Assembly (NCBI GenBank): GCA_918797485.1
Contig: CAKKNE010000003.1
Span: forward strand, 2,232,001-2,296,000
Origin: Pelagomonas calceolata
Taxonomy: Eukaryota
Reading direction: 5' to 3'
Length of the DNA stretch: 64,000 nucleotides
Shown: positions 1-64,000 of the stretch, one piece after another
Numbering within the stretch: the first letter of the stretch is position 1
How the letters are laid out: the number at the start of each line of letters is the position of its first letter
Position numbers and translations under genes: made by a program
Notes under the pieces: generated by a model
Databases searched by the model: none
The model's input: only the letters and a program-made list of their open reading frames with translations
What the model was told of the DNA's origin: nothing

Positions 1-3000
1 GCGCTTCCGCCGCCTGCCGTTTCGCGTCGGCCTCGGCGCGAGCCTTCCGAGCGGCGTCTCGGCGAGCATCTTCCTCGGACTTTCGCAAGCGCGCCGCTTC
101 CTCCAATTCTGCCCTACGCTTCCTTGCCGCTTCTCTCCGTCGCGCGGCGGCCGCGTCGTCAAGGGCTTTCTGTTCCGCGAGCTTTCGTGCGTTTTCGGCG
201 TCCGCGAGGGCCTTGGCGTGTTTCCGTTCGGCTTCCTCCTCCTTCTTGCGGGCCGCGGCAGCTTCACGCTCCCTCCTCAGGCGTTCCAGCTCCTCCTTCC
301 GGCGAGCTTCATCTTCCAATCTCTTTCGTTCCTTCTCTTCGGCGAGGGCCTTGAGGCGAGCCTCCTCTTCGGCCGCCTTGCGGCGCGCCTCTTCATCCTT
401 CGCTTTGCGGCGTGCCTCCGCTTCCTCGAGAGCCTTCCGTTTTCGCTCCGCTTCGTCGGCCAACCGTTGCTGTTCCGCGGCCTCGCGCTCCGCTTCCTGG
501 GCCTTCCGCTTCGCGTCCTCGGCGGCCTTCGCCTCGGCTCTCGCTTTGGCGTCCAATTCAGCTTCGTGGCGTGTGGGATCGTGGCGCCACTGAATGATCA
601 ATTCGACAGCGCCTTCAGCGCCCTCACCAGATAATTCGTACCATTTTTGCTCGGTCTTGCCCTGCAAGGGCATGAGATCGATGCTCACGGAGCCCATGGC
701 ATCGTTGCTGGAAATGGTGTCGGCATCTTCACACTTGACCTCGAGCACGCAGGTGCCGCCGCAGTCCTCAGGCTTTAATGGAATGCTGTATTGCTCTTTC
801 CAAATTGGATCTAAGGTGGTCTTCTGGGCCTTAGTCTTGCCTGTCCACGAGGCTTCGGCGGCCGTCGACAGCGCGAAGGTCAGCTTCGGATCGCTACTTC
901 CGCCAGCGCTGAAGAGATTGCGGTCACGAATAGCGAGCTTCCTGCCACGGAACGCGGCGACCCGTAATTCGTTGACCGGGCCGTCCGACATGTTCTCGCG
1001 ATCGAACGGGTCCCAATCTAGGGACGCGTTGTACCGCCACAGGATAATCAGCTCGACGTCGCCGTGGACGTCGCCCTTGCACTTCTTCTTCGTGAGCGGA
1101 TCCTCGGGCTGCAGTGAATACCACTTTCTCGTGATCGTGTTCGGCTTGAGCTGCGACAGGTCGATGCCCTCAGTGCTCCCCATAAAGTCCGCCGCCGAGA
1201 TCTCGTCGACGTCCTCGACGCGGCAGTGCAGCGTCTCCCCGCCGTTCCCTGTTAGCGGCACGCACCAGGTTTCCCGCCACCGCGGATTGAGGGTCTTCTT
1301 GAGCGTCTCTGTCGTGTGCGAGAGCTTCACCGACGACCCGCCGACGACGTTCAGGATGGCTCGAGGGTCCGACGTGCCACCACTACTAAAGATATTCGAG
1401 TCTTTGATGACGAGATTTCGGCCTTGCGACACCACCACGCAGAGCTCATTGGGAGTCTTGGCCCGAGACGCCTCCTCGACTTCGTCGAAGGGGTCGAAGG
1501 CCAGCGCGGGATCATGGTACCACTGTAGAATTAACTCTACTTCTCCCTCGTCGAGTGCATACCACTTCTTCGAGACGGCCTGATTACGCAGCTCGGCCAG
1601 GTCTACTTCGAAGCTCCCCATCGAGTCATCCTTCGAGACAGCGTCACGGTCAAAGCACTCGACCCGCAGCTTCGGCAGCGGCTCGAGATCAGGTAATGGC
1701 TGTGTGAAGATCTCTCTCCAGACTGGATCGACGGTCTTGTTTTGCACCGTCGAGTGGAAGGTCACATTGGTTCCCGTGAGCGAGAACTTGCAGTACGGAT
1801 CGGAGGAGCCGCCCTTGGACCTGTGGGCAAATCAACCAGTGAGTCAAGAGCCGTAAAGTTTGATTTCGGCACCGCATGCGACAGCAAATTCTTGTCCTTG
1901 ACGGCCAGCTCGCGCCCCTGGCTCAATCCGACCCGCAATTCGTTCGGTGCTTTGTCGGGGAATTTCGGGGCGGCGAACGGCTTCCAGGCGTTCGTCGGCG
2001 AGTGGCGCCATTGCGCAATGACTTCGATAGCGCCACCCGTGTCCAGGGCATACCACTTGCGGAGCGGCTCGCCCTTGCGCTGCAGGAGCGTGGCGAGGTC
2101 AACCTGCGGGAACGAACGTCGCGGCGACGGCGTGGAGTGGGCAGGTGAAAGTTAAAGTTTCTGACTCCGAAGCGCGCCGTCACCGAGCCCATGGGGTCGT
2201 TCTTGGACACGGCGTCCCAGTCTTGAACATTGAGCGTGAGCGAGGGCTGGTCGCCGCTCGACGATGGCGACACAGACCACAGGAATTGCTCATGAAAGAC
2301 TGGTTCCAGAGTCTTCTTCTTGACCGCAGTTTTCTTGGCCTTCTTGGCCGATGAGAGCGAGACTTCCACGAAGGGGTCACTGCTCCCACCCTTGCTCAGG
2401 AGGTTCTTGTCCATGATTGCTAGGCCTCGGGCTTGCACCACAGCAACTCTGAGCTCATTGAGTTCATCGTCAATGACAGGCTCGTTGAATGGATCGTAGT
2501 CCAAATCAGGATTATACCTCCACTGCATGACGACGTTGACCTCGCCAGAGACTTCCTTCGGTAGCCCCTTGTCGTTCTGCTGCAGCGTGTACCACTCTCG
2601 GGATATGCCATGGTCAGGCTGCAAATCAATAGTCACGCAGCCCATCGCATCCGCCGACGAGATCTCGTCCCAGTCTTCGACCTGCGTTCGCGGATGGCGT
2701 GAAGCGTCGCAACGATAGCGTATGGCGTCGAAGGCGTCTCGGCGGACGCTGACGCGCACCTGGAGCGTCAGCTGCGGCTTCGTCCAACCGTCTAGATCAA
2801 TATGTGGCAGAGGGACGACGAAGGTCTCCTTCCAGACGGGCTCCAGGGACTTTTTGATGACCTTCGAGGCCGCAGTCCACGCGGTACCGGCGATGGAGAG
2901 CCTGACGCGCGGGTCCGAGCTGCCACCCTTAGATAGGATGTTTTTGTCGGCAATTACGAGGTCCCGGGCCTTGAACAAGCCGATACGCAATTCGTTCGGA

Positions 3001-6000
3001 GTCTTGTCAGACGTGTCCTCCGAGAATGGTTCGAACGCTATCGCTGGATCGTGGCGCCACTGCACATGCAAACAGACGTGACCCGCCACGTCGCCCTTGC
3101 GGCCCTCGGCCTCGCCAAGCTTGAACCACTTCTTCAGCACCTTCTGGTCCTTCAGCTCATCGAGGTCGACGCTGAATTGCCCCATAAAATCTGAGCCGGA
3201 CACCTGCGCGGGAATCCTCGCGTCGATGGCGTCAATAAAGTGTCTCGGACGCGGCCGCCACACCTCGTCCCAGTCCTCGCACGTGCACACAAGCTTCATC
3301 GATTCCTTGCCCGGAGTGACCGAGCGAGCAAACTGCTCGTGCCACACGGGGTCCAAGGATTTCTTCTTGGGCTTCGTTTTGAAGGGCTTGAGCGATGAGC
3401 CTTCCAGCGCGAACGTCAGGAACGGGTCCGAGGAGCCGCCACTTGATAGAAGGTTTTTATCCGCCACGGCGAGGCCCAGCGCCGACACAGCAGCGATCCG
3501 AAGCTCGTTTGGCTCCTTAGCAAGAAACTCGGCCTCGGTCTGGTCCTCGAACGGCTCGAACGCGAGGTCACGGTTGCGTCGCCACTGCAGGACAAGGTAG
3601 ACCTCACCCTTCGCGGCGCCACCGTCCTTATGCGTAAGTGGATACCAGCCCTTCACAATGGCCTGGTCGGCAAGCGGTTCCATTTGAATAGTCACCCTGC
3701 CCATGAAGTCGGCGGCAGACACGCGATCCCAGTCCTCCATGTCTACGACGAGTTCCCACTTCGTCTCCGGGGGCCCCTTCGGTAGGGCTACCTCAAAGGT
3801 TTCTTTCCAGGTCGGCGTGAGCGTCGATTTCTTGGTAGAAGACTGCAGCTTGATCGCAGTACCAGCGACAGAAAACGTGCATCGAGGGTCCGAGCTCGAC
3901 TTGCCCACGAGGGCCTTGTCCATGGCCGGGAGATCTCTAGCGCGACCGAGGCCAATCCTAAGCTCATTGGGCTCCCCTTCAGTTTCTGACGGCGCGAAGG
4001 GGTCGAATGCCGTGACCGGATTGTACACCCATTGCAGGAAGAGCTCGACGTGGCCGGCAACGTCGCCTTTGCGACCCTCGGTTTCCTCGAGCTTGTACCA
4101 TTTCCTGACCGGCTTGTGATCGGTCAGCGGACCGAGGTCCACGGTGAATTGACCCATGAAATCCGCGCCCGAGACTTCGTCGACGTCTTCGCAAGTTACG
4201 GTCAGCGATGGTGATGAGCCGTCGCCCGGCACGTCCAGCAGCCGCACGAACTGCTCATGGAACTTGGGATCCAAGCATTTCTTGATGGTATGGCTTTTCC
4301 AGGGGTCGTCGACGCCGGTGAGCTCGAAGGTGCAGCGAGGGTCGGAACCTGCGCGGACGGACGTATCAAGCAAGTTTCGCGTCGATGGCGTGGAGAGCGA
4401 CAGTTGATTTGCACACAGGTCGGAACTGCCCCCCTTTGACAGTAAATTTTTATCCGCGATAGCGAGGCCTTGCGCCCGAATCAATGCGATTCGCAATTCA
4501 TTCGGTGCCTCGCCCTCATGCTCGTCAACAAAGCCGTCAAAAGGGCAGAAGTCCAGTCTCGCGTTGTAGCGCCACTGTAGCACGAGCTCGACGTCGCCCG
4601 AGACCTCGTCCTTCTCCGTGCGGGGTTGGAGCGTACGCCAGAGCCGCTTGACCTTCCCGTCGAGGCATTCATTCAAATCACAGTCGAAATGACCCATGAA
4701 ATCAGCGCCGGACACTTCATCGACGTCTTCGCACTTGCCCTGCAGCTTTAGACCGCCGGCCGGCCCCTTCGGCAGCTCGAGCGTCATCACTTGCTTCCAG
4801 ACGGGGTCGAGACTCTTCTTGACCGTCTCGGACGTGCACTTGAGGGCGGTTCCGTCGACGGTGAAGGTCATGCGCGGGTCCGAGCTGCCCTCGCCCCAGA
4901 GCAGGGCCTTGTCCTTGACCGCCAGGCCCGTCGCCTGAAACAATCCGATCCGCAGCTCGTTGGGCTCTTTCCCTTCGGGCAAGGCTTCGTCCTCGAAGGG
5001 CTCGAACGCTCTGGCTTCCGCATACCTCCAGCAGACGACCACACAGACGTCGCCCGACGCGCCCTCGCCTTCGAGGGGCAGCCAGACCTTCTCGCCCGTC
5101 CTTTTTTGCTGTGATGTCCACTTCTCGAGACTTAGGGTGGCCGTTCCCATGGCGTCGTCGCCGCTCACGGTGTCGTGGTCCCAGCAGGACACCTCGAGCT
5201 CCGGTGTCGGTTTGTCCGGCGGCCGCTCGGACGAGAGCGGTAGAATGAACAATTCTTTCCAGACCGGGTCCAAGCTAGTCTTCTTGACCTTCGTGCGCCG
5301 CTCTAGAGTGGTGCCAGCGACCTTTAGCTTGACGTAGGGGTCACTTGAGCCCTTCCCGACGAGGCCCTTGTCCTTTACGGCCAGATTCCGAGCTCGGAAC
5401 ACGCCGACGCAGAGCTCATTCGGCATTTTGGAGGATTCATCAACCTCGGGAAACGCCTCGAAGTCGCGGTCCGCGTCGTAGCACCACTGCAGGATCACTT
5501 CGACCTCACCTTTCTCCTCGCCTAGGGAGTACCACTTCCTCACGACCTTCTGCGGCGGCAGCTCGGAGAGCGCCACTTGCACTTCGCCCATGAAATCAGC
5601 GGACGAGACTGCGTCGTAATCTTCGACCACGCACTTGAATGTGAGTGAGGCGTCCTCTACGTCGAATTCGTGGACCTCGCGCCACTTGGGCTCCAGCGTC
5701 TTGGATTGGTGCGCCGACGTAATAGGCTTGCCGACGACGGCGCCGTCGCCGTCGACGAGAGACAGCACGCATCGAGGGTCCGAACTGCCACCCTTGCTCA
5801 ACAGATTTTTGTCCATCACCGCCAAACCTGTGTGAAAATCAATCTCGGCCATGGCGCGGCCGCCCTGCTTCCGTCGAGCAGGTGTAGCGTCGATGGCGCG
5901 GAGGTCGACGCGGCGATCCAGGAGGAACGCGCCGTAAATATTTGATTTTTCCACACAGCGCCAAACCACGCCCTTGGGACAGCCCGACTCGCAGTACATT

Positions 6001-9000
6001 GGGCGCTTTATCTGACCCTACGTCGGTAAACGGCTCAAAGTCCAGCAACGGGTTGTAGCGCCACTGGTACCAGATCTCGACCTCGCCCGACACGTTCTGC
6101 GTCTTCTTATCGTCCTGTAAATCCAACAGACACCACTTCCGGCAAGCCGGTTGATTCGGTGCCTCGACACACCCTTTCAAGTCAATGACGCAAGACCCCA
6201 TGAAGTCCCTTGCAGTTACCGCATCCCAGTCGCCCACTGTCACTTTGAGCTGGCAGTCACCGGCCTCGTCGACGGAGCAGGGCTTCGCGAAGGCCTCCTT
6301 CCACGTGGGATTCAGGGTCTTCTTCTTCACAGTGGTTTCGGCCTTGACGGATCCGAGCTCGAAGGTCACGACGGGATCACTACTACCTTTCCCCATCATG
6401 CTCTTGTCCTTGACTGCGAGTCTACGGGCTTGAATCGCGGCCACGCGCAGCTCGTTGGGCTTCTTGCCCTCGACGGCCTCGACCGCGTCCGCGAAGGGCG
6501 CGAAGGCCAACGAGGGGTTATGGCGCCACTGGACCACGAGCTCGAGGTCGCCCGTGACCTGCGGGTATCGAGTGTCGACCTGTCGCGTCGATGGCGTGAG
6601 GTGGCTCTCTCACCCTGGAGCTGGGTCGATGCGCTCGGAGCCGCGGGAGCGGCGGTGCGGACACTCTCTCGACGCCATCGACGCAAGTCGAAGAGACGAC
6701 AACGGCGCCGGACGCGAACGTTCGACGAGCCCTTCTTGCCCTCACTATCGGCACTCAACGGAAACCACTTGCGCAGGCGCTGATTCTTGAGCGGCTCTAA
6801 TTCAACCCGGGCCCGGCCCATGAAGTCCGCGCTGCTCACCGCATCTATATCCTCGACGAGCACGTCCAGGACCGGCGGGTTCTCACTGTCGGACCCCGGC
6901 GTGTACTCGAAGCTGAACACCTCGCACCACCGCGGCTCGAGCGTCTTCTGTTTTGTGGAAGATTGGGCCTTGAGCTCCGTGCCCGACACCGTGAGGGTGC
7001 ACCGCGGGTCGGAGGAGCCGCCCTTCGACCTGTGGGCAAATGAACCAGTGGGACGTCGCGTCGATGGCGTACGAGCCGCCCCAAACTCTCGCCAATATCG
7101 CCCTCGTTGTTCTCTCGCGAGACGCGTGGACTCTCTGACGGCCGCGTCGACGGCGTCGAGGCGGCGCGGCACCGAGTCCACGCCATCGCACGCGCAACGC
7201 GCCACCAAGGACGGAGGAAGGCGTGGAGGAAGGCGCCGTAAAAAAAGACACCGCCTTCGCGACAGCAAGTTCTTGTCCTTGATCGCCAGGTCCCTCGCAG
7301 CGACAATAGCCACCCGCAACTCGTTGGGAGGCGCATCCGCATGCTCATCCGGCTCCAGGAACGGCTCAAAATCAAGGGCGGGGTTGTACCGCCACTGCGC
7401 GATGAGCTCCACGGCACCCTTCACGTTCTCCGACTTGCCCTCTTCCGGTAACAACGTGAACCACTCCCGCCTCGCTTTTTGAGTGGAGCAGAACTCGGAG
7501 ATTTCTATACTAATACGACCCATGAAGTCCGGACTTGAAACCTCATCTTCGTCGTACAGCAAAACTTCCAATCGAGGCTGGACCTCGCCCTTCTTCAGCG
7601 GCACCTGGAACAGCTCGTTCCAGCGGGGGCAGAGCGTCTTGTACTTCGTCTGCGACTTGAAGGGCTTCTTCGCAGTCGAGTCGCCGCCGGTGACCTCGAA
7701 TTTCGCGAAGGGGTCCGAGGAACCTGTGTTGTATGATGCGTCGACGGCGTCCAGGGCGGTATCGCGTCGATGGCGTGGCGGTGGGGTAGGGGCGTGAGAC
7801 GGCATCGAGTCGGGGAGCTCACACGCCATCGATGCGACGCAAATTGCGTGGAGAAATGTCTCGAAGGCCCCACAAGGACACAAAATCACGCACCGCCCTT
7901 GCTCAGCAGGTTCTTGTCTTTTATGGCCAACCCGCGCGCCTGCACCAGCGCCAGCCGCAGCTCGTTCGGCGCCTTATCTTCGTAGGCAGGCTTCAATTCA
8001 CTGTCGGGGTAGGGATCAAAGTCGAGCTCGGGGTTGTAGCGCCACCGGACAAAGACCTCCAGGTCGCCCGAGATATTTGAGGACGCCTTGTCATCTGATC
8101 GCGCCTGCAGGGGCAGCCACTTTTTTAGACGTTTATGATCTTTGAGAGGGTCGAGTTCGACCCGTACCAAACCCATGAAGTCCGCTGCTGTGATAGTGTC
8201 GACGTCCTCGCACTCAATCACTAACGAAGGGGGCTGCGAGTCGTCGGGACCCCTAGAGTAGGGGAAGGCGAAGGTCTCGTTCCAGATGGGGTTGAGCGTC
8301 GTCTTTTTTACGGCCGAGACTTCTTTGAGCTCCGTGCCGTCGATGCGTAACGTGCAGCGCGGGTCGGAAGAACCTTCCCCATACAAGACCGCCTTGTCCT
8401 TAATGGCCAGATGTCTTCCGCGCCCCAACCCGACGCAGACCTCGTTCGGCGCCTTGTCCGGGTACTTGTCCTCCTCGCAAAAGGGGTCGAAATCTAGCTC
8501 GGGGTTGTAGCACCACTCGAGGATCAGCTCCAATTCCCCGTGGACGTTCGAGGACTTGTGCTCGCCGCCGGCGTCGGCCTCGAGCGCGTACCACTTCCGT
8601 ACTCGCTGCTTCTCGACGGCGTTGAGCTGCGCGGGAATAACATCGTCGGGTCGCGACGACGGCGCGATGGCGCGTCGACGGCGGACGAGCGGCCCCGAAC
8701 TCTCGCGCCGTCGCGTCGATGGCGTGCAGCGCGGTACTGCTCGTGAGGGGATCACACACACAGAAACGAAGGACGCCGGACGAAAACGGGAAGATTCAAT
8801 TCGCCCATGAAGTCCGCCGACGATACCGTATCGACGTCTTCGCACGTCACCTCGAGGATGGGGCCGTTGATGCCGAAGTCGATCGGCTTCTCGTCCTCGG
8901 CGTAGTCCTTCGTGAGTGGTAATGAAAAGGTCTCGCGCCACGACGGGTCCAAACTTTTCTTGATGCACTTCGACGTGCAGTGCAAGTCCTTCGTGCCCGT

Positions 9001-12000
9001 TACTTTGAAGCGCACGCGCGGGTCGCTCGACCCGGCACCATAGAGCACGGCCTTGTCCTTCACGGCGAGACTTCGTCCTTGGACTAAGGCTATTCTCAAT
9101 TCATTGGGGTCCTTGTCGGCGTGCTTCGGGTCCTTCTCTTCGTCGAGCCTGCGTGTGTAAAGGCGTCGATGGCGTACACAGTGGGTAGGTACGCACCAGG
9201 GGTCAAAATCTAAAGCCGGGTTGTAGCGCCACTGCACTATGACGTCGAGCTCTCCGGTGACATTTGACGATTTGCCATCTACTGCACCAAGTTTGTGCCA
9301 GCTTCTAGAACGTCGCTTCGGCTCCTTTAATAAAGATTGGAGCTCAATGTCCACTTTACCCATAAAGTCCGCGGAGGACATGCCGTCGATATCTTCGCAC
9401 GTCGCGGTTAACACCCAGCCCGGTTCCCCTTCTTCCGGCGGCGGCAATGCATGTGTATAAGTCTCGTTCCAGGTCGGATTTAATGTTTTCTTTTTTGGTT
9501 TCGAGTGCCACGGCTTGAGGGGGGTGTCGGCCTTGTCATTTCCTAGAACACTGAGAGAGAAAGATACCCTAGGATCGGACGTGCCCTCGCCCCACAGGAC
9601 CGGCTTGTCTTTGACCGAGAGGTCCCGGCCTTTCGCTAATGCTATTCTCAGTTCGTTCGGCGGCTTGTCGCCGCCCTCCTCGTCACACCTGTGTCGAACG
9701 ATGGCGTCACGAAACTGTCTCCGTTCACTCACGAGACGTCTAGACTCTCTGACGGCCGCATCGACGGCGTCGAGGCGGCGCGGCATCGCGTCGACGCAAC
9801 TGAGGTTCGGAAAAGTTCGGAAATCACACTGAGTCACGCACCAAGGGTCGAAGTCCAGCTCCGGGTCGAAGCGCCACTGGACACTCACGTGGATTTCCCC
9901 CGACACGTTTGAGCTACTTTTGCCGTCGGGGTCCGGGCCGAGCGCATACCACCCCGCGAGCGTCTCTCTCTTTTCTAACAGAGGCGTCAATGCAATGTCC
10001 ACGCAGCCCATGAAGTCCGCACTGCCCACTTTATCGACATCTTCGCAGATGCACCGTAACGTCGGCGGGGACCACGTTCCCTCGGTCTTATCGTCTTTCT
10101 TCGGCTGGCGGAGTTCCCGCGCGAAGACCTCGCGCCACACGGGATCTAAGGTCTTCTTCCTCACTGAGGATTTGAAATGCCTTTCCTTTTCCTGCTTTTT
10201 GCGCTCATTCTTATCGTCGGAGAACTGGCCTCCCAGTAACTCGAACCGGACGCGCGGGTCGGACGTGCCCCCTTTACTTAATAAATTCTTGTCCTTGATG
10301 GCCAGGCCTCTTCCCCTGAATAAAGCTACTCGGACCTCGTTCGGCTCCCGGTCGGGCACGTCATCTTCGGCCTGTGTGGTTCATAAGATTTGTCGCGACG
10401 CCGCCGCGTAGGCTCTCCTTCCGGCCGCATCGACGGCGTCGAGGCGGTGTGGTCTCATGAAGACGCCATCGACGCAACTTGAGGTCCGGAAAAGGTTGGA
10501 AATCACGCCGAGGTGGCACGGAAAAGGGCTCAAAATCTAGATCTTTGTTGTAGCGCCACTGCGCGATAACCTGCAAGCTGCCGCGACTGCCGTCGCCTCC
10601 ACTTCTTTGGGTCTTCTCGCCCAACGGGTACCACTTGCTCACCGGTTTATGCTTCGCTTCGAGTAACTCATCGAGCTTCAGCACGACGAGGCCTGTGCGG
10701 AAATCAACCAGTGAGTTAGGTTGGCCTTCGTCGACCTCCACGCCATCGAGCTGACGTAGTCACAGGGACAACGTCGCGTCGACGGCGTAGAATCCACGCC
10801 ATCGAGCAGGCGCAGTCACCGGGACAACGTCGGACGCGGGACCGCACCGAGGAAGTCGTCGCTGCCGACCAAATCGTAGTCCATGACCTCGAGCTCGACT
10901 TCCTTGGGCTGGGATTCCGTACTTGTACCTTTCTGGCCCGCTACTAAATCAAAGGTGAAGGAAGAGTCGTTCCAGACGGGCGCCAGCGTCTTCATCCGCG
11001 TCTTCGTTTTTTTGTCCGAGAAGCCCTCGAGCTTCACTTTCACGTAGGGATCCGACGTCTTGCCCTTCGAACTAAATGGTACGGCGGCGTCCATCGCTTT
11101 TAAGTCTCGCGCTCGTGCGATGGCTATTCGTAACTCGTTCGGCGGCTTGTCCGTCTCAGAAACCTCTTCAGTGAAGAAGGGCCGGTCCTCGGACGGGTCG
11201 TACTGGGGGTCGTAGACCATCTTCAGGGCTAACTGTATCTGGCCTCGATCCGCCGCGGGCGAGCCGTCTTTGTTGCACAGCGGAAACCACGTCGGCGGCG
11301 CCGCGCCATCTGCTTCTAATGTAGGAATAGAAGCGGGCGAGATGGTCACCTTGCCCAGGAAGTCTGAAGATAAAGTGTCGTGGTCCTCCACGAGCACGTC
11401 GAGCGACGGTAGAGGCTTCTTCTCTTTTGTGACTGGTACCGGGAGCTCGACCATCTTCATCCAGATCGGTGCTAGAGACTTTTTAACTACCTCGGTCTTT
11501 TCCTTCTTGTCTCCGAACTGGAGGGTAACGAAGGGGTCACTGCTGGACGTACCCATCAAGGATTTATCGGCAGCTTTCAAACCGCGGGCCCGGACGACGG
11601 CCACGTGCAGCACGTTCGGCTCGCCCTGCTCCGGTTCCTGGTCATCGACGAACCATCTGGCGCTGTCGGCGGCCTTGGCCGCGTCGGCTTGCGCGTCGCC
11701 CGTGCCGGCCGTCAACAGGATCTTGACCTCGACCTCGCCGGCGCCTTGCTGGCCTTCTAATGCATCTAGCTTCAGCCACTCGGCAACACCTCTCCCGTCC
11801 GGGCCCGCGTCGGGCTGCGCCGCCCACCGCGCCGCTAAATCGACACTTACTTCGCCGAGGGGCTTGGCCTTGCCGCTGCCCATGCCCATCAGGCCCGCGT
11901 TCCAATCATAAACCTGGAAGCGCAATGTTTGCAAAGGCACGTCGTCGAACACAAAATTTTCATCTTTATAGCGCGGCGCCAACGTCTTCTTTATGGTCCT

Positions 12001-12249
12001 TGTTTTACGAGCCTTGTCGTGCGGCTTCGGGAGGGCCTTGCCATTGCTCACGAGCTGGACACACACAAAAGGATCGCTCGTGCCCGACTTGTCCGCGGCC
12101 CTCAAGCCGCGCGCGCCGAGCACTTCCACACTTAATCGTCCGGACTCCCAGGGCGGCCCGTCTGTGATTGGCGTCGGCGGCGGCGGCGCGGCCTTCGCCT
12201 CGTCCTTGCCGCCGAAGGGTAATTTGGGTGCATTGAAGCCGAAGGGCAT
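1..12249 (-). CDS. Giant multi-C2-domain protein (21 tandem C2 domains followed by an E/K/R/A-rich coiled coil); 3' end runs off the window
   Basis: ORFs 10816-12249, 10361-10741, 8752-10359, 7886-8968, 6396-7889, 5839-6537 and 1923-5999 plus an open frame 1820->1 join in frame after removing 14 introns: 10693-10847, 10372-10519, 9689-9841, 9149-9196, 8627-8787, 7724-7893, 7030-7263, 6559-6719, 5828-5966, 4349-4426, 3204-3263, 2682-2759, 2104-2177 (GC donor) and 1821-1882. Repeated C2 signature NELR...A..L...D......SDP...KKTL.P.W.E.F...D.D..S..DFMG...W. About 3509 codons lie in the window. Confidence 0.88.
4349..4426 (-). mobile_element. Introner-type intron with perfect 8-bp TSD GTTCCGAC (in-frame, 78 nt)
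   Basis: Minus strand GTTCCGAC-CTGTGTGCAAATCAA...GCGCAG-GTTCCGAC; removal restores GGSSDPRC. Confidence 0.85.
5828..5966 (-). mobile_element. Introner-type intron with TIRs and perfect 8-bp TSD GTTTGGCG
   Basis: Minus strand GTTTGGCG-CTGTGTGGAAAAATCAA...TTGATTTTCACACAG-GTTTGGCG; removal restores RGLAVMDKNLL. Confidence 0.9.
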
Positions 12250-12830
12250 GGTTGTTGTCGCTCGGCGGCGCCGCTCCTAGCGACGAGTTACTGTTGTTGT
12301 TGGCAGCGCCGCTCCTAACAAGCTAGCGCTGCAGCCCGCTGTGGCAGCCCGACGCACGCGACGCCTGACCACCGACGAGGCAGCCGACGTGCGACGTGCG
12401 ACCACGAACGACGGTGCGTGCGGTGATCCGATCACCGCAACACACCGTGGCTGCTCACCGTTTTGGGGCAGCAATGTGCGCAACCGCCCTTCTGGACGTG
12501 CGGGTTCCCAGCCAAGGAAAGCCGTCCCAGCCCTCCGGCACCCATCCATGCGCCGCCGGCCACGGCTCGAGCGGTGCGCGCGGCTGCTCGGGCTCCCCGG
12601 CCGGGCAGCATCTCCCGGCTCCAGCGCTCTGCTATAGCGCCGGGCGTGCGCAGGAGTGCCGTCAAGCGTATATAACGGTGGGACGCAACAGACAAGGACC
12701 GTAACCGTGCGAACCCGCAGCCCCGGCAGCGTCGCGGGCCAACGCACCCATCCCACAGCCCAGGCCCTAGGCAGGGGCAGCCCATCACACCGCAGTCCCG
12801 GGGACAGCACAGCACCACACCACGAAAAAG

Positions 12831-14087
12831 ATGAGCACGACGATGCAGATCCAGATCCCCGCGGGCACGGCCCCCAACGCCATCCTCCAGGTCCGCGCGC
12901 CGGACGGCCGCACGATCAAGGTCCGCGTCCCTCCGAACGTCCGGCCCGGCCAGCAGATGCGCATCGCGGTGCCGGCGGCGGACGTGGATCGGGCATCGGA
13001 GGCGGGAGACCGCGACGCGAGGCGGCGGCAACGGGAAGAGGCGGCGCGATACCGCGAGGCGGCGGCAGCGAGGGACAAGGCACAATCGAGGTCCGCGGCG
13101 GTGAAGGCGGCGGTGAAGGCCGCAAAGGTGCCGGCGAACCCGAGCCGCGGCCGCCTGCCCGTCGCCGGGTTGGTGGGGAAGTCCTTCGGGCTGTACCAAA
13201 AGGACCAAAAGGCGTGGCTCGCCCTCAGACTTGCCAGGTCGTTCGCGATCAAAAATGGCTCCTGGGCTGGTTGGGACACCGCGCGGTTCGTGGCCTTCGA
13301 CGCCGGCAAGAACCGCGTCGCGTTCCGCAACCCGGGCACGGAGCGCTGGCTCCGCGTGACGGCCGACGGCGTCACGGAGGCGCCGGCCCGTGGAAATTGG
13401 AACGCCACCTGGGGGTGGGAGCGGTTTGAGTTACACGAGCTCGCGGGCGGCGTCGGCCTGCGGAGCGCGAGCGGGCGCTGGCTGACGATCGAGGGGAAGC
13501 GGACGATTCAGCTCGAGCCGGGACCTGTGTGGAAATCAAAATTCTACGGGCTCGATGGCGTGGCGATGCCGGTTCATCACCACTCGACGGAACCACCGCG
13601 GCAGCGTCATCGCCGAGAAATGAGTTAGTGAAGAATTATCGGGTGCACCCGACACACTGGTTGATTTCCACACAGGCCGCTCGGGGCCTGGGACGCGGAC
13701 GAGCGCGCGGCGGCGCACGAGAAGAAGCTGTCGGAAGAGATGGAGCGGGCCGCGGCGGCGGACCGCGCCGAGGCGGAGCGCCGCGCGGCCGAGTTGCGGC
13801 GCTTCGCGGCCGCGGCGCAGGCGCCGGCGGCCACTCCGGAAGAGCCAGAGCCAGAGACGGTCGCGACCGATACTCCGGCGGGCGAGGCGTCGCGCGCGGA
13901 GGCCGTCGACGAGCCACCGACGACCGAGCGCATCGACTGCGACTCGCCGCGCGTCGACCTCGGCGGCGCGTCGGAGCTCTCGGCCCGGATCGACGCCCTC
14001 TTCCGCGTGCGGCGGAGCCCAGCGCTCGCGGCGCAGCTGAACAAGATCTACGAGCACCACGAATCGATCCCGAGGTATACTACTTAG
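12831..14087 (+). CDS. Hypothetical protein: N-terminal V/P/G-rich domain, fascin-like beta-trefoil segment and coiled coil; one GC-AG intron 13517-13675
   Basis: ORF 12831-13628 joins ORF 13740-14087 in frame after removing a TIR-bounded intron. The segment FRNPGTERWLRV...WERFEL...GLRSASGRWLT resembles fascin repeats. Confidence 0.65.
13517..13675 (+). mobile_element. Introner-type intron (15-bp perfect TIR, degenerate TSD, GC donor)
   Basis: CTGTGTGGAAATCAA at 13525 and TTGATTTCCACACAG ending 13675; flanks GCCGGGAC and GCCGCTCG. Confidence 0.85.
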
Positions 14088-14112
14088 CGTAACTTTTACA
14101 CAGGCTTTGGTC

Positions 14113-14816
14113 CTAGACGCCGATCAGCTCCTTGACGAAGTCGTCGAACTCCTCCTTCTGGATCATGCGGTCGCCTGCGTGGGAATCGAGCGGTGAGTCG
14201 GGTGCACTTCTACCCCACCAGCACGCCGTCGCCGCGGCCGTGCGGACACGGCCACCGCACCGTTGACGTCGATCTTGTCGATGAGGTCCAGGATCTCCGC
14301 GTCCGTCACGCCCAGGTCGGAGCACGTGTAGCGCACCATCATGAAGAACGTGTCGATGGACACCTCGCTCCCGACGCCAACTTTGTCGTCCTTCAGCCTC
14401 TCGCGGATGGCGCAGACCTTGGCCGGGTCCATCAAAGTGCCGGGCTGCTTCGCTTCTCTGCTTGTGATGAAGTCCTGGAACTCGGCAAACTGGATCTGGT
14501 CGTCGCCGTTCTCGTCGATCTTCGAGATGAGCTTCTTGAGAGCATCATCAGTCACGCCCAGGTCCGCGGCGGCCCGCTTGCACATGTAGAAGAAGGTGTC
14601 CGAGCTCACCACCGTCCCGACGCCACACGCGTCGGCCGAGAGCCGGTCCCGAATCAATTGCATCTGCTGGAGCGACATGTAGTCGCTCATGCCTTCGTAG
14701 CGGCTGATCTTGCTGACAAATGTCCGCTGCGGCGTCGTGGCGAGAGGCCGAGCACTGGCTGCACTGAGAGCAGGGGTCTGCGCGGCGCGCCTAGCGAGGG
14801 CGCGAGCTGCAAACAT
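14113..14816 (-). CDS. EF-hand calcium-binding protein with mitochondrial-type presequence; intron 14175-14260
   Basis: Loops DENGDDQIQFAEF and, after splicing, DVNGDRMIQKEEF; duplicated internal halves; R/A-rich N-terminus. Confidence 0.8.
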
Positions 14817-15173
14817 GGCGCGCGAGTCTTGATGAATCTATTGGTTGATTTCTATGAGTGTAACTCAGCCCGAGAGCAGAGGATGGCTATGCGATCTGGA
14901 GGCTCAGCTACTGCTTTTTTGCTAGTGCCTTACGGCCGCTAGCTTGACGGCTCAGCCGTATCTCCCGGCTTCTCTCGCACGAGTGCATGCTGGCGCACAA
15001 AACGACGGATCCGCCGCGGGCGCGATCGTGCGGGTTCAGACAGGGATGGGCCAGGCTAGCTTTTGTACGGCCATAGCGGTGCGAGCGGAGCACCAGGGCA
15101 CGCACAAGTCCACGCAAGACCACCAGCTTTAACTACATTTCTTGACCGACAGAAGTTTCAAACCGCGACGGCC

Positions 15174-16229
15174 ATGGCAGCCATGGCAGCCAAGCCACTC
15201 GCCCGCCGCAGCACAGCCTTCGGCGTCTCCGACGTCATCATCGGCACGAGCCCCCTGGGCGGCATCGGCACGTCCATAAGCGACGCCGCCGCGGCAGCGA
15301 TCGTCGAAAAATGCGTCGCCACGGGCTTCCGGGACTTCGACACGGCACCTCTGTACGGCTTAGGCAAGGCCGAGGAACGGCTAGGCGAAGGTTTAAGGAG
15401 ATCCGGCAAAGCAGCACAATGCCGCGTCTGGACGAAAGTAGGGAGACTCATCCGGACGACGGAGAACGTGGCGGATCCCGACGACGTCGAGGAGGCCAAC
15501 GTGCCCGGAAAAGGCATCTATCTCGATTCGCCGAAGGACGCGCGGCCCGTGCAGGACTACTCGTGGAACGGCGCGTTCTTGTCGTATGACGACTCCGTGA
15601 GACGATTGGGTGAAAATATTAAAATTTGCGGGCTGCGGTGCCACGACCCCGAGACGAAGCTGCTCGAGTCCCTCGCGGTCTGTACGGGCGGCAGTCTGGA
15701 GGGGCTGAGCGCGCTGCGGCAGCGCCACGGCACGGAGGTATCCATAGGCTTAAATGATGCGGACGTCGCATTACGATTGCTGCAGGCCGTCCAAAGCGGG
15801 ACGCAGGCACTTAGAGTGGACTCGGTCATGCTCGCGGGGCGATGGCATCTCCTCGACCAGACGGGCGCGGAGGTCTTCAGGTATTGTGCGGAGCACTCGA
15901 TAGCAGTACACGTCGCCGGCGTCTACGCGTCCGGTTTGCTCGCGGGCGGCGCGTTGTATGAATATCGGAAACCGTCGATGGCCGAAAAGAAGCGGCTGCA
16001 GTCCTGGGCGGCGCTCTGCGCCGAGCACGCCGTATCCCTCAAAGCGGCGGCGCTGGCCTTCGCCTTCCTGCCGGCCTGTGTTTCGAAAGTCGCGGTCGGC
16101 CTCGCGGCGGCGCCGCTCGTCGCGGAGACGGTCGCGCTGCTCGCGGAAGCGAAGGCGGTTCCCTTGGAGTTGTGGAGGGATGCTGTCGCGAAGGGGCTGC
16201 TGCCGGAGGGGCTTGTCGAGGGGTTGTAA
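15174..16229 (+). CDS. Aldo/keto reductase (D-threo-aldose/L-fucose dehydrogenase-like)
   Basis: Motifs GTSPLG, FDTAPLYGLG.AE.RLG, TKVGR, LAGRWHLLDQ, GVYASGLL. Confidence 0.85.
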   Translation: MAAMAAKPLARRSTAFGVSDVIIGTSPLGGIGTSISDAAAAAIVEKCVATGFRDFDTAPLYGLGKAEERLGEGLRRSGKAAQCRVWTKVGRLIRTTENVADPDDVEEANVPGKGIYLDSPKDARPVQDYSWNGAFLSYDDSVRRLGENIKICGLRCHDPETKLLESLAVCTGGSLEGLSALRQRHGTEVSIGLNDADVALRLLQAVQSGTQALRVDSVMLAGRWHLLDQTGAEVFRYCAEHSIAVHVAGVYASGLLAGGALYEYRKPSMAEKKRLQSWAALCAEHAVSLKAAALAFAFLPACVSKVAVGLAAAPLVAETVALLAEAKAVPLELWRDAVAKGLLPEGLVEGL

Positions 16230-16614
16230 GTTTTTTCAAGTTTCACGTCGAGTTCGCGTGCGGGCGTCCGGCGGCGCGCGGTGCGTGTTTCGTTGAATGA
16301 AATGCCTTTCAATCGGTGCCACGCGGTCTCTTGAGTGCGAGAACCGTCTGTAGCGATGAAAGTAATTCCCTATTCCCCCAACGGATATATCTGAGGTTAT
16401 TATGTGACTTCTACACGAAGCGCCCCAAATTGCGGATTGCTCGGCTGCTGTGCATTCCAAGGTGGTGACAGCGCTCGACGAGTGACTCACAGTGCTGGCG
16501 CGCCCTGCACTGCAGCTCACGCAGCCAAAATCAGAGTAATAGCAGAGATAATTGCCTGAGAGCAAATCGCACTCAGCACCCAAATCACTGCTAAAGCAAG
16601 CCAAAGTTGCAAAA

Positions 16615-19023
16615 ATGTCCCACAGCCATGGACACGCGCATAGCGTCGACCACGCGCATAGCACGCACGAGCAAAAAAGTCAAGACGCGGACCTGCTCGA
16701 AGCCGTCAAGGCCGCGGCCGAGTCCATGAAGGCGTCTGGCAAAAGCCCATTGCCCGTAACTGTCTTGAGCGGCTTCCTCGGAGCCGGCAAGACGACGTTG
16801 ATGACGCAAAAGCCTGCGCAGAAATTCGTTGTTGCACGGCGCCCTCGAATCATCGCATCGACCGCACAGGCACGTCCTCAACAACCGCGAGGGCCTGAAG
16901 GTAGCCGTCATCGTGAACGACATGGCCGACGTGAACGTCGACGCAAACCTGCTCACGGACGTCGTTCAAGCGGAGGAGAAGATGGTCGCTTTATCCAACG
17001 GCTGCATCTGCTGCACGCTTCGCGAAGATTTATTCGTCGAGATCGCGAAGTTAGCGTCCAAGCCCGACGGCTTGGATCATATCTTGATCGAGTCGTCCGG
17101 CATCTCGGAGCCGCTCCCCGTCGCGGAGACGTTCACGTTCAAGGACGCGGCCGGGACCTCGCTAGGTTCGATCGCGAAGCTCGATACGCTCGCGCGGCGC
17201 GGCGTCCGAGGCGCCTTCATGATCGTCGCGGCCGACACGCAATCGCCGCCGATCGAGACACGATGCCCCGCGCAGGTGACCGTGGTCGACGGCTCTTCCT
17301 TCATGGACGAGCTCATGGCCGGCGGCGCCCTCAAAGACCGCGGCTGGCAAGCGCAACCGGAAGACCAGCGCACGATCGCGCAGCTCTTTTGTGACCAAGT
17401 GGAGTTTGCGAATGTCATCGTCGTGAACAAGTGCGATTTACTGGACGACGCCGGCCGAAGCCAGCTCCACGCCTTCCTGAAGCGCGCGAACCCAAAGGCC
17501 AAGGTCGTGGAGTCGACCTACGGCCGCGTCGACCCCAAGCAGTCCTACGCCGCGTCCTTGTTGCGTCGATGGCGAGGAGGAGGACGCAGTCGCCGCGACT
17601 CACATTATCACGCGCAGGTTGCTCGGCACGAACTTGTTTTCTCTCACACAAGCGGAGCAACATCCCGATTGGTTGAAAGAAGCAAGAATCGGCGAACACA
17701 CCGCGGAGACGGAGGAGTACGGCATCTCGTCGATCGTCTTCCGGAGCCGCAAGCCGCTGGACGCCGGGCGCCTCTCAATGTTCTTTCACGCGTCTGTCTC
17801 GGCGTTCGTGATCTCGACGCAATCAATGCGGGCTCACCGGTCGCTTCCCACGCAGACACACGCGCGACGGCCTCGAGGGCCTCGACCTGCCGCGCCTCGT
17901 TCCCGTGATGGCCCAGGCGCGCGTCGTGCGGGCCAAGGGCCTCGTGTGGCTCAGCACGCAACAATCGCACTGGCAGCAGGGCATGGCGTCGCTGGCCGGC
18001 CGCCGGTTCCAAGTGGCCTTCGGCAACCCATGGGCGGCCGTCGTCCGCAAGCCCGGCCAGGAACTGACCGAGGCGTTGTCCGCGATCTGGGAAGAACCGT
18101 ACGGCGACCGCCGTACCGAGCTAGTTGTTATTGGGCAAGAAATGGACCACGCCTCCGTCCATAAGGCGCTCGAGGCTTGCGTGGCGGACCCGTGTAGAAG
18201 TGAACTTCGGCCGACGATGGGGTTTCTGCCGACGTGCGAGCTCGCCCGGTTCACTGGTTGACGACGTAGGTCGCCACCGACGCCGAGCTCGAGAAGTACT
18301 CGGAGCAAGCCAAGCAAAACGAGACGGCCGAGCAGATCTTGCAGGCCGGGCAGCAAGCAACTGATCAAATGAAGGCGGTGCTCACGTCGGCGCCCAAGGC
18401 CACGGAGGTCGCATCCGCCCACAAGGCCATCGCGGTCTTCGACGGCGTCCAGGGCGAGGGCGAGGGCTTGGCGGCGTTCAAGTTGGAGAACGCGACCGCG
18501 AAGTTCAAGATCGTGCGCTACCTACGATATGCCCATTTGATACCTGCCATAGCCTGCGGCCTCGTCAAGGAGTTCTCGATTCCGGTCGGCGGCAATGCCG
18601 ACGAGCAGACGGCGTTGCTGGCCTTTTCCACGAGCGGTGGGGCCCTCTCAGAAGTCGTGGCGTCCTTAACAGAAGGCGATCGCGTCGAGCTCGAGTGGCT
18701 CCAGATCAAGATTGAGATGGTCGCCGCGGCGTGCTTAATCATCGCCTTACGCCATCGATGCGACGCCTGCTCCATTGAGGAATGCCCACTAATCGATTTG
18801 CACGCAGGACACGGACATCGAAGAACACAAGTTCGGCATGGTCGAGCAGTGCCAGAAGTTGCTCAAGCTCGACGCCGCGACGGAGGAGGCCCTCGTGAAG
18901 CAGTACCCGCAGCCCGAGTTGTTGCTGCCCAAAGTCGCGCCCAAGGCCAAAGGTGAGGAGAAGGCCGCACTCGAGGCCAAATTCGGCAAAAAAAAGAAGC
19001 GTGGTAAGAAGGGCCGCGCCTGA
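16615..19023 (+). CDS. CobW/COG0523 (ZNG1-like) G3E GTPase metallochaperone with His-rich N-terminus, CobW_C domain and extra C-terminal domain; 6 introns
   Basis: Motifs VTVLSGFLGAGKTT, VIVND, SNGCICCTLR, IESSGISEP, DQVEFA..IVVNKCD, R.KG..W, GDRRTELVVIG. Introns 16806-16869 (GC), 17192-17275 (GC), 17542-17617, ~17780/17792-17855 (donor uncertain), 18181-18269 and 18720-18807. Confidence 0.88.
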
Positions 19024-19124
19024 GATCCTCCCCCGTGTAACTATCCGTGAATCGTGACGCCGTCGACGAGTGAGGAGCAGATTTACACTGTAGTTACGCG
19101 AGTGGGCAGAGGGGTCACAAGCAT

Positions 19125-20324
<1,200 letters not shown>

Positions 20325-21013
20325 TTAGCGCGTCGACGGCGTCTCGGTGTGTTTTTTTGCTGCGAGAGGTTCGCTGGCGGCGGGCGCGTCTTGGGAGTTT
20401 TCAATTTGTGAGCACCGCTCGAAAAATTCGAGCCGGCCATTCCATAGCGCAGCGATGCGCGGCACCGCTGGCCAAGCGCGCCGCCGGCGAGCAATCGCAA
20501 GCGCTGATGCAAGGCCCAGGTGCCGCGCGGCAACTTCAGGCAGGTATGAGACCGCCGCAGCACCGAATTTGCTGGGATAGCTCTTGATGGTGATGCGCGT
20601 TGGCCAACGAAGTGCCGACGATGTTGCAAAGACGCCGCGGGCACGGTTTTTGCTTATCCAAGCGTGTCCTTGTCACACCACCACTCTCCAAATTTGCAGG
20701 CGAGGGCTGCCCGAGCACCCGTGAAACGGCAGTAACTGACGTTTCCCGTACGGCTAGAGGCGTCTGGTACGTGATCAGCGGGCACGAAACTAAATTCGGG
20801 GTTGGCGTCGCGGCGGCCGCGGGCGCCGGCCAAGCGCTAAGGTCAATGCCCCGCGGGGTAAGAACCTGTCACGGCCAGGGAGATGCCAGCTCCAGAGGCG
20901 TCGGTACCCCGCAACGCCAGCCGTCGCGACCCCTCGCGCGTCGGAGAGCGCCGCACTACGAGTCGTCTACGAGATTCATTTAATCGGGGAGAGAGGGAGA
21001 GAGAACAGCAACT

Positions 21014-22063
21014 CTACGACTTGCGCTCGACGATGTACTTCGCGATCGCGATCAAGGGAATCGCCGCCTCGCCGTACGGCACGACCGAATCGATGGCCTC
21101 CTGGTACAACCGTTCCGCCTCGGCCCGCGCGCCGTCCAAGCCCATGAGCTTCGGGTAGGTCGTCTTGTCCGCGTCCAAATCTTTCCCTGCCGTTTTGCCC
21201 AGAGCTTCGGACGTAGCCGTAACATCGAGGATGTCGTCGGCCACCTGGAACGCGATGCCGATGTCGTTCGCGAAGGTCTCGCACTGCTTCACGTCCCGAG
21301 GATTCGCGCCACCGAGCAGAGCACCAGTAGCGACAGACACTTCCAACAGTTTCGCGGTTTTGTGCGTGTGAATCCAAGTCAATTCATCCAACGTGACGCC
21401 CTGCTTGGCCTCGCATTCGAGGTCCATGACCTGGCCACCGGCCAAGCCGACCGCACCCACCGCCTCGCCCAGCCGGCGGATGCACTCGACGATCACCTTG
21501 GGCTCGACGCCGGCCTTCGTAGACCCATCAGCGCAGTGCTCGAACGACGTTGACAAGAGAGCATCACCGGCGAGAATCGCGACGTCATCACCAAACACGA
21601 CGTGGTTCGTCGGCGACCCTCTCCTCAAATCATCATCATCCATGGCCGGGAGGTCGTCATGAATAAGCGACATCGTGTGAATCATTTCGATGGCGACTGC
21701 GGTCGGCATCGCAGTAGCCTCAGAACCGCCGAACATCTCGCAGGCGGCGATGGTCATGACCGGGCGCACGCGCTTGCCTCCGGCCAGTAATGAATATCTC
21801 ATGGACTCCACAATTTTTTTGGTCTCGGGCGTCGTGCACTGGATGGACGCGTCCAACGCCTTCTCGACGGCCTGGACCTTCTTGGCGAAGTAGCCCTGCA
21901 AATCGAAGGCCTCGGCGGCCGCTACCAAAGTGTCTTTGGAGCTCACACTGGACGGGATAGGCTCCGAGACCACGGCGCGCGCGGTGACAGGTCGTCGCGT
22001 TTGCTGCGTCGGCGGCGCGACGAGGGCGGCCGCGGACACGGCGAATGCTAAGACACGAGCCAT
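21014..22063 (-). CDS. GGPPS: Geranylgeranyl diphosphate synthase, probably plastid-targeted
   Basis: GGKRVRP, SLIHDDLPAMDDDDLRRG (FARM), GQVMDL, FQVADDILD (SARM), GKTAGKD, KTTYP; signal-peptide-like start MARVLAFAVSAAAL. Confidence 0.93.
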   Translation of the reverse strand: MARVLAFAVSAAALVAPPTQQTRRPVTARAVVSEPIPSSVSSKDTLVAAAEAFDLQGYFAKKVQAVEKALDASIQCTTPETKKIVESMRYSLLAGGKRVRPVMTIAACEMFGGSEATAMPTAVAIEMIHTMSLIHDDLPAMDDDDLRRGSPTNHVVFGDDVAILAGDALLSTSFEHCADGSTKAGVEPKVIVECIRRLGEAVGAVGLAGGQVMDLECEAKQGVTLDELTWIHTHKTAKLLEVSVATGALLGGANPRDVKQCETFANDIGIAFQVADDILDVTATSEALGKTAGKDLDADKTTYPKLMGLDGARAEAERLYQEAIDSVVPYGEAAIPLIAIAKYIVERKS

Positions 22064-22516
22064 TTTGTCGCTGGGTCGCTTGGTCGCTGGGAGAGCAAGT
22101 GTATCCTGTTTTGGGCTGTAGCGTTTCGTACAAGCCCCCACGAGTCCTGGTTTTCGCTTCGCGCTGTGCTGCTATCTGATAGAGCACCGAAGACGGAGCG
22201 AATGTGCTGTGCAGATATGTATGTGCGGAGCAGCCTGGGTCGAGCCGCCGTGCGTCGTGTACTCAAGCACGGCATCCTACTAGTCTCACGTCAACTTTCG
22301 GAACTATGAAGGGCGCCATATCACCACATCCAGCCGTTTTTCACCCGCCCTTGCAAAAGAAACGCCTTCCGGGTCTGGTTGTGCGTTCGTGCGGACCGCG
22401 GAGCCGCCGCGGGTCTGCGAGAGACTACTCAACAACAAATTAACAAGGGCCACCCCTCGACGCCATCGAGACGCGACGTCTCCTCGACGGCGGCGCGGCG
22501 GGAGGGACGAGCACGA

Positions 22517-23257
22517 TCACAGGGCCACCTCCCGCACCGGATGCGGCACCCTCTTGAACGGCAGCCGCCGCTCGCCCCGCGCCGGCCCGGTCCGGTACGC
22601 GAGCAGGCACGGCTCACAGAGGTCCAGGTCGGCGCCGCCCGGCGCGGGACGCGTGTAGCGCACGCCGCGGATCGGACTCGCCTTGCAGTGGCCGCACGTC
22701 GTCCCCACGTGCACGTCCGAGGACTCGTCGAAGACTTTGACCGCGACGCTCTCGCCCGCGGCCGCGGCCTCGAAGACGCCCGGCGACGCCACCACTATTC
22801 CTGAGCTCGATACGTTCAGGAAATGCCGTCGGCGCTTCGTCGCATCGGCGGCTTCATCATCGCTATCATCTCGCTGTCGCTTCGCGGGCCGCGTTTCTGT
22901 GCGAAACGCAATCGCGCGTGCGCTCGCGGCCGCACGCAACGCGGCGAAGAGCGCCTCCTCACTGTCGATTTTGGTCTCTTCGCCATCAACTGTCACGTAA
23001 AGCGCTGCGCTCACGCTGAGCGCTGCGAGTTTTGAAAGCAGCACGTCGGTGTCGTCATCAGTAGTGGCGACGCCGTCCAATGTGCAGATGCGCAGCGACG
23101 CAACCAGCGTGTCGTCTGCCAGCGCTGACGCTTTGGCTGCGTTAATGGCACCGCTGACGAGCTTTCGCGCAGCGCTTTTCGCGACGGCGTCATCGATGAG
23201 CGGTTCGCCGGGCGCCGGATGGTCCGTCTCTGGAGCAGCCTCTGCAGCCTCTGCCAT
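22517..23257 (-). CDS. Protein with PB1-like segment and degenerate ZZ-type zinc finger
   Basis: HVGTTCGHCKASPIRGVRY...DLCEPC is ZZ-like; LYVTVDGEETKIDSEEALFAAL resembles the PB1 OPCA motif. The 3' end may be spliced. Confidence 0.6.
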   Translation of the reverse strand: MAEAAEAAPETDHPAPGEPLIDDAVAKSAARKLVSGAINAAKASALADDTLVASLRICTLDGVATTDDDTDVLLSKLAALSVSAALYVTVDGEETKIDSEEALFAALRAAASARAIAFRTETRPAKRQRDDSDDEAADATKRRRHFLNVSSSGIVVASPGVFEAAAAGESVAVKVFDESSDVHVGTTCGHCKASPIRGVRYTRPAPGGADLDLCEPCLLAYRTGPARGERRLPFKRVPHPVREVAL

Positions 23258-23789
23258 TTTTGTGGGCTACCCAGCGATCGCGACCACAGCGCTCGGAAAA
23301 TGGCTTGCAGCGGTGCTGTGAGCTGCCTGCCAGCCTCCAACTCGCGTCGCCTGCACCGCTCGGCGTGCAGCTCGTCGCGCTGCTGCAGCTGAGATGCGCC
23401 GGCCTGCCATTTTTGCATGCGAACCTGCATAGGAAGTCTCCGGAGCACTGCTGGAACCACACAAGGACGCATGAAGCCTCCTCGCGAGGACACCTTATCC
23501 TCATGCACAACCAGGGGCAGAGCGCCCCGGTCCTCCTCGCCGCGCCTGCTGCCGCACCGCTGCGACCGCGCAGAGCCCCGTAAACTGATAAAAGGTAGCT
23601 GACAGCGAACGCGGTCATTTCCAGCCGTCGATTGCGTGCGCCGCCGTTCGGAGAGGCTCTCTGAAGGCACTCAAATTAGCAGGCGGCCGCAGCGGCACCG
23701 AACCGCACACGGAAGCGCAAAAAACCAGCAGCGCTCGCAAGCACTCGTCAAACGACGCGAACGCAAAGCGCGGTGCAACAAAGGAAAAC

Positions 23790-26700
23790 ATGGCCGAAAC
23801 CTCGCCGCGCACGACGAGCAAGCGCGCGAGAAAGGCCCCCAAGAAGATGAGCGACGCCGCGGACGAGGACGACCTCGACGCCGTCGAAGAGGTTGAGCTG
23901 CAGGAGGCGATCGCTGCCTCCCAGGCCGAGGCGCCGCCGCCCGAGGCGCCGAAGCCGAAACCGGAAATCGAGGAGGGCAAGTTCTACAAGCGAGAATTAC
24001 CGGAGCAGTGCGTCGCCTTCGCCTCGCGAGAAGGCCGCGCCTTCTTCGAGTCCGCTCTTAAATCAGGCGGCCTCGAGGGCTTCTTCGATCTGATCGCGCA
24101 GTTCCATACCCAGAACGAGCCGGCCTACTGCGGTCTCGCGACGCTCACGATGGCGCTCAACTCCCTGAAAGTCGACCCGGGCCGGCCGTGGAAGGGGGTG
24201 TGGCGGTGGTACGACGAAAGTTTGTTAGATTGCTGCAAGGATTTGAGGGAGGTGCAGTTGGACGGGATTTCGTTGGAAGAGTTCGTGTGTCTCGCGGTGT
24301 GCAACGGCCTGTCTTGTGACACGCGGCGGGCCCATGTTGCTGGAGAGGACGTCGAGATCTGTGTGGAAATCAAGCAGTGAGTTAGGTTATCACGCCATCG
24401 AGCCGACACGGTCACGGGGACAACGTCGCGTCGATGGCGTAGAAGTCGAGCAGATGCAGTTATGGGGACGACGTCGCGTCGATGGCGTGGGGCGCCCGAA
24501 ATTTGATTTCCACACAGGTCGAGATGGCTCCAACCACCACGTCAGTGAAGACGTGCGCCAACGTGTCCGACGGCTGCCACGCGTCGATCACTTCCGGTAG
24601 TTTGGATGATTTACGAGCAGCAGTCAAGCACGCGTGCGGCCGGAGCGACGTGGTATTAGCGGCCTCCTACTCGCGCAAGACGCTGGGCCAGACGGGCGAC
24701 GGCCACTTCTCGCCCGTCGGCGGCTACGACGCTTCCACAGATCAGGTCTTGTTGCTGGACGTGGCCCGGTTCAAGTACCCGCCGCACTGGGTACCTTTAC
24801 CGGTACTCTACGAGGCGATGCAGCGCAAGGACCCGAAGACGCTGCAGGTCCGGGGCTGGTGCTTACTAAGCGCCACCTCCTCCACGGAGGGAGAAAGCGG
24901 CGACCTCCGGGCCGCGTCGGCCATCCTCAACACCATCACCGGCGGCAAGGCCTCGAAGCACACGGACCTGCCCAAGCCCGGCCGCAAGCCGTCGGCCAAG
25001 AAGGGCGACGCTCCTAAAAAGCCCGCCGCGCGCAAGCCCGCGACGACGAGGAAGCGCAAGGCCGCGCCGGACGTGACGCAGTGCGGTCTTGGCGCGGCGT
25101 CCGTCATTTGAACCCATCACACGAACGGCGTCGGGGCAATAACCGGTCGCTCGCCGGCACACAGACTGGTGCAAGGCCGCGGACCACTCGGCGCCCGGCC
25201 CCAAGGGCGCCGCCACGCTCTGCCCGGGCTGCGGCGACAAGTTTGCGAAAGGTGACGTGCCGCCCCAGAAGGACCCGGCGACGGGCAAGTTCCCGTGCCG
25301 CGTCGAGGGCTGCGGCGCCGAGTTCGACTCCGAGGGCGCGCTGCGGTCGCACCGGCGCCACGCTGTGCAGAAATCAACCGTGACTGCGTCTGCTCGATGG
25401 CGTGGAGGTTCACGAAGTTAACCTAACTCACACATAGGCGCCACTGCGACGGCGGCACGTGGCGCTGCGGCTGGTGCGGCGCGTCCTCGAAAGACAGCGG
25501 CCACCGCAAGAACCCCGGCCCGAAAGGTCCGGCGACGTTGTGTGGGCCGTGTGGTGGCCGATATAGACAAGGCGCCACGGGCCCGCCGAAGCGCGACGCC
25601 GAGGGGAATTTTCTCTGCGACTCGTGCGATGCGAAATTCCCGACAAACTCGGCGCTGTCCGGTCATCGGCGCTTTTGTGATGGAGGCAAGTGGAGCTGCG
25701 ACTGGTGCGGCTGCAAGAGACTAGAGACTTCTGGAAGAGCGCCGGGGCCGAAGGGGCCGGCTACTTTGTGTGCCGCTTGTGGCGGACGATTTCGAGGAGG
25801 CGCCAAAAGTGCGCCGTCGAAGTGCCCGGAGACGGGCAAGTTCAAGTGCGACGGCTGCGGTTCTCTGTTTGATTCGATAGGAGCATTATCCGGACATAGA
25901 CGGTTCTGCGACGGCGGTTCTTGGCGCTGCGACTGGTGCTCTTGTACGATTAGTGAAGCGGGCAACCGGAAGAACCCCGGGCCCAAGGGCCCCGCGACGT
26001 TGTGTGGTCCCTGCGGTGGGAGATACCGGGGCGGCGCCACGGGCCCACCCACGAGGAACGAGGCGGGCGGTTTCGTGTGCGATAGTTGTGGTAGGGTCCA
26101 CGAGACGCTGGGCGGCCTCGCGGCCCACAAGCGGTCCTGCGACGGGGGCAACTGGCGCTGCGGCTGGTGCGACGCGTCCCTGAGTGAAGTAGGAGGCAGG
26201 AGGAATCCGGGGCCGGACGGCCCTGCAACTCTATGTGGTCCTTGCGGTTCGAGGTGGCGCGCGGGCGCCACGGGACCTCCAACCAGAGACCACAAAGGTA
26301 GATACGTCTGCGACGACTGCGGTTCATTGCACGACACGATCGCTGGCCTCGCGGGACATAAACGGTTCTGTGAAAAAGGCCTCGAGAACTTAGTAGATCC
26401 CGACGACGATGTAGTTGATGTGCTAGGGTTCGATATAGAAGAAGGTTTAGCAGTAGGAGACAACGTCGAGGCCTACTGGGAGTCCGAACTGGAGGGCAAG
26501 GCCTGGCACCCCGCGCGCGTCCACAAGATCTACAAAGAGTCGTACGAGGTCGAGTGGGCCGCGGAGCCGAACGTCTTTGATAAGGTACCTGCCAAACATG
26601 TAAGACCGTTAGAAAGTGTGGTAGAAGGTGCTGATAAAGTAAGTGACGTGAGCGGCTCCATAAAGACGGAGGGGCTCGAAGAGTCGCATAAAGCCCTGGC

Positions 26701-28477
26701 GGCCTGGGACTACGCGTGCTACCACGCGTCGCGAATAGACAAGAACTGGGACGGCGATTCTGTAGGAAGGGCCCTGCAGTGCGGCGACGAAAATGCTTGG
26801 TTGTCTGTGCGACGCGCGGCCGACGAGGCTGCGTTAACTCATGGGTCGTCGTTTCTGGCCTACGAAGCGGAACTGTTGGACGGTTCTCGGCCTAGAGGTG
26901 CTTTGCATAGATTACATTCGACGTTAATTGATGCCTTGACGGCGAAGGCGACGGATCCCAAGTCTCCAGCTATTCCTCGCTCGGCCCCAGGCTTCCAAGC
27001 GACATTACGACGCAACTTCAAGCACGAGAAGCCGTCCTCACCTAGAGCGGTCACCGTCGAAGATTTAGACGGCTGCGACATGGCAGGGAGGCAGGCGCGG
27101 CAGGTCGCGGCCGACGAGGCCGCGATTTCCGTCGCCGAGGCCGTCGATTCATTGAAAGACGTTTTATTGCATGGAGACTGGTACGCGAGATTGCTCGCTT
27201 TTACACGGTGTGTAGTTGCTCGTAGAAAACACGATGCGAGATGCGGTGCGTTTGAACGGCCCGGCGGGCCCGCGCCGCACGTAGGTGAAAAGCTGTGGCC
27301 CCTGGACGCGCAGGCGGTCGAGGACGCGGCGACGTTCGTGGTCAAAGACGCGGACCGGAGGAAGCGCGACCAGCGCGAGGGGCGGCAACGGGGCGGGCGG
27401 GGCGTTCTAGGTGATTTTGCGTCAGATCAAGCGGCGTGCCGGGCCTGCGAGCAGGTTTTAGATGCCGCGCGCGCGGACGGCCGCGGCTCGTACACGCCGT
27501 GGCGCGACTTATCGACCAAGGAGCGCTGCGCCGTCAGCGCGGCGCTGTCGTCGTTGTTGATGGCCCGTCGTAAAGACGACACGGATAAAGCGCTCGAGGC
27601 GCTGAAGACGCTCGGGAAGTTGAAGCAAGCCGCGCCGCCGACGCCGCCGCCTTTAGTGTATGACATCCCCGACGTCTTACAAGCCCAGGTTTGCGGTGTG
27701 TATGTGACGCCTGGTAGCGCCCTCGACAAAGTTGTTGATGGTGCGCCGCGGAAGAAACTGCGGGTCGTGGCGAAGCTAAACAACGTGAAGGTAGAACCGC
27801 CCTCGGCCGTCGTGCCGCAGGGCGCGCCCGCGGACCGCTTCGAAACTATAAGAGGAGCGGTCGGGTCCTTCCGCCGCTCGCCCTTAGGGTCGGATCGAGA
27901 TGGAAGGACTTACTGGGCGTTGGGTGAACGCTTCGACGTGCTGTGGTGCCGGGCGTCGACCGGCGCGTGGAGCTTCTGTTGTGATGTACAAGAACTCAAG
28001 GCCTTGGTCGAATCGCTCGGGAGGACGGACGACGAGAAAAGGCTCAAGAAGGTGCTGGTTAAATTAGCGCCGATCTTCGAGCGGAGCCTGGGATTGACGG
28101 GCGTGGCTTGTTCTTTGTGCGGAGCGGCGCCGCCGAACGGGCAATTGCTGTTGTGCGACGGCACCGACTGCGCGGAGGAGTGGTGCTTTGCGTGTGGTGG
28201 CGTCACTTGCGTCCCGGACGGCGACTGGAAGTGCCGGGGCTGCGTCTCAGTGCCGCTAGACGTGGCGTCGCAGAAGTGGGCGCAATGCGACTCCTGTGCC
28301 AAGTGGCGGCGCCTGCCGTCGCACATTGTTCTGCGGAAGCTGCCGGCGCGCTGGACCTGCGACATGAACGTCTGGGATGCAGACCGGGCGGCGTGTGATG
28401 TGGATGCGGAGGCGCGGCCCGACGGGTCCGCGTTCCGGGCGCGCGGCGGCGGGATCATCTTTGATGGGGGTGGGTAA
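23790..28477 (+). CDS. Phytochelatin synthase catalytic domain fused (predicted) to 5x GATA-like/C2HC zinc-finger units, Tudor/Agenet, WHIM-like, PHD and CW domains; ~1452 aa, 3 introns
   Basis: PCS motifs TQNEPAYCG, WKGVWRWYDE, GQTGDGHFSPVGGY, LLLDVARFKYPPHWV. Introns 24351-24517, 25086-25164 and 25355-25437 (GC) give one continuous frame into ORF 25538-28477. Confidence 0.75.
24351..24517 (+). mobile_element. Introner-type intron with 15-bp TIR and perfect 8-bp TSD GTCGAGAT
   Basis: GTCGAGAT-CTGTGTGGAAATCAA...TTGATTTCCACACAG-GTCGAGAT; internal tandem copies of GGGAC(A/G)ACGTCGCGTCGATGGCGT. Confidence 0.95.
25355..25437 (+). mobile_element. Introner-type GC-AG intron with TSD GCGCCAC(G/T)
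   Basis: GCGCCACG-CTGTGCAGAAATCAA...CCTAACTCACACATAG-GCGCCACT; removal restores HRRHCDGG of the zinc-finger repeat. Confidence 0.85.
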
Positions 28478-28660
28478 GTTTGTGATGTGTATCCTCTACT
28501 GCCTCTACTTTGCGTATAAATTAGGCTATAGTGCAGCAGCAGGTGGGGCCTGGATTTCCAGGGGCCTCGAGCGGCGCGTACTCCTCCCACTGCGGGCCGT
28601 CGTCGCTCCCGCCGCTCCTTCGGAAGTGACCTTCGATGCGCCACTTGCCCCCCCGTCGCC

Positions 28661-30591
28661 TCACTCGCGCGATACGGCCTGGGCGAGCTTGTCCGCGTGC
28701 GCGCGCGCGTACGGCACGATCGTCTTCGCGAGGTCCTCGGCGACGCACATGCCCTTCTCGGCGATCTTCAGGTCCTTCTCGTCCCACTCGCACTGCCCAT
28801 ATTTCTTGTAGAGCTGCTTCTCGTCGTCCCCGGCCCGTTTCACGAGCACGTTCAGCAAGAGGTGCTGCGGGATGAAGATCTTGAAGTTCGGCTCGTTCAT
28901 GTGGAAATTGAACGACCCGTCCTGCGGGATGACGAGGAAGAGGTAGTTCGGCACGTCGAGCGGCGCAGCGGCCTCGCGGAGGTTGGCCGCTATGTTACCG
29001 TCGTCCAGAGCATGCGCGTCGATCACGACGACCAGCACGGCGGCGGTCTCGAGCGGGACCTCGGCCTGCGTGCGAGGCGACGGTTGGCGGTCGATGTGCG
29101 AAGCGAAGTGTCACGAAATCAATGACACTGCGTCGCACGCGGCCGCCGCCTTCGCCCTGAATATTGAACATGAACGAGGCCCGCTTGGCCATGCAGGCCG
29201 CGACAGAAAGCGGCGTCGGCCGGTCGACGCCGGGGAATCGGCAGAGCAGGGGCTTCTTCACCTCGCCCGAGCCGAGGACCACGTTCACCCCACCGTCGAC
29301 CAGTTTCCGCGCGACGACACAGTCCCCGATGTTGTGGTGGCGGCGGCTCTGGTCGCCGCTCGGAAACTCCGCGTAGTGCAAGGCCTTCAGCGTCGTCGGC
29401 GGCAGGCCCGTCTCGGACACCATGACCAGCGTGTGAGTTGGCGAGTAACCCGACTGCGTCCACGTGATCAATTTCTCGCGCGTGCGCGTGGTCGAGTCGA
29501 GCGCGCGCGCTTGCGCGAGGAGGAACGTTTTCGCGCCGGCGACGTCGCCCGCGAAGGAGGTGAGCCACGAAGCGCCGGCGCCCGCGTACAACAGGAGGCG
29601 GTCGAAATCGAGCGTGCTGGGGATGGTGCCGAGTGGTGAGCTACCGGACGACGACACGTAGGCCTCGACGTCCACGATGGCGCGGCCGCGCCGCAGGTTT
29701 TTGCCGGCCTTCAAAGCGCAGGCGAGCTTCAGGGCCGGCGAGGTCAGGACCTGCTCGGTCCCGTCGGCCGCGCGGCGCACGAAGGCGACGAGCGTGCTCG
29801 GGAACTGCGTGCCGATGTAGACGATGCGGTCGTAGCCGGTTTCGAAGCCAGATTGCCCCGAGTCCAGCATGATCCTCGCGTCGCGGCCCGTGCCGATGTT
29901 GTAGGGCACGAAAATCATGACGGGCACCTGCGTCGGTGGCGCTCAGGGACGCGCCTCTTCGCGGACGCCGCGCCCGTGCGATCTCCTCCTTGTCGTCGTA
30001 TGGCGCCAGGTCGCTGATATCGACGGACTTGGTCACGTAGCCCGGGATGATCGCCTTCTCGAGCGCGAGGGAGACACCGTGCGACTGGTACGTGTAGCGC
30101 AGCTCGAGCTTGCCCGCCGCCCAGTAGTCGTCTGCGTGGGACGCGAAGACGTCGCAGACGGTCGACGATCGGGACGCGGAGGGCGCACCCGTCGCGCCGG
30201 CGCCGGCGAAGTCGAAATTTTTGTTCTCGGGGATGCGCAACAACACGTCGACCATGTGGACGAAAAGCGCCCGGTCGTCCGTGGCCAACCTCGCCTCGGC
30301 CCACGTCTTTTTCGCGCGGCGCACGACGGCGACGGGCACGCGGCCGATGTCCTCGGGCTCCTGGTCCTCCACGATCTCGCGTAACGGCGGGACGCCGTCG
30401 CTCTCGACGACGAACTGCACCGCGCTGCCGCGTCTCGTCGACTCGATGGCGCGCAACACGGCGTAGTCGGCGTCGCGTTCGTCGAGTTTGCGGATGGTCT
30501 CCATCATCCTGGCCATGCCCACCTTATAGACGACCGCGTTGCTCGAGTTTTTGTCCGCCTCGGCGATCGTGGCGCCGATGAGGCCGCCCAT
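28661..30591 (-). CDS. Hypothetical protein, probably two introns (~29928-29979, ~29066-29138)
   Basis: ORFs 29641-30642, 28995-29927 and 28661-29038 have protein-like composition and join at CAG acceptors 29928 and 29066. No family recognised. Confidence 0.55.
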
Positions 30592-32596
30592 GTTTGGGGT
30601 GAGTGGGTGCTCTAAAAAGCAACGGGGCGCGGCGCAGCCCAACGCAGGCTGGCAGGCGTGTCGAAAAGTGTCCTCCGGGGCGCTCTTTGAGCTGCGGCGG
30701 GCTTCGCGCCGCGAAGCCGGTCCAAAGGGGCAGCAGGGGACCGGCGTGGGCGTCGGCGGAGTTTTTTTTTAGGCGTGCTTGTGCACCTATCTTCTCGGAA
30801 GCTCTCCCGGACGGCCCGAGGCACTCGCCTTTGCGTCTCTCTGATCGCACGGGTTTGCTTGGCAAGCTCAAGCAAGCGCGCTTGGCGCTGCAACAGCGCT
30901 CATTGCAAGGGGAGGCTCCCCGGAGGCGTTCGTGCTGTAAGGAATCAGATCCCGGCACCGCCCTTGCCGCAGACGATTCATGCAGTGCTTGCTGCTGCTG
31001 CTGACACAAGCTAGGCAATGTGCAGCGCTGCATCACGCGCTCGCGGCATCGCCCGCCCTTGATAACTGCCCCCCTATTGACGCCCGCCATCGACCCACTG
31101 CGCCGCAACACTTGCACTTGCACGCGCGCGGCGGTCAACGCCGTCGGCCAACCTGCAGCTGCGCCGGCCAGTGTGCGAGCAATCGACCCGCCGTGCGACA
31201 CGTCGAGGGCGATGCCGCTCTCGAAGCCGTCGACGAAGACCCTCGCGGTCCAGGGCCGGAGAAGACGGGTGCGGTGGGCGTGGGCGCGCGCCCTCGACGG
31301 CGTAGGAGCTGTTGCTCGGCAGCGGCCGCCCCTACCCGCGCCCAAGTTCGCCCTCCTCCACGCCGTCGAGGAGACGCGGTTCAGAGACGACGTCGCGTCG
31401 ATGGCGTGGGGTTCTCGAGGTTCGGGCCCGCAAGCCCCGTCCACATGCGCTGGGCCGGGGCGCACTCGACGGCCGACACGGGCTGCGGCCGCTGCGAGAC
31501 GAGCGTCGCGCGGATCTACGACGTGACGATGAACGTCATCGCGGGAGAAGGGTCGCCACCACGTAATCGGTTCGCCAGTCGACGCGCCCGCGGAGGACAC
31601 GTTGTATCGACACGTCGACGGTGTCACGGACACCACGACGACGCGGGCGCGATCTTCGCCGTCGAGCAAAAGGTCGGCACGTCGATCTTCCTCGCAAACA
31701 AGGGTCTCGTGCGACGGCGAGCGTCTGCCGCGCCTCCGCGTTCCGCTCCCGTCGCGACGGCGCGACGTGTTGGCGGGACGGGTGAACGCCGGCGCTGGCG
31801 CCGCGACGGCGGGATGGCGACGCACGTCCGTGCAGCAGGCGCTGGTCGCGGGGGTGCTCCTAGTACCTCGTCGACGAGTGCTCTCGATGGGGGACGGGCT
31901 GCTTCATCGAATTTTGCGTTTGACGTCGCCGCCGGCGCCTGCGTATTGCTTTTACGAGACGTGCTTCAGCGAGCGGCCGAGGCGTCGTCCACGCCGGCGC
32001 GACGACCGCTGCGATCCTCTTGGATCGCGAGGGGCGGTCATTTGAAGCTGGCGGACCCGACGCACGGCCGCGCACGGCCGCACACGCGAGCCCTGGTCTC
32101 TCGCCCGATGGCGTGGGAGGCGTTCGGCAGCAGTTGTAGGCGCCCGGAGCTTGTTCGGCGGGCGCGCGGAGGTCTTGGCGCCTGTCTCACGCCGCGCGCG
32201 CCTGGAGCGCGCCGCCGCGACGCGCCGACCTGCCCATCGTAACGACCGCGTCGACGACGCACACCGTGGAGCTGGTGCAAACGATCCGGAGGGCCGCGGC
32301 GAGCCCGCGCCGTCGCCGCGACGAGTGACTTCGGCGCCTCGACCGACGGCACAACGCTTCGTCAGGCACGCCATCGACGCCGAGAGTTGCGCTGGCCGCG
32401 GCGCCCGCCCCTTCGACGGCGACGGCACCCACCGCGAACGTGGCTGGCGCGTGGCACGCCAGAGAGTTTTGTGCGGCCCGCGGCAGTCGCTGTTCCTGTG
32501 TCTCGTGTAAGTTTAATCCAACCTAGTTACTCCGCCCCGTCCGAGCTCTTCGGCGAAGCCGCGCCAGCGCGGCGCGCGCAATGCCCCCGGCCCGCC

Positions 32597-33400
32597 CTAC
32601 TTCTTTCGAGTCTTCTTCTTCTTGGGCGGCTTCGTCGCGTCGCGGACCTTTCCGGAGAAAAAATCGGCCGCGTCCGACGCGGTCGCGGGCTTGGCCGCCT
32701 TCTTCTTCTTCTTCTTCTTCTTCTTCTTCGATTGGCCCGCCGACTGCGGCGGCTGCGGCGGCCGCGGCCGCGCGAGTACGACGTTCGCGCGCTTCAGCGT
32801 CAGCTCCAGGCCGCGTACGCGCACGCGCACGCGCTCCCGCGCGACGAGCTCCAGGACCACGCCGTGCCACCGGTTGTATTCCGGTAAACCCACGACCTCG
32901 ATGTGGGCGTCGACGCGCAGCGATTCGTCCTGGGATGGCGGCGACGAGTGCGTCGCGCGGTCGCCAAACGCGGCTTGCTTCGGATGCGCGGCGCTCGCCG
33001 ATTCGAAGAGGCTTGGGATCGTCAGCTGGCGCTGCCGGACCGCTTCGCACGTCCGGGCCGCGATCAGTTTGGCCTCGTCCCGCTTGACGTCGTAGCGGCG
33101 GAGCGCGTCCAGAAGCCCGTTTTCGTCGGGCGGATCGTTGAAGCGAGTGAACATGTCCATACTCTGGACGTACGCAGCGGCCGCGCGTCGCGCCTCGCCC
33201 ATGTGGTCGAGGTACCTCATACTGCGCTGCAGCAAAAAAGCCATGCCGATCTGGTCGGGTTTTCGACGTTTTTTACGCATCGTTCTGCGCGTCGGACAGT
33301 GTGTCATTTGCTCTATGATAGCTCGGATGAATCGGCGACGCGCGGTGTCTCCCCCACAGGGGCTCCGCCCACTAGTCTCTCCCGCAAGGAGTCGGTTCAA
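32597..33400 (-). CDS. Hypothetical protein with SH3/KOW-like segment and Lys-rich tail (start uncertain)
   Basis: IEVVGLPEYNRWHGVVLELVARERVRVRV..LELTLKRANV segment; poly-Lys encoded by (TTC)n at 32699-32729. Confidence 0.55.
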   Translation of the reverse strand: MNRLLAGETSGRSPCGGDTARRRFIRAIIEQMTHCPTRRTMRKKRRKPDQIGMAFLLQRSMRYLDHMGEARRAAAAYVQSMDMFTRFNDPPDENGLLDALRRYDVKRDEAKLIAARTCEAVRQRQLTIPSLFESASAAHPKQAAFGDRATHSSPPSQDESLRVDAHIEVVGLPEYNRWHGVVLELVARERVRVRVRGLELTLKRANVVLARPRPPQPPQSAGQSKKKKKKKKKKAAKPATASDAADFFSGKVRDATKPPKKKKTRKK

Positions 33401-33446
33401 TCAGCGTGTAGAGCACCTCTGAAGTTCGCTCTGCGTGCGGTGGTGG
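33377..33446. repeat. Dispersed ~70-bp repeat, copy 1 (copy 2 at 34633-34702)
   Basis: CTCTCCCGC(A/C)AGGAGTCG(G/A)TTCAA(T/G)CAGCGTGTAGAGCACCT..AGTTCGCTCTG is shared by both copies. Confidence 0.85.
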
Positions 33447-33535
33447 CGTATGCGACGAAAGCCTGGGATACCTGGACGGCAATCCAGAGCAGCAATCCTA
33501 GTGTGTCTATGTTAATAAACTCCCAACGCAGTCTA

Positions 33536-34525
33536 CTATCGCCTCTCCCGCAGCCAGAACACGAGGTTGAAGCGCTCGCCCGCCGTAATGGGCTCCACCG
33601 CGTGCGCGAGGTCGCCCGCGTGGACCACGGCGAGGCCGGGGCGCTGCGGGACGACGAGCCGGTCGCCACACGCGAAGCTCAGATCCGAGCCTGCGAAATC
33701 GCCGCCGAGCGTAAAGTTCACAGTGACCGTGGAGTCGTCGACGTGCTCCGACGTCGGCTCGCCCGTGTCCGAGCGGTGCCGCCAGAGAGAGGCGCCGGCG
33801 CGGTCCGGATTCGTGGCCGCGTGCCACAGGATGAACGCGTGGCTGGCGTCGGCGTCGACGCGCACTCCGGGATAGAGGTTGTGGACGGCGGGCCCGAGCA
33901 CGTGCTTTACCAATTTCGCCGTAAAGGCCGCGAGTCCGAGCTGGGCCGCCGTCGCGTGGCCGCGCCTCTCCACGAGGCCCGGCCGGGCGTGCGTTATGAT
34001 CGCCTCCGACGCTTCGGGCGTGAGCACGGGGAGGAGGAACACCGGCGGCGCGGCGTGGAGGCACGTCGCCTCGCCCTCGCCCGGCGGCGCAAGAGCCGTC
34101 CAGATCAGCGCGGCGTGGCAGGTGGCGTGCAACCGCGCGTCGCTCGAGACGTCGAGCACCGACGGGAGGGGGGTCCGGCCAGGTTCCGGGTCGCCTCCCT
34201 CGCGCCGAAGCGTGGCTGATGACCCGGTGCGTGTGATGAGATGGACGGTCGATTCTGCGCGAATGCCATAGTGTCGCAACGTGCGCGTGTCCTCGAGCCG
34301 CTTCCCGGCGAAGATCATGCGCTGGTCCCCAGCGGGATAGATCGACATGGCCGCCACGTAACCCTTGAGCTGGTCGATGGTCGTGTCTTCACCGACCCCG
34401 CCTTCGGCCAGCAGGCATGGCGGACAAACGCGGACGCCGCTCGCCTCGGCCGCCGCGATGGCCTCGGGATCGGTCATGCCCACGGCGAACACGTCGCCTG
34501 CGAGCGTCTTGAGGTACACGTTCAT
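33536..34525 (-). CDS. Ubiquitin-like domain fused to 2OG-Fe(II) oxygenase (PLOD/prolyl-hydroxylase-like)
   Basis: [10 protein letters not shown]...[39 protein letters not shown]...F.GSDL...[17 protein letters not shown] (HxD...H...R). Confidence 0.82.
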
Positions 34526-34632
34526 GGTCCAGTGACTACCTCTCCAGTGTATACTCCGCCCTCCGCGGGCAGCGCATGGCCCCACTCCTTGTGGATCTTG
34601 GGGCAGCCCTTGCTGTCCTGTATCCCAGGGGG

Positions 34633-34702
34633 CTCTCCCGCCAGGAGTCGATTCAAGCAGCGTGTAGAGCACCTGGAGTTCGCTCTGTCGGTGCGATGGT
34701 GG
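34633..34702. repeat. Dispersed ~70-bp repeat, copy 2
   Basis: Matches 33377-33446 in the same orientation. Confidence 0.85.
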
Positions 34703-34880
34703 TTTATGTGACGAGAGCCGAGCTATGCAGTGAGAGAGCCTGAGCAAACTAGTGTGTCATTGAGCTAGCTCATCTTTTTGCTCGGCTGCATAGCGCTTGT
34801 GTTGATGGCGAGAACGGCTCAGTGTATCAAGATTTACTGTTGATTCCGCCACAAATCGCTGCGACACAGAAATTGCATCA

Positions 34881-35663
34881 ATGGCACACTGCAGGCTGCT
34901 GGTCATCCTGCCTGCGGTGCACGCTCTCCAGCGGCCATTGGTCGCCGCCCGGCATAAGCGCGCAGCGGTTAGCGCCGCCGAAGCGGTGCCCGGCGACTGC
35001 ACTTCCTCGATAACCGTGCTCGAGACGAAGGACCGCGGCCTCGGCGTCTTCGCGACGGCGCCGATCAACAACGGGACCTTCCTGACCGATTACGTGGGAA
35101 AAGTCGTGCCGAGCGAGGAGCTGCTCCGCGACCACCCCGACGCCGAGCCCGAGTACGCGTTCCGCGTCGACGACGCGCTCTATATTGATGCGGAGAACTC
35201 GACGCACTGGTCGAAGCGCATGAACCACAACGCCCTCGCACCGAACGTCGACTTCGAGGTGACGGCGTCGCCGCCCAGGGTACGGTTCGCGACGATCCGC
35301 GACGTGAAAAAGGGCGAAGAGTTGACCTTTGATTATGGTACGGAGTTCTGGGACGGCCGGAGCTACTCTCCCGACGCGGCTACCGATGGCCGCGTGTATG
35401 CTTCACCCACCTTCTGCGAGAGCGTGGACCTCGGCGTGCCCCTCTCCGAGGGCGCGCTCCGCGACGTGCTCCGGGCCCGGGCCTCGCGCGCGGAGAAGGT
35501 CGCGGCGCTGCGGCGCGCGCTCGACTATTTTGGTATTTCCGGCGAGATCGAAGTCCCGCCTTCCAGGTTTTTCAGGTGGCGGCGGGCAAAACGCGTCGAC
35601 GCCGCGGGGGCGTCGCCGCGCCAATTGGCGCGGGCGCTGCGGGTGTGTCTGGCGTGGGAGTAA
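34881..35663 (+). CDS. SET-domain protein with signal/plastid-type leader
   Basis: RGLGVFA...FLTDYVG...RMNH...PNV...FATIRDVKKGEELTFDYG. Confidence 0.88.
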   Translation: MAHCRLLVILPAVHALQRPLVAARHKRAAVSAAEAVPGDCTSSITVLETKDRGLGVFATAPINNGTFLTDYVGKVVPSEELLRDHPDAEPEYAFRVDDALYIDAENSTHWSKRMNHNALAPNVDFEVTASPPRVRFATIRDVKKGEELTFDYGTEFWDGRSYSPDAATDGRVYASPTFCESVDLGVPLSEGALRDVLRARASRAEKVAALRRALDYFGISGEIEVPPSRFFRWRRAKRVDAAGASPRQLARALRVCLAWE

Positions 35664-35926
35664 TACTCTTAGGCAGGCTAGTAGTCAGCCGCCGACTCGT
35701 CCTCTCGGTCGACCCAGCCCGGCAGTTCCTTGGGGTCTCCTCGCGGGACGTCGGGATATTGCAGCTTGTCGGGCACCGGCAAACCTTCCAGCGCGAGGTA
35801 AGTACGCCAATATTCGGTGTCGCGCTCGTCTTGGCATCAGAAAATGCGGCATCGTTCAGTGCAGAGCGGAAATCAAGTTTGATCGACCATGGACGCCTAG
35901 TCGAACTTAGATCGATTGCCACACAG

Positions 35927-36202
35927 ATCCAGTGCGACATATGGCATGCGTCTCAGGACGCGGTCCGCCTCACAGAGGAGTGCGGCGGCTGCACGGATGA
36001 GCTATGGGCTTTCGCCAAATGCGGCCTGAAGGCGGCGGCGGAGCAGCAGTGCGGCGTGCCGGACTGCAACTTCATGTTCCCCGACCCGGGCGACGACTGC
36101 AACGAGGGCGACTGCAAGAAGCAGTGCGACTCGTCCGACGGCGCCGCCGCGACGGGCCTAGGCTTCCTCACCGCGGCCGCGGCGGCCGTGGCCGCGCTCT
36201 AA
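35927..36202 (+). CDS. Terminal exon of a small Cys-rich protein with GPI-like hydrophobic tail (5' exons unresolved)
   Basis: IQCD...ECGGC..CGL..QCGVPDCNF...DCNEGDCKKQCDSSDGAAATGLGFLTAAAAAVAAL, preceded by an introner-like intron 35854-35926 (GTTCAGTG...CCACACAG-ATCCAGTG). Confidence 0.5.
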   Translation: MQCDIWHASQDAVRLTEECGGCTDELWAFAKCGLKAAAEQQCGVPDCNFMFPDPGDDCNEGDCKKQCDSSDGAAATGLGFLTAAAAAVAAL

Positions 36203-36298
36203 GGGAGCTCGGACGGCGCGGCGACGGGCGGCCTATCCGCGGCTCGCGCCCCGAGAGGGTTTCCGCGCGATTCCTCTCCCGCCGACTCACTCTGGGGC

Positions 36299-36445
36299 TT
36301 AAGAAGGAGCCCCGACTAGTAGTCTCGACACTGACGGAGGAAATTGGAGTCTTCTTCCACCGCGCAGCCGCTGCCGCCAGGGGGTTTTAATGAGGAGCCC
36401 CGTACTAGTAGTCTCGACACTTACTCAGGAAATGGGGTTTTCTTC
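36299..36445. repeat. Diverged tandem duplication (~59 bp x2) of the EFTUD2 stop region
   Basis: AGGAGCCCCG(T)ACTAGTAGTCTCGACACT...AGGAAAT.GG.GT.TTCTTC at 36299-36357 and 36387-36445. Confidence 0.8.
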
Positions 36446-39364
36446 AGCTATCTGTCTGAGCATTGGATCATCGAAGAACTTCGCGATCGACACGTCCTCG
36501 GACAGCCCCTTGCGTCTGCGAGTCTTTACCATAAACTCGCGCGCCAAATGCGGCGGCGGCGACGGTTCCAAAGGATGCAGGATGATGGACCGATCCAAGG
36601 GGTCGCCTGGGCATACCGCCCAGTGGTCAAAGCGACTCGAGCACATGGCCTGGCCCTGCGTGAAGGCCCGCAGATCTGTCTCGAAGCCGAAGGAGTCCAC
36701 CGCCGGCAGGAACGCCTTGACGGTGTAGAACGGCGCCCCGGGTTTGGGAGCGTCCTGCACGATGTGGCCCCGCCGCCGCGCGAGGACGGGATACACGGCC
36801 TGCACGCAGTCGGCCGGGCACTGGACGTCTACTGACAAAATAGGTTCCATGAGCCGCGGGGCCGCCATCAGAAATGCCGAGTAGCATACTCGTCGCGCGG
36901 TCGGTATGACCTGCCCGCCACCTCTGTGTAGTGCTTGATCGGCAATAGCCGCGTCCAAGATCTTAAACTTGACATTCCGAATAGGTTCGTCACATAAGGG
37001 CCCTTCCCTACAACCCCACTGGAAGCCCTGCACGATCGATTCGCGCGCCGCATTGAGTAATTTTTTGTCGACCTCTGAGGGTAGCGTGTCATCTAGTAAA
37101 ACATTGGAGCACCCCGCCCCCGACTGGGTGGACACGGTATCGGGTCCGAAGGCCCAGATCGATCTAGCAGCTAACAAGTCCCAGTCGTACTTCGCGCGGA
37201 AGTGGGCCCCGACCTGTTTTTTGGTCCAGTCCGCTCTCACGTCGCCCCTTTCTAAATCATCAGCCACACCGTCATCGAGCGGCTCGGCGATCATCGTGAG
37301 CTTGTTTCTTTTATTAGGCGTCTCCGAGAAGCATTTGAGGGAAGACGTTTCGACGACGGTCTCGCAGAACGCGACCACCGGATCGGCGACCTTGATCTCG
37401 ACGGACGAGTACATCTCGCGGAGGTCGTGCATCGCGCAATCGAGGTACAACTCGCCCGTCCCGACCACCACATGCTCGCCCGACTCCTCGACCTTCGTGC
37501 GCGCGAGGGGGTAGGACTTCGAGATCTTCCGCAGGCCTTCCGTCATCTTCGGGAGCTCCGCGGGGTTCAGCGGCTCGACGGCGAGCTTGACGATGGCCTG
37601 GTCGTCGAAGCGCGGCGGCTCGAAGATGGCGCAGGGGTCGTCACTTGAATCGTCGACGATAGTGGCCGTTTTCGCGACGTGCTGCCCGACGCCTTCCAGC
37701 ACGACGCAGTTGCCAGGGCCCGCCTCCAACACTTCCGTCACATGTCTGCCATGACACACGCCGACGCCCTGCACGATACACGGTCTTTGATCTTCAGGAT
37801 CTTCTGGTGAATAGGCCTCGCCGAGCACACGTACCCTATTACCAGCTTTGATTCTGCCAGAATACACTCGACCATACGCAACAAAGTCCTTGGCGTCCGG
37901 CGTCGACAGTAATTTTACGACATGGACGCATAACGGGCCGTTCGCGTCCCCGAGACACATACTGTCGAACCTTGGACCTGATAATAGAGCGTAGTGCTGC
38001 TTCACTTTTGTACTGTTACGATCCAAGGGACAGGGGCCCCACTGCGACAACAAATCGACAAACGACGGCGCCGCCCTGTCTCTGAAAAACCTTCTACACG
38101 CACATTTCAACAGTGGCCGAGGATCGAGAGCTAGGTCTTCCTTGGACATCTTGACCCCGACCTCCAATAAAGCCTCTTTGAGCGTGGCCGGCTCCTCGCC
38201 GAGCACGTGGGAGTAGATCTTGTACAAGGGCTCCAGGACAAACGCCACGAACGAACGGACATTGCGCCCTTCTGTAGGAGGTCTCTTCGCGAACTGACCA
38301 GTGCTAGAATCAAAATAACGATCGCCCCACAACCTTTTAGCTAGTTGTGCAGGGTCTACTTTCGACTTTTCAGCATACACGGACGCGAACGACTCCAGAC
38401 TGAAAATCCAGCCATGTTGTGCTGAGGCGAAGAGCACATTCCCATCAACGGGTGACAAGCGCGGCGCGTCACCCTCGAGGTCCAACCGCAGAGCCGCCGC
38501 GTCCCAGGCCTCGGCAATTTTCGCATTCACGTCGTCGAGCGTGTGGCAGAGCTTAAAGTACGCGTCGGTCGGCGGTAGCTTCAGCTCCACGATGAGTCGG
38601 TCGACCTTGTTGATCACCAAAGTCAAAGCTGCCTTATGTTCGATGGCGTGGGCGATGCAGCGCTCCGTCTGGCCGATGCACCCCTCGACCGCGTCGACAA
38701 CTATCACGGCACAGTCTGCTGCCCTCAGCGCACACGTACCCTCGTCGGAGAAGTTCGCGTGGCCGGGGCAGTCCGTTAAGTGTAAGGCGAAGTGTTTTCC
38801 TCTCGAATCCGGTAGCACCAGTGATACCGGAGCCATTTTTATGGATAACTGTCTTTCCTGCTCGTCTTTGCGCGTATCTGAGTATCTAATCGTCTTCGAC
38901 GGGTCCCACTCCGCGTTATGTGCTCGTTCTACAAGGACATCCATCAAAGACGTCTTGCCGCAGTGCAACGAACCAAGTAAACACGCGTTCCTAATTAACC
39001 TAGGAGCATCTAACAACCCCTTCAGGAATTGTGTAGTATACCCCGCAGTAGCAGGAGCACCGGTGTTGTCCAGCACGGAAAACGTTTTTACGGTAGCGGG
39101 CTTGAGGATTGGCTCCGTGATTGGTTGCGCGTCCTCGTCGAGGACGACGGTCTTGACCTTCTCGCCGTAGACTTCCGAGGCTTCGGGGTAGTACTGCTTG
39201 TCCTCGTGTAGTGTTATTGCTCTAGATTCCTCTTCGGGTTCATCTGTCTCCATCGGGGCCACACTTAGCTCCTCCTCGTCGGCGGGCGGCAGCGGCTCGG
39301 CCTCGTCCTCCGACGACTCGCCGCCGATCATGTTGCCGAACTCGTCGAAGGCGTAGGAGGCCAT
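36425..39364 (-). CDS. EFTUD2: U5 snRNP 116-kDa GTPase (Snu114/EFTUD2), intronless
   Basis: YAFDEFGN.IG, LHEDKQYYP, GSLHCGKT, DCPGH, INKVDRLI.ELKLPP, GTGELYLDC, GFETDLR, LAREFMVKTRRRKGLSEDV. Confidence 0.97.
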   Translation of the reverse strand: MASYAFDEFGNMIGGESSEDEAEPLPPADEEELSVAPMETDEPEEESRAITLHEDKQYYPEASEVYGEKVKTVVLDEDAQPITEPILKPATVKTFSVLDNTGAPATAGYTTQFLKGLLDAPRLIRNACLLGSLHCGKTSLMDVLVERAHNAEWDPSKTIRYSDTRKDEQERQLSIKMAPVSLVLPDSRGKHFALHLTDCPGHANFSDEGTCALRAADCAVIVVDAVEGCIGQTERCIAHAIEHKAALTLVINKVDRLIVELKLPPTDAYFKLCHTLDDVNAKIAEAWDAAALRLDLEGDAPRLSPVDGNVLFASAQHGWIFSLESFASVYAEKSKVDPAQLAKRLWGDRYFDSSTGQFAKRPPTEGRNVRSFVAFVLEPLYKIYSHVLGEEPATLKEALLEVGVKMSKEDLALDPRPLLKCACRRFFRDRAAPSFVDLLSQWGPCPLDRNSTKVKQHYALLSGPRFDSMCLGDANGPLCVHVVKLLSTPDAKDFVAYGRVYSGRIKAGNRVRVLGEAYSPEDPEDQRPCIVQGVGVCHGRHVTEVLEAGPGNCVVLEGVGQHVAKTATIVDDSSDDPCAIFEPPRFDDQAIVKLAVEPLNPAELPKMTEGLRKISKSYPLARTKVEESGEHVVVGTGELYLDCAMHDLREMYSSVEIKVADPVVAFCETVVETSSLKCFSETPNKRNKLTMIAEPLDDGVADDLERGDVRADWTKKQVGAHFRAKYDWDLLAARSIWAFGPDTVSTQSGAGCSNVLLDDTLPSEVDKKLLNAARESIVQGFQWGCREGPLCDEPIRNVKFKILDAAIADQALHRGGGQVIPTARRVCYSAFLMAAPRLMEPILSVDVQCPADCVQAVYPVLARRRGHIVQDAPKPGAPFYTVKAFLPAVDSFGFETDLRAFTQGQAMCSSRFDHWAVCPGDPLDRSIILHPLEPSPPPHLAREFMVKTRRRKGLSEDVSIAKFFDDPMLRQIAEENPIS

Positions 39365-39821
39365 GCTGCGCGGCGATGCTGGCTGTGGACGGCGAGGTGT
39401 GCTTTTGGGCTTTTGGTGTTGTTGTGCGATTGCAACGCTTGCGTATCAGCTTGAGATGCGTGAGCGGGGCACTACTAAGGCGTCTGCTCACCAGACGTGC
39501 GCAGGCCCGCTAAAAGCTGGCGCGGCCGCGGCGCCGCCTTTGGCTGGCTGGCTAGTGTCTTACGGTCGCTAGCTCAACAAAGGATTCATCCGCCACGCCT
39601 ATCCCACGCAGGCGACGACTCCGGCTTCGAGGGCAGTCGTCGAGCCGTCCGCGACCGCTCGGCGCGCAGGCTCTGCCATTCGCAACGCGAGAGAGGCGCT
39701 TTGACGGGGCCGCAGAGCGCTTGCCGGCACCGCATCGCTCGCGACCGACCGACGGACCATAAGTCGATTCCAGAGCGATCGGCACCGCAGCGCCCGCCGG
39801 CGACGGGGCAGCCTCGACACC

Positions 39822-40958
39822 ATGTCTCTCCCAGGGACCCAAGCTCCACCAAAGAACAAGGCGACCTTCAAGCCGCCGCGCGCGTTATTAGGCGGCCGGA
39901 AGGCGAGGACGCTGCCGCCGCCGCCGGAAAAGGTGTCCTGGAATGGACTGGAGCGGCAGCCGGTGCGCCCGGCGCCGGCACGCACGAAGGACGTGTTTTC
40001 AAAGCCAGTGGACGCGACGGACCCGGCTCAATTAAAGCGTCTCGGGGTCTACGACTACCGGACGAGCGCCCTGGCAATGAGTCTGAACCACACGGACGTC
40101 ACGCCTACTGTTACCATCGACAAAATCACGAAGCGGGGCCTGCCCCAGCGCAAGCACTTGAACGACGAGCACCAGGCCGCAGCCAAAGCTTTGAAAGTTG
40201 TAGACAAGTATTCAGACCGGCCGATGCTCTGGGACGAGCGCGTGAGTGCCCAAAAGCAGGACTGGCGGCCCACGCGCCCAAACTTGCAATTGCGGAAGGA
40301 CGCGCAGAAGAAGGAAACATTGACCTATGTCCACGACGACCGCCGCGAAGCCGTCAAGGATATCCGAGGTTCAATAGTGAAGACCGGGTGGCGCCGGACG
40401 AAGGAACGATTAGATAAGGAAGAGGCCCATGAAAAGTTCTTGGAGAAGGAGGAGGTGAAGTGGGCGCGACTCGCACAGCGGGCCTTCCACCGCAAGGTGC
40501 CCGCCGAAAAGGTCGGGAATAGGACCGAAGTAGGCTGGTGGCCGCACATGAAACAGGACAGGGACCACACTACTTCGGTAAAGAGACGGATAAAGAAGCA
40601 GGCCAAGCCGGCCGTCGTCAAGGCCAACGTAAAATACGACGCCTGGACGGACCCCGCGCTCAAGGCGCTGCTCGGCAAGGCCGAGCGGTGCCAGACGCTG
40701 ATGGTGGACGGTCTGCCCGACCGGGACGTGTGTCGAAGCATGGACACGCTGAAGCGGCTGTGGACGAAGGGGCTGGACAAGGAGCCCTACACGCCTCGCG
40801 GCGTGACGAAGCCGCCATTGGACATTCCGAAGTTCGCCATGGGGCGTTCTGGAGGCGAGTGGGCCGCGTTCGAGGATGAATATAGGAGGGACCTCGTGCG
40901 GCGGTACGCCGTGGCGGCTGAGCGAGACCACGCGGCGGCGCCATTGGGGCAGCGATAG
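39822..40958 (+). CDS. Hypothetical basic protein (378 aa)
   Basis: Long ATG-initiated ORF with K/R/D-rich, protein-like composition; no family recognised. Confidence 0.65.
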   Translation: MSLPGTQAPPKNKATFKPPRALLGGRKARTLPPPPEKVSWNGLERQPVRPAPARTKDVFSKPVDATDPAQLKRLGVYDYRTSALAMSLNHTDVTPTVTIDKITKRGLPQRKHLNDEHQAAAKALKVVDKYSDRPMLWDERVSAQKQDWRPTRPNLQLRKDAQKKETLTYVHDDRREAVKDIRGSIVKTGWRRTKERLDKEEAHEKFLEKEEVKWARLAQRAFHRKVPAEKVGNRTEVGWWPHMKQDRDHTTSVKRRIKKQAKPAVVKANVKYDAWTDPALKALLGKAERCQTLMVDGLPDRDVCRSMDTLKRLWTKGLDKEPYTPRGVTKPPLDIPKFAMGRSGGEWAAFEDEYRRDLVRRYAVAAERDHAAAPLGQR

Positions 40959-41004
40959 CATAAACATTCAAGTTACAAACATAAGTGGGGCGCTCGACAG
41001 CGTG

Positions 41005-41559
41005 CTAGTGCGGCTGCGGCACGTGGCCGTCGACATAAAAGTTCCGCGTCGCCTCGGGCAGCTCGACGACCTGGCCGTCGAAGCGCGCGTCGACGCGCAG
41101 CTGGCAGCCGAGCCGCGACGTCGGCTCCAATCCAAACGCCTGGTCGAGCATGTCCTCCTCACGGTCGTCCGCGTGGTCGCCGTCGTCCTCCAACTGATCG
41201 AAGAAGTCGTCCGTCAGCACGACGTGGCACGTCGAGCAGGCCGTCACGCCCTCGCACGCGCCCTCGAGCGGGATGTCGTGCCTTTGGGCTAATCGCAATA
41301 GGTTATCACCTTCGTAGGCCGGCACGGTTTTGGTTTCGCCGGTCTTCCGTATCCGGAAGGTGACCTCGTAGTCGGGGTCGCCCTCGGGCACGTGGCCGTG
41401 GCTGTGCGAGTGGTCCCTCCGGCGGACGGTGAGCGTGGCTGTACGGCGCCGGTCGTGCGCGTAGGCCGAGAGCGCCGAGGCCGCACGGATTTGCGCGGGT
41501 GGTCGGGCGCGGCCTTTGAGGCTGACGGCGCGGCCCAGGTGCCGCGCCGTGCGACGCAT
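41005..41559 (-). CDS. Mitochondrial 2Fe-2S ferredoxin (adrenodoxin-like)
   Basis: LEGACEGVTACSTCHV...EEDMLD.AFGL..TSRLGCQ...LPEATRNFYVDGHVP.PH; R-rich presequence. Confidence 0.93.
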   Translation of the reverse strand: MRRTARHLGRAVSLKGRARPPAQIRAASALSAYAHDRRRTATLTVRRRDHSHSHGHVPEGDPDYEVTFRIRKTGETKTVPAYEGDNLLRLAQRHDIPLEGACEGVTACSTCHVVLTDDFFDQLEDDGDHADDREEDMLDQAFGLEPTSRLGCQLRVDARFDGQVVELPEATRNFYVDGHVPQPH

Positions 41560-41841
41560 GCTGGCGGAAGGCCTGCAGGTGCTGTCCTTTGTCCTCGCTG
41601 CAGGCGTACCGCCGTGCCTTGAGAGTTTGAGATTGTGTTGCGCAGAGGTTGCTTGAGACCTCCTGCCGCGCACGCCGGTAGCGCGTCTCTACGTGGCGAT
41701 ATTGTCGCGCGCTCAATCGATGCTCTGCGGGTTTTGCTCTCAAAACACCAAAGTAAAAATCCCCTCTGAGGTGGTTAGGAACCGCCATAGACCCACAGCG
41801 GTCACTTTCTTAGCTGCGGGCACGCTCTGCACGCCTTAAAT

Positions 41842-42522
41842 ATGTCGCCGCGGCCACTGCTGCTCCTAGCCCTGCACCTCTCTGCTGCCCTCTCCCTTGC
41901 GCCAGCCGCACGCGAAACGAGAATAATTGAATTGCTAGGCAAAGGCCGCGTCGGCCTCCCGCAGAGCGACGAAGTCGAGCTCGACGAATTGGTCGCGAAC
42001 CTCGAGGGCCGAAAGCCGACGATCGCGTCGGTCCGCGGCGACTGGGACCTGCTCTACACGTCTAAATCGGAATTCGACCCCGCGAACCCGCTGGGCCGGC
42101 GCGTCGACGGCACGGCGCCCGGCATCGAGAAGATCTTCGACGTGGCCTTCTCGCAGGCCGAGGCCGTCGCGTCGTCGTCGCCGATCCAGCGCTTCGTGAC
42201 GGGCCTCGAGAGCGTCGAGATCCGGCAGGTCGTCGAGCTCGACGACGCCGGAACGGGACGGGTCGACCAGTTCGTCGAGGCGGGCGAGAACGTGGTGTTT
42301 CGCCTCTCGGCGAGCGGGAGCTTCGACGAGGCGACGGGCCGCCTCGATTTTACCTTCGACGACGCGTACCTCACGGCCTTTGGAGTGAGGATCCCCTACC
42401 CCGTGCCCTTCCGGTTGTTGGGCGACGAGGCGAGCGGCTACCTCGACACGCGCTACGTCTCGGACACGCTCCGGGTGTCGCGCGGGAACAAGGGTACGAC
42501 GTTCATCCTAAGGAAGCGATAG
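41842..42522 (+). CDS. PAP/fibrillin family plastid protein
   Basis: Signal peptide; ELVANLE, GDWDLLYTS, GYLDTRYVSDTLRVSRGNKGTTFIL. Confidence 0.88.
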   Translation: MSPRPLLLLALHLSAALSLAPAARETRIIELLGKGRVGLPQSDEVELDELVANLEGRKPTIASVRGDWDLLYTSKSEFDPANPLGRRVDGTAPGIEKIFDVAFSQAEAVASSSPIQRFVTGLESVEIRQVVELDDAGTGRVDQFVEAGENVVFRLSASGSFDEATGRLDFTFDDAYLTAFGVRIPYPVPFRLLGDEASGYLDTRYVSDTLRVSRGNKGTTFILRKR

Positions 42523-42527
42523 TAGAA

Positions 42528-43517
42528 TCACCTCGATGTATGACACTCCCCTAGGTGGTCCGCGAGCCACGCGAGCGACGCGTCGTGGGGCAGGAGGCAG
42601 TCGAAGGCCGCCTCGAACTCGGCGCGCTTCCCCCAGGGGTTCGCCGGGTCGAAGAAGCCGACGCAGGCTTTCGAGGAGGCGGGCACGGGCGCCGCGACGG
42701 CCGCGTCGCCGACGCTATCCCCAAAAACCAATAACCGGGTGGCCGGCGTGGCCGACGCGGCGAACCACGGTTTCAAATGAAAGTAGGCGTCCTTCTTGTT
42801 CTTGGCGTGGATCGGCTCGTCCGGCAGCGCGCCGGTCACGGTGCCGTCGCCATCTATGACGAGGCGGTTGGCCAGGACGCGCACGCGCGTCGGCCGTTTC
42901 GCGTCGGCGAGGTCGTCGTCGAGGAACGACACGGCCTCCAGACCTTCTGATTGCAGCAAGCCGACGATGACATGTTCTAAACCAGCTGACACGACCGTGG
43001 TCGGCACTTTTAGTGCTACGAGCGCCTTCAAGACTTCCCGCGCGCCGTCCCTTAAATAGCACGGCTTCCTGGCCTCCGCCTCACTCAACTGGGCCAGCGT
43101 GACGCCGTGCGCCGCGAGCAGCGCGTGCACGTCGTCCCACCAGCAGCGGAACGGCCGGCCCCGGCAGGGCGGCGGGCCGCCTTCATCTGAAAAGCGCCAG
43201 TACGGCGCGAGCGCCGCCTGCAGTTCTACGTCCTCGAGCCTTAGCAAGGGGTCGTGGCACTGCGGCGCGTCGTGCGCCGTCAGCGTGCGGTCGAAGTCGA
43301 AGACGACGTGCAAATCCGTGACGTCGCGCGGGGCCAGCACGTCCGCGAGCCTGCCGTCGTCGTACAACGCCGAGCCGGGCAGCGCTTTTAGAGCGTCGAC
43401 GACGAGTTTTCGGCGTCTGCGTGCTGCGATTGTGCAGAAGGCGGAGTACAGGGCTCTGACCATCAGTGGTGCTGCGAGTGCGAGCAACCTTGTGCGGTCA
43501 CTCGACATGTGATGCAC
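42528..43517 (-). CDS. HAD-family pyrimidine 5'-nucleotidase-like (NT5C3-like)
   Basis: VVFDFDRTLT, LRDG, VVSAG, V.AN, IHAKNK, FGDSVGD motifs. Confidence 0.8.
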   Translation of the reverse strand: MHHMSSDRTRLLALAAPLMVRALYSAFCTIAARRRRKLVVDALKALPGSALYDDGRLADVLAPRDVTDLHVVFDFDRTLTAHDAPQCHDPLLRLEDVELQAALAPYWRFSDEGGPPPCRGRPFRCWWDDVHALLAAHGVTLAQLSEAEARKPCYLRDGAREVLKALVALKVPTTVVSAGLEHVIVGLLQSEGLEAVSFLDDDLADAKRPTRVRVLANRLVIDGDGTVTGALPDEPIHAKNKKDAYFHLKPWFAASATPATRLLVFGDSVGDAAVAAPVPASSKACVGFFDPANPWGKRAEFEAAFDCLLPHDASLAWLADHLGECHTSR

Positions 43518-43760
43518 TGTTTTGTGCAGCGTGCGACAGCCTGCCGTAGCTGCAGACGCTAGTTGCGACAGCTGTGGCAGACGTGCGGTGTGTCAATTTC
43601 ACTACACGCAGTTGTGTGCCGACTACACGTCGGCAAAAGTCGAGGAGCAAAGCGCAGCTAGCGTCATAAGACACTAGAAAATCCTTTGGCTTTTGCGAGC
43701 GCCAACGCCCGGCGGCTTCGTTTGTTAGTGGCCCATACGTCACAGGGAACAAATTACAAA

Positions 43761-45959
43761 CTAGTCATAGGGCGGCGTCGTCGTCCGCGGCGGCGCCGGC
43801 CGGAGCTCGAGCCGCCAGACGTCGCCGAGGCGCTCCTGGGGCTCGCCGTCGACGCGCCGGTACCCGCCGAACATATATACGGACCCGTCGGGCGCCGCGG
43901 CGAGCGCCGGGAAGCAGCGGCCCGGCGGCGCGGCTTCGGCGTCGACGGCGCCGAAGGCGGCGCCGCGGCGCACGAGCACGTCCGAGCCGTAGGCCGCGAC
44001 GCCCTGGGCGACGTCCATGCCGCCGAACGCGACGACGGTGCCGTCTTTTAACACAACGCCCGCGCGGCCGGACAGGTAGGGCAGGTCCGCGGCTTTCGTC
44101 CACGCGTCCGTCTCCACGCAGTAGCGCCACGCGCCGTCGTCGACGCCCCCCCACATCAAAACACCCTCGCGCGCGGGCAGCAAGAGGTGGAAGTCCCGCG
44201 CCGCCGGGCCTGTTGAACGGCGCGTCCACACGCACGTCTTCAGGTCCAGGACCCAAGTCTCGTTCGAGTGCTCGGCCTCGGGGCGCGCGCCGCCGAAGAC
44301 CAACGCGCGGTCGCCCCGCAGGCGACACGCCGCGTGGCCCGTGAGCGGGCCCGGGCCGCCGGTCGCCTCGCGCCGCGTCCACCGCCGCGTCGCCGGCGAG
44401 AAGGTCCACATGTCGTCGACCGTCACGTGGTCGCCGCCCCTGCGCACGAGGCCTCCGTACATCACAATCTCGCCGGCGTCGGACCTGTGTGGAAATCAAA
44501 TTTCAGACCCGACGTCTGGCGTGGAGGTTCACGAAAGTCTCCGCAATATTTCTCAGGATAGCCTAACTCACTGGTTGATTTCCACACAGATTCAGACGCG
44601 ACGGCCGCGGCGCAGACGCGCGGGTCGGGCGCGTCCTCGGCGCCGTCCGGCGACAGCTCCTCCCAGCGGCCCGACCGGAGGTCCAGGCGCCAGACGTCGT
44701 TCAGGTATCGGTTCGGAATCGGCACCCAGGGCCTTGTGTCATCCGTTTCGCCGCCGAATATGTAGAGCCCGCCGCCGAAGACGCACGCGGCCGCCGGCAC
44801 GCGCCCGAGCGGCACAGGGCCGTCGACGGACAAGGGAGTCCACTTCGCCTCCCGCACCTCGGCCTTCGTCGGCTCTCTGCTCGGGTCCGCGCCGTCGACG
44901 ACGGCGAACGCGGCCGCCTCGAACGCGGCCGGCGGCAGCGCCGCGCGCCCGCGGTCCATCGTCAGGGGCTCATCGAGGGTCTTGACCCACGAGAGCTGCT
45001 CCGTGCCCGCGTAGGGCGCGACGGCCAGCGCCTCCGCGCGCGCGCCCTTCGGTGCCAACCTGGAGCCGAAGGCCTCGCGCGCCGGCGGCACGGCGATGCC
45101 CTGCTTTCTGCGGCGCCAGTCCCACTCGAAGACCGCGGGCGGCCACGACGCGACGAGTCCGTCCCAGTCGATGAGGCGGAACGGCGTCTCGGCGCCCGAG
45201 CCCGCCTTTTCCAGGTAGAGGTCCTGCGTCGGCGCGAGGGTCACACTCCGTCGCTCTGTCGGCGCGATTCTCTCGACGCGACGAAGGCACGACGCGACGC
45301 CGGGCGCGGACGTCGTCGACGAGGATCGCGACGTGGTCGAGGTAGCGCTCCTCGCCCGTGTTCTGGTGCCAGAGCATCAGGACGTCGCCCGGCGCGAGGG
45401 CCGCGTTACGTTGTTCACCGAGCAAATCGTGGCCCTGTTCGAGGGTGGACTGCACGCGGTCCGTCACGGCGACGAGCGCGGCCCAGGCGTCCCCGTGCGC
45501 GCCCGCCGAGACCGTAACGGAATCACTAGGTGCCGCCGCCGCCTCGAGGACGGAATATGCGAAGCCCCAGCAGTTTGCGTTGCAGAGGACATCCCCGCTC
45601 GTCGTCGGCGTGAACCGGCGCCCGCACAGGGCCTGGGCGAGCGGCGGCAGCAGGTCCGACAGGCGGAACTCGCGGCCCGCCTCCCACGCCACGGCGGACC
45701 GCGACGCCGACCAGCCGCCGTAGGCGCCCTTCAGAGCCGCGAACGTCGCCTCGTCGCAGGGCGCGAAGACCGCGTCGAGCGAGAGCTGGAAGTTGCGCAG
45801 CGAGCTCTGCGTCGCGTTCGCGGCGACGCCGCGGTACGTCGCGCCGGCCGCGTCCGCCCGCTTCAGTTTGAGGGCGTGAGGTTGGTTCTTCGAGGGAACG
45901 TCGACAAAAATCGCGAGGCCCAGCGTGGCCGCTGAGGCTCTGAGCGCGCTGCGGAGCAT
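43761..45959 (-). CDS. NlpC/P60-like papain-fold domain fused to Kelch repeats; introns 45224-45311 and 44485-44597
   Basis: NANCWGFAY...LAPGDVL...DHVAILV...LEKAG, then Kelch repeats YIFGG...NDVWRLD, VMYGG, LVFGG, YMFGG...GDVWRL. Confidence 0.72.
44485..44597 (-). mobile_element. Introner-type intron with perfect 15-bp TIR
   Basis: CTGTGTGGAAATCAA at 44485 and TTGATTTCCACACAG ending 44589; degenerate TSD GTCTGAAT/GTCCGACG. Confidence 0.88.
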
Positions 45960-46112
45960 GGCTAAGTCGCGGCGGTTTTTAGCGTGCGATGAGAGTGTTG
46001 TTTACGCGTGCGCTCATAAATCGATCTCTAAAGCGCGTATCGCCGCGGCACGTGTGGCATCAAGCCATCGAGAGCTGCTCTGCGGCGAGGCAAATGAGCC
46101 ATGACTGGCAGC

Positions 46113-47486
46113 ATGAATGCGAAACTGCTGCTGCTTGCAGCGCCATTCAGCGCTGCTGCCGCCATAGTCAGCCGCAGGCATGCTTTGCGCTCGTACGGCG
46201 CCGCTTCTCTCGCGCCACAGGCAGTGCAGGCTGCACCGCGGCCTGACTGGGAGTCGTACGCCGTCCGCGGCGACAGCGCGACGATGATCCCATCCGTGGC
46301 GGCCCTCGCGTCTGATAGCCTCGTCACTGCGTTATCAACGAAACGTGCCGTGTTCCTCGGAGAACACCACGACGCCGCGGCGGACCACGCGCTACAGGCG
46401 GAGGTAATATCGCGACTGCGAACTAAAATAGGCGCCGCTCGGCCTTTAGCCGTGGGCCTCGAGATGGTCCAGCGGCGGTTCCAGCCACAGCTCGACGCTT
46501 ATGTTGCGGGACGGCTGACGGAGACGCAACTGCGGGCCGCCGTCGACTGGGACCGGCGCTGGGGTTGGCCCTTCCAGACCTACGTGCCGGTGCTGAAAGC
46601 GGCGAAAAAAGCACGTGCGACTCTGCTTGCCTTGAACGCGGACGACGAGGACGCTGCGCCCGTGAGCGCGGGCGGGCTCGCCGCGCTCGCGCCGGACGCG
46701 CGGCGGCGATACGTGAGTGATCCGAAGGCGTCCGAAGCCTTCGCGCGGACCGTGGCCTTCAAGAGTTACGTGGGCTACACGATACGCCCGTCGTACGCGG
46801 CGCACGTCGCCCTGGGCATCCTGCCGGCCACGGACCCGAGCGCGTGCGTGGGCAACGACGGCGCCTGCACGACGACGTTCAAGAATTTTTTAGCGAGGCG
46901 CATCCTCTGGGACGAAGCCCTCTCCAAGGCCTGCGCCGACTGGTGCCGCGACCACGAGAACGGTCTCTGCGTGGCGATTGTGGGAGCGGACCACGTGAAG
47001 TACGGCTGCGGCGCGCCCGCGCGGCTCGCGCGGTCGCTCCCGAACGGTCTAGGCGACCTCGCGACGGTCCTGCTCAACGAGCGGCCGGCCGACACGAAGG
47101 GCGACGCCGTCGGCGGCGTCGAGCGCGGGGCCGCGCCGTTCGCCTTCGACAGCTTCGCCGCGGACCGGTCGGTGCCGCGCGGCGCCGACGGCCTGGTCGG
47201 CTTCCGCAACTACGTGCTCCAGCTGCGCTTCGCGCCGGACCCCGCCGTCTGGGGCGCGGCGTCTTCTTCTACTTCTAGCCCCGAGCCTCTACCCCACGAA
47301 GACGCCATCACCGCGACCACACGCCACCAAGACGCCGTCGCCGCGCAGGTTGACGACTGGGTCGGGAACGAGCGCGACCGCGGCCGGGGCCCGGAGCTCG
47401 TCGCGGAGGCCTCCGCCGCGCGGCAGACGACGCCCGGCTCGGCGGTCCTGCCGCTCGCGGACTTCCTCCTGTTCTCCGAGGCGTGA
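46113..47486 (+). CDS. ChaN/Tiki-superfamily haem-binding-like protein, probably plastid; likely in-frame intron 47247-47348
   Basis: VFLGEHHD..DHALQ, VGLEMVQRRFQPQLD.Y, W..RW.WP...Y.P, LWDE, IVGADHVKYG; SRR twin-arginine-like leader. Confidence 0.8.
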   Translation: MNAKLLLLAAPFSAAAAIVSRRHALRSYGAASLAPQAVQAAPRPDWESYAVRGDSATMIPSVAALASDSLVTALSTKRAVFLGEHHDAAADHALQAEVISRLRTKIGAARPLAVGLEMVQRRFQPQLDAYVAGRLTETQLRAAVDWDRRWGWPFQTYVPVLKAAKKARATLLALNADDEDAAPVSAGGLAALAPDARRRYVSDPKASEAFARTVAFKSYVGYTIRPSYAAHVALGILPATDPSACVGNDGACTTTFKNFLARRILWDEALSKACADWCRDHENGLCVAIVGADHVKYGCGAPARLARSLPNGLGDLATVLLNERPADTKGDAVGGVERGAAPFAFDSFAADRSVPRGADGLVGFRNYVLQLRFAPDPAVWGAASSSTSSPEPLPHEDAITATTRHQDAVAAQVDDWVGNERDRGRGPELVAEASAARQTTPGSAVLPLADFLLFSEA

Positions 47487-47585
47487 GTATTGTGATTTGT
47501 GTATAACATATTCAGTATTATCCTCTCGCGTGCCGTGCTCGAGGAACCCCTCGTGGCGCCGCGGTTCGCGCGCAACCGACGTGTC

Positions 47586-47975
47586 CTACTTCTGCGCCAG
47601 CGCCAGCAGCGCCACTGGCAGGAGCACCGCGATGGCCAGCGACCCCGCGTAGATGCCGTTCTTCCACGTCACGGGGTTCGTCGCGGTCTTCACGAACTTC
47701 GTCGCGGCGCGCTCGGGGTCGACGGGCCGCTTCTTCTTCTTCCGCGGGGCCGGCTGCTTCGCGGCGGTGTCCAAGGCGTCGTTCAGCACGGCGGTTTCCA
47801 CGGCGTCGAGCGAGGGCGCCGCGGCGGCGTCGTCGTCGGCGCCCCCGCCGTCAAGGTCGTCGGCCCATCGCCGCGTCAACGCATGTGATGGCGTACCGAT
47901 GGTCACCGATGCCGGCGTGACGAACGCCGCGGCCGACGAGGCTGTGAGTGAGAGGAGTAGTGCTCTCTGATGCAT
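47586..47975 (-). CDS. Small plastid-targeted membrane protein, unknown function
   Basis: Signal peptide ending AAAF (ASAFAP-like) and C-terminal hydrophobic helix. Confidence 0.6.
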   Translation of the reverse strand: MHQRALLLSLTASSAAAFVTPASVTIGTPSHALTRRWADDLDGGGADDDAAAAPSLDAVETAVLNDALDTAAKQPAPRKKKKRPVDPERAATKFVKTATNPVTWKNGIYAGSLAIAVLLPVALLALAQK

Positions 47976-48423
47976 TGGTGCTATGTGAGTGCTCGCAATT
48001 GGGCGAGCGATGCGGTATCGCACTCCGTCGCAGTGATGGTCGCACACTGCAGTCGCGTACGCTGCGAGCGGCCGCGGCACGTGCGCGGAGGCTGGCGTCT
48101 CCCCAGTTGGCCTCTCGTAAACTCACGTCTCCTAAGCTTCCAGAAAAGCGTCCGAACAGGGTCCACAGGTGTCTGTCGTCGGCATCAGAGGATTTTTAAA
48201 CTCCATTCACTAGCGTGCGGTACCGACTCTAGAGCTTGCTCGTGCTGCTGATGCCGGCCGGCCGCAGAGCTTCGACGCCGGCTGTCGTAAATTCAATTGA
48301 ACAACGAGACATAAACGAGGAGAGTACCAGCCATCGTGCCGCACTACTGCGGGTCTAAGTATCAGCAGAAACAACGCCACGCGCAAGAGCAGGAGGCGCC
48401 GAATTTGGATCTCAAAAAAAAAA

Positions 48424-50043
48424 ATGACCAGCGCACTGCGCGCTCTGCTCCTCGTCATCGCGCCCGCCGCCGCCCTCGTGCGCGGCAGCTTCACGTGGCG
48501 CGTGCCCAGCGACCGTTTAAACAAGGGCGAGCCCATCGAGTCCGCGCCGTTCGACTGCGCCGGCCAGCGGTGGACACTCAAGCTCTCGCCACGTAACAAT
48601 AAGAGGTGCGGTGTTGAGTTAAGGTACGCGGCGAAGGACGTGGGCGACGCCGTCGACGCGGCCTTCACGCTCCGGCTGGGTTCCAATACTGAGGAAGGCG
48701 GCCTCACGTTCGTCCACCCTTTAGCCGCGGGCGTCTTGGACGGCGAGGGTCCGGCCTACCGGACGGAACTGGATATCGACGACGAATTGCTCGAGGTCGA
48801 GTCCGAGATTCAAGTGTATGCGGCGTCGTCCGATACCAAGACGGCGACCGACCGGCAGTTCGCGACGTTCCGCCACCCCGAGCCGGCCGTCAAGCTCGCG
48901 CGGAAGACGAACTCGCCGCTGCCGTTAGCTTTAGCGAGGTTACCGCGACTGGTAAGAGCTGCCTTCGCCGCCCCGGACGCCGTCCGGAACGGGTTACGGG
49001 TGGGCCACGTCGTCGTGCCCGTGCTGGTCGAGGGCGGCGCGCCCGACAGCGCTAGGCGCGGCGTCGCGCCGCTGGGGGCCGACGGGCTGCCCGCGCCGCC
49101 GCGAAGCATCGAGCAGTGCGAGGCGTTGAAGGAACAGACGCTGTTCATGGTCCAGGCGGGCCTCCAGGCCTGGGGCGTGAACGGCGGCGACGAGCGGACG
49201 CGCGGGGCGTTGGGTGCGCGCGGCGTGCTGCCCGGAGCCGATTATAGGGTCGAGTCGCTGGAGCTCGCGGACGGGACTCGCGTCGCTCGCTTGCCCGACG
49301 GCATTTCGAAAGGTGTTAGGGTCGCGTTACAACCGATCTTCCCCTGGCGCTTCCGGGGCGCGCCCGACGGCGGCTGGCCCGCGACGCTCGAGCTGGACGG
49401 CGTCGACGGCTGCGACGACGGCGGCGAGGCGTGCGCTATTCTCGATGGGACGGACGCTTCTCTAGCGTTACTGACGCAGCCGGGCTTCGCCGCGGCGACG
49501 GCGACGGCCGCGGCGGCGCTCGGCTCGACGTTCGCGGCCTTGGCGCTCTTCTTCTGCAACTGCTTCTCGCTGACCTACATCCCGACGACGTCCATGGTGC
49601 CGACCTTACAGCCCGGCGACGTCGTGTTGCAGGACCGGTTCTTCACGGGGACCGGCTTCGGACCCGTCTTCCTCAAACCCAAGGCCGGCGACTTGATCTT
49701 CTTCGAGCCGCCGCCGGCCTTGAAATCTTTGGTGGATACGGGCAACACGAAGCAGTTCGTTAAAAGAGTTGCGGCCGTCGAGGGCGACATCGTAAGGGTC
49801 ACGGAAACGGGAGACGTCTTCGTCAAGGGCGTGCCGCGGCCGGGTTTGTGTGATCCGAAGACGGGGCGCAAGCCCCAGTTCGCGGAAGCGAAGGGCCGCG
49901 TGCCGCGCGGCACGGTCTACGTGCTCGGCGACTGCCCGGGCAACAGTGTGGATTCGCGGTCGTGGGGCAACCTGCCCGTGGACCTCGTGACGGGCCGGCC
50001 TTTGGTCAGGCTCTGGCCTCCCGCGCGCGTCGGGCCCATCTGA
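48424..50043 (+). CDS. Signal peptidase I (S26, thylakoid-processing type) with N-terminal MATH-like domain
   Basis: IPTTSMVPTLQPGD, FVKRV (Ser/Lys dyad), VLGD...NSVDSR.WG; N-terminal FTWRV...SAPFDCAGQRWTLKLSP. Confidence 0.82.
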   Translation: MTSALRALLLVIAPAAALVRGSFTWRVPSDRLNKGEPIESAPFDCAGQRWTLKLSPRNNKRCGVELRYAAKDVGDAVDAAFTLRLGSNTEEGGLTFVHPLAAGVLDGEGPAYRTELDIDDELLEVESEIQVYAASSDTKTATDRQFATFRHPEPAVKLARKTNSPLPLALARLPRLVRAAFAAPDAVRNGLRVGHVVVPVLVEGGAPDSARRGVAPLGADGLPAPPRSIEQCEALKEQTLFMVQAGLQAWGVNGGDERTRGALGARGVLPGADYRVESLELADGTRVARLPDGISKGVRVALQPIFPWRFRGAPDGGWPATLELDGVDGCDDGGEACAILDGTDASLALLTQPGFAAATATAAAALGSTFAALALFFCNCFSLTYIPTTSMVPTLQPGDVVLQDRFFTGTGFGPVFLKPKAGDLIFFEPPPALKSLVDTGNTKQFVKRVAAVEGDIVRVTETGDVFVKGVPRPGLCDPKTGRKPQFAEAKGRVPRGTVYVLGDCPGNSVDSRSWGNLPVDLVTGRPLVRLWPPARVGPI

Positions 50044-50245
50044 TTGAACTCTCCTCGCTTTCTAAGAACTTTGTGTGCATTCGCCGTCGTCGTCTCGGAG
50101 CCAACACTCGGGGCGACGGCGTACGTGGGCGGGGGCGGGGCGGCGTTCGGTCACGCAGCCCCCGCGGCGACGTGGCTAGGCGGCCTAGCTCTAAGCAAAG
50201 CATACGGGGTTCATACATGTGCTTACGGGAAACTTGGTGCGCGCC

Positions 50246-50956
50246 TCAGACGCCGCTCAGCGGCTTCTCCTTCATCTCCTTCTTCGCGCCCTTGCTCTTA
50301 AGGAAGTCGCGGATCTTCTTCGCGCCGATGTCCTCGGCCCGCTGCAGCGCCGTCATCTTCGCGAGGCCCGTGAAGACCTTGCGGTCGTTCATGTAGTCGA
50401 GGTCCGCGCCCGCGGCCACGATCAGTTCGACGCACTCCAGGGACTCGCCCTCGACGGCCCGGTACAGGGCGCTCGTGTCCTTCTCGGACCACTCCTCGCC
50501 GAGTTTGGCGTTGACGTCCGCGCCGGCCTTCAGGAGCGCCTTGATGATCTCGGGCTTGGGCACGTTCAGCGACGCGGCGAGCGTCAGGGCGTTGGCGCCG
50601 AGCTCGTCGGGCCGGTCGATCGTGGCGACCGTCGCGGGGTCCTTGAGCATCTCCTCGACCTCGACGGTGTCGCTGCCGTCGAGCTTGTTCCACGACCGCG
50701 AGATGTAGGCCATGAGCGGGGACTCGTCGACTTTGAAGACCTTGTTCGGGTCGAACGCGGCCGCCGAAGACGGCGCGGGCGCGGGGGCGGCGGGCTCTTC
50801 GGCCGGCGCGGCGGCGGCGGGGGCCTCGGCCTCCGCCGGCGCCTCGGACTCGGTCGTTTCGGCGCGTAGCGGCTTCACCGCGCTCGGCATCGGAATCTTG
50901 GGCACGAAGCCACTGCATGCGGCCGCGATAGCGAGGAGTAAAACAGTAGTGCGCAT
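50246..50956 (-). CDS. Ankyrin-repeat protein, plastid-targeted
   Basis: MRTTVLLLAIAAACSGF leader; ALTLAA...ALLKAGADVN, SALYRAV...LIVAAGADLD. Confidence 0.82.
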   Translation of the reverse strand: MRTTVLLLAIAAACSGFVPKIPMPSAVKPLRAETTESEAPAEAEAPAAAAPAEEPAAPAPAPSSAAAFDPNKVFKVDESPLMAYISRSWNKLDGSDTVEVEEMLKDPATVATIDRPDELGANALTLAASLNVPKPEIIKALLKAGADVNAKLGEEWSEKDTSALYRAVEGESLECVELIVAAGADLDYMNDRKVFTGLAKMTALQRAEDIGAKKIRDFLKSKGAKKEMKEKPLSGV

Positions 50957-51400
50957 TTTGTTGCTGCTGTTCTCTGTGAATACGCGACGATTTCCGCTAA
51001 AAAGCTTCGCAGACGACGTGTTATAGTCAGGTCGGACGACGCACAACTTTACTAGCAGTCTTGATGCGTTCAGCCAGCGTTCACAACAAGTAATTAAGAT
51101 TTGCGCAGGCTCGTGTCTCGGCAGTCTGGTCGGCGCCAAACTGCACCAGACGCTTACAAGCCCTTGCTGTAGACGTCCCCGAGGAAATTTTGCCAACAAG
51201 GGTGACCGACGCTAGGTAGGGGCTCTAGCACGCTCGTGCCCCTTGAGCCGCTGCGAGTCTGGTCGCGTGCCATACGCGCTGCGCGCTGCGAGCTGTAGTG
51301 TTAAAACTCAGGAGGCGACGCCGCCGCGCAGGACGCACGGCTGGGGACGCATTTCGTTGTTTTCAGAAGCAGCAAATCCACAACGCAAGCAGAGGCAAAG

Positions 51401-51994
51401 ATGAGGCTGTGCGTGTTCGCCGCGCTGGCGGCCACCGCGGCAGCATTCTGCGGCAATCCCAGCTGTTCGGGGTGTCCCGGCTGCCAGGGCTTGGCCGTAA
51501 CTAAGTCGATGTCAAAAGTGGCCGGCGCCGCCGCGCTCGGCACGGCGCTGGTCTTCACGCCGGCGCTGGCCTTCGCCGCGCCCGGCGACTCGATCAAGCG
51601 CACGGCCCCGGTCGAAAGACAGGAGTACGCCGACGAGTCCGGCCTCAAAAAATACTCGTACTCGAACATGCCCTGGGAGGACCTCGACAAGTCGACCGCC
51701 AAGTTCGCGCCCAAGACGAACTGGAACACGCTCTACCCCGAGAAGCGCTTGAGACTCGAGAAGAAGTCGCCGGTCGCGCGCCGCGACCTCGCGCCCGCCG
51801 GGAACTTCGCGACGTACGCGAAGACCTACCCCGGTTTGTACTCGGCGGTGAGCGGCCTGCCCATGGGCCAGGTGCCCGAGCTCATGATGAAGCCCTCGGA
51901 GAGCAAGAAGCCCGTCTACCCCAACGGCTTCTACAAGGCCCCGCCGAAGAAGCCCGTGAACGCGAAGAAGGCGGCGCCGGTGAAGAAGAAGTAG
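51401..51994 (+). CDS. Hypothetical plastid (possibly thylakoid-lumen) protein
   Basis: Signal peptide ending TAAAF, second hydrophobic stretch ending ALAFA, strong coding bias. Confidence 0.7.
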   Translation: MRLCVFAALAATAAAFCGNPSCSGCPGCQGLAVTKSMSKVAGAAALGTALVFTPALAFAAPGDSIKRTAPVERQEYADESGLKKYSYSNMPWEDLDKSTAKFAPKTNWNTLYPEKRLRLEKKSPVARRDLAPAGNFATYAKTYPGLYSAVSGLPMGQVPELMMKPSESKKPVYPNGFYKAPPKKPVNAKKAAPVKKK

Positions 51995-52042
51995 GATCTG
52001 GGGCTAGTAACACGCATACTAACTTTCGACGGGCGGATATGT

Positions 52043-53098
52043 TCACGCGCGCAGGGCGATCGACCGCGCGAGCCCGAGCGTCTGGAACCACTTCGACTCG
52101 TGGCGCCGCGCGCGTCCGGCGCCGGGCGTCTTCGGCCGGCCGTCGCGCTGATAATGATTGGCCCGAGGGCGTTCGACGTTGTGGCGCAGGCGCGTGCTCG
52201 TCGCCGGCTGGGGCAGCAGCATGCTCTTCTCCAGCCAGCAGTTGCCCGGCGCCGTTATCGGCCGATTGTCTCCATTAATGCAGGGCTCCGCGAAGGGCAC
52301 CTCGAAGCGCCGCTCGTAGAGGTAAAGGACGTCGCGCGCCGCCTGCCGTTTCTTAAGCTTGGCGTTGGCTGCCCGGAGGCGTTGCGGATTCGTCGCCTCT
52401 CGGGTCGCCTGGCGCCGCCGCTCCACGGGCGTCGAGCAGCGACTGCGGACGGACAGCGTACTCGGCTGGCTCACGAGCGAGCGCCGGCCCGCGGGCCGCG
52501 CCTGCGAATCGGGACTCCACGCGCTCAGCAAGGACCCATCGTCCTCGGAGAGCTTGACGCGGGCGTCCCGCGTGAAGGAGTGGGCGTCGTCGCGGCGCGG
52601 CGCGAGCCAGGGCGACGTGTTGATAAACCGGCGCCGCCGCCTGTGTAGAAATAAAAGTTTTACGGCGCGCTCGTGCTGAATCATCGCGTCGTCCTCCACG
52701 CCATCGATGCGACGCCTGCTCGATGGCGTGGCGTTGCCGGTGCCTCACCGTTCGACGGAGCCAGGACGGCCGCGTGCACCCGACGCACTGGTTTATTTCC
52801 ACACAGGCCGCCACGTCTTCCCGGGCCACCCCAACTCCACCCCGCCGATCGGCGAGATGCGCTGCTCGTCCGGCGGGAAGCGCCGCGCGCACCCGAAGGT
52901 GCCGGGCGTGTACGGGGGGTAGCGGTGCTTGCGCCGCCGGAACGACTCGTTCAGGCTCACGGACGTGATGGACCGGTCGCTCCGCGTGCTCGCCGGGCGG
53001 CTGTCGACGGACGCGAGGGTCTGCACCGGCGTCCAGGGGCGCTTCGGCCGGCGGCTCGCGGCCGAGCCCGTCGTGAGGACCGAGACGTCGTCCAGCAT
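52043..53098 (-). CDS. Hypothetical protein with one introner intron 52641-52814
   Basis: ORFs 52793-53098 and 52043-52699 are in the same frame and join across a TIR/TSD intron. Confidence 0.55.
52641..52814 (-). mobile_element. Introner-type intron (TSD GTGGCGGC/GCGGCGGC)
   Basis: CTGTGTAGAAATAAA at 52641 and TTTATTTCCACACAG ending 52806; internal sequence is similar to the 13517 and 5828 elements. Confidence 0.85.
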
Positions 53099-53146
53099 TT
53101 TTGCAAGTGATCTCTTCTCGCGTCGACGGCGTGGGGGAGAGGCCTC

Positions 53147-53209
53147 TGTACTACGGTCCTATGCCCGTAGTAGCGTTTTGTACTACGGTTCCTATGCCCG
53201 TAGCAGCGT
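53147..53209. repeat. Two tandem ~30-bp hairpin units between divergent genes
   Basis: TACTACGG-tcctatgc-CCGTAGTA followed by TACTACGG-ttcctatgc-CCGTAGCA. Confidence 0.8.
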
Positions 53210-53532
53210 GAGGACAGGCAGCCTCCGGGGAGGGGAGGGGTTGCTGCAAGGGCAGGAACAAGGGGGGCAGCAGGGGCAGCACCCGCAGCTACCCGGGACA
53301 GCAAAATTTGGACGAATTGGGGCAAGTGCAGGGCGCAAAATCCGGGAGAGCAAGTCTGGAGAGCATGTAGCCCTAGCGTAAACTCTCTAGTGCAGACGGT
53401 GATTTACGCGCAACGCGACGCGCAACGCCGCCCGGGCAGCTGCGGGCATCTTAGGCGTGGTCCCGGGACCGTCTCCCACGCGCGGTCGCAGCCCGGAGTC
53501 CTGCCGCAAAGAAGGGGCTGCCCAGCAAGGCC

Positions 53533-54669
53533 ATGGCCGACCGGTACCGCGGCCCGCCGCCGGGCATCCCCGGCGTCACGGCGCCCTGCCAGGTGCCCAT
53601 TTCCTCAAAAACGCGGCGCCATCGACGGACGAGTCGCGAGCCGGAGCGACGCTGGGGCGACGGGCCGCAAAAAATGCTCGCGCCGGTCAACTGGACGGGG
53701 CACGCCTGTCCCCAGATCGCGGACTGCGCGACGGTGCAGGAGCTCCTGAAATTGGTCCCGGACGCCGCTCCCGAAGTCCTGGAACAGGTCATGAAGGTGA
53801 TTTTGGACCGCGCCGCGAGCGGTTTCGGGAGAGACCCCGAATGTAAATGCGGCGGCTGGCGGACGTCGGTGTTTCGGGATGCGCTGGCGCAGATGGACCA
53901 CCCCCTGCTCAAAGTTTGGAGTGAGGAGGGCTGCGAGCACCAAGGCAACGACCCGTCATTACCAGAACTCGAGGATTTAAGGCGCGGCGGCATCGCGGAC
54001 GCCGTATTAGCGTGCGCGCAGCGACGGGACAAGGGCTTCGCTGTCGTAGGGTTGTACATCGCGTATATTGTGGCGCTGCCGCCGGCTTTATTACATCACG
54101 GCGCGCACGGCAACTTTTCCAAAATGGTGCGCCTCGCCGTCGGCTCCGTTTCAACAGAAGAGGCGGCGCGGAGCGTCGCGGCCCTCGAACATCTGGATCG
54201 CATCTGCCTCGAGACGCGGCCGGACCGGCTCGACTGCCGGCAGTTATATGTGGACGCCGTCGTCGCGGCGCGGCAGGGGCGCGTCGTCCGAGGCGCGTTG
54301 AAGCGGGGGTCCATCGTCTTGCCGTTCTGCGACGGGTGCGGCCGCCGCGTCGAGGCGGCGAGGCGGTGCGCGCGGTGCAAGCACGTGTTTTATTGTAGCG
54401 TGGAGTGCCAGAAGGCCGCGTGGGCGCGGCCCGTCGCCGGCCACGCGCGGACCTGCGCGGCGTTGGGGGATCTCCAGAAGCGGGCCGGGACCATGACGTT
54501 CGGCCTCGACAAAATGGTCTGCGCGGAGTGCGACTTCGGGCCGACGACGCCGGATCTGCTCCGGTGGCACTGCACGCTGACGCAGCACCGGCGGTGGCCG
54601 GAGCGGGACTTCATCCGCTACGAGGACGAGTCTTCGGACTCGTCGGGGTGCGGGTCGGACGTGGAGTAA
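53533..54669 (+). CDS. MYND zinc-finger protein with C-terminal C2H2-like finger
   Basis: CDGC....RRCARCKHVFYCSVECQKAAW....HARTC; CAECDF...LRWHCTLTQH. Confidence 0.82.
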   Translation: MADRYRGPPPGIPGVTAPCQVPISSKTRRHRRTSREPERRWGDGPQKMLAPVNWTGHACPQIADCATVQELLKLVPDAAPEVLEQVMKVILDRAASGFGRDPECKCGGWRTSVFRDALAQMDHPLLKVWSEEGCEHQGNDPSLPELEDLRRGGIADAVLACAQRRDKGFAVVGLYIAYIVALPPALLHHGAHGNFSKMVRLAVGSVSTEEAARSVAALEHLDRICLETRPDRLDCRQLYVDAVVAARQGRVVRGALKRGSIVLPFCDGCGRRVEAARRCARCKHVFYCSVECQKAAWARPVAGHARTCAALGDLQKRAGTMTFGLDKMVCAECDFGPTTPDLLRWHCTLTQHRRWPERDFIRYEDESSDSSGCGSDVE

Positions 54670-54995
54670 GTTGCTGTTTTTGTTTATCCTGGGTTTTTCT
54701 TAGGCCAGGCCATGTCTATTTGTTATGGTGCGTGCGTCGGAGGCGTATACGAACGATCGAAGCTAGTGTCTTTACGACGCTAGCAGCGCGAGCAAGCGCG
54801 TGGCAAGTCGTGTGCGCGGCCGCGTCGTCGTCGGCGACCGTTTTTGTTCACTGCAGACTTAGCCCGCAACCACCCGCAATACATACAGCACGTACCTTGA
54901 ACGCTGCAGACTCGTGCGGTTCGAAGAGGCTTTTGTCAGGAGAGGCTGTGGCTTAGCCCCCAAAGCGTCACCGCGCGCCGTCGCCGCGACCAGCG

Positions 54996-55631
54996 ATGAC
55001 GTCCGCCGCGACCCGCATCCTCCGGGCGCGCGGCCACTTCGAGGTCCTCGGCCTGCCGCGGGAGCAGTGCACGTCCGCGGCCGTGCGCGCGCAGTTCACG
55101 AAGCTCGTCAAGGAGGTGCATCCCGACAAGTGCAGCCACCCGGACGCCGCCGCGGCCTTTCGCCGCTTGCAGGCCGCGAACGACGCGTTGAAGGCGACGG
55201 GCTCGCGGACGCGCCACCTGCTGCGCGAGCAGCGGCGGCCGCCGGACCGGCCGAGCGCCGTCGCGCCCCTGCTGGAGACGATCGGCTCGACGCGCGTCCT
55301 CGCCGCGGCGGCGGGCTGTTTGGTGCTGGCGGAGGTCTGCCGCATCGCCTTCGGGGAGGACGCCGTCGCCGTCGAGCCCGTGCGTCACCTCGTGCCGCCG
55401 GAGCGCGAGCCGACGCGGGCGCCCCTCGCGCCCGCGTTCTCGTCGACGGCGGGGCTGCCCTACGAGGGCCACTCGAAGGAGGTCATCGGCGCCAAGGTCG
55501 CCGCCGGGCTGGAGAAGGCGGCGGCGCGACGGCGCGAGCGGGTCGCGGAGCCGCCCGTGGCCACGCGGTCGGACCTGCGGCGGCCGGCGCCGATGGCCCG
55601 GAACAAGCGTCCGAGCCAATCTGTTAAATAA
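54996..55631 (+). CDS. DnaJ (J-domain) protein
   Basis: HFEVLGL...VRAQFTKLVKEVHPDKC...AFRRLQAA. Confidence 0.85.
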   Translation: MTSAATRILRARGHFEVLGLPREQCTSAAVRAQFTKLVKEVHPDKCSHPDAAAAFRRLQAANDALKATGSRTRHLLREQRRPPDRPSAVAPLLETIGSTRVLAAAAGCLVLAEVCRIAFGEDAVAVEPVRHLVPPEREPTRAPLAPAFSSTAGLPYEGHSKEVIGAKVAAGLEKAAARRRERVAEPPVATRSDLRRPAPMARNKRPSQSVK

Positions 55632-55773
55632 AGTTGTGTTTTTAGATGGATGTCTCCGACCCGACATACCCGACCCGACGTCAGGCTCGACTCTCCGCTT
55701 TGCTGCGGGGGGAAGCTTATGCTTTGCTGCGGGCTCCCTGATTGCTGCCCGCCCGGCACACCGAGTAGCTAGC

Positions 55774-56700
55774 ATGAGGTGCGCTGCCCTATGCCTCGCA
55801 GCCCTCCTGGCCGCTCCCGCGGTGGCTCAGGACTACAGCGGCCTCTGCATGACGCCCGCAAATTACCAGGGGGGCGCAATGTACGATCACGAGATTAGCC
55901 CGGCGGTGACGTGTGATGCAATCATGGCCCACTGGACGAGCAGCGGCAACACCCTGGCGGGTTATGACTTTTCAGTCGGCCTACATTGCCCTCTCGAATC
56001 GTACGACGTCAAGAACGTCGTTAATATTGTAGCGTCCTATTGCTGCGGCACCGGTGACGCCGCTTCCCGGCGCAGCGCGTGCTGGGCGGACTACAGCCAC
56101 GTCTGCGCGACGCCCGCAAACTACCAGGGGGACGCAATGTACGATCACGAGATTAGCCAGGCGGTGACGTGCGATCAGATCATGGACTCCTTCACAAGCA
56201 GCGGCAACAACCTGGCGGGCAAGGACTTTTCGTCCGCCATATACGGGGCATGCTCTGCCGAATCGTACTTAGTCCAGGAAACCGTTAATATTGTAGCGTC
56301 CTATTGCTGCGGCACCGGCGACGCGCAGCGCAGTGCGTGCTGGAGGGACTACAGCTACGTCTGCGCGGACCCTACCCGCTGGACGCCCTCCGCCGAGTGG
56401 GAGGCCGCCAGCGCCTCCAACGGGAACACCGCGGCGTCCTGCCAGAAGGCAATGGAATATTCTACTTCTCCCGGTAGCGGGCACGTCTTTGAAGGGTATG
56501 AATTCGTGGACGCCTCATCTGCGGCGGAGTCCTGCACTACCCCCTCTGCCATCGAGGCCGTCCGTGCCGTCGCGGCCAAGTGCTGCGCCTCCGGCAACTC
56601 TGTCTGCTCCGACACCGTCGACTCCGCCACTTTGGGCGGCCGCGTCGCTTCGGCGGTCGGCGTGGTGTCCGTTTTCGCCGTTCTCTTGGGATTTCATTGA
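55774..56700 (+). CDS. Secreted/GPI-anchored Cys-rich repeat surface protein (3 repeats)
   Basis: Signal peptide; DYS..C.TPANYQG.AMYDHEIS.AVTCD...VNIVASYCCGTGDA..RSACW twice plus a diverged third copy; hydrophobic C-terminus. Confidence 0.8.
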   Translation: MRCAALCLAALLAAPAVAQDYSGLCMTPANYQGGAMYDHEISPAVTCDAIMAHWTSSGNTLAGYDFSVGLHCPLESYDVKNVVNIVASYCCGTGDAASRRSACWADYSHVCATPANYQGDAMYDHEISQAVTCDQIMDSFTSSGNNLAGKDFSSAIYGACSAESYLVQETVNIVASYCCGTGDAQRSACWRDYSYVCADPTRWTPSAEWEAASASNGNTAASCQKAMEYSTSPGSGHVFEGYEFVDASSAAESCTTPSAIEAVRAVAAKCCASGNSVCSDTVDSATLGGRVASAVGVVSVFAVLLGFH

Positions 56701-56772
56701 AAGGGTCGTTACGTGACGTACCCCCTCCGAGTCCGTCCTCGATTTCTAATTTAGTTATTAATTAACAGTGAA

Positions 56773-56985
56773 TCACTTCGCCGGGGTCGCGGGGCCAGAC
56801 CCGAGCAGCTCCGCCTTGATCGCGGCGAACTTGGGCCTCGCGCCGGGCTCGTGGGCCCAGCACCGTTGCATGAGCGCGACGAGGTCCGCCGGCGCTCCCT
56901 CGGGCACGGCCGGCCGCGCTTGCTTGGCCAGGATTTGCATTCCGACCTGCATCGGGTTGAGGCCGCGCCAGGGGATGTCCCCGCG
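56773..56985 (-). pseudogene. Orphan C-terminal fragment of a TKL-type protein kinase (subdomains X-XI)
   Basis: GDIPWRGLNPMQVGMQI....RPAVP...PADLVALMQRCWAHEPGARPKF; no upstream kinase motifs; in-frame stop just upstream. Confidence 0.72.
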
Positions 56986-57088
56986 GCCCAGATGCCGTTT
57001 TACAATGCACACTTAATCCCCCGACGCCTCCTGCATATCCAGAGGCATTATTGCCCCCTCGACGCCGTCGACGCGGCTCCCGAGGTGG

Positions 57089-64000: not shown

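What the first reader, a model, noticed from the sequence alone, without database searches (positions are those of the whole stretch)
23790..28477. Phytochelatin synthase apparently fused to a multi-domain chromatin reader
Seen: the PCS domain keeps the Cys/His/Asp triad (PAYC, DGHF, LLDV) and is followed by a K/R-rich NLS-like linker. Removing GT-AG intron 25086-25164 creates TQC-D-WC, exactly the CxWC start of the downstream repeat unit. The downstream ORF has no ATG start of its own. The product continues into zinc fingers, a Tudor/Agenet-like domain (~26445-26610), a WHIM-like RRSPLGSDRDGRTYW, PHD (~28107-28245) and CW (~28270-28400). Established: PCS is a papain-fold, metal-activated transpeptidase, normally cytosolic with a modest Cys-rich tail; WHIM+PHD typify BAZ/ACF1-like proteins. 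Inference: a nuclear metal- or glutathione-responsive chromatin protein, or a PCS fold repurposed as a chromatin-bound peptidase.
Basis: partly seen in the sequence, partly recalled or inferred. Interest (0 to 1): 0.85.

Follow-up and report, generated by a model that had tools for sequence, protein, structure and literature searches.

The report
Phytochelatin synthase fused to chromatin reader
In a small ocean alga, the enzyme that makes metal-binding phytochelatins is encoded in one spliced gene with a zinc-finger chromatin-reader protein, a join also kept in a diverged relative, which likely puts this normally cytoplasmic detox enzyme to work on chromosomes.

Summary
The fusion is real. Four exons give one 1,452-aa frame. 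An RNA contig covers the whole gene with all three introns removed, and raw polyA reads cross the key junction 25085/25165. A diverged relative (73% aa identity, dS about 1.2) encodes the same fusion as one intron-free ORF in syntenic DNA, with dN/dS about 0.2 in both halves. In Aureococcus the two halves are separate genes, so the fusion is derived. It was found in 1 of 214 PCS proteins tested. All PCS catalytic and second-substrate residues are kept. The rest of the protein is five GATA-like/CCHC finger pairs, Agenet, a DDT/WHIM-like block, WSD, a variant PHD and CW, resembling an ISWI accessory subunit. A published gene table already lists the domain combination without comment; the searches found no paper describing it. 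Nuclear location and activity are untested. Best reading: a chromatin-tethered, active phytochelatin synthase.

The parts
23525..28489 (+). Transcribed region as covered by RNA contigs (ends approximate)
   Evidence: X7 contig 23525-28484; X5 contigs 23527-27104 and 27082-28489; first mates on the minus strand, i.e. a + strand RNA in most stranded libraries
23790..24350 (+). Coding exon 1: basic NLS-like stretch (23820-46), UIM-like helix (23886-930, lead only), N-terminal half of PCS with T107, E110, Y113 and catalytic C114
   Evidence: (PF05023 E 6.9e-43); UIM_2 only E 1.8, below cut-off
24351..24517 (+). Intron 1, GT-AG, introner-like repeat with 15-bp terminal inverted repeats and an 8-bp direct repeat; absent in locus L002
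   Evidence: spliced in X21, X24, X5, X7; repeats elsewhere in the window; empty site in L002
24518..25085 (+). Coding exon 2: C-terminal half of PCS (R240, H250, D268, R271, K273), a helix shared with stand-alone relatives, then a K/R-rich NLS-like linker (25013-25060)
   Evidence: (PF05023 E 1.9e-34)
25086..25164 (+). Intron 2, GT-AG, single copy in the window, in-frame TGA at 25109-25111; spliced gives the fusion, retained gives a 384-aa PCS-only frame
   Evidence: spliced: X24 reads, X7, X3, X6 contigs; retained: X5, X3, X6 contigs and X23 reads; retained frame equals P0001; no intron here in L001
25165..25354 (+). Coding exon 3: first (degenerate) GATA-like finger and most of the first CCHC finger
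25355..25437 (+). Intron 3, GC-AG, introner-like repeat
   Evidence: 83-nt skip in X5 and X7 contigs with 8 nt of ambiguity; repeats in the window
25438..26371 (+). Four further ~77-aa units, each a GATA-like C4 finger plus a C2H2-like CCHC finger (five units in all; three in the relative)
   Evidence: AF2 pLDDT 83.7; VIA best hit AtGATA18 Z 6.0, rmsd 2.1 over 37 of 38 residues; Foldseek hits to C2H2 arrays
26456..26611 (+). Agenet/Tudor domain
   Evidence: PF05641 27.6 bits, cut-off 27
26681..26917 (+). DDT-like helical block (named by position and motif; Pfam DDT not matched)
   Evidence: profile from 7 paralogues hits it at iE 5.5e-8; no Pfam hit; Atlas lead 0.79 to DDT/WSD clusters
27500..27565 (+). 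WHIM1-like helix (weak)
   Evidence: aligns to the P0063 stretch with Pfam WHIM1 E 0.014; paralogue profile iE 0.039
27872..28063 (+). WSD (WHIM2/3) domain
   Evidence: PF15613 36 bits, cut-off 25.4
28109..28243 (+). PHD finger, all-Cys variant
   Evidence: BAZ2B PHD E 5.4e-5; Pfam below cut-off; dN/dS 0.09
28277..28411 (+). CW zinc finger with both conserved Trp; stop codon ends at 28477
   Evidence: PF07496 49.5 bits; MORC4 and MORC3 CW, E 5.7e-7 and 3.1e-6

Best explanation
This is one gene whose spliced transcript encodes an intact phytochelatin synthase joined to a multi-domain chromatin protein, and the product is likely a chromatin-tethered, catalytically active enzyme that buffers metals and handles glutathione conjugates in the nucleus. 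Shown: the gene structure, the spliced RNA, the conserved intron-free orthologue, purifying selection on both halves and the kept catalytic residues. Inferred: basic signals import the protein. The GATA-like/CCHC array binds DNA, Agenet, PHD and CW read histone tails, and the DDT-like/WHIM/WSD block docks on an ISWI remodeller. The PCS domain, which lost the ancestral CxxC-type motif and hydrophobic tail, would turn glutathione plus metal-glutathione into phytochelatin beside zinc-finger-rich chromatin. Retention of intron 2 in this lineage would lower the amount of fusion protein or yield a free PCS; which of the two is unknown.
For: One 4,631-nt contig with all three introns out and raw junction reads. 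PolyA depth rises toward one 3' end near 28,400 with no peak after the PCS stop. Intron-free 1,301-aa ORF in 15-kb syntenic DNA; its cluster has 13 members, 11 of them 1,280-1,365 aa. dN/dS 0.17 for the PCS core, 0.19 fingers, 0.09 PHD, 0.14 CW at dS about 1.2. T107, Y113, C114, R240, H250, D268 and K273 sit at the spacings of AtPCS1 T49, Y55, C56, R152, H162, D180 and K185 (residue numbers from PMC3855540 abstract, PMC11314372 section 2.2, PMC12899622 passages). Nearest stand-alone PCS end in a hydrophobic tail (Kyte-Doolittle 17-mer 1.5-2.7 versus 0.3-0.7 in the fused lineage's short forms), which is replaced here by a basic linker conserved in the relative. WSD, CW and Agenet pass Pfam cut-offs.
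Against: No localisation, activity, proteomic or ISWI-binding data. Selection on both halves shows that each is needed, not that they are coupled. Intron 2 is retained in a large share: unitig depth 69.8 retained versus 65.9 spliced in X3, 10 versus 19.8 in X6, and only the retained form listed in X5. Raw-read depth dips over intron 2 and exon 3 in all four raw runs (0-3.3; exon 3 is 75% GC, and counts are small). Pfam DDT and WHIM1 are not matched directly. The published gene table lists a second, stand-alone PCS, which could relax constraint on where this one works.
Confidence: 0.5

Rival explanations
1. Tolerated passenger fusion. A rearrangement joined two useful genes, each half does its old job independently (the PCS wherever it lands, perhaps after cleavage), and intron-2 retention partly restores a free PCS.
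For: The halves are separate genes in Aureococcus. A long low-complexity linker separates them. Intron 2 is often retained, and the same short C-terminus occurs in P0088, P0091, P0097 and P0170. A second PCS gene exists.
Against: The relative has no intron at this place, so it has no splice route to a free PCS, yet it kept the fusion over dS about 1.2. The ancestral hydrophobic tail was lost and basic signals flank the PCS in both lineages.
Confidence: 0.3
2. Signal-coupled chromatin enzyme. The PCS domain would act on glutathionylated chromatin proteins (removing the Gly of glutathione adducts), or its metal-dependent acylation would switch the attached remodeller subunit.
For: PCS is a papain-fold dipeptidyl transferase and also removes Gly from glutathione conjugates (recalled). 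It is joined to three histone-reader types and a DNA-binding-like array. A UIM-like helix is conserved at the N-terminus (lead only).
Against: No substitution in the active site points to a new substrate; second-substrate residues for phytochelatin synthesis are kept. No direct evidence.
Confidence: 0.17
3. Artefact or unproductive read-through: two neighbouring genes merged by assembly or annotation.
For: The published model just upstream merges GAPDH and GGPP synthase, so that annotation does merge neighbours. 20 of 55 GT..AG pairs would keep the frame. Raw junction reads are few.
Against: Junction seen in 3 of 4 samples; uninterrupted ORF in the relative's DNA; no usable start codon for the finger half.
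Confidence: 0.03

Closest known systems
Eukaryotic phytochelatin synthases (PF05023, EC 2.3.2.15; AtPCS1; Nostoc Alr0975 structure 2btw; Aureococcus AURANDRAFT_53895)
   Same: Full PF05023 domain, Cys/His/Asp triad, 'E-type' group-2 signature four residues before the Cys, second-substrate residues; 70% identity to the Aureococcus enzyme over the first exon's part.
   Different: No Phytochelatin_C domain, no CxxC-type motif or hydrophobic tail of its nearest relatives; instead about 1,080 aa of chromatin domains. 1 of 214 PCS proteins tested carried them, the relative P0004.
DDT/WHIM ISWI accessory subunits (ACF1/BAZ1A, WSTF/BAZ1B, BAZ2, yeast Itc1, plant DDT proteins)
   Same: WSD above cut-off, WHIM1-like and DDT-like helices in the expected order, BAZ2B-like PHD behind them (definition from PMC8536118 passages).
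   Different: No WAC or bromodomain hit; GATA-like/CCHC array, Agenet and CW instead; carries an enzyme domain; DDT not matched by Pfam.
Uncharacterised pelagophyte/haptophyte GATA-like+CCHC repeat proteins with WSD (Aureococcus AURANDRAFT_66332, Chrysophaeum CTAYLR_004836, Prymnesium AB1Y20_009213)
   Same: Same repeat, same helical block and WSD; the Aureococcus protein is 43% identical over 92% of the last exon's ORF.
   Different: They have their own N-terminus and no PCS; the Aureococcus orthologue also shows no Agenet or CW hit.
PCS splice variants by intron retention (Scenedesmus SaPCSa/c, rice, Sesbania; PMC12899622 passages)
   Same: A retained intron with a premature stop leaves the catalytic domain and removes the C-terminal part.
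   Different: Here the removed part is a whole chromatin-reader protein, not the usual Cys-rich tail.

Membership tests
Phytochelatin synthase (PF05023) | Full-length PCS catalytic domain | tested here: met
   profile positions 1-119 and 119-210 in exons 1 and 2; 258.6 bits in the relative
Phytochelatin synthase (PF05023) | Cys-His-Asp triad | tested here: met
   C114, H250, D268; aligned to Alr0975
Phytochelatin synthase (PF05023) | Second-substrate residues (At Tyr55, Arg152, Lys185) and Thr49/Glu signature | tested here: met
   Y113, R240, K273, T107, E110, mapped by spacing from the triad, not by alignment to AtPCS1
Phytochelatin synthase (PF05023) | Metal-activated synthesis of phytochelatin from glutathione | not testable with these tools
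   needs an enzyme assay
DDT/WHIM ISWI accessory subunit (BAZ/ACF1-like) | WSD (WHIM2/3) | tested here: met
   36 bits versus cut-off 25.4; 23.5 bits, just under, in the relative
DDT/WHIM ISWI accessory subunit (BAZ/ACF1-like) | DDT domain | tested here: inconclusive
   no Pfam DDT hit; conserved helical block at the expected place; Atlas top hits are DDT clusters at 0.79, a lead only; single-sequence fold unusable
DDT/WHIM ISWI accessory subunit (BAZ/ACF1-like) | WHIM1 | tested here: inconclusive
   aligned to a weak Pfam WHIM1 stretch of P0063; paralogue profile iE 0.039
DDT/WHIM ISWI accessory subunit (BAZ/ACF1-like) | Binding to the ISWI SLIDE domain | not tested
   no ISWI sequence of this organism was fetched; no complex prediction run
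BAZ proper | Bromodomain next to the PHD | tested here: not met
   no bromodomain hit; CW follows the PHD
GATA transcription factors | GATA C4 treble-clef fold | tested here: met
   predicted model matches AtGATA18 (Z 6.0, rmsd 2.1, 37 of 38 residues), GATA1 and AreA; Z under 8 is modest
GATA transcription factors | Canonical GATA sequence profile and WGATAR binding | tested here: inconclusive
   Pfam GATA 19.8 bits versus cut-off 26.8; DNA binding not testable
CW histone readers | CW finger with the two cage tryptophans | tested here: met
   49.5 bits; both Trp align with MORC3 and MORC4; their role as an H3K4me cage is recalled

The most novel reading that the evidence does not exclude
A phytochelatin synthase has become the enzymatic module of a chromatin-remodelling subunit: it senses nuclear metal-glutathione or trims glutathione adducts on chromatin proteins and thereby regulates transcription, and retention of one intron switches between the chromatin-bound form and a free enzyme in one of the most abundant algae of iron-poor oceans.
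Probability: 0.2. Interest if true: 0.9.

Novelty: new variant of a known kind. Interest (0 to 1): 0.72.

Why it matters
Why phytochelatin synthase is widespread and constitutively expressed without metal pollution is an open question (PMC11314372 abstract). A natural, conserved fusion to histone readers and a DNA-binding-like array points to a nuclear role and makes it testable in a cultured alga. It would link thiol and metal metabolism directly to chromatin, in an organism reported to raise its copper quota under iron limitation (PMC13284251 passage). It also shows how a retained intron hides a fusion from transcript-based catalogues, which list a 384-aa protein.

Tried and rejected
No whole genome was held, so PCS copy number rests on a published gene table that was cut when stored. 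Single-sequence AlphaFold of the last 685 aa gave pLDDT 37 and was not used. The careful tree did not finish; a quick tree was used, 70 of 81 rows, 11 dropped for partial or split coverage. The UIM-like helix reached only E 1.8 in 1 of 5 stretches scanned and no hit in three relatives: kept as a lead. My GATA regular expression was too strict and printed nothing; repeat counts come from the CCHC pattern and the pairwise alignment. Intron 2 has no similar copy in the window, so I do not call it an introner. Longer Aureococcus PCS entries (P0006, P0007, P0121, with DHHC or 2OG-oxygenase parts) were rejected as merged models: L003 shows a stop-bounded PCS ORF between those genes. Other long PCS proteins with unrelated domains are mostly single records and were not followed. 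The GATA/CCHC motif occurred in 1 of 80 PCS loci (L001) by a strict pattern that printed no locus, so that scan is uninformative. Supplements of PMC13284251 gave no hit for the gene; its annotation, transcript-count and edgeR files were too large to read and the protein file was cut, so expression under iron or light stress remains unseen. Three look-ups in earlier findings returned nothing. No complex prediction was run.
Full report
Gene structure. The region holds a PCS exon pair and a 1,016-codon zinc-finger ORF without a usable start. Removing 24351-24517 (GT-AG), 25086-25164 (GT-AG) and 25355-25437 (GC-AG) gives one frame of 1,452 aa from ATG 23790 to the stop at 28477; the first in-frame Met of the last exon lies at 27080, behind all fingers. 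Frame alone proves little, since 20 of 55 GT..AG pairs around the stop also keep it open. Introns 1 and 3 are repeats with short terminal inverted repeats and 8-bp direct repeats found elsewhere in the window. Locus L002 has the empty site of intron 1. This fits the introner elements described for pelagophytes (passages of bioRxiv 2022.06.06.494994, and PMC9481584). Intron 2 has no copy elsewhere in the window.

RNA. Of 24 runs listed I laid 8, from 4 samples. X7 gives one 4,631-nt contig from 23525 to 28484 with all three introns out. X24 raw polyA reads skip intron 2 (3 reads, 2 starts). X21 lists no such joint. X5 gives a 3,338-nt contig with introns 1 and 3 out and intron 2 in. X3 and X6 hold both forms as a bubble, with depths 69.8 retained versus 65.9 spliced and 10 versus 19.8; X23 reads run through the intron; X22 depth falls from 3 to 0.05 at the donor. 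So the fusion junction is seen in 3 of 4 samples and retention in 3 of 4. Contig depth is a poor measure, and X3, X5, X6 and X7 are only guessed to be RNA, though each shows at least one spliced joint. PolyA depth rises toward a single 3' end near 28,400 with no peak after the PCS stop. Against: raw depth dips to 0-3.3 over intron 2 and exon 3 in all four raw runs (exon 3 is 75% GC; counts are small). The retained frame equals P0001, a 384-aa 'complete' transcriptome protein whose longest contig is 4,734 nt. Whether that RNA is translated or degraded is unknown; a stop followed by an intron and a 3.3-kb tail is a typical NMD target (established knowledge).

Conservation. P0004 (1,280 aa, PCS plus CW) came up in all three protein searches; 11 of its 13 cluster members are 1,280-1,365 aa, on contigs up to 103 kb. 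Locus L001 encodes this fusion as one uninterrupted ORF (1385-5290), with the same ZZ-finger gene upstream and a block matching window 34.9-43.5 kb downstream. Against the window it is 73% identical, dS about 1.2, dN/dS 0.20 overall: PCS core 0.17, linker 0.39, fingers 0.19, Agenet 0.30, central block 0.18, WSD 0.13, PHD 0.09, CW 0.14 (one pair, near saturation). It has three finger units instead of five.

Origin. The Aureococcus PCS is a 284-aa stand-alone gene between a 2OG-oxygenase and a DHHC gene. The Aureococcus orthologue of the chromatin half (P0055, 43% identity over 92%) has its own N-terminus, no PCS, and no Agenet or CW hit. In a quick tree of 70 of 81 PCS domains, the 8 fused-lineage rows form one branch (SH-aLRT 99) inside a group (94) whose other members are stand-alone enzymes. 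Those stand-alone enzymes carry a CxxC-type motif and a hydrophobic C-terminal tail that the fused lineage lacks; that the tail is a membrane anchor is inferred. The fusion is therefore most simply derived. Intron 2 lies inside the first finger, not at the join of the two ancestral genes, so the join is genomic rather than made by splicing. Among 214 PCS proteins (150 best representatives of 4,106 hits plus those), only P0004 matched profiles of the finger array or the chromatin half; 36 long ones scanned with Pfam showed no chromatin domain.

Anatomy. PCS: full PF05023, triad C114/H250/D268, with T107, E110, Y113, R240 and K273 at the spacings of AtPCS1 T49, the group-2 Glu, Y55, R152 and K185 (numbers from PMC12899622 passages; PMC3855540 abstract; PMC11314372 section 2.2). 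Finger array: AF2 with 21 sequences, pLDDT 83.7, pTM 0.39; best structural matches are GATA fingers (AtGATA18 Z 6.0, rmsd 2.1, 37 of 38) and C2H2 arrays; the Atlas places it with an unnamed, mostly haptophyte cluster at 0.97. Agenet, WSD and CW pass Pfam cut-offs. The PHD matches BAZ2B at E 5.4e-5 and has Cys in place of the usual His. DDT and WHIM1 are not matched by Pfam; a paralogue-only profile finds the DDT-like block at iE 5.5e-8 and the WHIM1-like helix at 0.039, and the Atlas's nearest clusters for this region are DDT/WSD proteins at 0.79, a lead only. DDT plus WHIM motifs form the ISWI-binding module of BAZ/ACF1 proteins (PMC8536118 passages). Nuclear signals are judged from basic motifs only.

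What is in print. The gene table of PMC9481584 lists Pca_3p12770 with PF13912, PF07496 and PF05023, next to a GGPP-synthase model and a RING/ZZ-superfamily gene, the order seen in the window; it also lists a stand-alone, cyanobacteria-like PCS, Pca_4p01370 (table cut when stored). So the organism is Pelagomonas calceolata or a very close relative, and an automatic annotation already holds the fusion. That paper's main text has 0 mentions of phytochelatin, and its neighbouring model merges GAPDH with GGPP synthase, which are separate ORFs in the window, so the table alone is no proof. Searches for PCS with Pelagomonas (1 paper), phytochelatin with pelagophyte (2 papers), PCS with fusion and nuclear terms (listing of 20 of 419), PCS with chromatin and histone (11 papers, listing only) and WHIM/DDT/ISWI/GATA (0) showed no description of such a fusion; the library lacks most subscription papers. 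A comparative survey of microalgal PCS has 0 mentions of Pelagomonas or Aureococcus. Unread supplements of PMC13284251 may hold expression data for the gene.

Mechanism. I commit, at 0.5, to a chromatin-tethered active PCS that buffers nuclear metal and handles glutathione conjugates, on an ISWI-accessory-like scaffold. Gene, RNA, conservation and residues are shown; import, DNA and histone binding, ISWI docking and catalysis are inferred. A tolerated passenger fusion (0.3) cannot be excluded, since selection on both halves does not show coupling. A signal-coupled chromatin enzyme (0.17) is the boldest reading. An artefact is very unlikely (0.03).

Verdict. Real, transcribed, conserved in two diverged lineages and apparently undescribed; known parts in a new architecture with a partly retained intron at the joint. 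Novelty: new variant of a known kind. Interest 0.72.

Noticed in passing
window 19125-20324 (-) and 21014-22171 (-): GAPDH and GGPP synthase are separate ORFs about 700 bp apart, but the published model Pca_3p12750 carries both domain sets: probably a merged annotation.
   Followed up: partly
window 22517-23266 (-): Gene with a weak ZZ-finger match (E 0.003) lies head-to-head with the fusion, about 550 bp apart, and is kept in L001 and L019: a possible shared promoter.
   Followed up: partly
L002:1100-1176; window 24351-24517: Introner presence/absence polymorphism in this gene: L002 lacks intron 1 but has another introner-like insertion just after the catalytic Asp, which explains database proteins that end there (P0003, P0098).
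   Followed up: partly
window 25165-26371; P0056-P0071, P0160: The 77-aa GATA-like+CCHC unit is a mobile repeat of pelagophyte and haptophyte proteins, found with WSD, with bromodomain+PHD (P0067, P0068) or with a ParA-like N-terminus (P0066); it has no Pfam family of its own among the hits.
   Followed up: partly
P0005, P0008-P0012, P0016, P0118; L003, L005: A group of short algal PCS ends in a CxxC-type motif and a hydrophobic tail followed by basic residues, like a tail anchor.
   Followed up: partly
window 23886-23930 (+): UIM-like acidic helix before the PCS domain, conserved in the relative; Pfam UIM_2 only E 1.8.
   Followed up: partly
window 28661-29942 (-); L001:5300-5500: The genes directly downstream in the window (no Pfam hit) have no match in L001, where the fusion is followed directly by the block matching window 34.9 kb onward: about 6 kb gained, lost or moved.
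   Followed up: no
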